Source: Girardia tigrina (lineage: Eukaryota). Taken from it: a DNA stretch of 60,041 nucleotides. The stretch is from assembly GCA_001938485.1 (NCBI GenBank), contig MQRK01236221.1:1-60041 (forward strand), read 5' to 3'. Each line of letters begins with the position of its first letter. Position 1 is the first letter of the stretch. A program made the translations under genes and the position numbers. The notes beneath the pieces were generated by a model. That model had not been told where the DNA came from and did no database searches. It worked only from the letters and a program-made list of their open reading frames with translations. This document shows positions 1 to 60,041 of the stretch, one piece after another.

Positions 1-728
1 ATCATATTTTTATTTATACATATTTCTATTTATATTGGTTGTGTAAAAAAAGAAAATACAAAAGTTCCTCAAAAAAAATATTTGTTTAAAAAATTCTAAT
101 TGTTATAGAAATAAATTTTTGGTGTTCGTTATAATGTCTTGTGAGCAAGAATCCAATATCCATCATAGACAGACTCACTCGTGAGACTGTAGATAAAATA
201 ATCGAAAAAGAAAAAATCAAAAATGAAAAAATTAATAGTTTAAACATTGAAACCTGCTTTACACCTGGGTATACTCTAAGCTTACCTTACTCTGAGGGTT
301 TTAAACAACTCAAGAATTCGATCTTGAAATCAACAGATAACATTTTAAATTTAAAAATTATTTCTCAATCATTTAAAGTTGAGAATATGTTTTACAATAA
401 ATCACATACTCCTTTAGGATTGTGTTCGGACATTGTTTATCAATACACATGTAATGGGTGCAATGCCACATACATCGGAGAGACTGCCCGTCATCTCTGC
501 AAACGAGTCCAAGAACACAGTCAAAAAGGGGGAAAGAGTAATATTACTGAGCATAAAGAAACGTGTAAATGTAATATGAGCATAAATGATTTTAAGAATT
601 TGTGCAAGCATTTGAAAAATTATTGGGAGAGAGTGCCATGTGAAGCATTGTTGATAAGATCATGTGATCCTAAAATCAATGTTCAAACAGCACTCTCAAA
701 CTAATTTGTTAAGAGTTTTCAATTAGAC

Positions 729-768
729 TTACGTAAGTGATTGCATAATTATTCATTTCTTATATAAA
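729..768 (+). promoter_or_regulatory. Putative PLE internal promoter: two bZIP-like sites plus TATA box
   Basis: TTACGTAA (729-736), TTGCATAA (741-748), TATATAAA (761-768). The same layout precedes the HHRs at 16356(-), 39593, 49656(-) and 50812. Confidence 0.55.
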
Positions 769-792
769 GCAATAAAAAAGAACATAATCAGT

Positions 793-831
793 GATCTGAT
801 GATGACGGTTAAACCGTCGAAATATATTATC
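793..831 (+). ncRNA. Minimal type I hammerhead ribozyme
   Basis: GAT-CTGATGA-T-GACGG-ttaaa-CCGTC-GAAA-TATA-TT^ATC: intact core, 5-bp stem II, palindromic stem III loop, stem I GAT/ATC. Confidence 0.85.
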
Positions 832-894
832 CTAAAATATATTTTTAAATGGCGTTTATTTGTTTATAAAAAATAGATAAAAATCGTTTTTTAT

Positions 895-1900
895 ACGATT
901 CCAATGATATTCACATTGTCTATTTATTATTGTGAGGAATATTTTAAATTTGGTATGTTGAAATTGGTTTGTTGAATTTTGTATGTTGAGTTTAGTATTT
1001 GGAAATGTGTTTCTCCCACCCAGATGGAAAATTGATATTTTGGATGTTCACGATGAATTCGAGTATAATTTGCATTTTAAAGTACAGCATAAGATATTTA
1101 AAAAACTTAAAAAATATCAAATCGTTTCAAATTTTAATATTAAAAATTAAAATAAAGTAAACAACTTTTAACTAAGTTTTAAATTAAATAAATGTTCTTT
1201 CTTTAAATAAAATCATTTTTTAAATAAAATTAATATGTAGATAAAATTATTACTAAAATTACAAAATTTGAAGATTAAAAATAAAATCTGAAAATAATGA
1301 AAGATTTGTTCGAATAATTGTTTATTAAAAAACATTAACTAAAATTTATCAGTTTAGAACGATGTCGAATTACAAAAGTTTTGCTGAGAGTTGTCCAAAA
1401 GACAATTCTAATTGTATTGAAAATAAAAGTTCGAAAACCCATGTTGGTGTTCTTAATAATTATAATTGTCGATTTGAGTTTAATTAAATAATTTTTGATA
1501 AAATTCGATTTTCTGATTGATTGTATCGGTAATGATGGTTGATCTGTCGTTTTGTGAACGATTTTCGTGAGATCATATTATCTGTTTCCAGTTTGAATAA
1601 TTCAAGTCTTTAGATTTATCGTTTGAATTTCCATAAATGCTAAGGATATTTGCGATTTGATTTAATGATATGCTTACAGTGGTTTTTTGATAATTGATCT
1701 TCTTTAATATTAGGTTTTTTTATTTTCAACGGATCATTTCTATCTATTCCCCCTTCTTTAGAATTGTTGGGTATTGTTTCTTTTTTAATTTTTAAATACT
1801 GAATTTGAAATAACTGACTTTCTGACTCCAAATAAATCAGAAGATTCTTCCAACAGTTTTCCAAAATTTGATTGAATTAAAAGCAAATCAATTATCTTAT
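895..1900. repeat. Copy A of an unclassified diverged multi-block repeat family
   Basis: 931-1057 is nearly identical to 32089-32201 and similar to 41270-41420 and 43615-43770. 1300-1460 is similar to 41530-41660, 44165-44320, 37040-37190(-) and 6860-7000(-). Confidence 0.7.
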
Positions 1901-1969
1901 TAATTAGTGATCTTAATAATTTTTTTTTAATCAAGTTTTAAAAATTTTAAAAATTTTTATTAAAAAAAC

Positions 1970-2197
1970 ATTAAAAATTAATATAAACTACTTATAATTT
2001 AAAAGTAGATATCTTGCAATTAATATTGTTTGGCAACTCAGAATTTTCCGTTTTTTTCCAATTTTGGGATGTTAAAAAGTTTTTTTCCATCAAATTTTTA
2101 CATAATCATTTATTGTCATCGAGAATAAGTAAGTATGGAAAGTTTGAAGAAAATCAATTGAGTAAAATGCCTTCAAAAACAGGTTTCTAAATTCCAT
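1970..2197. repeat. Dispersed DNA-transposon-like repeat abutting (TA)n
   Basis: Clearly homologous to about 9598-9823. Both copies end at ggtttctaaattccat just before a TA microsatellite. Confidence 0.7.
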
Positions 2198-2212
2198 GGA
2201 TACATATATATA

Positions 2213-2253
<41 letters not shown>

Positions 2254-2296
2254 ATATAGAAAGTAAGGAAATAAAAAGAATGGCAAATTATGTTTA

Positions 2297-2400
2297 CTAG
2301 AAAAAGACCAGTCATATAAAACGGTTGAGCTGACTTTTCCGTCTTTGAAAGTTTCTATTTTTTAAATTATAATTATTAAGATTTATTATCTATTGTTTTA
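2297..2400 (-). mobile_element. Helitron 3' terminus (degenerate copy)
   Basis: Minus strand ends in a hairpin plus CTAG|T. Homologous to 38078-38180. Confidence 0.6.
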
Positions 2401-3194
2401 TAATTTTAAGCATGCACGAAGATATTCTTCAGAAACATATTTTAATAGAATTTTATATTGTTTTTCTTAACAGATTTTGATTTCTTCCTAATTATTTAGA
2501 CGTTTTTTTATAGTTAAATTAAACTGTAAAGGAAATAACTTCTAAAATATTAATAATAAAATGATTAGATCAAAAATCCATATGCGACTAGACTTTTTGG
2601 AATTCGATTTATCATTAAGAATTTTTGTTTATTTTCTTCTGGATAAATTATATTTAAATTGTATCAGTTATAACGTGATTATTATTAATTATGTAAAGCA
2701 TTTATTTAAAAGAAAATTAATTGGTTTTGCTAATTCAATTACAATTTTGCGTGATCTTTTTTTTCTTTTTTTAAAAAGAACTTTTTGTATTTTATTATTT
2801 ATTGCCATATTTTTTTTCTAATAAAAATGAATAAAAAAATATTATCTAACAAATCCGTTTTAAGTAAGAAAATGTTTGAAAAACTTTATAAAATAAATAT
2901 TTTATGACAGTTAATGTTTTTCTTATAAATGTTTACAATTTGATTTTTTTTCATGAAAATATCACAGTTTGTTTTTTATACAATAATTTTATTACATTAA
3001 TTTTTACTTATTTTCTTTTATATATCATTTTAATATTTTCTTTTATAAACTTATATTCTCAGATTTAATGCAAAACTCATAATAAAAATATACTTAAAAT
3101 TTTAGGTCTTTTCAAAATAATATTTCTGTAAGTAAAATAATTAAATTAATAATTAACAAATTAGAAGTAATTAATGATTCTCTTTGAGATGATA

Positions 3195-5247
3195 CAGGGT
3201 GGCCCAATGGGTACGCAGCCTCTAATTTTTGCATATTCTAAATCTACTCGTCAAGACGAGTATTTTGATATATAACATGTGAGGTGTAAAAATTCCAGAA
3301 CTTGACCTTTTTGCGCAATAAAGGTCAAATTTTGAAACTCAGAATTTTGTTATAAAAATGGATTCATTTTGTGGATTTTTTAATGCTGATTAGGAATATA
3401 TGGTTATTTTTCTCATAGCACTTATGGTTCGAAAGTTATACGATTTATAAAACTTAACATTTATTGGTCAATGTTGAAAAAATTGAAAGAATAATGTAAT
3501 AAATAGAAAAATAATCAATGTTTGAATGAAAAAATATATTTNNNNNNNNNNNNNNNNNNNNNNNNNNNNNNNNNNNNNNNNNNNNNNNNNNNNNNNNNNN
3601 NNNNNNNNNNNNNNNNNNNNNNNNNNNNNNNNNNNNNNNNNNNNNNNNNNNNNNNNNNNNNNNNNNNNNNNNNNNNNNNNNNNNNNNNNNNNNNNNNNNN
3701 NNNNNNNNNNNNNNNNNNNNNNNNNNNNNNNNNNNNNNNNNNNNNNNNNNNNTGATTTCTTGTTCAATTGCGATTTTAAGCTCGTCAAGTGTTGCTGGTT
3801 CTGTGCGATAAACCTTGTCTTTGAGATAGCCCCATAAAAAGTAATCACAAGGGTTCAAATCTGGAGAATATGGAGGCTAATCCTCTCCAGAACCTGTTTT
3901 AGAAGGTGCATCCAATCTAATTATTCAATTTGAAAATTGTTCAGAAAGGAGATCAAATATTTCTTGAGTTCGATGAGGTCTTGCTCCATCTTGCATAAAC
4001 CAATATTCCTCAACTTTTTGCGAACCGAGTAAATAAGGAAAGATTTCATTGTTGAGCCTATTAAAATAGGTTTTTGCGGATATATTTTGATAAATGAAGA
4101 ATGGTTCGATGATTTCTACAGATGACATTGCACACCAAACAGTTAAGCGAATAGGATGAAGTGGTCTAATTATTGCATGATGAGGATTTTCTGTTCCCCA
4201 AAAAACGCCAATTTTGCTTATTAACGTAACCATGCAGATAGAAATGAGCTTCATCAGAAAACCATATTTTGTTAAAATCAATTTCACCACTCTCTTTCAT
4301 GTTAATTAGTTTATTTGAGAATTCAAATCTTTGGACACCAGCTCTTTCACTAATCGGTTGATTAATTTGAATCTTGTAAGGGAATAAAACTAGATCTAAT
4401 TTCATTATTCTTTGTATAGATGATCTTTGTATTCCGAGTACTCTTGAGGCCTGTCTTTGGCTTGATTCGGGATTCTCTTGAAAATAATTTTGTACGGACT
4501 CGATGTTCTCTTCCGTTCTTACAGTCTTGGATTTCCTTTTCATTTCTTCTTTATTATCTAGAACCGTTCCAAATTCCGTGAACTTCTCGTATGCACGCTT
4601 TATTGTAGTTGGATCAATTTTATAATGGCTTCCAAACTCAATTCTAAATTCTTTAGCCACTTCGGTTGCCGATTTCAGTTCGTGGAACTTAAAAACCATC
4701 AAAATTCGTTGTTTAACGCTATATTTACTCATTTTTGGAAGCTTAAAAATAAAAAAATTTATTTAATAAAATACAACAATTGAGGTTAATTAAACTAGTT
4801 CTTACCAGAAGTGATAAATTTAACTAAATTAGCTATCAAAATACAGAACTATAATTAATCTCTCGCAAGTTAATGCCAAAATTGATACCAAATGCTTTTT
4901 AATCAATTGACAAAATACAACGATAGGGTTTTTTCAAAAAATTAAAATATTTAATTTGTTTTTTATGAAACTGATCAATAAATGTTAAGTTTTATAAATC
5001 GTATAACTTTCGAACCATAAGTGTTATGAGAAAAATAACCATATATTCCTAATCAGCATTAAAAAATCCACAAAATGAATCCATTTTTATAACAAAATTC
5101 TGAGTTTCAAAATTTGACCTTTATTGCGCAAAAAGGTCAAGTTCTGGAATTTTTACACCTCACATGTTATATATCAAAATACTCGTCTTGACGAGTAGAT
5201 TTAGAATATGCAAAAATTAAAGGCTGCGTACCCATTGGGCCATCCTG
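3195..5247 (-). mobile_element. Tc1/mariner (rosa/DD41D-related) transposon with ~276-bp TIRs and a disrupted transposase (4732 to ~3755)
   Basis: TA-flanked CAGGGTGGCCC...GGGCCATCCTG; TIRs 3195-3470 and 4972-5247. Motifs WFSDEAHF, FMQDGARPH and PPYSPDLNPCDYFLWGYLK. One frameshift and two stops. Confidence 0.92.
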
Positions 5248-6109
5248 TATAATGGAAAATGTGTGTGGATTTTAATGATATTCATATTAACATTATAAAA
5301 TTTCTGATAATTTTATAATAGTTTTAGGATCACAATATTTACCATCTTCGTTTCAGGGATTATAATTGTTAGGATTTTATGAAGCTCACATAAATTTTTG
5401 AATTTAAATATTGAAAATCTCTCAAAAGAATTTTCAAAATATATTTAAAATTAAAATCTACAATAATCATTTTGTTATTGAAACATCATTATAAAAAATA
5501 AAAATTTATTAAAATAAAATATTATAATAACAAAAATGAAAATGTATAGTTTAAGATTTTTTCAATGACAATATTATAATAATAAATTAGAAAAATTAGT
5601 AAAAATTTGTTTTCAAAAATAATAAAATTAATGTCTTAAAATTAATTTTGAATATTCATAAATTAAAAAAAATTAAATAAGTATTCGTATTTATATTTCA
5701 TTATCTTTATGTACAAATGGCTTGTACAAAAGAAAAAATATTCCTCGAAATTTTTTTCAAAAATATGTTATTACGTTATATTAATAAAATTTGTGCTATG
5801 ACTTCGACTTTTGATATCGAACCGAACGATAATATTAAAAAAGAAAAAAATAGTTTTGCAATCGCAACAAGCTGTAACAATATTATGTTCGTTTCCATAT
5901 AGTATCTTAACTCGTTTAAGAGAAAAAATATTGACGACAAACCTCTCAAAGATTTTTGGTAAAACTCCATCGAGATTTATATATGTGTATATATTTACAT
6001 TTGAATTGCGATTCATGAAAAACATCTTCAATTTAAATTCATATATAAAATGAATGTATTAATTTATACATACATTAAAAGCATTATAGAAGATTTATAT
6101 ATTAATTCT

Positions 6110-6650
6110 ACACAAGCATTATGCATCGCAATCGGGTTCGAAGATTTTTTCATCCTTCCTCTACGCTATTTTGTGAAGCACTAGCACCAATGGTACTACC
6201 TTTGGTTCTGTGATCGATCAATAAATGTCGCTTTAACCATCCATCTATTTTATAGGTCTTGTGACAATTTTCCATGGGATATTGAAAAGGTTTTTCACCA
6301 TTCTGACACTGCAGCATTGTGACCGCATTCATTTTTTTGTGTATCTTTTTAATTCCTTCTGTTTAGTAAAAGCTTTGAAACAAGAGAGATACGTACATTG
6401 TACTCTTTTGATACGCTACTGCAGCATTTTTGGATACTCTTTTCCCAGTTCAATCACTTCTGTCCGTTTTTCAGATTCAGTTCCTTTAGACAGATGTTTG
6501 AATTCCACGTCAATATCGAGAATTCCTCTCTCATTCAATCATTCCTGGTATTCCTTCTTGACCAGATCTTCTTTATCACCTAATATCGCAGGCGCTACGT
6601 TCTTGCATCAACTGTTTTACGGCCGTTCTTATTTCTGTTTCCTGATAACA
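6110..6650 (-). mobile_element. LINE C-terminal fragment with C2H2 zinc fingers
   Basis: FQYPMENCHKTYKIDGWLKRHLLIDH, homologous to the ends of the LINEs at ~17500-17950 and ~35200-35640. Confidence 0.7.
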
Positions 6651-7763
6651 AGAGACATTACAGAAAATATCACTAAAATTATTTAAAAAGACAAAAAAAT
6701 ATCTTCAAATAATTATCAATTAGAAAAATAAAGCATATTCTTCTGTTCAATACATATCCTGTTCAAATAAATGACAAATCTAATGTCACTTCTTGACAAT
6801 TAAGATATAAATCTTACTTCCATTTCTTTTATTTGCCTTATAATTGATCAACTTTTTTAAGATCACCGACAAAATTACTTTGAAAACATTTATTACAATT
6901 ACATTTAAAGTCATCATAACTCTAAAAAGTTCTTTCACCATTTATCAACATTCTAATAAGTGTAGTTTCTGACATTTAATAATGATTATTCGAATACATT
7001 TCCTAACATTTTTATTTTAATTTTAATATATTTCATAAAACATGCTCATTTTAATTTTTGAAAAATATTACTTTTAATAAAATTTATTTTAAATTATTAA
7101 TTTTTAAATTTAAATTTTATCAAATTATTAAATTTTCATTAATTTTAAAAATGTAAATTCTATTCGAATGATCAGTTGTCGCTAATACAATAAAGCACCA
7201 ATGTAAGAATTATCCATTAAAAACCGGAAATCGAAAGAAATGTTTATTTCAAATCAAAATTAAACTATGCGCGTAATTTATAATTACGTTGATTGATTCA
7301 AACAATTTCAGGAGTTTATATAATCATATTATGGATCCTTTCTATATTTATAAATAGAGATATGGATTTAAATTTAATTTTTATGGATATTAATTTAATT
7401 ATCCTAACAACCAATTTTCAAAGTGGATAACAGAATCACAATTACAATTTCAGCACACTCAAATAAACACACCACATCCATACACAATTTAAACTATTTC
7501 TCACACGGCGGTTTACCTGATTCAATTGATTTCTATATATAATTTAAAAGTATCTAAATTTAACATTGGATTTTGATAACTTGAATTAAGGTTATTGTTA
7601 CAATTATTTTAAAAAGTATTATTATAAAAAATAATTATAATAATTAAGTAGTCAATAAAAGGACTGAGGTCACTATAAACGTTAAAATAAATAATTTGAA
7701 TTGTTAATTCAACGATTATAACTATAAGATATAAACAATATTAACAATTTTACAATCATTAAT

Positions 7764-7853
7764 TTAACCTTCATCCGTCCCTCAAATCGACTGTAAACTA
7801 AAAATACTGTACACTTCGGGTCGAAAAAGACCCGAGGGACGGATGAAGGTTAA
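7764..7853. mobile_element. 82-bp piggyBac-type MITE with TTAA target-site duplication (TSD)
   Basis: TTAA|CCTTCATCCGTCCCTC...GAGGGACGGATGAAGG|TTAA (16-bp perfect TIR). Internal hairpin TCGGGTC-gaaaaa-GACCCGA. Confidence 0.8.
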
Positions 7854-8490
7854 GTTTAAAAACCATAAAACGGAATAAACAAGGTTAAAATTAAACTTAA
7901 TAATAAAAGGTAAAAAAGGAAAGTTAAAATGTAAAAAAATAATCTAAAAAATATGAATCAGTAAAATTTATAAAGAAACAGTAATAAAGCGTAAAATTAA
8001 ATATCTGTCTTTATAATATGAATTTTATCTATAAAAATTATTACATCAAAAAATTAAATGGTCCCGGAGAAAATTTGTTTAAATACTCGGGATTATTTAA
8101 AAAGCAGTTAGTCTGTTTTTGAATAAAATTTTGTATTTTAATTTTACCAAAATTTTTGCTTTTATCAATGTTTTTAATTTTAATTTTATCGAAACCCATA
8201 ATGTCGGATGAAAAGTAGTTGGCCGGAATCGGGGCTTACAATTATCACATAGTATATATCTATTTATCTATTCTTTATAAATCTCTCACAATATTTGATT
8301 ATCAAACATTTCACCTTCAAAAAAATTAATCCATATCCTGTGGAAAACGACCTCGACATACTTTAGTATTATTGGTTTTAAAATTCCTCACTGATCAAAC
8401 ATTTGTCAAGCGAAACTATTTTTTCAACAAGTTTTTAAGTATAAATGAATAACACAATATTATTTTTATTTAAAATATTCAAAATCAATA

Positions 8491-8860
8491 TCACATTTTA
8501 TTGTCGCAATATCGATCATTCTTCTCAGAATTTTTTTGTGAATTCTGTTTCCTAAATTTTTTATTAAGAATTATCCTAATGCAATGCAGCCTTTTAAGAG
8601 ATATGAAAATCGTGAATTCTCTTAAAAGAAAAGAGGCGGATTTATATTTTCTTGAAACGTTCAATGAAGAAAAATGATACATTTCATTTTTAAATCAAAA
8701 TTACATGATTGCTTATTGTCGGAGAATATTAGAAGAATTCACAGAACAATTCTGAGAAGAGTGATCGATATAGCGACAATAAAATTTGATTTTAATGGCG
8801 TTCTTAATTATAAAATTTTGCCATTATTTTTTAAATTTCTTTTTAAGATAACTACATCTT
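8491..8860. mobile_element. Penelope-like N-terminal fragment with an inverted arm
   Basis: Encodes KIVNSLKRKEADLYFLET...KSKLHDCLLSENIRRIHR as at 50153. 8491-8546 is an inverted copy of ~8735-8790. Confidence 0.8.
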
Positions 8861-9428
8861 TTGTTAAGTTGTAACAATTGTGATATTAATTATTCCAAAA
8901 TGTTAACAATTACAGTACTTTATTTTAGTCTACCTTTTATCCTCAAAGGAATACAAGAAATTCTTTCTCCGGACTCTTGTTTAACATCATGTTTTTAGTA
9001 ACAGTTATCAAATATATATTTTACTTAGTAAACCTTTTACAAGATAAAAAGATTTTATTTAACAAAATATTTTGTTAATGTGCAATTACTTTTCCAGAAA
9101 AAAAAACAATAGATATTAAATATAAATAATTTATATATTGATTGTCTTTTATTCTACGTGTAAATACAAATGAAAGGAGACGAATAACTCAGTAACGTTT
9201 CGTTCGATACAAATATTCCACATAGAAAAAAATATTTATAAAATTCAATTTTCAGTCTGATAATAATTTGAAATTAGTCAAAATAATTCACAATGAAGAA
9301 AAAATAATTAAAATATTTATTTTCTTTTAATGTTTATGTAACTGCATATTTAGATTTTAAAAATCTCAATTTCATCACCTAAATAAAATGTCTCGAAACG
9401 AGTTGTTTGATTAAAAATTCAAGTCAAA

Positions 9429-9464
<36 letters not shown>

Positions 9465-9834
9465 ATGTGTCATGTCGTATTCACGAAGTAGGCAAAATAT
9501 TTTGCCGAGTTCGTGAATTCGGTAACAGTTTGCTGAAAAAGTGTAATTGCCGAAATTATGATCTAGTCAATTTTTTCCAATTTCAATTAAAAAAAGCAAT
9601 AAAAATTAATATAAACTACTTATAATTTATAAGTAGATATCTTGCATTTATTATTTTTCGATAACTCCGAATTTTCCGTTTTTTCCCATTTTGGGATCTT
9701 AAAAAAATTTTTCGGTCAATTTTTTACATAATCATTTATTGCCATCGAAAATGAGTAAGTGTGCAATGTTTGAAGAAAAACGATTGAGTAAAAGGCCTTC
9801 AAAAATAGGTTTCTAAATTCCATATATATATATA

Positions 9835-11002
9835 CAGGGTGCGGCAGCTATTTGAGAACAAAATGACATAAAGTTCAAAAAATGAATATACAACAGAAAA
9901 ATAACATTTATTACAATTTAAAATTTTACATATATTAANNNNNNNNNNNNNNNNNNNNNNNNNNNNNNNNNNNNNNNNNNNNNNNNNNNNNNNNNNNNNN
10001 NNNNNNNNNNNNNNNNNNNNNNNNNNNNNNNNNNNNNNNNNNNNNNNNNNNNNNNNNNNNNNNNNNNNNNNNNNNNNNNNNNNNNNNNNNNNNNNNNNNN
10101 NNNNNNNNNNNNNNNNNNNNNNNNNNNNNNNNNNNNNNNNNNNNNNNNNNNNNNNNNNNNNNNNNNNNNNNNNNNNNNNNNNNNNNNNNNNNNNNNNNNN
10201 NNNNNNNNNNNNNNNNNNNNNNNNNNNNNNNNNNNNNNNNNNNNNNNNNNNNNNNNNNNNNNNNNNNNNNNNNNNNNNNNNNNNNNNNNNNNNNNNNNNN
10301 NNNNNNNNNNNNNNNNNNNNNNNNNNNNNNNNNNNNNNNNNNNNNNNNNNNNNNNNNNNNNNNNNNNNNNNNNNNNNNNNNNNNNNNNNNNNNNNNNNNN
10401 NNNNNNNNNNNNNNNNNNNNNNNNNNNNNNNNNNNNNNNNNNNNNNNNNNNNNNNNNNNNNNNNNNNNNNNNNNNNNNNNNNNNNNNNNNNNNNNNNNNN
10501 NNNNNNNNNNNNNNNNNNNNNNNNNNNNNNNNNNNNNNNNNNNNNNNNNNNNNNNNNNNNNNNNNNNNNNNNNNNNNNNNNNNNNNNNNNNNNNNNNNNN
10601 NNNNNNNNNNNNNNNNNNNNNNNNNNNNNNNNNNNNNNNNNNNNNNNNNNNNNNNNNNNNNNNNNNNNNNNNNNNNNNNNNNNNNNNNNNNNNNNNNNNN
10701 NNNNNNNNNNNNNNNNNNNNNNNNNNNNNNNNNNNNNNNNNNNNNNNNNNNNNNNNNNNNNNNNNNNNNNNNNNNNNNNNNNNNNNNNNNNNNNNNNNNN
10801 NNNNNNNNNNNNNNNNNNNNNNNNNNNNNNNNNNNNNNNNNNNNNNNNNNNNNNNNNNNNNNNNNNNNNNNNNNNNNNNNNNNNNNNNNTTCGTAAGAGT
10901 AGCTTCTGCCATGTCTACCAGCAAAAATAAAATTATGTAATTATAACACACAAAAAGATATGGTGTCTATATTACGTGTTCTCAAATAGCTGCCGCACTC
11001 TG
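9835..11002 (-). mobile_element. Tc1/mariner (maT/DD37D-like) element, interior mostly in an assembly gap
   Basis: TA|CAGGGTGCGGCAGCTATTTGAGAACA...TGTTCTCAAATAGCTGCCGCACTCTG|TA. Start MAEATLT matches the copy at ~20945. Confidence 0.8.
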
Positions 11003-11039
11003 TATATACCTAAATAAAAAGTAAGTTAATAAAAAAATG

Positions 11040-11590
11040 GAAAAAAATCAATTTAATATGAAGTGTGTATTTAATATGATAAAAATAATAATTTATCATT
11101 AAAAGTTATCAATTTAATATGAAAAAATAAATTAAAAATGAAAAAATCTCAATTTATTATGCAAAATAGATTCAAAATGTAAAATTTTTATTCATAGTTA
11201 TTTCAACTTCTTTCTTGGTTGAAAGTGGAATTACAAATGTTTGTATTTTTAAAGTATTTTTTTATTTTAAATTGATATTTCTTTCATATTAAATACAATT
11301 TTCGTATTAAATTGATATTTTTGTCGTATTAAAAACATAATTTTCTTATTAGACAAATATTTTTTATATTAAATTGATTTTTTTCATATTTAATCGATAG
11401 TTTTCATATTAAATCTATAATTTTGCATATTAAATTTATTTTTTCATATTAAGTACAAAAATCTTAATATTAGATACATATTTTTTTCATATTAAATAAT
11501 AATATCAATTTCATATTTGAATTAAATAAAAATTTTTAAAAATTGCCTAGTTCACGAATTCGGTAATTGCACAAATACGGCAAAACATAT
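11040..11590. repeat. Foldback-like array of ~21-bp units (TTTCATATTAAAT core) in two orientations
   Basis: AATTTAATATGAA units at ~11050-11160 face TTCATATTAAAT units at ~11280-11520. Confidence 0.6.
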
Positions 11591-12239
11591 ATAAAGGGGT
11601 TCGACAAAATAATGGTAATACTTCATATCTTTGAACGTGTTACAAACACTCAAAACTTTAGATATTTTAATTTTATTTAGTTTATTATTTTTGTTATTAG
11701 ATAAAATAACCGTAATAACTGGCATATATTTTGGAATTTTCATTAGGCGAAGATCGCAATAACAGATTTCCAATGAATCTCTACAAAATTCAGCTTCCAT
11801 AAAACCAGTTTGTCGATATCTATACAAATACGTATTCAACGGAAGAGTTTCATTTAGAAAATCTATATATCTATTTATCTATATATCTAAATCTATCTAT
11901 CTATTTTAATTAGAAATATATACACTATTTTCGATCTCTGGTCGAGTATACGTTTGGAGACAGCCAAAAGTAGCAATTGGTTTAGACAACGTTTTCTCAA
12001 CCGTAGTACATATCAATGATTCTATGATTATGTGAATTATTATTGAACATTTATGGTAAATTTTGAAAATTCAAGTAAATTGATTTCCGTCTCCATCGTC
12101 TGCACAAGAAATAAGTATTTTAACTAAAGAATGGGCTGAAATTCCTTTTAAAACTATTAGGTTCGTAGAATACATCAAAAATACCCTATTTGGACTATTT
12201 GAATTCTTACGCTAGCCGTTCGGTCTTAGAAACTCCACT

Positions 12240-14270
12240 CATTCCTTCCAACGCTTATATTGACACTGTTGCTTCTGGTCTCGAAGGCGTTTTCGTTTAC
12301 CTAGATGATATTATAATCACGTCAAATAATCAATATCATCATTTCCGAACTTTATGTAAGCTCCTCACACGGTTAGATCAGAATAATCTACAAATTAATA
12401 TAGAAAAAAATGTATTTTTTTTCAGGCTTTAGTTAGGTTTCTTGGATTCAACATCAACTCTCATGGTGTGTCGCCAATCAATGACCGGATAGAAGTAATA
12501 TAGAAACTTTGACTACCAGCCAATGTCTCACAACTCCGCAGTTTCCTCGGCGTGGTGAAATTCTATAATCGGTTCTTACCTCATGCTTCCATTAGTTTCT
12601 ATGTCCTCGGGTCCCAAAACCCTCAATCTAACTTGGATTGAAAATTTAACATCCAGATTCTCCACTATTTAGAAACAAATCCTCAAATACCCAACTCTTA
12701 TAGACTATTATAGACCCATCATTACCATTACAGCTGGTCTGTAACGCGTCTGATGTTGCAATTGGTGTTGCGCTGCATCAACTAAGAGAACATATACTTG
12801 AACCTATCGAGTTCTTTTCTCGAAAACTCTCAGACGCTGAAACCCGAAATTCAACATTTGATCAAGAACGTTTGGCCATGTACGATGCAGTTCCCCATTT
12901 TTCTCACTTTCTTTCTGGTCACCAATTCCAGATACTAACCGATCATAAACCACTATTATATTTATCACAAATGAAAAATCCTTCATCTCTACAACATCGA
13001 CAAATCTTATACCTCTCTTAGTTCGATTTTTCAATTTCTCACCTACAGGTAAGCAAATTATTATTCCTGATTTCCTTTCCAGGAACACAATTTCAGCAAT
13101 ATCACTCCTTCTTGATTCTACAGTGGAATTACTTCAGTCCAAAAAAATAAACAAAGAAGAAAGATCCAATTTGCCGAATCATCACACCGACATTGATGGT
13201 TTAACTTATGACTCCAGGGATCCTGCGTTTCGAAGAATCATTCTCTCTTCCCACCTATAGAGACGCATCTTCGAAACATTCCACCAACTACATAACCAAG
13301 GTTGAAAGGCAACTTACGAACTCATTCATACCCATTTCGTTTCGCCGAATATGAGACGAGACATTAGGACACGGTGCCAAGAATGTATTGAATACCAGAA
13401 ACAAAAAATTACACGACATACTAAACCACAAATAATCAGTTTCCCCACAGCTAATCGTTTAAAAATCGTTCATATAAATATTGTCGATCCCCTATCACCT
13501 TCAAACGGATGTTAATACATTTTAACCATGATTGATCGGAAAACCAAATGAGCCGAAGCAGTTCCAATATCTTATATATCTGCTGAAAATGTCGTTAAAC
13601 ACTATTATTTCTTGGATTGATCGATATGGCATACCTTCTCAAGTAATCACTGATCAAGGGAGACAATTCAAAAGCAATTTATTCAAAGCCCTGGCAAAAC
13701 GTCTTGGTTTCAAGCATTTTCACACTACCCCGTATAATTCTCAATCCAATGGTTTAGTTGAACGTTTCCACCGGAATTTGAAGACTTCTCTATGCTATCT
13801 GGGTATCTCTTCAAACTTGCACGACTCTTCCCCTCGTTTTATTAGGTTAGCAAAATACTTTTGATTCTTCTACAGGTACTTCACCCAGTTCCATGTTATT
13901 TGGAACCGGAACAGCTTTCCCAGATGAACTTTTCGGAGGCTATATTATCACCGATCTCGAGTCTCTGCAAGCGCGAGGAAACATTTCCTTTCTTCGGATA
14001 CAAACCTGTCTTTCGGCAACTCAGCTAAGAATTTAGCTCATATGCCTGACTCTCTCTCCTCGGTAAAATTTGTCTGGCTCCGTGAAAAGAATATTAATCA
14101 TATGAGGTTTAGGTACACTGGACCCTTCCCAGTAATATATATTAAAGGTAACATTGCAAAAATTAAAATTCAGAATACCGAACAAACTATCAATCTCGAG
14201 CGTCTAAAGCCTAGATTTGATTTTGTCCAAGACGAGAACAACCCCGAACTCCGTTTTACTCTAAGGGGCC
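12240..14270 (+). mobile_element. Decayed Ty3/Gypsy pol (RT, RNase H, integrase)
   Basis: GVFVYLDDIII (RT); PLQLVCNASDVAIGVALHQ (RNase H); GIPSQVITDQGRQF...SQSNGLVERFHRNLK (integrase); RYTGPFPV (GPY/F). Many stops and frameshifts. Confidence 0.92.
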
Positions 14271-14354
14271 CAAATCGTTCATATAAATATTGTCGATTCC
14301 CTCTCACCTTCAAACGGATGTTAATACATTTTAACCATGATATATCGGAAAACC

Positions 14355-16620
14355 TGATGACTAAATTGACCAAATCCTTCTGAATATGGAATGCTTAAAA
14401 CGTATTTTAAAGTTGTTGATTCTTCTATATCATTTTTAATCGGTTTATTAATTAATTTATCAATTGTTTCTTTGGTCAATTTCTGAACAATTGATTTTGA
14501 ATAACCATTTTTATTCAATAATTTAGTTAATTGGTTAATACTATCACAACTTGTGTATAAGTTGATGATAATGCCCAAGATATAAAAATTAGTCCTCTAA
14601 TCATAATTTATTTGTATCGAGATTCACAAAAACTGTTTGGCGTTGTATATATCAGTATCAGTTTTCTTTCTGTGAATCTCAGTCTCATAAACATCTCTTT
14701 TCCTTTCAATCAGTAAGTCTATGAACGATAATTTACCATTATTCTCTGTTTCTGTTGTAAATTTAATATTCGGATGCGAAGAATTTAAGTATTCTAAAAA
14801 TAGATCTATATCAATTTGATTATCGAAAATTAGAAAAATATCATCAATATAGTGTTTATACGCTAGAGGTTTTTGACCGGGAAACAAATCGATCTTATCT
14901 TCTATACTTGACAAAAAATATTGATGCCAGAGTTGCAGCTAATGGAGAACCCATTGTTACACCATCAACCTGTTTATACCTCTCATTATTAAAAAGAAAA
15001 TGAATATTAGAAGTGACAAAACACAACAATTCACGAAATGCGACTTCATCGATAAGATGGTATTCAGCAACATTATCTTTCCAAAGATTGCAACATAAAT
15101 CAATCGTTTCCTCCAGAGAAACATTGGTGAAAAGACTAACAACATCAAAAGAAACCATAATTTCATTTTTGTTACTATTCTTGTAATTTGAAATGAAGTC
15201 AACAAACTCAAAACTGTCTAAATAATTAAAACCCTTTTTTAGAAGGGGCTTTAATTTACCATCAAGATATTTCGCTACTTCATATTGAGATGTATTAACC
15301 ATAGATAATATGGGACGCAAATGAATGCAATCTTTATGAACTTTTGGAAGTCCGTAAAGTTTGGCTGGTTGAGAACCAACTTCTTTTAAACTATTAGCTA
15401 AACTTTTATCAATATTTTTATTTTCAATTAAATTCGATAATAACGAAGACAAATATTCATCATCTTTTAAAGAGGGCAACTTTCCATTTTTCCTTAATTT
15501 ACTAACTTTATTAAATTGCGGAAAATTAAAAACCTTTTCCATTTTATCAAAATAATCACAATTATTCATTACAACTAATCCATTCTCTTAATCAAATTTA
15601 CATATCTTTACATTCTTTTTTGATAAATTTTTTAAAATTAAAAAATATTTATTAAATTATTTTTTATTTCTTTCTAAATATACATTCATACTATTATTTA
15701 ACATGTGTTTTAAAATATCAAAATCCACACTATTAAATAATTTAGCATGATTTAATGTCAAAAATTGGAACATTGATTCAATTTTGGATTGAATTTTAAA
15801 TTTATTTAACCTAGTTTTAATTCCATGTTTAGGACCGAATTTCAATAAATTGATCTCTTCATCTAATAATTCTACATTACTTAAATTTAGACCGTATCTT
15901 TAACATTAAATTCAAAAACAGCAAATAATTTTCTTAGTTTTAAGTTTTTTGTTCTGTCTCAATTTTGTTACTAGAGATTTTATTTGAGTGATAATTAGAG
16001 AATATGACACCAATGAAAACACATTTGTCTCCAGTATTCTCCATAGGATCTTCCGATGAATTTTGCGAATATCTTCTTTCTGTAAGCATTCATGCAATTT
16101 TCTTCTGAATATAAATGAGGGGATAATATTCTCGGCAACACAGTAAGCCAAAAAATATATATCCAATTCTTTTCTTCATAACAAACAAACTAATTTCAGA
16201 TATTTCTTGAATGTAACCAGCGCATCAGGAAAATAATTATTCAAAAAATTAAAAAAATGATGGCAACTTATTTTTAAAAACATAAGTACGCCATTTGTTA
16301 AATAGACATTTATTTTTCAAGACAATTAATTTCGACGGCATAACCATCATCGTCAGGTCTCAAGAAAAAAATGAATTTGAAATCTGTTATATATGCAAGC
16401 AGTGATTATGTCATCAATGGATTGTTATGTCATCTAAACACGCTCAATTGGGTTTTCGAGAGACCCGTTTGCACATTAACCTTAGGATCTAAAGATCTGA
16501 TATAAAGTGCTTCACAGGCCACCCTCTCCCAATAGTTTTTAAAACGAGTACACAGAATTTTAAAATCATTTATGTTTATGTTTTCGTTCGACTTACAACC
16601 CTTTCTGTGCTCTACATGAC
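14355..16620 (-). mobile_element. Penelope-like retroelement, 3'-truncated, with upstream pseudo-LTR
   Basis: ATG at 16294. RT motifs PAKLYGLPKVHK, LRPILS, MVSFDVVSLFTNV, YKQVDGVTMGSPL, YIDDIF. Upstream 16435-16615 encodes the GIY-YIG tail (NYWERVACEALYIRSLDPKVNVQ), then UTR and HHR. Confidence 0.93.
16317..16363 (-). ncRNA. Minimal type I hammerhead ribozyme
   Basis: Minus strand TTGAGAC-CTGACGA-T-GATGG-ttatg-CCGTC-GAAA-TTAA-TT^GTCTTGA. Confidence 0.85.
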
Positions 16621-16639
16621 TCGAGTCGACAACACTGGT

Positions 16640-18580
16640 GTCCCAAATGAAGTTCTGTGGGCCTGCCTGAAAAGATTCTCTACCATGATGAAGGAATTCT
16701 ATGAGAGTTTTATTGTCTCCGTAGAGGTGTCACACAGGGATGTGTGATGGGACCTTGTATTTTTAACTTGGCCTTCGATGAAGTTATCAAAACGGCGATA
16801 CTGAAAGGATTCGGGGGAGGAATTACCCTGATCGACGAGCATACTGACGAATTTCAAGTCAATAGACTTGCTTATGAGGATGATCTATGCATCATCAACT
16901 CTGATATTGATCGTGCCTGTACAAGCTGAATATACTTAGAAGCACATTTTCAGAATTAAAGTTGACTATTAGTGCATCTAAGACGAAAGTCATGTGCTTA
17001 GCTGATGACTTGGAAACGAGAATATTGCAAGTGATGTGTGATGACAAAGCCATAGAATGGGTGAGCAAGTTCTGTTACCTCAGCAGTATATTGACCACAT
17101 GTGACAGCTGCAGTCAGATATCGTTCAGTGGTTGCGTTGTAGAATGAGTAAGTTACAAGAACTGCAGCTTGTGATTCAAGGTAACTGAGTTTCTATAGCG
17201 CTGAAAAGAAAACTAATCGAATCATGCATTTTTCAAGCAGTGTATTATGGGAGCAAGTGCTTGGCAAAACCTGAAAAAGAGGTAGCCCGACTATAAGCTT
17301 TTCATAATACCTCACACGCTATGCTTTTTTGTAAAACTAAACTTGACAGAATACGTAATACTGGTATGTCAATTGGTTTGAACGAGGCACGTGTGGTACT
17401 GGGGAAACGGCGTATTGTATTCTATAAGTAAAATAGACGAAAAAGTGTACGTGAGGAAAAAGTTTTAAACTCTGAAATGGTATCATGAAATAAAAAAGTC
17501 AGTGGCCGTAAAAAAGCAGTTCATGAAAGAGCATAGCGCCCGAAATATACTCTGTTTATTTTGCGTCTAAGAAGATCTGGTCGAATACCAGGAATCCTTG
17601 AATGAAAGAGAAATTCTTGAGATTGTAGAGGAATTCAAACACAAATTCAAAGGATTTGTGTCTGAAAAACTGAAAGACGTAATTGAACTGAGAAAAGAGT
17701 ATCCGATAATTCTCCGTTTATATATTCTTCATGTTTCAATTTTTTGCGGAACAGAAAGAACTAGAAAGATACATCAAAAACGTGCATACACCAACGACGC
17801 CTCAACATCAAAATATTAGCAAAACTTTCCAATGTCCCATGGAAAATTGTCAGAAAACCTATAAAACAAATTGATGGTTAAAGCGACATTTATTGATCGA
17901 TAACTGAACCAAAGGCAATACCAGTGGTACTAGTTCTTCACATAATGACGAAGATGAAGGATGTAAAAAATCTTCGAACACAATCGAAATGTTTTGATGT
18001 GTCAGTGCCCCTCGACGGTACCGCAGAGACAGACTCAGGAGTGATTCCAAGTATGGGTCGGCACGTTTAACGGTTAAACGCCTGTTTAAACGTTTAGTTT
18101 CATAATTTTAGTAGACGTTTAGCAATCATTAAACGCGTTTAACTGTATTTTCAATGTTTATTCTTCTTTGATTAGACGTAAAATAATTAGCTGAATATTT
18201 TACGATCATATAATTCTTCAAATGTAGTTATTATACTATTTCCAGTCACCAGGAAAAGTGCATCTTAAGTCTTCGTAACATATGTTTGTACACTTGACAT
18301 TCAGCGACTGTATCGAGTAAACCATGCATATATTATATACCAAATATTAATTTTAGAAAAAAATAATTTAGTGAAAGCCGTTGAAGTTTCATTAAGCTAT
18401 GTCATTGTTTTTGTTCATATATTAAAAGTACTGCTTTCATCTTTAGAATTGTCAGTTAAACGAACAGTTAAACGTTTAATTATTTAAAACGGATTACGTT
18501 TAAACGTTTACCATTTTTACTAAACGTGCTAATCCCTAAATCCAAGGGTGGCTCTCTACTTTCGGTCAAGTAATACAATT
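16640..18580 (+). mobile_element. Decayed RTE-like LINE, 5'-truncated, interrupted by a hAT MITE
   Basis: QGCVMGPCIFN, RLAYEDD, SASKTKVM, FCYLSS and a C-terminal CPMENCQKTY...WLKRHLL finger. Confidence 0.8.
18052..18538. mobile_element. Non-autonomous hAT-type MITE
   Basis: Imperfect TIRs TATGGGTCGGCACGTTTA / TAAACGTGCTAATCCCTA; 8-bp TSD attccaag/aatccaag; subterminal TAAACG repeats. Confidence 0.75.
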
Positions 18581-20589
18581 GATGTTGGGATATTTCGGTG
18601 TTCCTTTACACATTGTATGAAATGTGTTTATAAGCAACATCACAATTTCCGTGAGAACAATTATTTTCAGCTCAAACAGAATCCTTATTAGTAGTAATTT
18701 CTGCGGCATGTATCGTTCTTGATTAATATGTTTTCGTAACTATATAAATTAAATTTTAAATTTAATAAAGGAGATAAGAATAATATTAACTTTCAATTTC
18801 ACAAATTTTTTTTAGATAAAACTTCATTAAGTAATTTTTTTAAAATAAACATTAGTTTTTTTAAATTATATTAAATTCAATACGTTAAAATCGTTTACTA
18901 AAAACATTATTAAATTTTATAATTATAAAGCTTTTTTAATTTTAATTTTTTTTAATTATTAATTAAAAATTAATCTCAATAAATTAATTTCATTAGATTT
19001 AAATAATTAATCAATAACATATCAATCCCATCTATCACCAATCTAAATAGCAGGCAAACAACAAACTTACAACATTCCGAATTTTTCCTCACAGTGTTTG
19101 TACAGCCAAAGCTCTACAGAATCACGGTACGAGGGATCATGGCTGGTCCTTTCTGAATGGGAAACCGAAGTGTGCCCATTCAATGAAAGCTCACATTCCT
19201 GCATCTTAAGCTGTGTGATAAAGTTAGTAGGCTCTGTGTTGTCTATTTATGATTTCTACCCGATACAGAGTCTCTGACTCACTACCATATATGCCAATGC
19301 TGGTACTGTAGTCTCTACAATACTCGGTTATCTGTTCAGTCTGGGGAGGTTTATAATCCAATATAATCCATGACAGTTAAGCAACAATTGAACAACGATA
19401 TACAATGTCACTGAATATAATTATGACACGAACTTTATAATAAATTATATTTTGACATTACATTTACGGCAAAATATTTAAAACAGAAAGGTAAAGAAAC
19501 AGAAGTAAACGTTGACTCCCCTTACAGACTGTGAGAACAGAAATCTGATTGATCCATATCTTTGCATTGTCCAGAGAAAAGATACAGAGGAAGACTAATC
19601 CAATTGATTGTATCATGAATGTGAGCATTACTGCTTCACAAACAAGTAAATAATCAAACATAATAACAGATACAAATATGAAGACCTCAATATCTGCAAG
19701 ATATCATTGTACGGACTATATGAATATTTACGACTCACAATGACATATTCCTACTGATATTCAGTAAAATAAATTAATAAATATTAGTTATTAATTATAT
19801 TTTCTCAATGAACCTTAAAAACATATTTGATACATAAAAAATATTTATTTTCTCCCATAATTTTTCTTGATCCTCCATTTTTTTTCAACAATTAAAACAG
19901 TATATAACAGTAAAAACACTCTAAATACACTATTCAATTTATTATTTAAAAATATTAAAGCATAATAAACAAAATAATAATTAAACTATAAACATATTAA
20001 TTATACTGCATATAATAATAACAAAAACGTATAGCTCATAACAGTATAAATTGAAATACTATAATAAAAGAAATAAATAAATTATATAAAATAATTGAAA
20101 TATTTCTCTAAAATCAAAGGAAATTTGTACAACGTTAGACGGGAAAAAATTTTAATGTATCAAATTCAAGTTGGAAAAATAATTCATATAAATTTTAGAC
20201 CTGCTGAACCATTTATTTTTCAAAGCGTAAAATTGAGTTTTCTTTCGGTAGAAGATCAATGACTCCTTTATTTCTTTTAATAAATTGAATATTATCAAAT
20301 AAAAGCCGTAAATTTCCAACTTATTTCAGTCTTAGAAGATTGTGTGTAAATTGTAAAATAATTGAAGGTTGTATGGGTTTACTTCCGATGGGGATTTCTG
20401 AAAAAAGGAAACTTTGATAACTAAAAATTAATTGATTTTCAAAGATAATTAACTGATTATCAGAAATTATAGATCTGCTCTAATTCCAGGTAAATTAAAT
20501 ATCAGAACTGAAATTTTGACTGGGCAGAATACAATAAGATAAGATAAAAGATTGTCCAAATAATTTTGAATAATACTTTGACAAAATTA

Positions 20590-21035
20590 TCTAATGAATA
20601 TATAACCAATTTAGGTTATCATAAACCACACGTCGGATTATAACATCATTTCCCTGCAACTCACTGGTTAGTACCTTCACCGACTAACAGGGGTCCTCTT
20701 CGATGGTGGCTTAGACTAAACTTATAAAATTTGGGGTTCTAATGCTATCAAAACGTAAAAAATGTCGTTTCCTTTTAAACTTTCGCCACATCCCCCTTTG
20801 CAGCGCCCATTTCTCTCCGAACTTTGAAAATAAATAATCCTGTAACTTTCAAGAATGCAACAGATTTTTAGTCAGTGTTTCCTGTAGACAAGGTGACAAT
20901 AACTGCATATCTCTTCAATTTTTGCATAAGATTAGGATCTGCCATGTGTACTTGCAACAAAAAAGCTATGTTATTCTAACACAAAGGAAAGTGTGACACG
21001 TATATTATGTGTTCTCAGATAGTTGCCGCACCCTT
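20590..21035 (-). mobile_element. 5' fragment of a maT-like Tc1/mariner element (same family as 9835-11002)
   Basis: TIR gtgttctcagatagttgccgcaccct. Minus strand reads MADPNL...RYAVIV...FLKVT...DSIRTPNF...IEEDP. Confidence 0.7.
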
Positions 21036-21044
21036 TATACACAA

Positions 21045-21103
<59 letters not shown>

Positions 21104-21205
21104 NNNNNNNNNNNNNNNNNNNNNNNNNNNNNNNNNNNNNNNNNNNNNNNNNNNNNNNNNNNNNNNNNNNNNNNNNNNNNNNNNNNNNNNNNNNNNNNNN
21201 NNNNN

Positions 21206-21331
21206 AGAAAATCCAATTAAGAACCTTCCCAATATACATGACGACGAAGGATAAATCAATTTTCAACCATAAGTCTCCAATCGAAATAATTCCCCAATTT
21301 CAACTACGAGCTTTTTAACTGCAACAACTTT
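21206..21331 (-). rRNA. Dispersed 18S rRNA fragment (conserved pre-V4 segment plus V4 start)
   Basis: Minus strand AAAGTTGTTGCAGTTAAAAAGCTCGTAGTTG is a highly conserved eukaryotic SSU motif. The fragment runs into an N gap. Confidence 0.85.
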
Positions 21332-21599
21332 GAGAAATGTTGCTATAGTACCAAAACATCATTGTATACGAAATATTGCATGAACTTTAATGTATCATAC
21401 TTTGCCGCTGAGCACTTGAAGTTCAGCATACAGAATCTAGATATTGTTATGTTCAGACTGAAGTGATCAAAACTGCTTCGCTGTTGTCCATTGACATTTT
21501 ATTGTGCGATTAATACTGTATTTTTTTATTTCAGATTACAGAGTGTTTTAGTTATTAATTACAGTATCCACATTATATTTAAACAGCGATTTATCAATC

Positions 21600-23010
21600 A
21601 TGGCCATAGCAGCGAGGAAGAAGAATTGTTGTCCGGTTTATGATTTTGCATCTCAGTTTCCTTTGAATCAGTAACCGACTATGTCACCTGGTATTCAGTA
21701 TTACATGGATATAAAATCAGAACATTCAAAAACAGATCCGGCGTCAGAAATTGCACGTTAAGTTACATCATCTGTCATTGACCTTTGGGTTAAAACTGGT
21801 ATTCCAGCTATAACTTGTAGAGCAGTCAAGCTCAAAGTGGATGGTTTGCGTAAAGAATTGAGAGATGCATTGAAAAAAGGAAAGAATAAGGAAACTGCCG
21901 TTCAAGAACTCAGACTTAATGGTTGTAAATTGTTCGATATTGCAGCTTGCAAGTGCTCTGGCTTTGATGCATGCGTTTGTCAATGTGTTAATAATGTTAC
22001 AAGAGCCTGGTTCTGTTTATTTATGAAATATCCCACCTAATTGCGGATCATCTGCAAGCATTGTTGAAGCCATGTGTGTTTTTTGGTGAGAATGAAATCT
22101 CGTTGAAATCACTAATTGCGGTTCGCTGCAACGGAACGGCTCTAAATACAGAGAAATATGCTCGGATTATAAGGCAGCTCGAACTGAGATTAAAGACGGA
22201 AGGATTTCAGAAAGCCTTAGTAGTAGAGAGCCTGAAAAGATGGCCCATAATCGTTGGTTTAGTACTGCTAATCGATTGCTGCACCTTTACTTTGCTACGA
22301 TAGAACCATCTCAAAATTTACTAGCAATAGTTGAATACATTATGAAAGTCTATGCTCTTGTTTGGTTTCAGATTAAACAGAAACCTCAGTATTACTATGG
22401 TGCGACACATTTGTCGCGTTTTTTACCATCCGTTTTGAAAGACATAGTTGACAAATGCATTCAAGCAAATGACTACTTTGGTCACCCAGAAAACGTTTTA
22501 TTCAATATGATGGTTCATGAAAGACAGCATATCCGAGATCTGGCAGTCAGAAAAATTAAAGTAGCACGCGAAATTGTTGTTTGCTTCTCTACAAATTCTG
22601 CTAGTGTTGATTTTAGAAAATTCACAATACAAAAAGTTAATTTTGAAGCAAATTTAATCACGAAAAAGATATCCAAATATTCCACAAAAGTGACTGGAAA
22701 TATCTCATGTGACTCTTCTTTCTGACCTCTTGCATGTTGTTTAAAGCTTAACATTGTACTTCGTGTGTTATTATTATGATATCTCTATTTCTATTGATAT
22801 TATGGAATAAAATGATAAATGTCATTGATTTTAATTCTATACTACGTTTAAGTCCGTTAGTCACATAATATGCTTTACTGACTTCAGAGTCATGGTGGCG
22901 AAGTCAAACATCAATCCAGAAACATAATTTTCACTCAAAACACTATCGGGAGCATATGAGCAAATAACTAAGGTATTCCAAACGCAATATGTACATTTGC
23001 TATGTCCTAA
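21600..23010 (+). mobile_element. Decayed DNA transposase, probably of a hAT-related (hATm-like) group
   Basis: KLFDIAACKC, AHNRWFSTANRLLHLY...VEYIMKVYA...FGHPENVL resemble a widespread invertebrate transposase family. Superfamily assignment is from memory. Confidence 0.6.
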
Positions 23011-25787
23011 TATATACTTTATTTTTTTGAAACATAACAACAGTAATAATTTTAATAATAACATATTGAAAAGATAACTGACTGAAGGGAAAATGATACG
23101 GTAAAAATTATAAATCAAATTAAATCAAAAGTAAAATTTATAAAAAATACATCAGAAATAAATATTAATAAATACTTTTAATTCATACATTAAGCGTTAC
23201 ATTTAATACAATTTATTATTAAATATTTATAATTTAAACAAAAATCATTCATTATCTTTTATAATTGTTACACTCATGAAATTATTATTCTTTACATAAT
23301 ACAAGTTGTTTCTTTTATTACTTATTATCAAGAAAATGTTTTCCTTATCTTAAAATGTTCGTTAAAACGTTGGTGAAAGTCTCTTGAAATGTGAGACTTT
23401 TCCGTTGGGATTCTTATAAACTGAACCAGCTGTAATCAGTCATCTCAAAATTTCTATCTTAATAATAATTCTTTTGAGAAATTATAAGATCAAATTATTC
23501 CCTCGAATGATATTAAAGTTTGTTAGTAAAAATTTATTACATTTTTTTATAGTTGATACATAAAATAAATATTTATTTCAAGAAATAAATATATCAAATA
23601 ATTTAAAAATTTGATTTAATGAAGTTTTTTGTTTTTTTGTTACATGAGAAATCTAAATTAAACAAAAAAATACATTTTTTGGGGAATTATCTCTAAATTA
23701 AGCTTTTTTAGAAGCTAAGATTCTCATATGGACATTTAAGACGCTATTGTGTTCAATAAATTGCATATGGAATGTTTGAGGAACATATTCAAGAACTTGT
23801 TGTAAGGTATATATGAAATTATAAATGTTTGTATAATGTTTGTTTAATGTAAATTTATTCTTGAAGGATGTGAATTTATGTGCGAACTCTCGGAAACAAT
23901 TATTAATTTTGGAAAATGTCTTCAAATTAAATTAATTAATTTAATGTTTGTGAATTTGATAAAAGATAACGGATAGCAAATTCAAACTATGAATATATAT
24001 ATATATATATANNNNNNNNNNNNNNNNNNNNNNNNNNNNNNNNNNNNNNNNNNNNNNNNNNATATATATATATATATATAAGTAATATAAAATTTATTGA
24101 TATTTATAAAAATTTATATTGGCCTATGCATGTGTTTAAATGTGGTAAATGAAAATTAGAAATTGTAAATTTTTTTTTGAAAAATAAAGAAATTTCGACT
24201 GAAATTGTTTTGGTTTAAAATAAGATATTTTTCAATTCTAATTCGCCATTTGTTGTGAAGAAATTATTTCCCTCATTTTTAATATTATTATTCAAATCAA
24301 AACTATGATTAATCAAACCGAGAACGGAACTCGGACTCACGTTGACAATCAGCGATAAATTCAACAAATTACTCATGGAACATTAATCGTCGGTGTATTA
24401 TCAACTAAAAAGATGATTCAAGTTTCCAGATTGTGTAAATATTAGTTGTTTTTAGTAGAATTTTGAAATGTACAACCAAAGACTGATAACTAATTTTTTT
24501 CATAAAAATAAATCTTATGAAAATCATTCTTGTTTCCTTAATACTCGTAAAACAATAAACCAAAGCATCTATGGAATGAACTTAGAATATCAGTCTGTAA
24601 TATATATATATATATATATATTTTAATGATGATGTCTAATTTGGTAAATAATTTTTTATTTAATTTTTATTTTGTCCAGAACAAATTCGCTAAAATATTC
24701 TGATCAACAACTATAATTCAATTAAAATTTATATCGATTTTTATCTAATGCGCTCGACTCTACTTGCATAATAGCCTTCTTGTTTAATACTTTCATAACG
24801 GGTGTAAAACCCGACATACAGTTATAGTGCTGAAGCTTTAAACATAATTTAATTTCAATGACCGACGCTAACGATGAACGATTTACAACAGTATGAAAAT
24901 CCTAAACGTTTTAAGTCTGAAGTGAGTTTCTTACATCTTTTATAAAATTGAATAAGCTTATTTATAATATAAATAATTTAAATTTTATTTTATTTATTTC
25001 CAAAATATAATTTGAATGTATTTTTTACAAAAGGTAACATTAATGTTTTAAAATTAGCTAATCAATTATTAAGGTATAATGATTTGTTGTATTTTTATGT
25101 CGTTATTTTAATTAAATAATTTTGTAAAACTCATTAAAATGTACAAATCTTTTTTTATTATAATGTTTTCTGAAAATAGTGTTATAATATTTCATATAAT
25201 CCTCAATAGGTTTCTTTGTCAAGAAATCACACCTTGTACTAAACGTATATATTTTAATGTTATAGGAACATTATCAGAATTATTTTTGAAACAAAAAAAA
25301 ACATTTCACTCGACCACTTGACTTATTTATTGCTGAATTAATGATTCCGGAACTAAAGTCATCTGAATTATTGATGATAACCAAAGCTTGCTGGTTAATT
25401 AAACAATTGGCTGTCATACATTTACAAGACAAAAGTCTGGTAGAATGATTTGTTTCTGAATTAATGTTTTATTTGAACATGACCAATATCTGACGGTCAT
25501 GGTTATTGCGAGCGATGTTCTTGTGAAATTATTATATATAAGTAAGGAATACCTCGAATTCGGGACGTATATACGTCCTTGTTGTCTTTCAACTTTTAGA
25601 ATTAATGAAAATAATTTGAAAGAATAAATCAATAATTGAATTGACAAGCAAATAATTATTTACCGTGTGAATGGTCTGTTTATGAAGTATGCAAATGTCT
25701 TGTTTTTCTATTAAAGTTTGTCACTTAACTGAGTTTTATTTTTTCTTATTTTTGATTGTTGTTTTTTTTAATAACGATTAGTTTACG

Positions 25788-25831
25788 ATTAGGTTAATCC
25801 AATATCGTTCAATCTTTTGGATTAACCTAAT
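25788..25831 (-). other. 14-bp stem / 16-nt loop inverted repeat, conserved with 57651-57694
   Basis: ATTAGGTTAATCCA-16nt-TGGATTAACCTAAT. Flanks 25770-25905 align with the reverse complement of 57575-57720. Confidence 0.7.
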
Positions 25832-26850
25832 TTATAAACTGTTTACCTATTATTTTTTTTAATGAAAGAATAGTGGGTTTGATAAACCTGCAAATCCATT
25901 ATTTTTTCAACAATGTTTTCTGAAAATAGTGTTATAATAACACCATAACGCTTTTTACCTAAACTTTAAAGCCATGTAACGACACTTCTTACACATATAT
26001 AAAAATGTATCAAATAAGATTTTTTAAAATGTAAATATTGAAGCACAAAATATAAATACGAAAGCCAAAAGATACTATACAAAAACTAAAGCGCAGAATA
26101 AAAAATAATATCTTTCTTATAGAAATTTTAAATTTAAAACGATAAAAATATAAATATTAAAATAAAAAAAATGTCAAACATGAATATTGAATTTTGAAAT
26201 ATAATGACAAAAACTTACAAAAGTAAATTTATAGTCTTAATTCAAAACTTATTTTAATTTTTGTCAAAAACTATTTATAAATTTTAATATTTTATTTAAT
26301 TATTTAAATTAAAAATAATTTTAATTTTAAAAGTAACTTTGTTAGGAAAAAAGTTTCAAATCATTTGACCAAATCAAACAAAAAAGCTTTTGTAAATATA
26401 TTTATTTAGAATTTCAGTTAAAATAATGTAATAAAATGAATCGAATTTGATTTCATTAGTTTAATTATTAATTTTTATTTTTAAATAATATTTTGTTTTG
26501 TATAATATAAAATAGTTTTTTTCTTTACAATAATTTGGTTTTCCTCTCATTTGAAAATATATTTGATACATTGTATCAAAAATTATTACAAATTCTCTTA
26601 ATATTCTTCAGTTAAATATAAAATTAATTAATTAAATAATCACACAAATTAAATTGTTATTAATATAAAACCCAATACTTTTAACCAGACAATTAAATTA
26701 AATATTCTCCCAACCTACAATGTTCTCAAACAAAATGAATTTCAACCGCTCTTTTTGATGAAGAATATTAATATTAATATATTTATATATGAGAAATATA
26801 TCAAATATTTATTTCTTGGTCAAAAAGATTAATTAAATTGATATTTATGT

Positions 26851-27086
26851 TTGGATTTCATTCGGAGGATGTTTATGATGTGATTGATCATATTTTTAAG
26901 ACAGAGGCCTTAGTGAAGTTTTATTATATGTTTAATAAGTCGATAATTAAAAACATTCTTTTTAATTTAAATTAAAAAGAATGTTTTTAATTATCGACTT
27001 ATTAAACATATAATAAAACTTCACTAAGGCCTCTGTCTAAAAAATATGATCAATCACATCATAAACATCCTCCGAATGAAATCCAA
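26851..27086. repeat. 236-bp spacerless near-perfect palindrome
   Basis: 118-bp arms centred at 26968/26969; one mismatch seen. Confidence 0.95.
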
Positions 27087-27783
27087 CGAAAAGGTGACGA
27101 TTTCTTATGTAAAATAAAAGTATACTTCAATATCAATTATGTAAAGAAAGTCATCAAAATGATTCATTCACAAATTTTTATTTTAAATAACATTTAACAA
27201 CTCTTAAAGATTCTCTTCCTTTTGCCGTATCAAAATGATAACAAATGTTCAAAAAACCTTTTGGCTTTTAAAATCCTTAAGTAACTGTGGGTATAACATT
27301 TTTGAACAATACGCAATGTGTAAAGAAACTAGGACCATAAGATTTTCTTTCCATTTGAATTTAAATATTAAAAGAACAACTTTGAAGTTTTTTTGTCTAA
27401 TTTATGACATTTTCATTATTTCAATATATAAAAGTAAATTCTTTTAAGTTAAAAGTATGGAAAAATAGTTTAAATACAAAATAAACCATGATTTAACCCA
27501 ATAGGGATTATAGAAAAAGGTAAAACACTCAGTACATGTGTACCATAACCTTTGAAGGGTGACTTAAATGAGAATGACATTTCAACCTTCAAAATCATTC
27601 AGGTTGTACCGTTTTGGAAAGTATTGTAGAACTAAACTAATAGGCAAAATTAACTTTTCAATGAATTTAATTCTACGGGTTTTAAACGAATAATGAATTC
27701 TAAGAGAAATGTAATCAACTACCAATTAACTACAACAGAAAGGTAAAATAAGTGAAATGATTCTAGAGAATTTAATAAGACTG

Positions 27784-28212
27784 CAGCGTCGCTGGGGGGT
27801 TGCCGGGGCTGCGGACCGCACCGGGTGACGCAATCACAGAGGGTGTCACCAAATGAAAAATACATCGAGGAAATATCCCTGTATAAATAATCCGACGTTA
27901 AGTTAAGGTTAACTAAAACATACAGGTTATTCGGAGTCCATGACGTCAGCTTCCAGTTTAGAATATTATTACGTCATTTCATGTTTATTTCCCTTTACCA
28001 GTAATTTTATGCTATGATAAAGTAACGCACACGTTCGTTGACTTGTTGTGAAATCATTCAAAAATGCCGATACATAGCTGCTGTAGATACCCTACAAAAA
28101 TGAATTTACAATGCATAACGGGCAGATTGGGCCCCACTGCCTCTACACTCAGAAAAATTCTGGAGGAGTGACACCATGACTTTACCGCATTAGGTGACAC
28201 CAACTCTAGCGA
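27784..28212. mobile_element. hAT-type MITE remnant
   Basis: GC-rich ends CAGCGTCGCTGGGGGG...CCGCACCGGGTGAC and GGTGACACCAACTCTAG with GTGACAC subterminal repeats. Right end is truncated. Confidence 0.55.
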
Positions 28213-29031
28213 ATAAGAATTTCGGATAGTTGACTTTGACTTAATGTTTTCTTAAAAAAGATTTCTGCGAATATGGTTCGAATGATTATGTTGGAAAGTT
28301 GAAAATGGATTTGTTATAACTGTATTCTTACTGCTTGATAATGAATGCCTCAAACAGTAAATAAGAGATTTGGGAGTTTAAATTTTCAGTTTCTTTTCGT
28401 CTAATTCAGTCTGATCAGTTTCTTAAATTTTACTCTTTATATTCTGTTTCTTAGATTCTATTCTTTCTGATCTATTTCTTAAATTCTTCTATTTTATCAC
28501 TTAGCGATTTAAATTTCTATTGATTTTTTTGTTTCTTTTGTTGCACATCATAGAAAAATAAAGAACGACAGATGGGATAAAGCGAAAAACACAATAACAT
28601 AAAATAGTAATACATATTGTGCGTAAGTTACAACAGCATAAAAACAATCACATGGCACATAAAGAACACTCAGTTAAAGAACGTTACCTTGAGCAGTATT
28701 ACACGGTTATTAAAATTATTGAGAGTGAAAGGTTCTACAGTCAGAATAGCATATTTAGCGCTCTAAGCGCAGGCAAGAAGTAATTAATGTTTGCAAATAT
28801 AATTTTTTTGAATTTTATTTATCTACTGGTTTCATTCATTTATCTGCTAATTTTAGTAACATTAAGACGTAGTTTTGTTCATAAAAATTATCCCCTAGTT
28901 TAAATCATTTATATTCTAGAATAATACATTCATATACAATATTTTTAATATAAAATATTTGAAATAAGGTTTGAGTGATTTAACAAAATATTATTTTATA
29001 TTTGACTTTTACATTTAAATAGTTATATTTA

Positions 29032-30310
29032 TTAGGTGTATAACTTAGTTTTTTGGATTTTCTAAGAGATGGTGTAACCTTTGTAATAAGCATTATTTTA
29101 CAGTCGTACGTACAGATTTTTAAAGTGCTGAAATCGGGGCATTAAAATTAAGTAGGTCATTGACCTTAAATGCGTCATAAACATATTTTTAATCACGTTT
29201 TAGCATGACAACTTTCGTACCAACAAAACAGCATTTGCGGGAAGCACTACTGTTTTTCTTTAATCAAAAGAAAAAAGCTGCAGACAGTTTTCAGCTTCTT
29301 GAAGAAACTTATGGTCAACATGCACCAACTCAACAGACTTGCGAGAACTGGTATAAACGTTTCAAAAGTGGAGATTTCGACGTAAGTGACAAAGAGCGTT
29401 CCGGTCAACCAAAAAGATATGAAGATTTGGAATTACTACTGAAGGAAGATTCTACTCAAACAGAGATAGAGCTTGCAAACAGTTAAATGTTACTCAAGCA
29501 GCCATAAGTAAACGTCTACATGCTATGAAAATGATTCAAAATGAAGGAAAATGGATACCCCATGAATTGAATCAAGCCAACATTGAAAGTCGATTACTGA
29601 TATTCAATTCATTGCTTACAAGACAACGAAGATGGTCGTTTTTGCATAATATTGTGACTGAAGATGAAAAATAGATTTATTATGTTAACTCTAAACGCAA
29701 GAAATCGTGGGTTCATCCCGGCAAACCGTCCACGTTAACAGCAAAAAGAAACATTCATGGAAGCAAGGTTATGTTGTGCATTTGGTGGGATCAGAAAGGT
29801 GTACTGTTCTATGAGCTGCTGAATTCGAATGAAATTGTTAATGCAGAATGTTACCTACAACAGTTAATGAAATTGAACGATGCATTGAAGGAAAAACGTC
29901 CTATTCCAGCCAACAAACAGCAAATAGTGATTTTGCTCCATGACAATGCTCGGCCACATGTCGCAAAACAAGTAAAAAACACGTTGGAAGCACTTAAATG
30001 GGAAATTCTACCGCATGCTGCCTATTCACAAGATTGTGCTCCATCAGATTATCATCTGTTCTGATCAATGCAAAGCGCTCGTCGGGACCAGCACTTCAGA
30101 AACCAGGAACATTTAAAAAATGGCTAGAACAATGGATCGCATCAAAAGACCAAAACTTTTTTTTCGATGGAATTCATAATTTGCCTGAAAGATGGTCGAA
30201 AGTCATAATTAACGATGGAAAATATTTTGATTAGAATAAAACTTATTATGTCATATAAATAAACTTGTCTGTTCTGCAAAAAAATCCAAAAAACTAAGTT
30301 ATACACCTAA
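29032..30310 (+). mobile_element. Full-length Mos1-like (mauritiana subfamily) mariner with a disrupted transposase
   Basis: Perfect 30-bp TIRs with TA TSD. MTTFVPTKQHLRE..., HDNARPH, YSQDCAPSDYHLF. Frameshifts and stops. Confidence 0.95.
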
Positions 30311-30369
30311 TATATTTAAAAAAAAACAAGTCTTGTGAAAACGAGTCTTGTGAACGCAAGTTTAATATT

Positions 30370-30810
30370 TCGAAAATATAATTTGATTAAAGCTTTTTTT
30401 ATATAATTATTGGACATGTTTCGATGTTTACATACATCATCATCAGCAATTTGAAAACAATNNNNNNNNNNNNNNNNNNNNNNNNNNNNNNNNNNNNNNN
30501 NNNNNNNNNNNTGGACATGTTTCGATGTTTACATACATCATCATCAGCAATTTGAAAACAATTTTAATAGATACATTAACTTTAAAAGGTATATTAGGGA
30601 TTGAATATTATTATTTATTAAAGTATTATTATTATTATTATTATTTATTACCCAATAATACTTTAATAAATAATAATATTCAATCCCTAATATACCTTTT
30701 AAAGTTAATGTATCTATTAAAATTGTTTTCAAATTGCTGATGATGAGTATGTAAACATCTAAACATCTCCGAAATTGTATAAAAAAGCTTTAATCAAATT
30801 ATAATTTCGA
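30370..30810. repeat. Inverted repeat with an HHR in each arm, centred on a (TTA)n tract
   Basis: 30654-30810 is the reverse complement of 30370-30640, allowing for the N gap. Confidence 0.85.
30409..30450 (-). ncRNA. Minimal type I hammerhead ribozyme (repeated at 30512-30551; degenerate inverted copy at 30733-30772)
   Basis: Minus strand ATTG-CTGATGA-T-GATGT-atgtaa-ACATC-GAAA-CATG-TC^CAAT: intact core, GUC cleavage triplet, palindromic CATG loop. Confidence 0.88.
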
Positions 30811-31614
30811 TATAATATATATGTATATATGTATATCGATTTTGAATACAGAAGATCAATAAAATTTATAAATAATATATTTAAACACTTAAGAGGATAA
30901 AAAATGCATATATTATATAAATGAAAAAAAGAGAAATAAAATTATCTACTTCACATGCTTTAGACAACTTGAAAATAAAGAAATATTGAAAAAGAAATCG
31001 AGCATAATATAAAGCTGATGATGTTTCCATTGCAAATAATTTAATAGAGTTTTGTTAAGAAAAATTGATGTAAAATGATAATTAATTTGATTCATTAAAA
31101 CCAGCTTTTACATCTTTCAAATATTTTTAATTGAAAAAATATTTAATTTTAACATATTTTGGCAATTTGTCTTTCTAATTTTTTTTTTAAAATTTTTTTA
31201 TTAGTTTTTTTATTAAAAATAAATTTTTGTGCAATTTGAAACTTTTTATTATTGACGAAATGAAAATATAATTAAATTACCACTAATTAAAATTTGATAT
31301 TTCAATTTTTCTTTCAATTTATTAATTAATTTAAAAAATTATTACGACCAATGTTACAAATAAAATTAAATCAATTTTATTCTAACAAATCAATCATAAT
31401 ATTTAGGAAATAAAGAAAAATAAATTGGAAAATATTCACAGGAAATAAAAGAAAAACAAAAAAAATAATTAATTTCTAATAATTATTAAAATTTAAAAAA
31501 ATAATATTGCAATTTTATGAATTGATTTAAAATTCATTTGCTTGTCTTAAATAAATACATGAAAACTTTGAAACAAAAGTAATCAATAATAAATACTTTA
31601 AATTAGTTTTTTTA

Positions 31615-31895
31615 CCTAATAATGAAAGGGACTTTCACCATCTTTGTATGAGAATCCAGGGAACCCGGCTGTGAATAAGCAAATGAGAAAAAAAATGCTG
31701 AAAGATTTATTACAAAAATAATAATTATTATAATATTTAATGTTTAAGTATACTTTGGAACCTCTAAAATGCGCAGAACTTCGGGGTTGATAATTGATGC
31801 ACGGTTTATAAAATGGTTCGGGTTTGGAATTTCCTGTCTGATTTTCACAAAAGTGTATTTGCATATTGTAACTTTATTGTTTTCTTTCTGACTAC
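31615..31895 (-). other. Possible spliced host-gene or pseudogene exons, product unknown
   Basis: Two GC-richer blocks separated by a gtatac...ttcacag intron-like spacer and followed by a gtaaaa donor. No family recognised. Confidence 0.3.
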
Positions 31896-33369
31896 CTACA
31901 TAATATACGTATGATATGTATATTTATCTAATTGTATGAATCTAATAAAATCTTATTATTTACTACTTGCAATTATTTCCTTATGTATATGTGACATATA
32001 TTTATATATTTACATTATTATAAATTATTATTATCATTACATTTCCCTTAGTTATATATTTATATTTTTATATTTAAATTATTATGGCTGTGAGGAATAT
32101 TTTAAATTTGGTATGTTAAATTTTGCATGTTGAGTTTAGTATTTGGAAATGTGTTTCTCCCACCCAGATGGAAAATTGATATTTTAGATGTTCACGATGA
32201 ATAGTTATTAATTAATTAATAACTTAATTAATAATTAGAGGATAATTTTTAATTATTAATTAATTATTAATTAATAACATAACTGCGCCACAGTCAAACA
32301 AATCACCACTAAAGCATACCTACTTTTTCTCACCATTTTTGTGATTCAGATGAAATAATTGTTATTAATCAATTCGTTAAATATTATTTTAGCTTTGATA
32401 CATTATTATGTCGGTTACTTATATTTCTATTTATTCTTACTTATTAAGTAAAGTTAATTAAGCTTATATGTTGTGTATAGGAACTCGTCAACTTATTACA
32501 TTTTACACATATATAAGAAAAAATAAAATTACTCATTATTAATATAGTGAGACTTCTGCTTTTTATACTTAATAAGATTTTTATGCCTTTAATTACATAC
32601 CTAATTGGTTTGGCCTTCCTCATATGCGGCTGAAAATTCAGCTTTCTGCTTTAACTTACATTTTCCGTTAATAAATTCTTTAACCACTTCTCGACATCTT
32701 GTCCCAACTGTTGAATAACATTTTATATAACATGTTTTCAGCAAACGTAAATTCTCATATTTCATTTTGATATTTCACATATTCTAGTTACAAGAATGTC
32801 AAGAAAATAAAGTTTGTTATTAACACACAACTCTATATTAAATTATGCATAAAAACAACCAATACAGGTCTCTACATAACACAACTGAGCTTTTATGAGG
32901 AAAAAAAGAGATGGTATGAAAAAGGCCCTAGTTCATAGAGTTTGGGTTTTGTCTTCTAATTTTGAAACCAAAAATCATGATTTAAATATTTCTTAGAGGA
33001 CACTTGAGGAATAAGATGCACACAAAGAAACAGATATATTACAACATTAAGGTTACATAGGACTAATTATATACACAAACACGGGTTAAGAAAAGAATAA
33101 ATGAAGATAACATTGAAGTGTACAAACAAATAATCAAGATACCATATTTTAAAGGATTTAAATCATTAATGAAGAGATTTTGCAAGAAAATAAGAAGCAT
33201 CAAAATAAATCGAAAACAATTTGTGGATCTGGTAGTTATAACTGCCAGAGTCCGAGAAGAAGGAAATTAGATCGAAGAGGCTAAGAAACGACAGAAACAT
33301 GCGCAAACACAAAATGACAGATCGAGAAGCAATCATGAAGAAAAAAAGAAACGATAATTGAAACATTTC

Positions 33370-36060
33370 CACATGTTTAATTTTCAGGTACCGATCAGTC
33401 TACCAATCAAACGATCTGCAATGTGGTCCGATGAGCAAGCACAAGATCAAAGCGAACTCCCCCGAATCGAAAGTGGCTACATGGTCACCTAGAGGAGTTA
33501 AAGATACTAATTGGAGAAAAATTGGCGAGACGCACTGAGTTTGTGAGGAATAAAAACAATGACACTTTTTCCAGGTAAAAATCCAGCAGAATACTTCTCC
33601 AGGAGAATATCAGAAGATGGAAACGTGAAAGAGTCGAGGCTCTAGGCGAACAAATCGAGAAGATACTTAACAATGACGGAGAAGGAAAACTGAAAGAGCT
33701 CACTACGGAACTACGTATATTCTTTAAATCACAATCGAAGGAGAACACTCTCTGTACTCCCTCGAACTCTATTTGGAACAAGGAGCTGATCAACCACTTC
33801 AGTAATCTTTTTAAGGCCCCCCTCTAGAGCAGAAGAAACTGACTGATATCGCTGCAGAAACTCTAAATCTCGATGATTCGGATTCTACCGCGACGAGAGA
33901 AGAAATAGCAGAGGCAGTGAAGCAGTTGAAGAGTGGGACAGTCGCGGGGTCTGATGGATTGATCCCTGAAATCTATAAATTGGGGGTGGGAAAATACTAA
34001 CCCGACTAAAGGAATGATTTAAGAAGATATGGAACAGATTAGAGGCCTTCTCACCTCTTTGGAGAGAGATCAAAGTGGTGGTTCTTTTCAAAGAAAAAGG
34101 CACTCGAAAAGATTCAAATAATTTCCTTTTTTTGTTTTAGATGTAGGAGGAAAGATTCTAGCCAGAATCACCGCGAACCGAATCACTCGGATCACCAAAG
34201 CGATACTGGACGAGTGGCAGTATGGATTTCGCCCGGGAAGAGGAATTCAATTGGCTATAAGTATCTTGAGGAAATTGCAGGAAAAAGCGCGATACAAGGA
34301 CATTAATATGTATGTCATCTTTATCGACTTGGAGAAAGCATTCGACAATGTCCCACGGGAGTTTCTCTGGAGCTGTTTAAAGAGACTAAGGATAAGAGGG
34401 AGAATGTTAGAGATCATCAAAGCTTTCCATGAGGGATTCAAAGGTTCTACGGGTGATGAAAACCTCAACATGGATAAAAGAGTGCGTCAAGATTGTGTTT
34501 TAGGGCTGCTCCTGTTCAATATTGTATTCGACATGGTTGTGAAAAGAGCAATATTGAACTGTCTCTCTAAAGGAGTGATGAGGAAACATGAAAATGGAAG
34601 CTTCCTTGAGATTAACAGATTAGCCTATGCTGATGACATCTGCCTCATCGATACGGACTGGAACAACCAGATAAATAATTTAAACATTTTAAATGCATTC
34701 TTCTTAGATTTAGGTCTCAAAATTAACATCGGTAAAACCAAAGTTTTCAACCTAAACGGAGTTACTTGGATCCTTACTGCTGGGTACCAGCTTGAGGACG
34801 GTATTAAGTGGGTCTCTAGCTTTTGTTATCTACGATCCACGATCTCTTCAGCAGGAAATTTGGATGCGGAAGTAAAAGAAAGAATTAAGAAAGAAATCTA
34901 GAAGATCCGGGACTTGAGACAAGTGCTAAAGAGCTCCAAACTGAGTATGAGGAACGAGAAGAAAGTATTCAACGCATGCATATGCTCCGTAGTCTACTAC
35001 GGCTGTGAAAGTTGGAGAACTACGGAAAAGAACATTATGAAATTACATGCCCTTCATAATTTATGCACGCGCATGGTTAGGAAGAAATACCAGTAAATTG
35101 TACTCCCACATTCCATGGGTATTATCGCAAGTAAAAGGCTTACTTTCCACAGTAAGACGGAAACTTCAAAGGAGTATGAGACAATCAAACGAATCTGTAA
35201 GGGAGAAATACAAATGGGGAAAAAGATCAGTGGGAGAAAGAAGCAATCAATTTCGGAATACCTTCGAGTGGACATACAGTGGCTATTTGGGGATGATGTG
35301 AGGTATGGAGATTTTATTAACCGCATCATTCACAGAAATCCTTCTGTATCGAGGGAAACTTACATAAACTCCTTAATTCAATCAGAAAGACTCAATAGGA
35401 CAAGAACAATTGTACCTAAGCTGATCAACAAGAGAGACAAACGTCCCCAATGTCCAATAGAAATATGCTACAAGGAGTTTGCAGAAAAGAAGGAGCTGAA
35501 GAGACACATGAAAAATGACCACACGGGGTCGCTTCCGCTAATCCTGATCATCTGAACGAGACACAACAACATATTCACTATGTAAAATGTCGTCCAAAAC
35601 GAAGGGGTGGTTGACAAGGCACTTCTACCGGGATCATAAATTGGATGAGACAGAAGAATTGGAGAACCGACAATGACACCAACGCAAACCAGTACAACAA
35701 ATACTACAGAAGAAAGAGTTGTAGAAAACCTCAATTTTCCAGGCAACCAGATTCAATCCGTGACGGACTCCCGACTATCTCGATGGCGGTGGAAGAAGCA
35801 ATATGTACTGAAGAAACACATCTAACTTTTTGGATTGCAGATCTAACTGCAAGGGGGAGTTCAGATGTTCTTTTCGCGGCTGTACGAAGTCCAAGAATGC
35901 AGACAAAGGTATGCAGAACCTTGGATATACAACCCATGGGTAGTCGTTTCTCACAGGGGAGCCGAAAAGATCTCGGAGACCGAAACTAACCGACCCTATA
36001 GGAGGCCTATTGGGGGGCTGCTACTGATTCTTTAGTTTGAGTTGATCCTCTAAAGAGCCT
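33370..36060 (+). mobile_element. RTE-like LINE ORF2 remnant (RT plus two C-terminal C2H2 fingers)
   Basis: QYGFRPGR, FIDLEKAFDNVPR, RQDCVLG.LLFN, LAYADD, GLKINIGKTK, YYGCESW; fingers CPIEICYKEF...RHMKNDH and CKMSSKTKGWLTRHFYRDH. Confidence 0.9.
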
Positions 36061-36097
36061 AGAGGCTCAATATCATTCGAAAGAGATGGGAGGCCTA

Positions 36098-36333
36098 CGT
36101 TTACATTGGAAAGACAAATCGTCATCTCAAAATCTGGATGAATGAGCAATTTTAATCAAGTCGATCAAGTAAGGTTCTTGATTATTGGTTGCATTGTAAA
36201 AATTGAATCTCTTCTGTTTCAAAGGATAGAGGTTTCTATTTTACAGAAGGGCTTTCATTTACACTATGCGCGGCAGATTTTTGAATCATTATTAATAAGA
36301 CACTACAACTCTTTAATAAACATACAAAACTAA
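36098..36333 (+). mobile_element. PLE GIY-YIG fragment
   Basis: YIGKTNRHLK and RQIFESLLIRHYNSLINIQ. Confidence 0.65.
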
Positions 36334-38077
36334 CCAAGTAAAGCCGTTTCAAATCAACAAATCATTAATTAAAATTAAAAAAACATTTTGCCATAATTAT
36401 CCAATAAAATCATGAATAATTAAAAATAAATAAAAAAATCATAGAAATAATTATGTACTCTCATGTTATTTTTTGTTTTAAATTGAAGAATTATGTTCTG
36501 TTTTTCCTAATTCTAAATATAAATATAAATATTTATTATATAAACTTAAATTTTTCAAAAAATCTTTATCAGTTTTCACAGGAATATTTGATTGAAATAA
36601 GAGAAAATGTTAAATGAGGAAAAGTTTATTTTTCTTAATTATTAGAAAAGCTGTAAGCTGTAATTTGTATTTTTTGTACTTTTTGTGTATTTTTGTGTGC
36701 GTTTAAGTTTGGTAGGTATGGAAATGATTGTAAATTATATAAATTTATATTTATAAATAATCTGGAATATTCAAAGGTATAATAAATAGCGACAATCATT
36801 TTGGTGGATATTTCTCAAAACCGAGGTTAAATAGTTGCAAAATTTAAAATTGATAATAAAATTAGAGTTTAATAAAATATTTTTTTAAATAATAAAAATG
36901 TTTACTTTTCTATTTGAGTAAAAAATAGAAAACAAATATTAAAAATAATCAGAATTAATAATTTTAAAATAAAAAAGTTAAGAAAATTTTTTTTGATTTT
37001 TAAAAAAAATATTTTTCGAAATTTTAATAAATTTGAATTTTTCTAAATATCGAGTGTTAAAAACATTGAGACAATTTTCATTTGAATTTTTATTACTATC
37101 ACATTTAGAGTCATTACAACTCTCGGAAGATCTTTCACTTTTTGACATCATCTTAATTGGATTTGCTATTTCTCTTTCGAACAAATTTTCCAAATCTTTT
37201 TAAAATATTTAAATTTTAAAAATATTAATTTAAATTAATAATTTAACTATTTCTTTATAAAAACTCAACATGTTAAAAATGTTATTATAAAAAGGGTTTA
37301 ATCCTGAAGTTAATTTGTTTCTGATACAAAGACAAAAAATTTATAATGAGTCAAAAAGTTTTATTCCATACAACACGAAAGTATTTAAAATAAAAAAAAT
37401 TTACCAAACAATTACATTAATGAATATCTGCATAAATAAAAAAATATTATTTTTATATATGGGAGAATAATCATAAGAATTGTGAAAATTAATACTTTAA
37501 ATTAAATCAACCTTTAGTTTAATAATTATTTTATTATTTTATTTAATTATTAATAATTATATGACGATTCATAAAGAAATATTGAACTGAACAAATTTTA
37601 ATATATAAAGTAAATAATTTTTTGTTTTAATTTTTTCTTTGGAATTTTAATTATTTCCTAATTAACATAAATTTATATATGAAATTTTTTTTTAATATTT
37701 ATAAATAAATTTTTACTTTTTTTATATTTTATAATCAAGATTTATAAAGAATGTCAAATAAAATGAAAATTTATATTAATCAACATCTGAAATTAAAAAG
37801 GGAAATTAATAATTATCAATGAATTAATTAATGAATAAAATTAATTAGTTGGTTTAATCAATTTAGATTTATATTTAAAATTTAATTTTACAAAAAAAGA
37901 AAAATGATTTCTCTTAAGTTTTATATTATTTTTTGGTTTTGAATGTCGTAGAAATAAAAAGGAAAAAACGTTTACAATATTTTAACAGAAATAATTACAA
38001 AGATGTCCAACAAATATGTAAAAAATAATTATATTTATGATGAAATTCTAGGATTTTTTAGAAAAAACATGTAATTA

Positions 38078-38180
38078 CTAGAAAAAGACCCGTCATATAC
38101 GACGGGTTAGCTGAATTTTCGACATTGAAAGTTTCTGTTTTAATTTTTAAATTGTAATTATTATAATTTATTATTTATTT
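38078..38180 (-). mobile_element. Helitron 3' terminus
   Basis: Minus strand ACCCGTC-gtatat-GACGGGT hairpin, then ctttttCTAG|T. Confidence 0.75.
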
Positions 38181-38199
38181 TTTCTAGTTATGTGTTGAT

Positions 38200-39400
38200 T
38201 TAACAATAAGTCAGTTAAATAGGCTCCCGAAGCCTTTCGGCAATGGCGCTCTACAGAAAGAACTACATTATTTATTGTTTAGTAAGAATAAAGAGAGGCT
38301 TGACATAAAAATTACAGCGTATTCTACATAAATTGTAATGAATAAAGAATTTAATAAAGATAAGAGTTAAATTTATATTAAAAAATCCAGTCGTCAATGG
38401 TTTTGGCAAAATTCTCACAGTACTTCATCAGCACTGACTGAAACATACCAGTGTATTTTACAGTATTACCCGATCCCTTAGTCAGTTGTTATTCATGGTA
38501 TTTCTCGTATTTGTTTTAATTTTAGTCAGAGCGAAAAATGTTCTTTCTTCTGTAGTAGTTATCACTGAAAGTGGGAGGAAAAATCGTAGAAGTTTTTTAA
38601 TATTTGGAAAATAGTGGATATCACCTTCAGAAAATGCTTCCAACGCTGCCACTGGCTAGTCTTTGGAGAGACACTGAACCTATTTATCCAGGTAAATGCA
38701 AAACTCCAATGGCAATCGTTGCTAGGGGTTTCATATAATTGGCTAAGCTTTTCAAAGTTGATATCGGTAGCTTTATGGCAGTGGAAAGGATCAAGAGCTT
38801 CAAATATTGAAAATATCTCCTCGTGATTATGACACAAAGTACCATTAAAATTGCTCTGTGAAAGCAAAATTCTTTCTAGAAATCTCTACAAAAGGTAAAC
38901 TGGATATTATTTTCATGAAGTTGTCTTCTGACGTTGTCAAGAAATACGTTGTAAACAGTCATTCTATAATAGTCATCTGATGATGAGAACTGTTATGAAA
39001 TTTCAACATGATCTGAAGATATACGTGTTAAAAATCCATCAGGTCTTGAGAAGATTTTATGAAAGGTTTCTTGACTATGCTCACAAGATCGATTAAATGT
39101 GCTCAAAACAGATTTAGTGTAAGCAACGCATGCTGCTAGATCTTTGGATTCGGATTGTAAGGTCTTCACTAGTCAAATAGTTAACGAGGTGACATATTTG
39201 GCAATAAGTAATGACATGATGAAGAAGCTTTTTCTTTATAGTTGACGGAAGAGCTTGTGTATTTGATGAGGTTTCTGTATCGTGGTTTTTTGATAAATGT
39301 TTCAGAGCATCCACAAATGACTCAAAAGGTTTATTAAATTGAATTATGGTATCATGTTTTGCCATCCATCGAGATTCACATCAAGTAAATGATGTAATGA
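38200..39400 (-). mobile_element. Decayed hAT transposase, C-terminal half
   Basis: Minus strand ...FPTFSVITTTEERTFFALTKIKTNTRNTM resembles the hAT dimerisation domain. Confidence 0.6.
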
Positions 39401-39592
39401 TTGTGTTAAATGAATGAATATTAATAAATTTATTTAAATTCATTTATTTTAATTGTCAGTTGTCGTTGAAAAATAAAATTTGAAATTGCAACTAATTCTT
39501 TTTGATTTATTTTCCTGAACACTGATTACGTATTGATTGCATAATCATTAACTGCGCTATATAAGTAAATTTCGTTTGAAAAATCATTTGTT

Positions 39593-39618
39593 CTGACGAT
39601 GACGGTTAAACCGTCGAA

Positions 39619-39624
<6 letters not shown>
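39593..39624 (+). ncRNA. Hammerhead motif truncated at the cleavage site and followed by (TAA)n
   Basis: CTGACGA-T-GACGG-ttaaa-CCGTC-GAAA-TTAA-T, then TAA repeats to ~39651. Upstream TTACGTAT, TTGCATAA and TATATAA. Confidence 0.8.
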
Positions 39625-39652
<28 letters not shown>

Positions 39653-39977
39653 GTAAAACCAAAAACTGAAGTTTAATTTATGCTTATGAATATGATTTCT
39701 TATAAGCACAGATATTATTGATTTTATTTAATAATATTTAAGTACCAGTATAAATTAAGCATACGTTAAATTATAATATTTAAAATTTAAATAATGTGTA
39801 TAAAAGTGTTTTACTTTCTATATGAAAGTTTAAAATATATTTGCTTACAATAGTCTTCAGTAAAAATAAATATCAGAAATATTTTCTTAAAAAACGAAAT
39901 AAGGAGAGAAATTAATATTTTCTTTACAAATATAGAAAGAATTATAAAGAAACACTGAAAATATGAAAATTAAATGT

Positions 39978-40013
<36 letters not shown>

Positions 40014-40099
40014 TATAGATTTTACCTTACAATGTATATATTCTAACGTTAAAATCAATTATTTTTTGAACAACTTGGAAAGAACGAAGGAATTCAAAA

Positions 40100-40900
40100 C
40101 AAAATGTATTTTGTCGGTGTGCGATTGTTTTGCATTGGTCAAATTATACTGAGTGTCACCAGTGTCAAACTTGGTACAGTTGAGGGAACACAACGTTCTC
40201 TCAGATTTCCATTTGGTCAGGCATTTCAGTCAAATTGCATCGATGAGATTTCGGATTGTTTTGAGTTTGATGGGAAGGCTAAAATTGAGTTGATTGTATT
40301 GAGTGTGAGAAGTTTCATCTCAAAGATTAGCTTTTGGTGTGCTGTTAGTTGTCATCTTTATCATATGTCTCCGTTACCTTGTAAAGTACGGAACGATAGA
40401 GAAAACATATCGTTTTCTCTTCGAGACAGGACAAAAAGGAAAAGAAATGACATGCCTGTTGCAGTTCCTATGGTTTGGCGGGAGCCAATTGACCGTGTCA
40501 ATGTTTGGTTTGCGAGAATGAGATTAATTGCATTTAGTGCATTTTTCTTAATTTTAAGGAAAAGTGAAATAAAGTTATTTTCATCCCATAATTTATCATC
40601 TATCAAAATATTGATAGGTTTGATTGAACATCTTACTTTAAGCAACATCAAGAAAATACTTTCATAGTAAAACTAAATTTTTATTTTCATTAGTGCATAA
40701 ATCAATGGAATTGATCGTACGTCAATACGGCATGTATAGTAAATTCATGTAAGAATACTTCAGGAGCTATTTGTAGAGTACCATACATAAATCAGTGTGG
40801 AAACTGCTCCAAATTTAATGTTGTGCCGAACATCGAAATTATAAATGTGTCTTTATCACTGGAGTCCAAATAAAAAAATTTTTAGAAAGTGTTGTTACTT
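40100..40900 (+). mobile_element. Chapaev3-like transposase fragment
   Basis: KRNDMPVAVPMVWREP motif. Confidence 0.55.
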
Positions 40901-42165
40901 TCTCATCATTAGGAAAATTATATCGGTAAGGTTCAGTCAAAGGGTCATGAACCGAAGAAAGGTTTATTGGATAGATTAATTATGTAATGAAGAGAATAAC
41001 TAGTTAAGGAAAAATGATAAAAATATAGAATTTTAATTATAGTGACTAGACAGATTCTTTAATTGAATGAAAATGCTTACTGACGATATAAAAGGAATTA
41101 AGTAAATGTATAATCACTATGAACTTTATTGGTAAACTAATTCAAACGAGAAAAAAACAGAGAAAAGGAAGATTACAATATTTAATCACAGGAAAAAGAA
41201 AATTTAACTGTGGAATTTAACTGTTCGAATAAAATTGTAATTATTAGTTACTTGATTTTATGACTTTGGGATATCTTTTTGAATGGAGTTTATTGTATGT
41301 TGTTTGATATGTTGTTTTAGGATATTATTTCTCCCTCCATGATGGAAGATTGATATTTTAAATATTTAAGACGTCGGATTATTTAATCAATTTTAAAATT
41401 TAAATAACCAACTTTAAAATCAAATTAATATATCATAAATAATTTATTAATAATATTTTTCTTAAAATAAATAAAAATGAATTTGTAATTAAAATTATTT
41501 TGTGATCGAATTGTAAGTCAAAGTGTAATTTAAATTTGTTTGAATGGTAAGGCGTTTAGAGATATTATGAAAAAAATTATCAATCAGGAACGATGACAAG
41601 TTACAAAGTTTTGTGGAGAATTGCCATAAATATATTGAAAATTTAATTAGTGTTCTCTATAATAACTGTAAGTTATCAAGATAGTTTTCAAGAGCAAATC
41701 AAGCCTTTTAATAAACTTCGGTCTGAAACAAATTAATTCACAGATGTCTTTTGTTAAATCGATTGTAATATTGAGATTTCTCAAGTTAATTTCTTTTCTT
41801 TCGTTGTTATATATTCTTCTGTTAAGGATAAACAATAGTTACCCTATATGCTCTACATATATCGTATATCATATATTAGTACTATAACACTATTATTTTT
41901 TCGATTTAGTGGCAAAGTCCAGATATACATTACTTTTAAAGGAGGCAGTACCGTAAGAGCACGCACTAGTATTCCATCAATATATCTCAGACGCGCACTA
42001 CTACTGGACCATGCATTTCTCATAGAACACGAAGTACTATTAAATTTATCAAAAACGATAGTTTTTCCTTTCCATGCTAAAGCTGAAATTACCTTATATT
42101 GTTTAGTTCATCGGTTTCTTCTGAATCACCATGCATGTTGTAGAGTAATTATGTAGACTCTAGAG

Positions 42166-42866
42166 CAGTGATAGGCAACCTTTTTCAAGATCGGGTAAAT
42201 TATAATATTTTTCAATTTCTACTTGGTAACTGGGTAAAAAATTAACTCATATTTCTAAGTGTATAAAACATTTATTTTACATATTAAAAACATTTTAAAA
42301 TAATGTAATTGTAATTAATGACTTCCTTGATGCTGAAATTCGTTGCACAATTTTTCTAAATTAGGTTGATATGTTGTTGTTTTTAATCTGATGTAGGCAT
42401 CTAAATTTTCCAGAGTGAATCTATTCCTAGCAGAATTTAAAATGAATTTCATTTGTGAAAATATTTGCTCACATATATAGCTGGAACCAAAAGCAGACAA
42501 CAAAGCAAATCCAACTTTTTTTATACAGGAAAATCTTGGTGGAAGTGACGACCAAAAATTTCCTATTAAATTAAGGTTATTTACGCAACACATAAAATAA
42601 CATGTAAATTAAATCCGTAGAATTGTAAAATAAGCAACAGAAAAAAACTATGGCAACGGCAAGCAATAACGGTGAATTCAAATTTCGAATGGTTCTGAGA
42701 AAAACAACATCATAGAATTTTTTTGGAATTTATTGATAATTAGTATTTTGGATTTTCAATGCACTTTTATAAAAATAAATATTCAAAAAAATGCTAACGA
42801 TTGGGTAATTGGATATATGGCTGCGGGTAATTGCATTACCCGCGGGAAGGGGGTTGCGTATCACTG
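42166..42866 (-). mobile_element. Internally deleted hAT (Buster/Charlie-like) element
   Basis: TIRs CAGTGATAGGCAACC / GGTTGCGTATCACTG, perfect 8-bp TSD CTCTAGAG. ORF 42315-42593 carries FGSSYICEQIFSQMK...QHQGSH. Confidence 0.92.
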
Positions 42867-43774
42867 CTCTAGAGTTTAATAGAGTTTAATTAGAGTTTAA
42901 TTTGACTCACTAATTTTTGACCATGTTGATTCAGGTCATGTTTATTGCTGAATGATATTGTAAATGGTCTTGAAGTATGCTGTTTGATGATATGGTGCTA
43001 TAGATAAAGAGAAACTTCTTTATAAATAAAACTGAATTTCTGACGGAAATCTAAAATATGTTAATATATGTTCTATCGATACAACTGTATAATAATGTAA
43101 AACATTGGACACTTATTACCATGTTTTTGGCCCAGTCCCTAGGTTTTCATAGAGACTGACTAGTGGTAGCAGAGTCCTTATATTTATGGGGATTCTATTT
43201 TACATTAATCGTTAATTCCGTTCTTGTTCGGCTCACTTTTTAATTTTCTTGTGCTGAAAATTGGCAGTAAAATTTAAATCAAAATTAGCTTGATAAAATA
43301 TAAATTCTTTAGACGAAAAATACGAACTTGTCAAACAAAATATAAACCTGTCTCATTCAAAAATGAAATTCTTTTCTTTCAAAATAATTGATTTCGTTTT
43401 GAATATTCGACAAAGTACAAATAAATCGTTTTCGTTCAATATAATTATTATCTTGCTCCAAATGATTTACAAAAAAATTTCAATCAACATTTTTTAGCAT
43501 TAATAGTGATTTTAAATTACTCCATTTAAGACGAAGCTCAAGTGAGCCAATGAATTCAGTCATTTCATTCTGACTGGTACACATACACCAGCCCAGTTAG
43601 ATAGATTAAAGGCGTGAATAATATTTTCGAGTGGTATTTATTGTGTTTGGTATGTTGTTTTTAGGATAGTGTATCTCCAAAACAGATGGAAGATTGATAT
43701 TTTAAATGTATTGAACCGTTAGAATACTCGGAAAATTTTCGAAATCTATGTAACTAACTTTAAAATTAAATTAA

Positions 43775-43986
43775 CACTTTGAGTGCGGTTATATTTTTGT
43801 AATCCATTCACATGGCGTGATTTTTTTTCTTCTCCTAAAGCATTAATTTTTAACTTATATACCGCTTGCGGGCTTCTCGGGTAGCCGTGGGAATCATATA
43901 GGGTCATGACGAATATGACGCGTCACTTGGCGCCTCGCTGTAATACTCATATGACAAAGACGTCTGCGTCAGTCGCACTCAAAGTG
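43775..43986. mobile_element. 212-bp piggyBac-type MITE
   Basis: TTAA|CACTTTGAGTGCG...CGCACTCAAAGTG|TTAA. Confidence 0.85.
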
Positions 43987-45561
43987 TTAATATATTTTAA
44001 TCAATAAAATATATTTAGGTTTTAATCAAAATATTTTAAACCAATTTAAAAGTTATTTAAAATATTTTAATAGTGGATTGTAACATAAAGATGTATTTAA
44101 TCATAAGCAATGTATTTAAAATGAAATAATATTTTTGAAAATAATTTTAAAATATAATTGTAATTTAAATTTGTTCGAATAATTATAGGTTTTGTAAGAG
44201 AATTTAAAATTATCAACCAAGAACGAAATCGAACGACGAAAGTTTTGTGGAGAATTGTCCTGGAGGCCATTCGAGTTGTGATTTCAATAAAAGTATTGGA
44301 AATCATAGTGTTCTTAATACAAAGTAAATATAAAGATAATGACATATATAAATAATTTTAATTTGAATTTTCGAAGCATGCCACATAATTTCTGCGACAG
44401 TTAATCTCGGTACACAAGTATTTATTTTTCAAAAAATTAATTTTAAATAATACAAAAACTTTAAAATTAATTATGTATTTTATTATTAACAATTTTTAAA
44501 ATTAGTTTTTAAAATAACTTTAAAAGCAGAATGTTTAATTATAAAAATAACTATTAATTTTAATCAAGAAAAATTGAAAAATTTGAGTGCATATTTTTTT
44601 AAGTTCAATTTTTTCTAATTTTGATCAAAAAATATTTTTTTTAAATTAAAAAATCAATTTTATGTTTCACATTTTTTATCTATTTTCAATTTTTTAGAGA
44701 AAAATCGAATAAATTAAATTTATAAAAAATTAAAAAAATTCTCTTATTTTATAAAAAATATTGTTATTATTTAAATTATAGTTTATCAACAAAATGATAT
44801 AATTAATTATTTTCATTTTCTCCAGTGTTTTTATTATATTTATTGTGGACGCTAATATTTAAATTACTTTTTTTATTAAACAAATTTTTTAATATTTACT
44901 TAAGATTATTAGCATTTATATAAATCAAATCTTTAAATCGTATTATTAAAATTTGTTTAAAATATTCTCTGAAGTGAATCTTCTATGAACTAAAGGCTTT
45001 TAGAAAACTTAGTAAATAAAGATGATTTGTAAACGTTTTTGTCTTTTGTTTTAAAAATATTTTTTGTATATGTTTCTCATTTAAATATTAATTTATTTTT
45101 ATGATTTTAGTAATATTTTTTTTATTTAGTCATAAATTTTAAAATCTTTTTAATGGAAGAAGTTTATCATGATTAATAATTAATTAATTTTTTAACTGGT
45201 GATATAAATTGAATAATTTAATGTGTGGTGAAAATAATAAATCTAAGTGTTTTTAAAGAAAAATAAACAATGTTTAATAAAACATGTATACAATATTTTG
45301 ACGAATAAATATATTTTTAACAGTTTTTCATGTAAAATGTAAAAAGAATGTAATCAATTTTAACATGGAAAGATCAAATAATTAAATCACAGAAGAAGTC
45401 TGATAATATTATCAAGATTTTTTAATTATTATTTTATGTTTAATATTTTATTTTTTTCATAACATTATAATCATTTTAAAAAAATAACAAGTACTTTGAT
45501 AAACAACATGAAAAGGAAATGCTATAAAATACATTTCCTAATTAATTTTTTCAAAAAATCG

Positions 45562-45569
<8 letters not shown>

Positions 45570-45597
<28 letters not shown>

Positions 45598-46070
45598 TAG
45601 TGCGAAGATGACGACTTGTCTCTCCAATGTACAAGGATTCACACATGTGACATTTAGATTGATATACTAGATTAGCTTGGACACCCAATTGAGTTTTTGA
45701 TTTATTCGAGAAATATCTCGATGGTTTATTAGTTATGAAGATCACCATCTTTCAAAACAATTAAATTATTTCTCCAAACTTTGAAGAAATACTGAAGTTA
45801 TTTAAGGTTCTAATGGAGACCCCATTGCCACTCCATCAACTTGCTGGTACCATTCATTATTAAAAATAAATAGAATATTTATTTTACTAAATTCTAAAAG
45901 TGTCTTTATTGCTTTACTAATCTCTTGAAGACACTTCTTCAAGACAACTCTTCCCATAATTTAGTACAAAAATCAATAGTTTCATTTAGAGTTACATTAG
46001 TGAAGAAGCTAACAATCTTAAATGAAACCATAACCTCCTCATTAGTTTTGAGTTTATAAAATTAATTATT
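45570..46070 (-). mobile_element. Internally deleted PLE fragment (RT plus GIY-YIG) ending in (TA)n
   Basis: VSFFTNVTLNETIDF, WYQQVDGVAMGSPL and VYQSKCHMCESLYIGETSRHLRTRI. Confidence 0.8.
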
Positions 46071-46084
46071 AACCCAAGGTAGAG

Positions 46085-48015
46085 TTTGTGATTTTCATGG
46101 CATCGGTATGATCAGTCTCTCGACATTAGAGAATTTTGTCTGCCGGTTCAACTAATTCCAATATCCATTTTATCATGATTAAAACAAAGCGGAAATTGAT
46201 ATCTCTCAAAACCTTGATCAATCCCACCGTGAGAGCCATGACATTTCTACTACAATCGTTGAATGTTTGAAGACTTTCAGCATAATTGCTATGTATAATA
46301 TTGGTAATGTTCAAATATTCTTGCAATCAATGCTCCAATAACCGCGGAACTTTATCACTTTCATAAAGTGCAGTAATACTGGGATGAGAGTGAAATTCAT
46401 GTAGAGTTTCCCCTTCGTCAAAATACTGCTTCACAATAGAATAACTAGAAATAGCTTTTACTATCACAAAATGAATCCAGTAATTGAAACAGTGAACCTA
46501 TGGTATTTTCCTTTGGAGTTTGACGCCTCCCAATGATCATGAACGCCTCCCAATGATCCACTCATTTCACTAGAGTCATTGTAGCATTGACTTAGCAGAT
46601 AAGTTGTATTCATTTTGATTTCTTTTAGTTTTGTCATTGTTTAAGCTATCAGGGACTCTGCATCCAAATTTACAGTAGTTTTGATCAAAAGTCAAGATTC
46701 AAATGCTTTTCAAACCTTAACATATCAAGTTCCAATCGCTATAATTTCTCAATTGCATGTGTCCTTTATCCGGTCTTCTAACAAGGTGCACAATGGAACA
46801 TCAGCAGTGGTTATGTTTTCACTATATCTTTTATGACTTATTCAGCCATCAACCGGATGATATCATTTTGTATTTCGGGTGACACATAGTTGGCATTCTT
46901 TGGAATGTGTTTATAACACTCTGCTAAACGTATATTCTTTTGAAGTGTATATTCAAACAGATTTCTGAACTAAAAATGTTCTTCCTTTTCATCAATATAG
47001 TAGCGTCCTTCTAATGTCAGTTTGTTCGCGCTGTTCTTTTTTTCATACCATAATATCATAGTTTGTTGATAAACGTCAATGAAATCATGTTTTAGAAATC
47101 CTCTCTCCTTCTCCTGAGCTTTCTTCCAATTCATAAAACCTAGAGAAGTAAAAGCTTTTTCCTTCCTTCCTTGTAACTGAAAAACAAGACAGGGCTAACA
47201 TAATTCAGCATCTTAGTCTTCTGAGTACTCCAACCAGTTTCAACCAGTCTTGCTAAAAACTCTGACCGTCTTTGTTTTTAATGTAACTTTTTTCTCTTGA
47301 TTTGCAGAAAAAAAGAGTAATATTGAAGAATGATGCAAGATAAACGACATATCTGAGCCCTTGGTATTGATGACGAAGACGTGGATTCCGCAGATACAAG
47401 CAAAGATACTGGAGTAAGGGGAATGGGTAATTGCGATATGGCTGTTGATAAATTCACTTTACTTAAGGGAATAACAAATTTATCCATTATGATTGTAAAT
47501 TATCACTCAAAGAAGTAATAAATTGGTATATGAAACCACTTTCACCACATAAAGCTGTACACCCATTCATACACAATGCAATCATTAATTCAGGTTTCAG
47601 GCGAAGATTTGAGTGCATGATGATGCGATTTGAGTACATGAGTATGTGAACTATGTTATTATTCTTATTCTATTGCTCTTTTGTGATTGGAGTGAATGTA
47701 TGTGAAGTGTATTTATTCTTCTATTAATTCTCTCTCTTTAGTTTTGAATCCCTTTCTACTCCCTTTTATGCCCAGTTATTATAAAATGTAGGTGTAGGGA
47801 AAGAGTAGTATGCAGGTGGATGAATAGACTAAGTGCCGCTATAAGAGATAAAGTGATGGTGTGTGCAAATTCATGATGTTCCCGGTTATAAGAGAACTGA
47901 ACTGATAAAAATTCTGTTTCCGATTGCTTTCTTTAAAAACGTTCAAGTAAAACGTTTTAAAATAAGAAATATGTTATTAGAGGTTTAGCCCCCTGTCCCT
48001 TAACTACACCTCCGT
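46085..48015 (-). mobile_element. Decayed hAT (Tip100/ZMYM1-like) transposon
   Basis: Minus strand WLEYSE...AFTSLGFMNWKKA...FLKH (TTF-type zinc finger region) plus downstream transposase-like segments. Confidence 0.65.
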
Positions 48016-49554
48016 AGCATCAGCAATTGTAATGCAATGTGTAAGATATTTTGTAAGTAAAAGAAGATTTGTAAGTAAATAATAAATTTTTAAGGACTTT
48101 ATTATATATTAATGACAATTTTCTTTTATTTTCCTTTAAAAAAATACAAAAATTTTAAATAAATAACTAATAAATCATTTGTTGTATTCAAAAATATATT
48201 AAAACAAAAAAGAGTAAAAAAAGATTTATGAACTAATCACACAAAAAAGAAAGTTTGATGAGGAGTAAAATTAACTAAACTAGAAGTATTCTTAATACAC
48301 AAATAATCGTTAATAAACAAATAAAAAAAGATGGTAATTTTTCCAAAAATATAAAATAAATTATAAACCTAACAACAAAGGGCGATATATGATAGCTGAG
48401 CTAAAGAAATGATAACACTGGGAAAGTCGTCAAAACACGATTTATTTATTTGTTTATTTAATTTTTAATTATTATCTATTAATATTTATTATTTATTTAA
48501 ATATATTATTTTTTTATTTATATATTTTGCTTATTTATTCTTTATTTTTTTTTACCGAAATCCCAGATAATATAAAATATTGAATAAATTAAATCGCTAA
48601 AATAATTATTATCATATAATAGATAACAGAAAATTAAAAATTTTAGATAATAAAATTTTTTTTTAATTTTTATTAATTATTTTCTGTTGAAATTTGGTAG
48701 GATTTATCATTTCAGACGGTAACTCGAACCGAGATAATCATTTGCTTTTTTGCTTAAAATTAATGAAACAATATTTTTCAGCAAAAAATATTCTTTTTTG
48801 AATTAATTATTCATATTTCATTATGGAAATATTTTAATTAGTTCTTCTAAATATTATATTTAATTTCTAATTTTAGGGAAACAAAACATTCAATAAATCT
48901 TATGGTTTTTCAACAAGCCTAAGATAAAAATAAATAAAAACTTTATAGCAATTTAAATGTATGACAATTAAAACCAACTAATAACTTCCTGAAAAAAACA
49001 CGTAAAATTTTAAATAAAAATAATTCTTCTAAAATAAAAAATATCACAATTAAACGATATTTTTTTCTAATTTATTCGTGGGACAATTTGATAATTGATA
49101 CTATTTTGGATAGACAAAATGAGACAGAAGATTAATCTCACAGAAGATTTACTCAAACAAAAAATGTATAACTATATAAGTAAAATAAAAATGTATCTGA
49201 AATTCGGTATGATTGTAAAGAAATATAAAACATAATAACAAAATAAACAGAACACAATTAATGTACGATTTGTTTGATTAAAAACTCTTGTTTTATAACA
49301 AATTACACGGCGAAAACCGACTGTTTTAGTCAAAGTAAAGACAATGGGGATTTTGTAAGTTGAGACCCCTCCATTTTGGAATTACTTAAAAGGAATATTA
49401 ACCATATTCTAGTGTTTTAGGTGCATATTAATAATTGAATTATTGCTATTTTTGCAAATTAAACCCGTTTATTCTTAAGAAATCGTAAATTTTATTTTCA
49501 TCAAAATATTTTCCATTATTAGACATCTTTTTGGTAATTATTGATTTCCCTAAA

Positions 49555-50875
49555 AATAAGAAATTTAAAAAATAATGGCAAAATTTTATAATTAAGAACG
49601 CCATTAAAATCAACTTTTATTGCAATATATTTCGGTGGATTTTCCAACATCTTCAGACTGAATTAACAACAATTTCGCTGTCTTATATACAGCAAATTGA
49701 TGATTATGTAAACATCTTGCGTAATAACTAATTAAATATTTTCAACAAATTGGAAGAGAGACTTGTTTGTACATTAATGGACGGATTAAGTGATTTAAAA
49801 CAGTATTTTCTATATTAAAATTACAAATTCAAAATAATTTTCTTAAATTGATAAGTTTTTTATTTTGTGCAGTAATTTTATCATTAATTAATTTGTCGGA
49901 AATACTATCAGAAAATTCATTACACAATTGAAAGCAATAATCATCACTTACATTTCTAAGACCAGTTTCAACTATTGTAAATTCATTCATCAGTCGACTT
50001 CTGTGTTTCTTTTCTTTCTCGATCATTCTTCTCAGAATTTTTCTGTGAATTCTTCTAATATCCTCCGACAATAGGCAATCATGTAATTTTGATTTAAAAA
50101 TGAAAGAATTTGATTTATATGAAAGAATGCAATTCAGCCTTTCAAGAGATATATGAAAATCGTGAATTCTCTTAAAAGAAAAGAAGCGGACTTATATTTT
50201 CTTGAAACGTGCAATGAAGAAAAAATGATACCTTCTTTCATTTTTAAATCAAAATTACATGATTGCCTATTGTCGGAGGATATTAAAAGAATTCACAGAA
50301 AAATTCTGAGAAGAATGATCGAGAAAGAAAAGAAACACAGAAGAAAATTATTTGGAATTTGTAATTTTAATGTAGAAAATACTGTTTTAAATCACTTAAT
50401 CCGTCCATTAATGTCCAAACAAGTCTCTCTTCAAATTTGTTGAAAATATTTAATTAGTTATTACGCAAGATGTTTGCATAATCATCAATTGCCATCATCA
50501 ATAAACAATATATGCCATTCTTTCCCTCAAATTGAACCCCCTAAAGAAGTTTTCATACTGAATGGTTTCTGCTTCCAATTGTGTCTCCAAGATCAGAGTG
50601 TGAATGTATTCATAAACATAAGTCGTCGAGTTGTCATAATAACAACTATCAATGGTAGAACATACTTTCACTAATATCAGATTTATGGTATTGACCTTTC
50701 GTTTGTAAATTATGTTGAAATAAACGTTAAATATAATTATTTATTACGCAAGATGTTTGCATAATCATCAATTTGCTATATATAAGACAGCGAAATTGTT
50801 GTTAATTCAGCCTGAAGATGTTGGAAAATCCACCGACATATATTGCAATAAAATTTGATTTTAATGGCGTCCCTA
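49555..50875. mobile_element. Head-to-head pair of internally deleted mini-Penelope copies, each with an HHR
   Basis: Minus copy 49555-50108 and plus copy ~50110-50875. The PLE N-terminus is fused directly to the endonuclease tail KSLNPSINVQTSLSSNLLKIFN*, then promoter, HHR and ATGGCG. Confidence 0.85.
49621..49660 (-). ncRNA. Hammerhead ribozyme motif with weak stems
   Basis: CTGAAGA-T-GTTGG-aaaat-CCACC-GAAA-TATA-TT^GC. The plus-strand twin at 50810-50846 has GAAA changed to GACA. Confidence 0.65.
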
Positions 50876-50889
50876 AAAATAGTTTATCT

Positions 50890-51902
50890 TTTGATGAGAT
50901 TCATTCTTTGAGCCTTTTGGATTACTTCATGGTTTCTTAGGTGCTTTTCTTGAAGATAGTTTTACATTGATCAAAAAAAGTAATAGCGTGATGGGTTACA
51001 ATCTGATGAATAGGAAGCGTGAAGTATAGCTTCTCTTTTAAAAGGTTCCAACATGTTTTTATTTGGAAAAAAACTTTTTCGTTCAAGGCATAGTTCAAAT
51101 CTATCAGCAGCTGCGTCATAATAACATCTTTATGATCCCGGAAAATGAAAAGCATCATCACTCGTCCATGACTTGTACCTGTTCGCATCTTTAAATATGG
51201 CTTCTCTACAGACAGTTTCCACTCTGCTGACTTGTGAAATTGTTACTATAAATGCAAACAGATTGGGGTTTCCTCCTCTGTCAATAAATTTGCCAAGACA
51301 GTATTACCCTGCTGGTCCTACAGTTTGAAGTTTTTGTGACTGTTTTCCAAGTGATTTCGCATCATTTCACCAGGAAAGAAGAGGATACGAATCTGGAGCA
51401 CAGTTCTCTGATATCATTGGATTTTAATTTGACGTTGACTGTACCAACACTAATGTTGAGCTTCGTTGACAGCATTTTCATCGTAATTCGACGCTCTTCT
51501 TGGACTATCTTCTACAAGTTTTCATCAACTATATCAAACATTTCTTGTAACCAACCGGATTTTTCTTGATCAAAAACGGAGATTCGGCCACCTTTAAACT
51601 TGACCTAATATTTAAAAGCTGTCAGAAATGGGAAGTCATATATGTAAGTTGACTGCAAACGATCGTAGATTTCCCTTCATGTCTTCTTGTGTAACACAAT
51701 AAATTTGATAACATTAGATATTCGACGTTTGAAATTATCGCACTGACGAAAATTCACAATGTCACAATAAACATTTCAATGCGTTTTATAAAAAAGTTAC
51801 TGAAATTAAAACCTATTTTAATTTATTTAATCACTCAAAAAACTGAAATTTTCTAGTACATGTTTTTCATCTTTTTTCCCCTGTACTTATTAAACACACC
51901 AC
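50890..51902 (-). mobile_element. Heavily decayed mariner element
   Basis: VIKFIVL...EIYDRL...KFKGGRISVFD...RRITMK and HASYSSDCNPSRYYFF. TIR-like GTGGTGTGTTTAATAAGTAC. Confidence 0.7.
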
Positions 51903-54900
51903 ATCAAACGCTTTAGTTGTAAAACTCCTCCGAAAAAAAATGATTACGAAATTTTTTTTTATTTTTCAATCAATAAATATTTCAAAGTATAAAATCCTTT
52001 CTATGGATTGTTCAGAGAATTTTCCAAAATTTTATAATGGTAAATTAATCATTGGAAAAGTAGTGTAATGATCCTTTACTGAATTATTTTTAATTTCTTA
52101 ACAAAGCTGAGAATATACATAATGACGTGTTTCGTCCGCCGTGCGGCTCGCTTGTGTTTTCGGTGATCGTTGGGACCCGCTGTCAGCCGTTAACTGCTCG
52201 TGTCCACGATCCTCACACCCATCTAAGAGACTCTAAAGAGATATTTACAGAATCAGTCGAAAACGAACTGTCGAATTTGAATGAAGAATCAAATAATACG
52301 TTCGCAGTGTTTCAACACATTGAAAATCGTATCGCTTCAATTAATCGAGGTAATAAATTTTATGATCAGCGACAATAATTAAGAATCATCAGAGAACAAT
52401 GTTCATCTTTCATCAATGTCGAGCACAAATTCAAATAATAAAAATCGAATTCTAATTTAGCAAAATTTTATTTAATCAATTTTTAAATGTGAACAAAAAT
52501 TAATTGCCGCAACAATATCGAAAATTCAGTCGCCGTGAAATTGTAAAATGTAAAATGTCAGGGTTCTCTGAACAATAACTGTTTCATGAAGAATAATTGG
52601 TAATCAATATTTAGTGTTTTATTTAAATAATTAACTAATAAAATAAATCATTAAATTAAATAATTCAAATAACTAAACGAAAGTTAAGTAAAAAACATTT
52701 TAAATTTAAAAAAATAATAAGTAATTTAAATTGTGAAATTTTATCTCATATGACGTTATCGATTTAATTCCAGGAATTGGAGTTAACAAAGTCGAGCTCT
52801 GATTGGCTAGCCAATCAAAGTTGTTGTGAGATCGAATAGAATGTCCTTTTTTATTTGTCTCGAATATCAAATAATTTATTTTTGACCAAATTTTGATTTT
52901 ACATCTTGTTTTGTAAATGTATGTTGTGATGAAATTTTGAAACAAATTGTCATTGATTTAATTCGAATATATTTGAACTGTTTTTATGGAAGATTAAAGC
53001 CGATATTTCGGTTGATAAATTAATGAATAAACAATAATCAAAAAACAAATTGAATTTCGTTATGTTTTCAAATACTTGCTTTGAATTTTATTTGTTGACC
53101 GATAAAATTTCTATAAAAAATTTAATCTTATGTCTTTCGAAGAAGAAATCCCTTTCGCCAAAATCATTGGAAAAGTAGTGTAATGATCTTTTACTGAATT
53201 ATTTTTAATTTCTTAACAAAGCTGAGTCAGTCACCAATAAGTAAAATTTATCCGTTGACCTAGCTCATACTTATGACATTCCAACTGTTTTTCATTCAGC
53301 GCAATAGCTTTTTTTTCAAGTACCTACTGATTAAGAAAGTTATAATTTTATATTGAACAATTACTATCCAGGTTTAGCTAAAGTATTCTTTAAATGTATT
53401 TTTTATCTCACAATGTCTGATATATCTGCATATTCTGGGTATGTTCTTCGATATTCTTTTACTTTTCTCTGTGTGTCTTTATACTTATTTTATATACAAT
53501 AACACAAAGTTGTGATCTAATTAAGAATCTTATTCAATTTTTTTAAAATATCTTTTTTTTATACTTTGAACTCTTCAAGGGTTCATATGCTTTCTTGGCC
53601 AGATGAATCCAGCTTGGATTTATATTTATCGAATGTTTAAAAACACGTTTGTTATTATCACTCCAAAGCATTCCACTAACCAGAACAATCTATCACCTTC
53701 AGAGGATGTTTGATTGCCTAATCAAAATCTTATGATACAAGATATGCCATTTTTTCCCTCAAATTTAACCCCTTAAAGGAGTTTTCGTACAGAATGGTTT
53801 CTGCTTCCAGCTGTGTCTCCAAGATCAGAGTGTGAATGTATTCATAAACATAAGTCGTCGAGTTGTAATAATAACAACTGTCAATGGCAAAAAATACTTT
53901 CACTAATATCAGATTTATGGTATTGACCTTTCGTTTCTAAATTCTGTTGAAATAAACGTTATATATAATATTTCTTTTTGAAAATTGAGTTAGAAATGGT
54001 ACTTTCCTTTTCCTTTCTACCCTGTAAAGGATCAACTATTTAATATTTTTCCCCAATGTACGATGTTGGAAACTATTTAAATATGTATAAAAGATTATGT
54101 TTTAATGTGCTATCGGTTTTTGTTTTCTTTGTAAAGAACATTCTAGCTTTAGATGCTACTCATATTTTTAACATTTTTATAAGTATTATTTGACATCTAA
54201 AATATCCTAAATTGAATTCTTAAGAGTCTCATCAACTCTCTCGTCTTCCTTCTTGAATAATATTACACTATCCAACAGGTAAAAGACTTTATTAAAGGCA
54301 TAGGATTGACTCTGCTTATGCAGAGTAAAATAAATAAACTACTGATTCCAAATCTGAAGTCAGTTTATGTCCAGATTCCTCAATTTTCTAGAAAATTATG
54401 GTAATATATTTTTAAAAATTAAAAATGTAATTTCCTATACATTTTTTATAAAATTAAAATAATATATAATTAATATATGCAGTCTAATAACTTAGGAAGT
54501 TTTGGAAGGAAGTACAATATAATGATTCATTAAAACAAACACTAAAAATTCTAGATAAAAATTAAAAAACCTATTGCCAGGAAGCAATCATATTGGAATA
54601 TGTATATTCTAGAATGATTGTGCTACGGTCCGACATTTGACAATCACAAAAAGAAAAGGAGGATAGTCCAGCTCGACTATCCACCATTCAAAAATAAACC
54701 CAGTGAACAGAGCCCGAATCCACTTCCTTACCCAGACACCCTTTGAAGCCGCGAATCTTTGAGGAAAAACTTAGTTAAAAGATTCTTAATTAATTAATTA
54801 ATTAACTTACCAAAATGATTCTATATGAATCATAACATCATCCAAGATTACAGACATCGGTTTGTATAACTACTAGCGATTACACCCCTCCAGTAAACAA

Positions 54901-56399
54901 ACGAATGCTCCATACAAACTCGCAAGATGCCACCCATGTGCTGTAGACGAAGAATAACAGTTGAAACTGACGTAGTAAAATTAGATGATTTACCGATAAC
55001 CGTTGTTACGCAGTCGGCTATGCAACTACCCGCGAAGGATTCATCGAAGAGATAACCATTAGACAGATAAACAACTGACGGCAGGAACGGACTAAGCAGT
55101 TGCAGACTATCTAAAATAAATAATTATACCGAAAATTAGCATCACCAACGAACCTGCACTACGGGCATGATGAACACATCTGGTAACTGTCAGGTAAACA
55201 TTGCACGAAATTGCAATCCTTCCTTTCCCCCCCCCTTCCATTCTGCCAGATAAACAGCTGTGTACCAATAAGCAGCGTACACAGGATGGCAGATGCCGAC
55301 AACAGGAGTCCGCAGTACGATTCGCGAGTGAAGACGCACAATCTCTACATCCTGTTCTTTCGATAATCGGTGTCTCTGATTAGGAGATAACCCCCCCTCT
55401 CTTTCGTCTCACTAGAAACATATGCTAAAGGACACACGCAGTTTAGCGTGCAATCGACTAGGTATATATACATAGTGCATCCTGACAGGCATGACAAAAA
55501 ATTCACTGAACAATTGTAAAACAAAATTTTCGCATACAATTTAACAACTTTTACATAAGAGTATTTTGCACATAGTCTTCATAACATTTTGTATAATTTA
55601 TTCACGTACAACAATTTGCACAGCATTTTTATTGAATACCAAACTTCATTTGAAAATCTTTTCTAATTTCTTTGCGAACGGAATAACAAGAAGTATGATC
55701 TATTGGAACTTGGTTTTATTTATTTTATTTTATTTATTTATTTTATTATTTTGTTAATATTACATCAAATGAGAGATTGAATTTGAGGCTCACGGAGCTA
55801 TAATATAATATCAAGGTAAAATAAAGTAAAGTGAGAATTGAATGAACTATAAAAATGTTGATAATTAGTGTAAACATTAACAGTGGCGAGGAACCTTTTG
55901 GAGGTTACGCAGGCCGACCGCAGAATGCGAGGGGCACGCAGATTGACCGACGTTTATCTCCTTGAAGCTCTCTTCGCCTGTCATCATTAAAATTAACATT
56001 TCGAAGTCTTTAAATGAACGGTAACATCAATCCTGCCGGATACTGAGGCCACCGGTCAAGAAATACTCGCTACCGGTTCGAACCCGAAGGCGCTCCGAAG
56101 TACACACAACTTGTTGATGTGCGCGGAGGAAACGCGTTTGTTCCCGTAAGCAATGAGAAGTGACAATGAATGGCCAAGGAGAATTTTAAATGCGTATGAG
56201 TTGCCGTTGAACTCAAAAAACGGATGGGGGCTCAGAGTTGTTGAGAGAAGGAAACACGACAATTGTGACAATGTATTATTTTTTATATTATCTATATTTT
56301 TTTATATATATTATCCTTATAATTCCTTCTAGAATTTTCTATAATGATAGATAAGTCATTGTTTTCCAGTACTGCATTTATATTTCATTCTCATGTATT

Positions 56400-57395
56400 C
56401 TTGTTTATTTAAGAATAGCCCAATAGCTTCTGCTACATATGTGGCGAATATACAACGAGTAGGTATCAACGGACTCTCACAGACAAAGTGAAAAAAAGTT
56501 ATATTTTCAGTGCGGTGTTGGTAATCAGAATCAAGCATGGACATCCCATACATTTTGTGTGAAAGGCTCATTGGGACTTTATTCCTGGTTCGAAACTGGA
56601 CGAGGCCTTCCTTTTGGTGTACCCATGATATGGAGAGAGCAACAAAATCATGTAGTAGATTGATACTTCTGTGCCTTCTCGCTTACTGGGATCTAAACTA
56701 GAGACAGGCGTTTAAATATCTAGTCAAGAAATTGTATGCGCTAAGCGCGATAAAGATTAAAGAAAGAGTGTTTGTGGGACCTCAGATCAAAGACTCGTTG
56801 GACGACAACCAGTTTGAAGAGATCATTGAACACCTTATTTTGAACTTGTGAATTAGCTACTACACTCTTAAAAACTTTTTGGGTGCAATATATCTCTAAA
56901 GGTTCAATTTTTGATGTCTCATTTTGATTCTTCCATCATTTGAGAGAATATTGGCAATGTCAGTGTCTAACATTGAGAGCGTTATCATGAAGACGTCGCT
57001 GTAATGGAAAAACGGTACAAGGGAAAATGGACATATTTCATGCTTGTGGAATACTATTATATTAGGCAACTTGATGTTCCTGACATTTGCTATAAGCGAG
57101 CAACTCTTTCAAAACATTTCTAAGCAGTGTTTACATCTATTCCGTTACTATTCCTTCATATCTGTTTGTATTAAAGCGTTTTCTGTTTAACTAAAACAGT
57201 TCTCAATTCACAAATTCTACCTAAAATACTCTTAAAATGGGGGAAATAATTTCTCTGACTTTTATACTACTGGAGGCATGGTGACCAAAATTTACATTAG
57301 ATTCGAAATCAGGGTTATAAAAATAGAAGGAATATGGTGAATTTATTCATGAACAAAGTAAAAATTTTAAAGGGAAAATTTTTCGGATAGTGTTA
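56400..57395 (+). mobile_element. Internally deleted Chapaev3-like transposon
   Basis: SFCYICGEYT; KIKERVFVGPQIK; GCNISLKVQFLMSH; ERYHEDVAVMEKRYKGKW. Ends ...GTG|TTA. Confidence 0.7.
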
Positions 57396-57528
57396 TTAAA
57401 TAATAAAATATTTTTTTAATGTTGTGCCATTTTACTTTTGGAAAAAAAACTTACCTCACATAAAATCTTTTAGTTATCAATTTTTTTGTAATATTTATTA
57501 ATATGTTTTCATTCAGCTCGTTTTATCT

Positions 57529-57580
<52 letters not shown>

Positions 57581-58376
57581 TGTATTTGCAGATTAATCAA
57601 ATCCACTATTTTCACTATATAAAAAAAGATAATAGTCAAACAAGGTTTAAACTAGATTGATCCAAAAGACGGGATAGTGATGGATTAATCTAGTCGCGAA
57701 ACTAACAATGAAAAAATAAAGTCAAACTAATAAATAATAATATTAATCTAATTTTAACAATTAGTAAAAGGTACAAATGAACGTGCATAAATCTAAAGCT
57801 GAATATTAATAGATTCGAAATAGAATTTAGTCCAGACAGGAAAATTGCCGGAAATTGTCTGTTTCTGATAATAACTCTGACAGATTCGAGATAATTGTAA
57901 TCTGATTGTAATCTAATTGTAATTCTGATTAAAATTATTATTTCCACGGAATTATTTCTGATCAATTTTTATATTGATCGTTAATTCAAAATTTTACATT
58001 CAAAATAATTAATTAATTGTTAATGTTTTTTAATTTATTGTTAATAGCTTTTTCTTTTCTTTTTTTTATTCTTCGTTTTTCTTTCTTTAAAAATGTAACT
58101 ATAATTTCTTGTCAATAAATCGTCGTTACTCACGCATAGGAGAAAAATAAATATAATACATTTACACAACAAAAGTGAAAGAATTATGAAAGTGGACAAA
58201 AGTACACATGAGCTGATGTCATTCAAAGTGAAAATAAAAATAAAAATAAAAATCAAGAAATTACATAACTAAAAATGTCAGAGAGTCAGTCACTATTCCC
58301 TCACACATACACACACGTCAACAAGAAAAAAGAGTCACATTCGTAAAGAAAAATATGCGGAGTCTTGTAATGTATT

Positions 58377-58420
<44 letters not shown>

Positions 58421-58729
58421 ATAAACTTATTTATTTATTGATGTTAAATTATTTATTATTTATATACACAATTTAAATAATTTAGTATTATTAGTGTATT
58501 AGGTGTAATATTATTATTAGGTGTATTATTAGTATCATTTCTTCACTCTCATGCAACTCATTTTAATTGAAATAACATCATTTAACAACTTGTCAAGCTT
58601 TCCATTGAGTTTAATTAATTAAATATTTCAAAATATAATTTTTCTAGATATTGTTTTTATACATTTAATAAAAGAATAAAAGCAATTTCAAGTTCGTTGA
58701 ATCGAACTTTAAATTACTTTTACAATATA

Positions 58730-59997
58730 TTAGGTTGGGGAAAAAGTAATCCATTATTTTAATCCATTATTTTAATTCATTATTTATCGAGCAAACAATT
58801 TCAAATTTATGCTCTTTGTCAAGGTAACATTTCACAGTAATTTCACAAAAAAATTTTTTGCTTTTTTTTATTCAGTTCTGAGTTACACAGTGTTAAAAAT
58901 GGAAGTCAACAAATAAAAAATTCGGTACATTTTATAGTTTTTATACGATAAAAGCGAAAATGCAAGCCAGGCGACTGTTATTGTGAATGGTGTTTATGGT
59001 GCCAATACTGTAACAACTAATTACACGCAATTTTGGTTTCGTCGATTTCGTGGAGGCATTTTTGATGTTAAAGATGCATCTCGCACAGGCAGGCCTATCG
59101 TTGAAAATGTCGATAATATCTCGGCAATGGTCAAAGTTGACCGGCATGTTAGTAATCGTAACATCGCACATGAGCTGAAGATCGACCACAAAACGGTTTT
59201 AAACCATTTTGGCAAAGCAGGATTCAAAAAGAAACTTGATGTTTGGGTTCCACAGCAATTAACACCAAAAAACATGATGGATCGAAGTTCCATCTGCGAA
59301 GCCTTGGCCAAATGAAATGAAATCGATCAATTTCTTAAACGGATGGTTACTGGGGATGAGAAATGGGTCACATACGACAATATTGTAGGAAAACGATCGT
59401 GTTCAAAGCACGGTGAAGCACCTCAAACGGTCGCCAAACCCGGATTAACCATTAGGAAGATTCTACTGTGTATTTGGTGGAAATGGAAACGAATCATTTA
59501 TTATGAGTTGCTTCCGTATGGCCAAGCACTAAATTCAGATCTGTACTGTCAACAACTGGACCATGTGAAGATAGTAATTGATGAGAAACGATCAGAATTG
59601 GCCAACAGAAGAGGTGTTGTGTTCCCTCACGACAACGCCAGACCATATACGTCTGTAGTGACTCACCAGAAACTCAGGGAGCTTGGTTGGGCAGTTTTAA
59701 TGCATCCACTATATAGTCCGGACCTGGCACCAAGTGATTACCACCTTTTTCTTGCATTGCAAAATTTCCTGAGTGATAAGAAATTGGGATCAATATAAGA
59801 TTGTGAAAATCGATTACTACAGTTTTCGCCAATAAGGACCAAGACTTCTACGAGGGAGGCATTATGAAACTACCTTCAAAATGGCAACTAATTATACAAC
59901 AAAACGGTGCATATTTGACTCCAAGAGGACAATCCGAAACATATTAAATAAAGTTTTGAATTTCATGCCAAAATAATTGATTTCTTTTTCCCCAACG

Positions 59998-60000
<3 letters not shown>
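58730..60000 (+). mobile_element. Full-length mellifera-subfamily mariner with in-frame stops
   Basis: TIRs TTAGGTTGGGGAAAAAGTAATCCATTATTTT / AAAATAATTGATTTCTTTTTCCCCAACGTAA, TA-flanked. ATG 58899 MEVNK*KIRYIL, WVPQQL, TGDEKW, HDNARP, YSPDLAPSDYHLF. Confidence 0.95.

Positions 60001-60041
<41 letters not shown>

Follow-up and report, generated by a model that had tools for sequence, protein, structure and literature searches.

The question raised by this locus is where, relative to a hammerhead ribozyme, a Penelope element begins its RNA and its protein, and what self-cleavage would then do to the message. The window, the whole stretch of 60,041 nucleotides of Girardia tigrina DNA that was analyzed (contig MQRK01236221.1, assembly GCA_001938485.1), is a repeat-rich part of an AT-rich animal assembly of 1.43 Gb. 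An initial annotation had marked five cassettes in it, each with a pair of bZIP-type sites followed by TATATAA and a hammerhead and, in four of them, by ATGGCG, and had proposed that transcription starts at stem I and that cleavage removes the cap just upstream of an AUG in ATGGCG. We find the cassette to be genuine and well conserved, a variant of an element already known, for which the promoter idea stands and the ATGGCG-start idea does not.

Five Loci and Four Families

All five cassettes lie where they had been placed (Table 1). From the start of TATATAA to C3 they measure 35, 37, 35, 33 and 33 nt (loci 1–5), and ATGGCG follows the predicted cut at 21, 30, 20 and 20 nt in four loci, distances that agree with those first described. 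The description of the cassettes as divergent families is right for four, F1–F4, rather than for five, because loci 4 and 5 are inverted copies with 93% identity and thus form one family (F4).

Table 1. Features of the Penelope cassettes in the window (starts and cuts are predicted)
Feature	Position	Strand	Details
Penelope ORF 3' end, with thumb linker plus a GIY-YIG endonuclease that has CxxC between GIY and YIG	135..726	+	GIY-YIG E=7e-4; frameshift near its end; family stop TAG 724-726
Locus 1 (F1), sites	729..748	+	distal TTACGTAA 729-736; proximal TTGCATAA 741-748
Locus 1, TATA and putative start	761..793	+	TATATAA 761-767; Inr-like TCAGTG 788-793, with the start predicted near 790
Locus 1, minimal type I hammerhead	793..831	+	core 796-822; core AUG 802-804; palindrome ATATAT 822-827; predicted cut after 828; stem I 3 bp
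Locus 1, ATGGCG	849..854	+	frame +2 to ORF; hairpin 5' arm in longer copies
Locus 2 (F2), sites	16406..16432	-	distal TGACATAA 16432-16425; proximal TGACATAA 16413-16406
Locus 2, TATA and hammerhead	16320..16393	-	TATATAA 16393-16387; core 16356-16330; core AUG 16350-16348; predicted cut after 16324
Locus 2, ATGGCG and ATGGC..GCCAT hairpin	16259..16294	-	ATGGCG at 16294 opens a 6-codon peptide, not in frame; hairpin z -2.7
Broken RT ORF downstream of locus 2	14321..16350	-	frameshifts, stops; stops short of endonuclease
Locus 3 (F3), solo pLTR	39526..39625	+	TTACGTAT 39526; TTGCATAA 39537; TATATAA 39558; core 39593-39619; AUG 39599; (TAA)n from predicted cut onward, stem I mostly lost
Locus 4 (F4)	49599..49724	-	TTACGCAA 49724; TTACATAA 49711; TATATAA 49689; core 49656-49630; AUG 49650; predicted cut after 49624; AATAAA 49621-49616; ATGGCG 49604 (frame +1)
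Locus 5 (F4), inverted relative to locus 4	50744..50869	+	TTACGCAA 50744; TTGCATAA 50757; TATATAA 50779; core 50812-50838; AUG 50818; ATGGCG 50864

The cassette is the pseudo-LTR (pLTR) of one clade of Poseidon-type Penelope elements. Loci 1, 2 and 4 each follow the 3' end of an ORF for a GIY-YIG endonuclease, and the pLTRs occur in partial tandem (locus 2, which is the 5' pLTR of such a tandem) and inverted (loci 4 and 5), with a tail. A single ORF encodes a reverse transcriptase (RT) and, at the C-terminus, a GIY-YIG domain: RVT_1 scores above its cut-off in two copies, the GIY-YIG profile match is weak and below the curated cut-off (E=7e-4), and the order of RT then endonuclease is visible in fragments and in a deleted copy, L103. 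No intact full-length element was recovered among the fetched copies. In the Penelope/Poseidon clade of EN+ PLEs, the endonuclease has a CCHH finger whose two cysteines sit between GIY and YIG, and the linker lacks the extra finger that is the mark of Neptune and Nematis (PMC8557442). Window 135-704 holds YTCNGCNATYIGET with downstream H residues and a linker without a Cys cluster, which by its motifs is the finger arrangement of Penelope/Poseidon. Across families the stop codon ends 62–79 nt before C3, so the whole module lies in a short (~70-nt) 3' UTR, and by sequence the order is stop codon, site(s), TATA, ribozyme, AATAAA and hairpin.

The window contains further repeats. A nested inverted F4 structure at 49587-50881 has an N-terminal ORF piece joined to the last endonuclease codons by an internal deletion, and a third partial copy of the two sites, without TATA, is found at 50461-50481. 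L103 is an F2 copy with a similar in-frame deletion (306 aa); these deleted copies may be non-autonomous mini-elements. Three hammerhead cores without site or TATA, at 30419-30446 (-), 30520-30547 (-) and 30737-30774 (+), belong to a very abundant family with stem II GATGT..ACATC and palindrome ACATGT, copies of which elsewhere finish in (TA)n; an endonuclease upstream of cores of this type was not found in the loci examined. Judged by motifs only, remnants of Tc1/mariner-type transposases lie at 3189-5253, 29193-30064 and 58938-59798, a gypsy-like pol remnant adjoins the broken Penelope ORF at 12169-14383 and a LINE RT fragment is present at 34122-34901. The perfect 118-bp palindrome without spacer at 26851-27086 may be an assembly artefact.

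A Minimal Hammerhead with Covarying Stems

The ribozyme comprises CUGANGA and GAAA, G10.1-C11.1, an extra base after A9, a palindromic helix III and a short helix I, and is of the known minimal type described in PMC4209133. Across families stem II has 4–6 bp and stem I mostly 1–5 bp, with stem III being a 6-nt palindrome of four kinds in families with the module (ATATAT, ATTAAT, ACATGT and ACTAGT). The stems covary in eight families, 95.8% of cells being paired and four pairs showing double changes, with slid controls far lower. A covariance-model check came back empty, the Rfam scan of the window at E≤5 giving no hammerhead, and the motif is established by stems and covariation instead; these, with the palindromic stem III, bear out the initial description of PLE pLTRs with a minimal, dimer-type type I hammerhead. 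Locus 5, with a broken core, and locus 3, with a broken stem I, are the exceptions, and the locus 5 ribozyme, having GACA in place of GAAA, is likely dead. Such short-stem motifs are reported to cut weakly even as dimers (PMC4209133), and in cofolding the predicted minimum-energy dimers mostly swap stem II, which is not the active fold.

One Site at Fixed Distance from TATA

Genome-wide, the core pattern CTGANGATG-N12-16-CGAAA has 38,981 matches, against 47 for the reversed control. Cores with an exact TATATAA 22–36 nt upstream number 13,269 (reversed control 0), compared to 642 when TATATAA is shifted to 41–55 nt upstream, so the motif is enriched upstream of hammerheads across the genome as the cassette idea had implied. 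Site, TATA and 5' half-core together give 16,897 matches (control 6), and the two-site pattern gives 12,771 (control 153), one-strand double counting making the loci fewer than the latter matches. About half of the genome's cores are in other families without site or TATA at the module position (50 of the first 100 cores listed, by our own count), and the module thus marks one clade and not all Penelope families.

The upstream elements were counted in 72 copies that were chosen without any upstream condition and are homologous for 80 nt or more on the upstream side. Of these, 59 have TATA; the proximal, D-box-like site is exact in 55 (background 0.7%) and within one mismatch in 71 (background 8%), and the distal site is exact in 12. 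At locus 3 the distal site, TTACGTAT, has one mismatch, and at locus 2 its first three bases, TGA, are the stop codon of the upstream endonuclease fragment. What had been described as a pair of bZIP sites is thus borne out as one proximal site at fixed spacing, but the pair is not general. For comparison between families we took one real copy from each of 19, six of which came from a search requiring the site. In these the proximal site extends to about TKRCRTAAYVRTY, and its start lies 19–22 nt before TATA in 16 of 19 copies (~20 bp). An Inr-like hexamer occurs within 14 nt of C3 in nine of the 19 families (background 9%); because the families share ancestry, binomial P values for such family counts overstate significance. 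The spacer from TATA to C3 has an identity between families of 0.53 versus 0.52 when shuffled, in keeping with the poor conservation first noted for the intervening sequence, and the module is common to groups whose last 41 endonuclease residues are only ~30–37% identical. Coming after the stop codon, the site is free of coding constraint.

The commonest proximal variants, TGACATAA (14 copies), TTGCATAA (13 copies) and TTACATAA (11 copies), correspond, as reverse complements, to D-box #4, #1 and #2, respectively, which were defined by DBP/E4BP4 ChIP-seq in mouse (PMC6687812). The factor at the site is likely a PAR-bZIP/E4BP4 or C/EBP-type protein. Consensus sites of bZIP proteins overlap, so C/EBP- or ATF-type binding at the D-box-like site would also be possible. 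At L107 a head-to-head junction is centered on the palindromic site TTACGTAA.

The arrangement of bZIP-type site and TATA places the predicted start at stem I, as had been proposed, and we consider it quite probable from this anatomy that the two form a promoter. The 5' ends of copies are spread roughly evenly and show no peak at the predicted start, 6 of 93 lying within 14 nt of it and 24 within 44 nt; these 93 are what is left of 132 copies after setting aside 39 whose contig ended. RNA runs, used as assembled contigs only, have small word shares with the loci, and neither a start or cut signal nor a credible splice joint was seen in their contigs, the RT part of locus 2 being left out of that comparison. 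A U6-type promoter was considered and rejected, the five best U6 genes of the genome sharing an upstream sequence without the D-box-like site.

The Probable Start Codon Lies Before the Predicted Cut

The reading frame was tested in 15 copies in which the ribozyme is followed by the N-terminal domain, and for ATGG in 11 copies. Composed of A9, the extra U and G10.1, and with core A6 as the A at -3, the core AUG shares its frame with the N-terminal domain in 10 of the 15 copies (six families) and is stop-free in six; the remaining five are frameshifted by indels. The N-terminal translations align (MTVxPSKxI..KW..LP.FF) and their lengths vary by multiples of three, and by simple arithmetic the chance of six families sharing one frame is ~1 in 240. 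F1, F3 and most F2 copies have no other in-frame AUG before the domain, and the later in-frame AUGs that occur past the cut in F4, F8, one F5 and some F2 copies are neither shared nor conserved. In the short-stem families F19 and F20, where the KW..LP motif is the sole guide to the frame, the core AUG opens 2–6 codons in another frame, and an AUG in frame with KW..LP is found within stem II, on its 3' strand, which likewise precedes the cut. We infer that the RT-endonuclease ORF very probably starts at the AUG within the hammerhead core. As the ORF would begin there, cleavage would remove the start codon together with the cap. The extra base is U in 38,981 cores and another base in 987, the two patterns differing by one extra required base; families without the module also keep the extra U, which the start codon can thus explain only in part. 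A small family, which includes L401, has C as the extra base and hence ACG for the core AUG, with at least five copies among the matches listed.

The predicted cut falls 23–27 nt after the core AUG, inside the ORF. The proposal of cleavage just upstream of the AUG is thereby reversed, the in-frame AUG preceding a cut that lies ~27 nt into the ORF, and ATGGCG, the start codon of that proposal, opens into the RT protein in none of the 11 copies. Could the cap still be removed just upstream of an ATGGCG start to leave a coding RNA, like in R2-type elements or fungal viruses? ATGGCG has a good Kozak context and recurs 20–30 nt past the cut, and ribozymes are described to promote initiation in chrysoviruses and fusariviruses (PMC13725137), but no tested copy has it in frame, and it falls into two different frames (+1 in F4, +2 in F1, F2 and F8), is absent from F3 and F5 and usually gives a 4–6-codon peptide. 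It also is the 5' arm of a hairpin, paired with GCCAT and covarying in F8, which has GGATGA..TCATCC instead; the energies of this hairpin are modest (z +0.3 to -2.7 in 13 copies). Only an unseen splice or frameshift could rescue translation from ATGGCG, the RNA contigs having no joint in support, and we hold such a start to be very improbable.

AATAAA and the Ends of Copies

Downstream, AATAAA is found within 27 nt after GAAA in 10 of the 19 families (background 6%) and in two reading frames, F1 and F8 having AATATA in its place. Since it comes after the cut site, the layout is LTR-like, with the ribozyme as the putative R region. Copies end 60–120 nt beyond the cut in 81 of 119 cases and within 3 nt of it in none of the 119, AT-rich flanks possibly lengthening the apparent ends. 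Locus 3, which ends at the predicted cut, is the exception and is blurred by a microsatellite. Were the RNA polyadenylated after AATAAA, the longer copy ends would need a read-through RNA or a circle.

Related Motifs and Known Systems

At least 100 PLE-type stretches from metagenomes were collected for comparison, giving 64 non-redundant motifs with good stems. Among the matches listed, 49 of 100 PLE-type motifs have AATAAA no more than 35 nt away versus 6 of 100 control windows, TATA is found at 32–36 nt in 37 of 64 (a mild peak) and a bZIP-type site near TATA in 5 of 61. Three loci of one metagenome group, L178, L259 and L211, again among the matches listed, have TKACATAA exactly 20 nt before TATA. 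These three are short inverted PLE-type ends, and related loci carry a CACGCGG word at the site position. Viral contigs, used as null set, gave 120 pattern matches, 34 with stem II, five with a palindrome and none with the site.

In the Poseidon element PAc from Anolis carolinensis (Frangieh et al. 2024, PMC11167929), the ORF likewise begins at hammerhead stem II, with the cut 26 nt downstream as compared to 23–27 nt here, and insertions end ~100 nt into the ORF near a stem-loop. PAc is cleaved only with protein present, its insertion in vitro proceeds without cleavage and no RNA-seq reads end at the cut. It is a single family, for which the accessible part of that report describes no promoter anatomy, whereas here many families have an upstream D-box-like site, TATA and AATAAA. 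Published minimal PLE hammerheads share with those here the type I fold, the extra base between 9 and 10.1, the palindromic helix III, the short helix I and the many thousand solo copies; in the text available from those studies, the extra base is noted without a link to a start codon, cleavage and circularization are proposed and no promoter context is given. The pLTR of Pen2a_Av from Adineta vaga (Arkhipova et al. 2013, PMC3846280) has a putative TATA and Inr, the first ORF codons and an optional tail, but is one element with a 20-bp TATA-Inr gap, and upstream site and ribozyme are not discussed in the sections available. In Penelope from D. virilis, the only one with a mapped promoter as described in PMC2377424 (Schostak et al. 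2008), the upstream copy's 3' UTR serves as promoter of the downstream copy, as proposed here. That promoter is TATA-less and internal, with an intron in the 5' UTR and a start ~120 nt before the ribozyme, in contrast to the external TATA module here, where an intron would not fit. LTRs of retroviruses and Metaviridae (U3-R-U5; Benachenhou et al. 2013, PMC3601003) resemble the pLTR in having TATA, Inr, AATAAA and a GT-rich stretch in one repeat, with TGTAA upstream of TATA in some clades. The pLTR differs from them in that TG..CA ends, integrase and tRNA primer site are absent, that the repeat comes from a partial tandem and that the R-like part is a coding ribozyme.

Proposed Mechanism and Alternatives

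The mechanism that we propose is as follows. In a partial tandem, the upstream copy's 3' UTR would act as a compact, U3-like external promoter, with the D-box-like site and TATA starting transcription a few bases before the hammerhead. The RNA would begin at stem I with a leader of ~9–16 nt, and protein would be made from the AUG inside the ribozyme; a predicted leader of this length, with the AUG abutting stem II, is poor for scanning. If the RNA ends shortly after AATAAA of the downstream repeat, it would carry one ribozyme per end, in an R-like manner. Translating ribosomes and the folding ribozyme would compete over one stretch of bases, and given the palindromic stem III, two ends or two RNAs would be cut only as a pair, perhaps assisted by the element's protein. 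Once cut, the RNA could not make protein and would be degraded, or ligated to a circle serving as template. That the cassette combines a promoter with a ribozyme that bears the start codon, self-cleavage removing cap and AUG and so ending translation, we place just on the probable side of even. That cleavage works as an off-switch in vivo, which would follow from the cut RNA being uncapped and its first AUG usually being the out-of-frame one, we put a shade below even. A further step, in which the pLTR is a minimal U3-R-U5 with the hammerhead as R, and the terminal ribozymes, paired with the help of protein, strip cap, AUG and poly(A) to yield a circular template, is speculative and on balance unlikely. 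If true, this U3-R-U5 reading would account for the extra U, for the partial tandems and for the 3' tail, and transposition would come under the control of clock, light or stress.

Alternatively, promoter and start codon hold and the hammerhead rarely cuts in vivo, being kept for protein binding or RNA pairing, with uncut RNA serving as message and template both. Uncut read-through RNA would explain why copies end well beyond the cut and never at it, stem I is very short, and Naiad elements thrive without hammerheads (PMC8557442). The results with PAc bear on both sides: core mutants insert normally in vitro and reads ending at the cut are missing, yet the ribozyme does cut when protein is present (PMC11167929). 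A re-ligated circle would, however, give the same insertion ends, and every family retains the catalytic core and a palindromic stem III, with compensatory changes, so that we regard rare cutting as rather unlikely, though not far-fetched.

The two remaining alternatives concern the upstream module. Site and TATA-like word might be an RNA signal of the 3' UTR, or a site in the DNA for the protein that the element encodes, with transcription being internal or by read-through, for which the internal promoter of D. virilis Penelope (PMC2377424) is a precedent. The 5' ends of copies ignore the predicted start, the genome is AT-rich and these elements favor TA targets, the inverted junction in L107 is centered on a palindromic site and one RNA contig spans the region. 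Such a role would not call for the fixed 20-bp distance between site and TATA, found at the same spacing in three loci from unrelated metagenomes among the matches listed, nor for a TATA ~30 nt before Inr-like words, and the site variants stay within the known D-box set rather than preserving a palindrome. TATA and Inr have moreover been noted in the rotifer pLTR (PMC3846280), and altogether we judge a non-promoter role improbable. The fixed spacing of an upstream element to TATA, with T-runs soon after, would also suit an snRNA-type or Pol III promoter (PSE and TATA) from which a short RNA with the ribozyme is made; T-runs abound in the ORF and AATAAA suggests Pol II, which leaves this reading with hardly any credence. 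The preferred account thus is that of a D-box-like site and TATA driving an RNA whose start codon lies in the ribozyme.

Conclusions

Ribozymes in pLTRs, promoter activity of a pLTR, the suggestion of TATA and Inr in a rotifer element and an ORF start within the ribozyme of an anole element have all been published. In the open-access literature we found no report of the site/TATA/AATAAA layout, with its fixed-spacing site and AATAAA behind the cut, or of a core AUG as a general feature of PLEs. The role of Penelope hammerheads is an open question that this clade makes testable, as it gives exact coordinates for RNA start, translation start and cut. The core AUG suggests why PLE ribozymes have their extra base, which is so far unexplained, and the more than 16,000 site-TATA modules scattered over the genome could drive host transcription.
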